Shown: positions 1 through 30,358 of the stretch, piece by piece
How positions within the stretch are numbered: position 1 is the first letter of the stretch
Layout: each line of letters opens with the position of its first letter
From: Schizochytrium sp. TIO01
Taxonomy: Eukaryota > Protista > Bigyra: Labyrinthulomycetes
Assembly: GCA_004764695.1 (NCBI GenBank)
Contig: SMSO01000024.1
Coordinates: 31,889 to 62,246, forward strand
Reading direction: 5' to 3'
DNA length: 30,358 nucleotides
Position numbers and translations under genes: made by a program
Notes under the pieces: generated by a model
What the model was told of the DNA's origin: nothing
The model's input: only the letters and a program-made list of their open reading frames with translations
Databases searched by the model: none

Positions 1-3000
1 CAAAGAAGTCTTTTCTTTTTTACAAAGAGAAGAAGAAGGAAATCTATATAATTTGATAGGCACAGCAGCAGAAGAAGAGTGATTGCTTTCTTATTGTGAA
101 GGAAAAGACAAAACAGAACCAGATCAACTGACTGGACCTTGTCTTTCCTGAACGAGATGAATGACAAAAGCAAACTTATTCATTATTACTCACAGTCTTC
201 GTGGCAACAACATTGGCTCGGAGGCGCAAAGGCCGTCGCAAAGGCACTCGAGGGATGCGAAGAACCTTCAAACTTAGATGTACGTTTGTGGGAATCATCC
301 ACGAGGGAAAGCTATCGTAATAGTCAGGACGCAAGCTTTTTCTTTCTTTCTTTTGAGTGCTTGGTGTTTGTAGTACTGGCTGGTACACTACCTAAGTAGT
401 TTACGTAGTTGGGTACGCAAAGAAAGGCCAAAGAAGTCTTTCTTTTTTACAAAGAGAAGAAGGAAATCTATATAATTTGGATAGGCAGCAGCAGCAGCAG
501 CAGAAGAAGAAGAGGTGATTGCTTTTTATTGTGAGGAAAAAACAAAACAAAAACAGGATCAACTGACTGGACCTGTTCTTTCCTGACAACGAATGAACAA
601 AAACAAACTTATTCATTTATACTCACCAGTCTGACAACAACACATTGGCGATGAGGGCGCAAAGGCCCGTCGCAAAGGCACTCGAGGGATGCAAGAACCT
701 TCAAATTTGTAGTACGTTTGTGGAATCATCCACGAGGGAAAGCTATCGTAATAGTCAGGACCAAGCTTTTTCTTTCTTTCTTTTTAGTGCTTGGTGTTTG
801 TAGTACTGCTGGTACACTACCTAAGTAGTTTACGTAGTTGGGTACGCAAAGAAAGGCAAAGAAGTCTTTTCTTTTTTACAAAAGAGAAGAAGGAAATCTA
901 TATAATTTGATAGGCAGCACAGCAGCAGAAGAAGAAGAGCTGATTGCTTTTTATTGTGAGGAAAAACAAAACAAAACAGGATCAAACTGACTGGAGCCTG
1001 TCTTTCCCTGACAACGAATGAACAAAACAAACTTATTCATTTATTACTCACAGTCTTTCTGAGAACAACATTGGCTCGATGAGGGCGCAAAGGCCCGTCG
1101 CAAAGGCACTCGAGGGATGCAAGAACCTTCAAACTTTAGAGTACGTTTGTGGAATCATCCACGAGGGAAAGCTATCGTAATAGTCAGGACCAAGCTTTTT
1201 CTTTCTTTCTTTTAGTGCTTGGTGTTTGTAGTACTGCTGGTACACTACCTAAGTAGTTTACGTAGTTGGGTACGCAAAGAAAGGCAAAGAAGTCTTTTCT
1301 TTTTACAAAGAGAAGAAGGAAATCTATATAATTTGATAGGCAGCAGCAGCAGCAGAAGAAGAGAAGAAGAGCTGATTGCTTTTTATTGTGAGAAAAACAA
1401 AACAAAACAGGATCAACTGACTGGACCTGTCTTTCCTGACAAACGAATGAACAAAACAAACTTATTCATTTATACTCACAGTCTTGGAAAACAACATTTG
1501 GCGATGAGGGCGCAAAGGCCGTCGCAAAGGCACTCGAGGGATGCAAGAACCTTCAACTTATTAGAGTACGTTTGTGGAATCATCCACGAGGGAAAGCTAT
1601 CGTAATAGTCAGGACCAAGCTTTTTCTTTCTTTCTTTTTAGTGCTTGGTGTTTGTAGTACTGCTGGTACACTACCTAAGTAGTTTACGTAGTTGGGTACG
1701 CAAAGAAAGGCAAAGAAGTCTTTTCTTTTTTACAAAGAGAAGAAGGAAATCTATATAATTTGATAGGCAGCAGCAGCAGAGAAGAAGAGGTGATTGCTTT
1801 TTATTGTGAGGAAAAACAAAACAAAACAGGATCAACTGACTGGACCTGTCTTTCCTGACAACGAATGAACAAAACAAACTTATTCATTTATACTCACAGT
1901 CTTTATAGGAACAACATTGGCTCGGAGGGCGCAAAGGCCGTCGCAAAGGCACTCGAGGGATGCAAGAACCTTCAAACTTTAAGTACGTTTGTGGAATCAT
2001 CCACGAGGGAAAGCTATCGTAATAGTCAGGACCAAGCTTTTTCTTTCTTTCTTTTTAGTGCTTGGTGTTTGTAGTACTGCTGGTACACTACCTAAGTAGT
2101 TTACGTAGTTGGGTACGCAAAGAAAGGCAAAGAAGTCTTTTCTTTTTTACAAAGAGAAGAAGGAAATCTATATAATTTGATAGGCAGCAGCAGCAGCAGC
2201 AGAAGAAGAAGAGCTGATTGCTTTTTATTGTGAGGAAAAACAAAACAAAACAGGATCAACTGACTGGAGCTGTCTTTCCTGACAACGAATGAACAAAACA
2301 AACTTATTCATTTATACTCACAGTCTTACAACAACAACATTGGCGATGAGGGCGCAAAGGCCGTCGCAAAGGCACTCGAGGGATGCAAGAACCTTCAAGA
2401 ATGTAAGTACGTTTGTGGAATCATCCACGAGGGAAAGCTATCGTAATAGTCAGGACCAAGCTTTTTCTTTCTTTCTTTTTAGTGCTTGGTGTTTGTAGTA
2501 CTGCTGGTACACTACCTGAGTAGTTTACGTAGTTGGGTACGCAAAGAAAGGCAAAGAAGTCTTTTCTTTTTTACAAAGAGAAGAAGGAAATCTATATAAT
2601 TTGATAGGCAGCAGCAGCAGAAGAAGAAGAGGTGATTGCTTTTTATTGTGAGGAAAAACAAAACAAAACAGGATCAACTGACTGGACCTGTCTTTCCTGA
2701 CAACGAATGAACAAAACAAACTTATTCATTTATACTCACAGTCTTAAGAACAACAACATTGGCGATGAGGGCGCAAAGGCCGTCGCAAAGGCACTCGAGG
2801 GATGCAAGAACCTTCAAACTTGAGTACGTTTGTGGAATCATCCACGAGGGAAAGCTATCGTAATAGTCAGGACCAAGCTTTTTCTTTCTTTCTTTTAGTG
2901 CTTGGTGTTTGTAGTACTGCTGGTACACTACCTAAGTAGTTTACGTAGTTGGGTACGCAAAGAAAGGCAAAGAAGTCTTTTCTTTTTTACAAAGAGAAGA

Positions 3001-4049
3001 AGGAAATCTATATAATTTGATAGGCAGCAGCAGCAGAAGAAGAAGAGGTGATTGCTTTTTATTGTGAGGAAAAACAAAACAAAACAGGATCAACTGACTG
3101 GACCTGTCTTTCCTGACAACGAATGAACAAAACAAACTTATTCATTTATACTCACAGTCTTTGGCAAAACAACATTGGCGATGAGGGCGCAAAGGCCGTC
3201 GCAAAGGCACTCGAGGGATGCAAGAACCTAACTCAATCTGAAGTACGTTTGTGGAATCATCCACGAGGGAAAGCTATCGTAATAGTCAGGACCAAGCTTT
3301 TTCTTTCTTTCTTTTTAGTGCTTGGTGTTTGTAGTACTGCTGGTACACTACCTAAGTAGTTTACGTAGTTGGGTACGCAAAGAAAGGCAAAGAAGTCTTT
3401 TCTTTTTTACAAAGAGAAGAAGGAAATCTATATAATTTGATAGGCAGCAGCAGCAGCAGAAGAAGAAGAGGCTGATTGCTTTTTATTGTGAGGAAAAACA
3501 AAACAAAACAGGATCAACTGACTGGACCTGTCTTTCCTGACAACGAATGAACAAAACAAACTTATTCATTTATACTCACAGTCTTCTGGGAACAACATTG
3601 GCGATGAGGGCGCAAAGGCCGTCGCAAAGGCACTCGAGGGATGCAAGAACCTTCAAGAATTGTAGTACGTTTGTGGAATCATCCACGAGGGAAAGCTATC
3701 GTAATAGTCAGGACCAAGCTTTTTCTTTCTTTCTTTTTAGTGCTTGGTGTTTGTAGTACTGCTGGTACACTACCTAAGTAGTTTACGTAGTTGGGTACGC
3801 AAAGAAAGGCAAAGAAGTCTTTTCTTTTTACAAAGAGAAGAAGGAAATCTATATAATTTGATACGGCAGCAGCAGCAGAAGAAGAAGAGGTGATTGCTTT
3901 TTATTGTGAGGAAAAACAAAACAAAACAGGATCAACTGACTGGACCTGTCTTTCCTGACAACGAATGAACAAAACAAACTTATTCATTTATACTCACAGT
4001 CTTGGTGACAACAACATTGGCGATGAGGGCGCAAAGGCCGTCGCAAAGT
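1..4049 (+). repeat. Tandem array of ~420-bp units (10 exons; periods 416-434 bp), each a ~335-nt intron plus an ~84-nt LRR exon
   Basis: The acceptor motif (t)actcacag|TCT recurs with exon starts at 196, 630, 1054, 1482, 1900, 2324, 2742, 3158, 3582 and 4000. The donor GTACGTTTGTGG follows the first nine. Intron sequence is nearly identical between units apart from a (GCA)n(GAA)n tract. The array continues off the left edge. Confidence 0.97.
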
Positions 4050-7000
4050 CTCTGCACAAAGCATGTCCTTCTGTTAAAATCTAGTAAGTTCCGTTCCTCT
4101 GCTGCTATCCCCAGCTTTGCGCAGAGCCTTGCCTTCGCTGGTTATGTCTCCATATGGACTTGTGAGAAGGCCGTCTTTAAATGCGTTCATCGTTTTTCTA
4201 ACAAGCGCTCTTATTCTCTTTCATTCGTGTATTCTCATTCGTTACAAAATGCAGCTATGACAATTTTTCTGGAAGTCCTAAAGAATTGTTCGAAACGGTG
4301 TGTTCTCCTGGAGAGGACATTGCAGATTTCTCGTCAGAGCTCGATTCCCATGCTTCCATAGAGGCTGCAGAAAGCGAGCCTTCTGCAGAGCCCAAGAACG
4401 AGCAAGATCGCGTTGAGGGCGCCGGGCCTGCTACTTTGGGTGGATCTGGGTAAGTTCATGCGGTCAGTCTTTGTTTGGGATCGTGTAATTATTCATTCCA
4501 CGAATTGTGTTGTTGAGATAGAGGGTATCCTAACTTTTGCTTTTGCCTTTATTACTGGTTCAACACCATTTTGCTCGTTTGCTTACGTCTTCTTGTTCGC
4601 CTCAGAGAACGGCCGGATGGAGCGAGCGTGAGTTTCGCTGATGTGGTGCAGCTTGCCAAGAAAGTCTCGGACTTGCGCGCGGACCGAGGTGGGGTCAGAG
4701 GAAACTCCCTGCAGACTGGGATTGCCCTGCTTGAGGAATTCGTTCGACCGGCGATTCAGGGCTACTTTGGCCAAGTGAAGTTGCGACAGGTTTTCGCTGA
4801 CATCAAGACCTCCAAAGAGAGTCTTGACGCTCTACAAGACCAGATTCGTGCAAGCTCTACAAATGGCTTGCCCAGCCTCATCCAAAAGCGGAACACCGAA
4901 CGGAGACACCTGCATTCACTTTTGCAGGTCGTGTACCCATGGGTTCGCGCCAACCTTTGCGAAAGTGATGAGAGTGCAATGCGAGAATTCAAAGTGAGAG
5001 TCAAAAGTTTGGTAAACGATCTAAAGATCAACCTTGCACCAGTCGATGAAGAGACCAGCACAGATGACTTCAAACACTGTCAAGAACTCGTTGTTCAGGC
5101 TGTCCAATGCGTGGAAGGGTACAAGAGGAGTGGAGAAGGTCATCCCAACAACATTGGTGAACGAAGCCAACAAGCTGTAAAGCGCGTCATCTCTCGATTG
5201 TCTGAGCTAGGACTTGGTGATGGATTATCGGTTGCCCTGAGGACACCTGAGCAGGCCATGGAGCTAGAACCCGAGTTGTCTGAACTTGAGAGTGCTCTCA
5301 AGGAAGAGATTGATGTTCTACAAGGAGATACACTTCGTACCCAATTGTGCGAAATACTTTGCGCGATAAGTTCAACCTTTGCTCGATTTGAAGGATACTC
5401 TGAAAGTGCTGCGTTGAATGACGCGAGCAATTACACACCAAAAGAGCTCTCTAGTCTGTATGACTATGCAGTATTGGGTTTGAAAGAACCAAATTTCTTA
5501 GATGTTGAGGCATTATACCAGAAACTTGACAAGGCGAGGACAGCAACAGAAAGATTAAAAAGTGCCGAAGCGGAACTAGTAGCTGAGGACTTGGATGAGG
5601 AAGAGCGAGCATATTTTAGAAATCGAATCACGAAAACAAGAGCTCATTCTCTCTCAAGGCAACCCTATCGACCTTAGCAAAGCTTTTCGTCATAAGCTTG
5701 CTGAGACTCTGCAACACGCGCAGGAACATTATCCAGAGTTGCTGCAAGATAGAGCCTGGCTGGAAAGGCTTCACGTAAGTGCAGAGGGTGTTTTTGAAGT
5801 AGCATGTTCTGACCTTTGGTTGACGAATGTCACAGTCGCGGACTTCAAGCCTGTCGGCGAGCCCCTTGCTTCCAGAGGTGGCAAGAGAGTACAAAAGGTT
5901 CTTGACAACGCTGGTAAAACTATGGTTTTGAAACAATTTCAACTCGGCCATTCGAGCCAACACAAAATATTCTACAGGCAAGCTGCAAATATGGGAAACG
6001 TAGTGTCTCAGCACGTGATACGTATCACTGGCGCTTTTGTGGATACCTCTAATGGAGAACCGCGTGGTTGTATTGTCATGCCTTTCTACGAGCAAGGTGA
6101 CCTTGCCAAGTGGATTGAGAGTCACCCTAACGAAGGCAAAGCAGCGCGCGACCGACTTGCTATGGGCCTGCTTATCGGTGTGGCGGATTTGCATACCCAC
6201 GGCATTGTGCATTGTGACATCAAACCAGAAAACATTTTCCTCACAAGCAACGGGACACCATTGATCGGCGACTTTGACGGCATCAAGGTTGCAGACTACA
6301 CTGCAACTTACACATCACTCCAGGCAACGCCACGGTACATTTGCCCCGAGTTGCAGAATGGGCCTGTAGATAGGTTTGAAACAGCGATGGATATGTACTC
6401 TGTGGGCATAAGCTTAAAGGAGCTGTATCCTACTGAGCGAACCGCTGCAATGCAGAAACTTATCGATGCTCTTACAGCAACAGACCCTGGCCAGCGTCCA
6501 ACCGCTCGCCAAGCACTCCAACATGAAGCTTTTGGAGCTCCTAAGATCCCTGTCAAGATATGTCTAGTATGCATGGAGGAGCATCTGCTTTCCGAGGGCA
6601 CGAGCTGCGAGGAGGGAGACTTCCTTTGCAGAGACTGTATCGAATCTTCAGTAGAAGCGGCGGCACGGCCACTTGCTAACGTAAGAGTAGATGCTGATGG
6701 AACGATGGCATGCATGAAACCTGAATGTAGTGGAAGGATATCAGGTCAAGAAATCACCCGTCTTGCACCAACTGCTTTGAATCACCTATTGTTGATTGCG
6801 AAGATGAAGGCAGAAAATGAAGCAGCAGTTTGGGCGGAGAAGGAGATCCAAAGGCGTATAGCACAAGTTTTACGTGCTGATGAACAGAATCGCGACGCAC
6901 GGCTTCATTTACTTCATATTCAAGAGAAGATCTTGAGCACATGTTGTCCGAACTGTAAGGCATATGTACACGATTTTGACGGTTGCTGTGCTGTAGAGTG

Positions 7001-7295
7001 TGGTAATGAGACTTGTGGTCATCACTTCTGCGCTTGGTGTCTTGGCTACAGTTCTCATGATGAAGATGCTTGTCATGATCATGTGAGAACCTGTTCAAGA
7101 AGACTTGGGGAAGATCCATTTTTTGCTGATTCTTTTGAGCAGGTTCGTGAGGCGTGGCAGTTGCTCCGCGCTGAACGTCTGCGTGAGTACTGGAATGCAC
7201 AAATTCAGGATAGAAATCTTCGACTCGTTCTGAAAGAGTTATTGTCGCCTTTGCTAACACCAGATATTGTTGGCGCAAACTTCAGATTGGAATAA
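196..7295 (+). CDS. Multi-exon gene, 5'-partial: at least 10 LRR exons + acidic linker exon + helical region + protein kinase + RING + RING2/IBR-like domain
   Basis: LRR exons 196-279, 630-711, 1054-1140, 1482-1565, 1900-1982, 2324-2406, 2742-2823, 3158-3242, 3582-3664, 4000-4083, then 4255-4449 and 4606-7295. All introns are GT-AG. The last three exons join in phase 2 with no stop at the junctions. One frameshift near 5612; exons 1-9 have small indels as assembled. Confidence 0.75.
4000..4083 (+). CDS. Last LRR exon of the left array (LGDNNIGDEGAKAVAKSLHKACPSVKI), probable capping repeat
   Basis: Exactly 84 nt and open, CACAG acceptor, GTAAGT donor at 4084. The 5' half matches the array and the 3' half diverges. 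Confidence 0.85.
4255..4449 (+). CDS. Acidic/Ser-rich linker exon (YDNFSGSPKELFETVCSPGEDIADFSSELDSHASIEAAESEPSAEPKNEQDRVEGAGPATLGGS)
   Basis: TGCAG acceptor ending at 4254, GTAAGT donor at 4450, 195 nt, open in the phase-2 frame set by the upstream exon. Not in the ORF track. Confidence 0.75.
4606..5677 (+). CDS. Helical/coiled-coil-like region, 5' part of the large terminal exon
   Basis: CTCAG acceptor ending at 4605 enters the 368-aa ORF frame at ERPDGASV. The sequence is L/E/A/K-rich and amphipathic. It overlaps the next ORF, consistent with a 1-nt frameshift in the T run near 5612. Confidence 0.75.
5595..7295 (+). CDS. Ser/Thr-type protein kinase domain (~5844-6533), RING finger (~6561-6729) and RBR RING2/IBR-like Zn domain (~6942-7094)
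   Basis: Kinase motifs MVLK, IVMPFYEQGDL, IVHCDIKPENIFL, IGDFD, TPRYICPE, DMYSVG, RPTARQALQH. RING: CLVC..C..FLCRDC..CMKPEC. RING2/IBR-like: CPNC..DGCCAVEC..CGHHFCAWC..H..C. Confidence 0.92.
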   Translation: MRKSEHILEIESRKQELILSQGNPIDLSKAFRHKLAETLQHAQEHYPELLQDRAWLERLHVSAEGVFEVACSDLWLTNVTVADFKPVGEPLASRGGKRVQKVLDNAGKTMVLKQFQLGHSSQHKIFYRQAANMGNVVSQHVIRITGAFVDTSNGEPRGCIVMPFYEQGDLAKWIESHPNEGKAARDRLAMGLLIGVADLHTHGIVHCDIKPENIFLTSNGTPLIGDFDGIKVADYTATYTSLQATPRYICPELQNGPVDRFETAMDMYSVGISLKELYPTERTAAMQKLIDALTATDPGQRPTARQALQHEAFGAPKIPVKICLVCMEEHLLSEGTSCEEGDFLCRDCIESSVEAAARPLANVRVDADGTMACMKPECSGRISGQEITRLAPTALNHLLLIAKMKAENEAAVWAEKEIQRRIAQVLRADEQNRDARLHLLHIQEKILSTCCPNCKAYVHDFDGCCAVECGNETCGHHFCAWCLGYSSHDEDACHDHVRTCSRRLGEDPFFADSFEQVREAWQLLRAERLREYWNAQIQDRNLRLVLKELLSPLLTPDIVGANFRLE

Positions 7296-10200
7296 ACTAA
7301 TCGAATTTTTAATGATTATCTTTTTCGTAAGCGCTGTTGACTAGAAGGCAAGAAAGTAACTGCTCTCCTCCAGACAGCACCGACGTCTGCCAACAGGATC
7401 AACATTTATAATGTGTATTCATGCAAGGTTCTTCGTGGGGGAAAGTACTAAAACTTAACATAAATTAAACATAAATCAGAACAAAGTAATAACTCGTGAA
7501 CATTTCACTGATGATATATATGCTTTCTTAACTTTATTTTTCCAGTTTGAGGAGCATATTTAGTTTATTATTAGATACTAATTCTTACTTTGTTTTACTC
7601 TCTCCGTTCCTTCGATAATTCATTCAGCAACACCGCAAGGTATCAGAAGCTCTAGGTTTAAGCCAAATCGTCGCAAAACAAACTCAAAAATACTTTTTGA
7701 TTCATCTCTCCTTTGGCAGTTCTCAATAGTTCTCATTTCGCAAAGCAACTTTTTATTTATTTTTTCATCAAAGCCAAAATGCAGTTCTTCTAACGGCACT
7801 GAAACCCTTAATGTGACGATTTCCTCTCGGTTGCGAGGTGCTGGGCTTTTCCAATTTGCAAAAGAACTCCATCAAAGGCAGGAGTAAGAGTAATTTTACA
7901 GACACAACCTTTCTCCGGACCTATGACGTCCTGGGTAATAAAGAGATTCGCTTTATCTTGGTCACTAGTTAATATTACACAACAAATCAATCGTAAAGGT
8001 CAGACCCTGAACACATGCCTTTGCACTCCAGACAACTTTTGAAAGCTGGAATGAAACCATCAGTTATGTAATCCTCGAAACTCTTTGATCTTGATATGCC
8101 ATGTATCCAGATTTACTATTCGAAGCATGGACTCTTCTCAAGAAAAACAGTCAATCTCCACATCTTAAATTCTCAGAACAACGTTGACTCAACGAACCTC
8201 CAAAGGCAAAACATTGCCTTCCTGATTACATCTTTAAGTTGTGCCTCAAATTTTTATTGAAGAGAGAATTGCAATGACGCACAGAGTGATAGATGAATCA
8301 GTTTACTCCACCAATCTGAGATTGCGAGAGAATGACAGAATTGTGGATACCAGAGAAGCTACAAAGTAAATGCACAATCGCTATTAAAAGATGTGCTCTA
8401 AGCAGCCAGAGGTTACATAGGAAGATGGCGGCATCTTTTTATGCTTCGGCGTACACAGTTCGCGATTGAAAACCTTGGAGATGAACATTCAGCACCAAAA
8501 CTTCAAGAGTTTTGTGCATTCAAGGATTTACTGTCGTAGTAAATGATCCGCTGCTGCTGCGTAAAAATCTTTAACAGGTGGAACAGTTCATACCCTGAGT
8601 AGGAGACTAAGGCTGTTAAAACTCAGAGCTCAAGGGGTTAGGCTAGCTCGTTTGTTCAACATAATTCTTTGGTTGTGTATTTCATATTCACTTATGAGTT
8701 TCCTTGGTCTCACTCCTTCGTATTTGATAGTCATATTCTTATAAGTCCTAGACTACGAGGACTTTTAATAGTGTGACAATGACTCTTCTCCACAAAACTC
8801 TTTGCTTGGTAATCTCAGCACAGAGCTTTTAAATTTTGCTGCGCCCCACGAACTGCATATTTTAATCTGGCTACTTGACTTAATAGAATCCCACACGATA
8901 AGCTTTATCAGTGTTCCAAGACATATTCTACAATGATGAATTTGAACATTACTACATTATGATTCATCCGTTGAAAGAAACTATTGGCTTTACATACTAA
9001 TGCCTTATCGAAGTTTTACAGCTATGTGTCGGACGGATCATCTCAAGGTGCCGAACACAAGTCCAAAGCCCATAGACTTTGACAATGGGCCTTGCCAGCA
9101 GTTCCTGAATATTAATTCTAACTTTTCTTTTCCTACGCTATCTCTTGGTGATCGCCTCACGCATACTTGCAATACACCTTTAAGAGGAGAACACGTGTAC
9201 TGAAGCTACATATGCTGATAGTGTTAATGAAAGTGTTAAGTGGTTTGCATCTCCCATGAGATCGCTGTGATGGTGTAGTGTTGTGCGCCCACTGAGATTG
9301 TGTTGTTCTTCAAACAAATATTAAGGTTGTTGTTCGAGTGAGTTTCAAAGCAGCTGAGACACATGTGAGTACACAGCCAAACAGAATGCGCGCAACCGTG
9401 CTTGGGTAGTCCCTTCATAAGTTTTTATACGCACTTCTCATCACATTCAACTTTGCAACACTAGATATTATAAATAGGTGGTTAACCATTAGGAATAGTA
9501 GCACCCAGTAACTTTCTTTCTTGTATCCAGCATGGGGAGTTAGCTTGTTGTGGTTTTCCAGGAGATACACAGCTGCTTGAATGAATCATGAACGTAGAGT
9601 GTTTCTTGCATCTGTGAAAGGAAGAATGATTAGTAGGAGAGAGTCAAACTATATCGGCGAGATTCGGACACGCAAAGGAAATCATTTAAGTGAACAAGTG
9701 TCACCTTTCCTTCTAGCACAGAACTGAAACACCACAACAAAAAACAGTGTAAAAATTCTTCTTTTTTTCTAAATGTATTTACTTAAAACTATGCAAACTA
9801 GACTAAAGCAACTACTTATAACCAATAACCTATACAAGACAGCTTTGGAAATTTTCAATCATGTCAGATAATTTCGTGCTTGGGAAAGAAACATGAGGCA
9901 TTTCTGAAGCATGCACTCAAGATTTGTAATATTCACAGAATAAATAATCGATTGCTCGAAAGGTCAACCAAGAGAGTAGAGGACCTACAGCTTTTTGCTA
10001 ATCTTGTTGGATTGCCTTGCAAACTCATTTTCAGGCTTGCTTCGTCCCCTTCGTTCCCTGACATAGACGCATCACTATGTTGACTCACGCTTCACCATGG
10101 TCTGGTCAAGAAGGTCTTCCTTTGAGCCTTACGAAGTCATGACGTAGTAATGTGTCAGTTTCTCCTTCTCAATAGTGTCAATCAAAAGCAGAATTTCATC

Positions 10201-10447
10201 ACTTGTTGATAAAGTTAGCCTGTGGCACATGTTTCTGTTTTGTCGAAAAAAGAGCAGACTTGCTGTTTACTTACTTTACTGTTGCTCAGCATCAGCTTGT
10301 ATTTCAACAAAGACAGATAAAACACTTCGTAGCAGAAAGCCTGCAAGGAAGCTTTTGTCTTCATGGCAGAGGCCAGAGACACTCGAAGGAAAGCTACTTG
10401 CTGCGTTGTTACTTTTTATATAAAAAGAATGAAATAGAGCTCTGGAG

Positions 10448-10453
10448 TATAAA
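10448..10453 (+). promoter_or_regulatory. TATA element upstream of 5S rRNA gene
   Basis: TATAAA 30 nt upstream of the 5S start. A TATAAA lies at a similar distance upstream of tRNA-Ser (17136-17141, minus strand). Confidence 0.5.
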
Positions 10454-10477
10454 TGCCAGAGTTCGACTAACTTAGTC

Positions 10478-10596
10478 ACATTCGATCATACCACGCGGGT
10501 AACACCTCATCTCATTCGCACTGAGAAGTAAAGTCGCGTAGGGCCGGGTCAGTAGTATGATAGGGGACTGCATGCGAAGCCCCGGTGTTGAATGTT
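10478..10596 (+). rRNA. 5S rRNA
   Basis: Begins ACATTCGATCATACC and ends GGTGTTGAATGT, with complementary termini. ~119 nt, internal AGTAGTATGATAGGGGAC box-C-like motif, followed by an oligo-T Pol III terminator. Confidence 0.95.

Positions 10597-30358: not shown

What the first reader, a model, noticed from the sequence alone, without database searches (positions are those of the whole stretch)
1..4083. The ~420-bp 'spacer' repeat is an array of one-LRR-per-exon cassettes with hypervariable ends: candidate diversifying receptor system
Seen: each unit is an intron (GTACGT...ACTCACAG) plus an ~84-nt exon reading LxxNNIG(D/S)EGAKAVAKALEGCKNLxxL. The ~335-nt introns and the exon core are almost invariant. 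The two codons after the first Leu differ in nearly every unit (RG, SE, YR, KN, WQ, GD directly; YN and SG after restoring one T), as do the last codons (QTL, QELY, TQ..). Known: 28-aa RI/NLR-class LRRs bind ligands through the x positions of xLxLxxN, and one-LRR-per-exon shuffling has been described for Ectocarpus LRR-ROCO genes. Inference: repeats that I recall being treated as subtelomeric spacers (LORE-TEARS) are coding cassettes whose homogenised introns act as recombination handles, generating variable recognition surfaces.
Basis: partly seen in the sequence, partly recalled or inferred. Interest (0 to 1): 0.95.

Follow-up and report, generated by a model that had tools for sequence, protein, structure and literature searches.

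The report
Spacer repeat is LRR gene exons
A 424-base chromosome-end "spacer repeat" of this Aurantiochytrium-like protist is really the exon-intron array of an expressed gene family of at least 40 members, in which each 84-base exon encodes one leucine-rich repeat that varies almost only at its predicted ligand-contact residues.

Summary
Window 1-4083 carries 9.6 copies of a 424-bp unit, each a ~340-nt GT..AG intron plus one RI/NLR-type LRR exon.

- **Exon lengths.** In the window they read 79-87 nt because of assembly indels. Short-read contigs offer indel variants that bring all five off-length exons in the laid stretch to 84 nt. In 20 paralogous arrays, 126 of 159 exons are exactly 84 nt, and 13 arrays splice into stop-free ORFs of up to 21 repeats.
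- **Expression.** RNA-like runs cover exons about 100 times more deeply than introns and carry GT..AG joints that the DNA run lacks.
- **Variation.** Introns and exon core are homogenised (pi about 0.035 and 0.01-0.02). The five x codons of LxxLxLxxN are hypervariable (1.1-3.2 bits).
- **Gene.** A 53-nt ATG exon without signal peptide, then 3-22 LRR exons, a helical region, a protein kinase and a Cys-rich RBR-like tail. There are at least 40 copies.
- **Identity.** Position (between two 5S genes, TTAGG telomere) and unit size match "Group 5 LORE-TEARS", published as non-coding spacers. The 385-bp "Group 0" array has the same design.

Best reading: a germline receptor-like family shaped by concerted evolution plus retained binding-face diversity. 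Programmed or somatic diversification is untested. This scan reached the same reading on other pieces of this genome (s1-824447).

The parts
1..195 (+). 3' part of an array intron. The array runs on upstream into C23:30407-31888, which the operators withhold (reads N).
196..279 (+). LRR exon 1 in the window (island RG; core carries compensating assembly indels)
630..711 (+). LRR exon 2 (82 nt as assembled; indel noise)
1054..1140 (+). LRR exon 3 (87 nt as assembled; three extra bases in the core; island SE)
1482..1565 (+). LRR exon 4 (84 nt, but with internal indels)
1900..1982 (+). LRR exon 5 (LYRNNIGSEGAKAVAKALEGCKNLQTL; 83 nt as assembled; reads add G after 1981, giving 84)
   Evidence: Pfam LRR_6 E=0.0095; PDB matches to DRC5 and to 5irm/5irl, which I take from memory to be NOD2
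2324..2406 (+). LRR exon 6 (reads add T after 2325, giving 84; island YN). An RNA contig joins exon 5 to exon 6 in frame.
2742..2823 (+). LRR exon 7 (reads add TA after 2821, giving 84; island KN)
3158..3242 (+). LRR exon 8 (reads drop one base at 3235, giving 84; island WQ; 3' island of the L-T-H-L-N class)
3582..3664 (+). LRR exon 9 (83 nt as assembled; a minor read variant adds A after 3588)
280..3999 (+). The homogenised array introns, ~335-350 nt each, GTACGT...ACTCACAG, lying between the exons listed. No Rfam family and no unusual fold.
4000..4083 (+). Last LRR exon (island GD). Its 3' half is unique (..AKSLHKACPSVKI), the diverged edge repeat of the array.
   Evidence: LRR_6 E=2.7e-4
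4084..4254 (+). Intron, GT..AG. The spliced joint 4083->4255 appears in three RNA-like runs and not in the DNA run.
4255..4449 (+). Linker exon (YDNFSGSPKELFETV...), in phase with the last LRR exon
4450..4605 (+). Intron, GT..AG. Joint 4448->4605 (cut +1) in three RNA-like runs.
4606..7295 (+). Long 3' exon: a ~340-aa helical region with no Pfam hit, a protein kinase (about 5889-6497; HCD, so non-RD) and a Cys-rich RING/IBR-like tail (about 6570-7100); stop at 7293-7295. The apparent frameshift near 5631-5633 is an extra base in the assembly.
   Evidence: Pkinase E=7.4e-29; IBR_2 only E=4.1; reads leave out one base at 5633; 38 of 40 paralogs align one or more bases shorter than the query there
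10478..10596 (+). 5S rRNA gene on the centromere side of the gene. A second 5S lies at C23:29007-29125, so the gene sits between two consecutive 5S genes.
27863..30282 (-). Related second family: a 385-bp array ('Group 0') of exact 84-nt LRR exons (LxxNxIGDEGAKAVAxALKENRSLTSLx), hypervariable at positions 2, 3 and 5
   Evidence: LRR_6 E=4.3e-6, above the Pfam cut-off

Best explanation
Window 1-4083 is the LRR-coding part of one member of a germline gene family with at least 40 members, most of them near contig ends in an Aurantiochytrium limacinum-like thraustochytrid.

Gene layout: a 53-nt ATG exon (MTTASKIEDIREDTTEI-type, no signal peptide), then 3-22 exons of 84 nt in symmetric phase, each encoding one 28-residue RI/NLR-type leucine-rich repeat. 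Then come a linker exon and a 2.7-kb exon with a helical region, a non-RD protein kinase and a Cys-rich RBR-like tail.

The 424-bp exon-plus-intron units evolve in concert within and between chromosome ends, by unequal crossing-over and gene conversion. That keeps introns and the structural core of the repeat 97-99% alike. Two short islands escape this: exon nt 5-10 and nt 73-84. Across the splice junction they form the x residues of LxxLxLxxN, which in known RI-type LRRs lie on the concave beta-sheet face. These islands stay extremely diverse and are reshuffled among units.

Shown: coding capacity, splicing, expression, localisation of the variation, copy number, array-size variation.

Inferred: that selection for diverse binding surfaces maintains the islands; that recombination in the conserved stretches shuffles them; and that the proteins are intracellular sensors signalling through the kinase and E3-like module (an innate-immunity-like role).
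For: Repeat and exon structure:
- define the unit.
- Genome-wide, 126 of 159 exons are 84 nt and 7 are 99 nt (in frame). Thirteen arrays give stop-free spliced ORFs of up to 21 repeats.

Expression and splicing:
- In run X16, bins with an array exon or a large part of one reach 517-19,030, against 20-391 in intron-only bins. The DNA run X1 is flat.
- GT..AG joints 4083->4255 and 4448->4605, and in-frame exon-exon joints inside the array, appear in the RNA-like runs (the array joints in X16 and X20) and never in X1.
- RNA contigs reproduce island haplotypes also seen in the genome.

Localised variation:
- Entropy is 1.1-3.2 bits at positions 2, 3, 25, 26 and 28, about 1 bit at 5 and 8, and at most 0.41 bits at the other 21 positions. 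L1, L24, L27 and N4 are kept in 97-100% of exons. 102 of 112 exons are distinct, and none has a stop codon.
- Intron pi is 0.035 against 0.37-0.74 in the islands.

Concerted evolution across loci:
- Intron distance is 0.0265 within arrays and 0.0337 between arrays. The unique 3' part differs by 2-13% between copies.

Shuffling and turnover:
- Islands are almost randomly assorted (mutual information z=3.1 within an exon, 1.3 across the intron).
- Arrays hold 3-22 exons.
- L017 and L023 have 99.4%-identical 5' flanks but share no exon.

Gene completeness: the ATG exon is found in 17 of the 21 arrays examined, and intact (53 nt, MT..-type) in 16.

Domains: Pkinase E=7.4e-29; LRR_6 on single exons; PDB neighbours DRC5, designed RI-type LRRs, and 5irm/5irl, which I take from memory to be NOD2.

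Relatives carry the same kinase and C-terminal module behind LRR_6, ankyrin or TIR domains. One relative, P0003, has ordinary, mutually divergent 28-aa repeats, so the homogenisation seen here is derived.
Against: - Synonymous sites inside the islands are also very divergent (pS 0.95 at Leu27, 0.34 at Leu24, 0.35 at Asn4, against 0.027 in the core). The island edges are sharp to the nucleotide. Conversion plus selection must then act with very short tracts or very strong filtering, and a local mutational process is not excluded.
- No recombination-aware test of selection was run.
- The RNA status of runs X15, X16 and X20 is inferred from the exon/intron contrast and the joints. It is not on record.
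- Logan contigs pool all paralogs, so expression of this particular copy is not shown.
- Exons 1-4 of the window lie outside the laid stretch, so their indels are not checked.
- No ligand or function is known, and the RBR-like tail has no significant Pfam hit (IBR_2 E=4.1).
Confidence: 0.75

Rival explanations
1. Programmed or somatic diversification. During clonal growth the arrays are rearranged, by VLR-like copy-choice or by VSG/var-like mosaic gene conversion between chromosome ends, using the identical introns and cores as homology. Cells of one culture would then carry different receptor repertoires.
For: The architecture would allow it: symmetric-phase exons, 97-99% identical introns and cores, positions near chromosome ends, near-random island assortment, and identical flanks with unrelated arrays. 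The same idea was raised for the Ectocarpus one-LRR-per-exon genes (PMC3341825).
Against: - No silent cassette library: about 345 or more units roughly equals about 40 genes times about 9 exons, and every array examined sits inside a complete gene.
- L019 and L021 are 100% identical over the flank and all six exons.
- The RNA junctions I could check match germline adjacencies.
- The 3' islands fall into a few haplotype classes with linked synonymous states, which looks inherited.
Confidence: 0.07
2. Germline hypermutation confined to the islands. An untemplated or templated mutational process targets the exon ends next to the splice sites, and purifying selection keeps Leu and Asn.
For: High divergence at synonymous as well as non-synonymous sites inside the islands, with nucleotide-sharp borders. 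29 of 50 5'-island hexamers are singletons.
Against: All four bases vary at all island positions. I saw no strand or base bias that would suggest a known mutator. The 3' islands form classes (LQTL with TTA, LTQL with CTT, LTYL with CTG), which independent hits would break up. No mechanism is known.
Confidence: 0.08
3. The repeats are mainly structural spacers for chromosome-end or rDNA maintenance, as proposed for LORE-TEARS, and the coding potential is incidental or vestigial.
For: They hold regular positions relative to the telomere, the rDNA and the 5S genes at many chromosome ends (bioRxiv 10.1101/2023.06.15.545109).
Against: Intact ORFs across up to 21 exons, no stop in 112 exons, structural residues kept, spliced transcripts, and a complete kinase gene attached. 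The two roles are not mutually exclusive.
Confidence: 0.05
4. The variable sites are sequencing or assembly noise, or the array is a decaying pseudogene.
For: The window's own copy and C7's copy (L020) have off-length exons and indels in the conserved core.
Against: The noise is made of indels, in two loci. The island differences are multi-nucleotide substitutions that keep the frame, and independent short-read DNA and RNA contigs reproduce them. The other arrays are clean.
Confidence: 0.03

Closest known systems
LORE-TEARS Group 5 (and Group 0) of Aurantiochytrium limacinum MYA-1381 (bioRxiv 10.1101/2023.06.15.545109)
   Same: Unit size (about 421 bp published against 424 bp here; about 385 bp for Group 0), tandem arrays, position between two consecutive 5S genes (Group 5) or upstream of the 18S gene (Group 0), TTAGG telomere, rDNA transcribed toward the telomere.
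   Different: [quoted passage not shown] Here they are the exons and introns of expressed LRR-kinase genes. Groups 1 and 2 on the same contig show no LRR signature.
Ectocarpus one-LRR-per-exon ROCO and LRR-kinase genes (Zambounis et al. 2012, PMC3341825; PMC11378527)
   Same: A stramenopile; one LRR per exon; exons of equal length whose length is a multiple of three; repeat number varies among paralogs; variation lies on the concave face; proposed immune receptors.
   Different: Here the repeats are 28-aa RI-type in 84-nt exons. Introns and exon cores are homogenised to 97-99% across the whole genome. The genes sit among rDNA and 5S units, many of them near contig ends. The output module is a kinase plus an RBR-like tail, not ROC-COR.
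Plant NLR and Cf-type LRR gene clusters
   Same: Sequence exchange homogenises the framework while the solvent-exposed xxLxLxx residues stay hypervariable (established knowledge, recalled, not tested here).
   Different: In plants the LRRs are usually not one per exon, and the clusters are not linked to rDNA.
Lamprey VLR genes
   Same: LRR modules with variable concave-face residues.
   Different: A VLR is an incomplete germline gene completed somatically from flanking silent cassettes. Here every array is already a complete spliced gene and no silent library is seen.
Subtelomeric contingency families (Plasmodium var, trypanosome VSG)
   Same: A large family near chromosome ends, ectopic exchange between ends, mosaic members.
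   Different: Those encode surface antigens of parasites. These are cytosolic LRR-kinase proteins of a free-living heterotroph.

Membership tests
RI/NLR-type leucine-rich repeat (Pfam LRR_6, PF13516) | 28-29-residue period with LxxLxLxxN followed by an xIGxxGaxxLaxaL helix | tested here: met
   84-nt (28-aa) exons. L1, N4, I6, G7, L18, L24 and L27 are kept in 94-100% of 112 exons.
RI/NLR-type leucine-rich repeat (Pfam LRR_6, PF13516) | Significant profile match | tested here: inconclusive
   Exons were searched singly, because the joined product was not submitted. E=0.0095 and 2.7e-4 (below the 23.4-bit cut-off) for the 424-bp family; E=4.3e-6 at 26.8 bits (above the cut-off) for the 385-bp family. 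PDB phmmer finds DRC5, designed RI-type LRRs, and 5irm/5irl, which I take from memory to be NOD2.
LORE-TEARS Group 5 | About 421-bp tandem unit lying between two consecutive 5S rRNA genes near a TTAGG telomere | tested here: met
   Period 424. 5S genes at C23:29007 and at window 10478. (CCTAA)n at C23:1-421.
LORE-TEARS Group 5 | Non-coding spacer without similarity to known sequences | tested here: not met
   It codes for LRR exons that are spliced and expressed.
Exon-shuffling LRR receptor genes (Ectocarpus type) | One repeat per exon, with symmetric phase and equal length | tested here: met
   84-nt exons carrying 1 nt of the junction codon at the 5' end and 2 nt at the 3' end.
Exon-shuffling LRR receptor genes (Ectocarpus type) | Repeat number and order differ among paralogs | tested here: met
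   3-22 exons per array. Apart from the identical L019/L021 pair, at most one exon is shared in any of the 30 pairs printed, which include the most similar flanks.
Exon-shuffling LRR receptor genes (Ectocarpus type) | Positive selection at concave-face sites by codon models | not tested
   Only entropy and pN/pS were computed. pN/pS in the islands is about 1.4, but the sites are near saturation and the units recombine.
Exon-shuffling LRR receptor genes (Ectocarpus type) | ROC-COR GTPase output domain (ROCO subfamily) | tested here: not met
   Pfam finds only Pkinase in the 3' exon.
VLR-like somatic assembly system | Incomplete germline gene plus silent donor cassettes | tested here: not met
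   The arrays are inside complete genes: the ATG exon is found in 17 of the 21 arrays examined, and a kinase exon follows each.
VLR-like somatic assembly system | Somatic sequence variation within a clone | not testable with these tools
   Only pooled contigs were available, and the single read-laying run was used.
Protein kinase (PF00069) | Profile match with a catalytic-loop motif | tested here: met
   E=7.4e-29 at 101 bits. The HCDIKPEN motif is read directly from the ORF translation.
RBR / RING-IBR E3 ligase | RING1-IBR-RING2 profile matches | tested here: inconclusive
   Only IBR_2 at E=4.1. Cys-rich blocks are visible in the sequence.

The most novel reading that the evidence does not exclude
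The LRR arrays are exchanged between chromosome ends often enough during mitotic growth that a clonal population holds many receptor repertoires. That would be a receptor-side counterpart of var/VSG switching and an adaptive-like recognition system in a unicellular heterotroph that lives with persistent mirusviruses. The identical introns and repeat cores would serve as the homology for exchange, and the two islands as the payload.
Probability: 0.1. Interest if true: 0.95.

Novelty: new variant of a known kind. Interest (0 to 1): 0.72.

Why it matters
- It changes the reading of a published genome feature. At least two of the five LORE-TEARS classes, proposed as chromosome-end maintenance spacers, are exon-intron arrays of expressed genes.
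- It reveals a large, rDNA-embedded family of LRR-kinase-(E3-like) proteins near chromosome ends, with a hypervariable predicted binding face. These are candidate innate-immune sensors in thraustochytrids, a group with persistent mirusvirus infection and no described immune receptors that I could find.
- It extends the 'one LRR per exon' receptor design from brown algae to a distant stramenopile, in an extreme form where everything but the contact residues is homogenised.
- That extreme form is a clean natural system for asking how gene conversion and selection, or a targeted mutational process, can produce nucleotide-sharp islands of diversity.

Tried and rejected
- **Intron as a hidden RNA gene.** No Rfam family at gathering threshold. 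The only sub-threshold hit was mir-92 (18.9 against 47 bits, E=0.13). Fold z-score -1.25. Rejected.
- **All LORE-TEARS classes as LRR arrays.** The 411-bp (Group 1-like) and 371-bp (Group 2-like) arrays on C23 show no LRR-like ORFs. Only Groups 5 and 0 qualify.
- **Other Pfam searches.** The helical region (4610-5629) and the linker exon gave no family. The RBR-like tail gave only IBR_2 at E=4.1.
Statistics therefore rest on 20 of about 40 loci.
- **The search for homologous proteins with P0003** returned only 8 proteins and no full-length member of this family.
- Exons were searched one by one by reference. For that reason no structure prediction of the spliced LRR domain was made.
- **The 5' end of this particular gene** lies in C23:30407-31888, which is withheld (N). 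I did not try to recover it. The ATG-exon description comes from paralogous loci.
- **Noise and pseudogene readings** are rejected (see the rival explanations).

Full report
**Where the window lies.** The window is the last 30,358 bases of a 62,246-bp contig, G000:C23:31889-62246. The contig begins with 421 bp of (CCTAA)n. Reading inward from that telomere:
- 371-bp and 411-bp tandem arrays;
- a 28S-5.8S-18S unit transcribed toward the telomere, then a 5S gene transcribed away from it at C23:29007;
- a 15.8-copy array of about 385-395 bp at C23:22186-28314, between those two;
- then the window: the 424-bp array (1-4048), a unique coding region up to 7295, a second 5S gene (10478), three tRNA genes, a second rDNA unit (17793-23322, minus strand) and a 385-bp array (27863-30282).

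The TTAGG telomere, the gene orientations and the unit sizes match the description of Aurantiochytrium limacinum MYA-1381. There, 'Group 5' LORE-TEARS (about 421-bp units) lie between two consecutive 5S genes and 'Group 0' (about 385 bp) lie upstream of the 18S gene. They are said to lack similarity to GenBank sequences and are proposed to serve chromosome-end maintenance (bioRxiv 10.1101/2023.06.15.545109). The organism name is my inference from this match.

**The observation.** Tandem Repeats Finder gives period 424, 9.6 copies and 93% matches. Every unit has a GTACGT donor and an ACTCACAG acceptor around an exon reading L-x-x-N-N-I-G-(D/S)-E-G-A-K-A-V-A-K-A-L-E-G-C-K-N-L-x-x-L-x. One base at the exon's 5' end and two at its 3' end belong to the junction codon. 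The exons are therefore symmetric in phase, and any number of them can be joined in frame.

As assembled, the window's exons measure 84, 82, 87, 84, 83, 83, 82, 85 and 83 nt (the stricter parser gives 79 for the sixth), which would break the frame. Short-read DNA contigs laid on 1900-7300 carry, for each of the five off-length exons in that stretch, an indel variant that restores exactly 84 nt: G after 1981, T after 2325, TA after 2821, one base fewer at 3235, A after 3588. The apparent frameshift near 5631-5633 likewise disappears in the reads. At that place 38 of 40 paralogs align one or more bases shorter than the query. The window copy is thus a noisily assembled, probably intact gene. Exons 1-4 lie outside the laid stretch and remain unchecked.

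**Genome-wide picture.**
- The unit has at least 345 matches in this 64-Mb genome.
- The unique 3' part has about 40 full-length copies at 87-98% identity, many of them near contig ends.
- I fetched the arrays upstream of 20 of these copies.
- Arrays hold 3 to 22 LRR exons.
- Of 159 exons with both splice sites found, 126 are exactly 84 nt and 7 are 99 nt (an in-frame 15-nt G/T-rich insert). Most of the rest differ by one or two bases, mainly in the window and in one C7 locus.
- Thirteen arrays give stop-free reading frames when their exons are joined, up to 21 repeats in a row. This joining was done only inside a script.

**Expression and splicing.** Three runs guessed to be RNA (X15, X16, X20) behave as RNA. 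In X16, bins containing an array exon or a large part of one reach 517-19,030, while intron-only bins reach 20-391. In the DNA run X1 the two kinds of bin are alike. GT..AG joints 4083->4255 and 4448->4605 occur in all three RNA-like runs and never in X1. Joints inside the array occur in X16 and X20, again never in X1. One example is 1981->2326 with the letters GATCT between, which reads Q-T-L-D-L-Y-N-N-N-I-G in frame. Loose ends of RNA contigs carry island variants that also occur in the genomic exons (DK, NN, L-T-H-L-N), as well as the ATG-exon sequence. Logan contigs pool all paralogs, so this shows that the family is expressed, not that this copy is.

**Gene model.** In 17 of the 21 arrays examined (intact in 16), a 53-nt first exon (MTTASKIEDIREDTTEI or a close variant, acidic, no signal peptide) lies about 230 nt upstream of the first LRR exon, in the matching phase. 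In C23 that part falls in a withheld stretch, and I did not try to recover it. After the array come:
- the last LRR exon (4000-4083), with a unique 3' half;
- a linker exon (4255-4449);
- one long exon (4606-7295) holding a helical region without a Pfam match, a protein kinase (Pkinase E=7.4e-29, catalytic loop HCD) and a Cys-rich tail that scores only E=4.1 against IBR_2.

Single LRR exons match Pfam LRR_6 (E=0.0095, 2.7e-4 and 4.3e-6). In the PDB they match DRC5, designed RI-type LRRs, and 5irm/5irl, which I take from memory to be NOD2.

The kinase-plus-tail module recurs in many proteins behind other N-terminal domains. These are LRR_6, ankyrin and, in a Hondaea fermentalgiana protein, a precomputed PF13676 domain, which I take to be TIR. 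The LRR-bearing relative P0003 has ordinary, mutually divergent 28-residue repeats, so the uniformity seen here is a derived state.

**Where the variation lies.**
- *Amino acids.* In 112 clean exons from 16 loci, entropy is 3.22, 3.18, 2.96, 2.25 and 1.10 bits at positions 2, 3, 28, 26 and 25. It is 1.06 bits at position 8 (a D/S dimorphism), 1.02 at position 5, and at most 0.41 at the other 21 positions. L1, N4, L24 and L27 are kept in 97-100% of exons. 102 of the 112 exons are distinct, and none contains a stop.
- *Nucleotides.* Pi is 0.55-0.74 at exon nt 5-10 and 0.37-0.67 at nt 73-84 (nt 81, the middle base of Leu27, is invariant). It is mostly at or below 0.05 in the exon core, and 0.035 (median 0.018) over 339 intron columns.
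- *Meaning.* Positions 25, 26, 28, 2 and 3 are the five x of LxxLxLxxN. In RI-type LRRs these lie on the beta-strand of the concave face (established knowledge, not modelled here). The intron splits this strand, so each recognition strand is assembled from two exons.
- *The 385-bp arrays* show the same design, with entropy of about 3.2, 3.2 and 2.8 bits at positions 2, 3 and 5.

**How it probably works.** Introns differ almost as little between chromosome ends (0.0337) as within an array (0.0265), while the unique 3' part differs by 2-13% between copies. The units therefore evolve in concert across the genome.

The two islands are almost randomly assorted with one another. Mutual information is only 3.1 SD above shuffles within an exon, and not significant across the intron. 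Two loci with 99.4%-identical 5' flanks share no exon. This fits frequent unequal crossing-over and conversion with breakpoints in the conserved core and introns, with diversity retained at the contact residues.

Two observations limit this reading:
1. Synonymous sites inside the islands are also highly divergent (pS 0.95 at Leu27, 0.34 at Leu24, 0.35 at Asn4, against 0.027 in the core), and the island borders are sharp. The pattern is therefore not simply point mutations fixed by positive selection after homogenisation.
2. The 3' islands fall into a few classes with linked synonymous states: LQTL mostly with TTA, LTQL with CTT, LTYL with CTG. That favours old haplotypes preserved against conversion over fresh random mutagenesis. 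A local mutational process is still not excluded.

Against a programmed or somatic mechanism:
- I found no silent cassette library.
- One pair of loci (L019 and L021) is identical over flanks and six exons.
- The checkable RNA junctions match germline neighbours.

None of this is a direct test.

**Comparison and novelty.** The nearest described system is the one-LRR-per-exon ROCO and LRR-kinase genes of Ectocarpus, which show exon shuffling, positive selection on the concave face and a proposed immune role (PMC3341825; PMC11378527). This case differs in several ways:
- the repeat type (28 aa);
- genome-wide homogenisation of introns and cores;
- embedding among rDNA and 5S units near chromosome ends;
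- a kinase plus RBR-like output module;
- having been published as non-coding spacers.

I found no paper linking thraustochytrid subtelomeres to LRR genes. The library lacks most subscription-journal papers, so this is not proof of absence.

This scan has already reached the same reading on other pieces of this genome (s1-824447 with a follow-up, and several first-reader notes). My analysis was done independently and agrees with it.

Noticed in passing
window 27863-30282 (-) and L013:2186-8314 (C23:22186-28314): The 385-bp arrays ('Group 0' by position) are also one-LRR-per-exon arrays with exact 84-nt exons (LxxNxIGDEGAKAVAxALKENRSLTSLx). They are hypervariable at positions 2, 3 and 5. Their introns differ from those of the 424-bp family.
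   Followed up: partly
L019, L021, L029, L035, L018 (C32, C24, C30, C5, C35 arrays): Some exons are 99 nt instead of 84, through an in-frame 15-nt G/T-rich insert at the 5' island (peptides such as GGGFFGG, GGWGLGC, GGGGWGC). This is a loop insertion exactly at the variable site. I wonder whether these G-runs contribute to the G-quadruplex predictions reported near some LORE-TEARS; this was not tested.
   Followed up: no
window 5631-5633: The apparent frameshift splitting the 3' exon into two ORFs is an extra base in the assembly. DNA and RNA contigs leave it out, and 38 of 40 paralogs align one or more bases shorter than the query there.
   Followed up: yes
P0002, P0004, P0020, P0152, P0153 (relatives, some from Hondaea fermentalgiana): The same kinase and C-terminal Cys-rich module sits behind ankyrin repeats, LRR_6 plus ankyrin, or a precomputed PF13676 domain (which I take to be TIR) in related thraustochytrid proteins. 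This is a modular 'sensor repeat - kinase - E3-like' family.
   Followed up: partly
L012:1-1629 (C23:10001-11629) and L011:1010-8873: The 411-bp and 371-bp arrays between the telomere and the 28S gene show no LRR signature. The 411-bp unit carries a recurring minus-strand ORF fragment (..SSEDPYSIVKTFLLTRS.FLNILLL) of unknown meaning.
   Followed up: partly
L019 (C32 end) and L021 (C24 start): Two contig ends carry 100% identical flank and six-exon arrays. Either this is a very recent duplication between chromosome ends or one end was assembled twice.
   Followed up: no
window 4000, loose end in run X20: An RNA contig joins ATG-exon sequence directly to the last LRR exon type. This could be a paralog with almost no array, or skipping of all array exons. 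The symmetric exons would allow in-frame skipping.
   Followed up: no
window 15162-15235 (+), 16005-16075 (-), 16993-17107 (-): Three tRNA genes lie between the 5S gene and the 28S gene. The third spans 115 nt against a 71-position model, so it may contain an intron.
   Followed up: no
C23:30407-31888 (just upstream of the window); also stretches in L020, L031, L034: These stretches are withheld and read N. In C23 the withheld stretch covers the expected ATG exon and the first LRR units of this gene.
   Followed up: no
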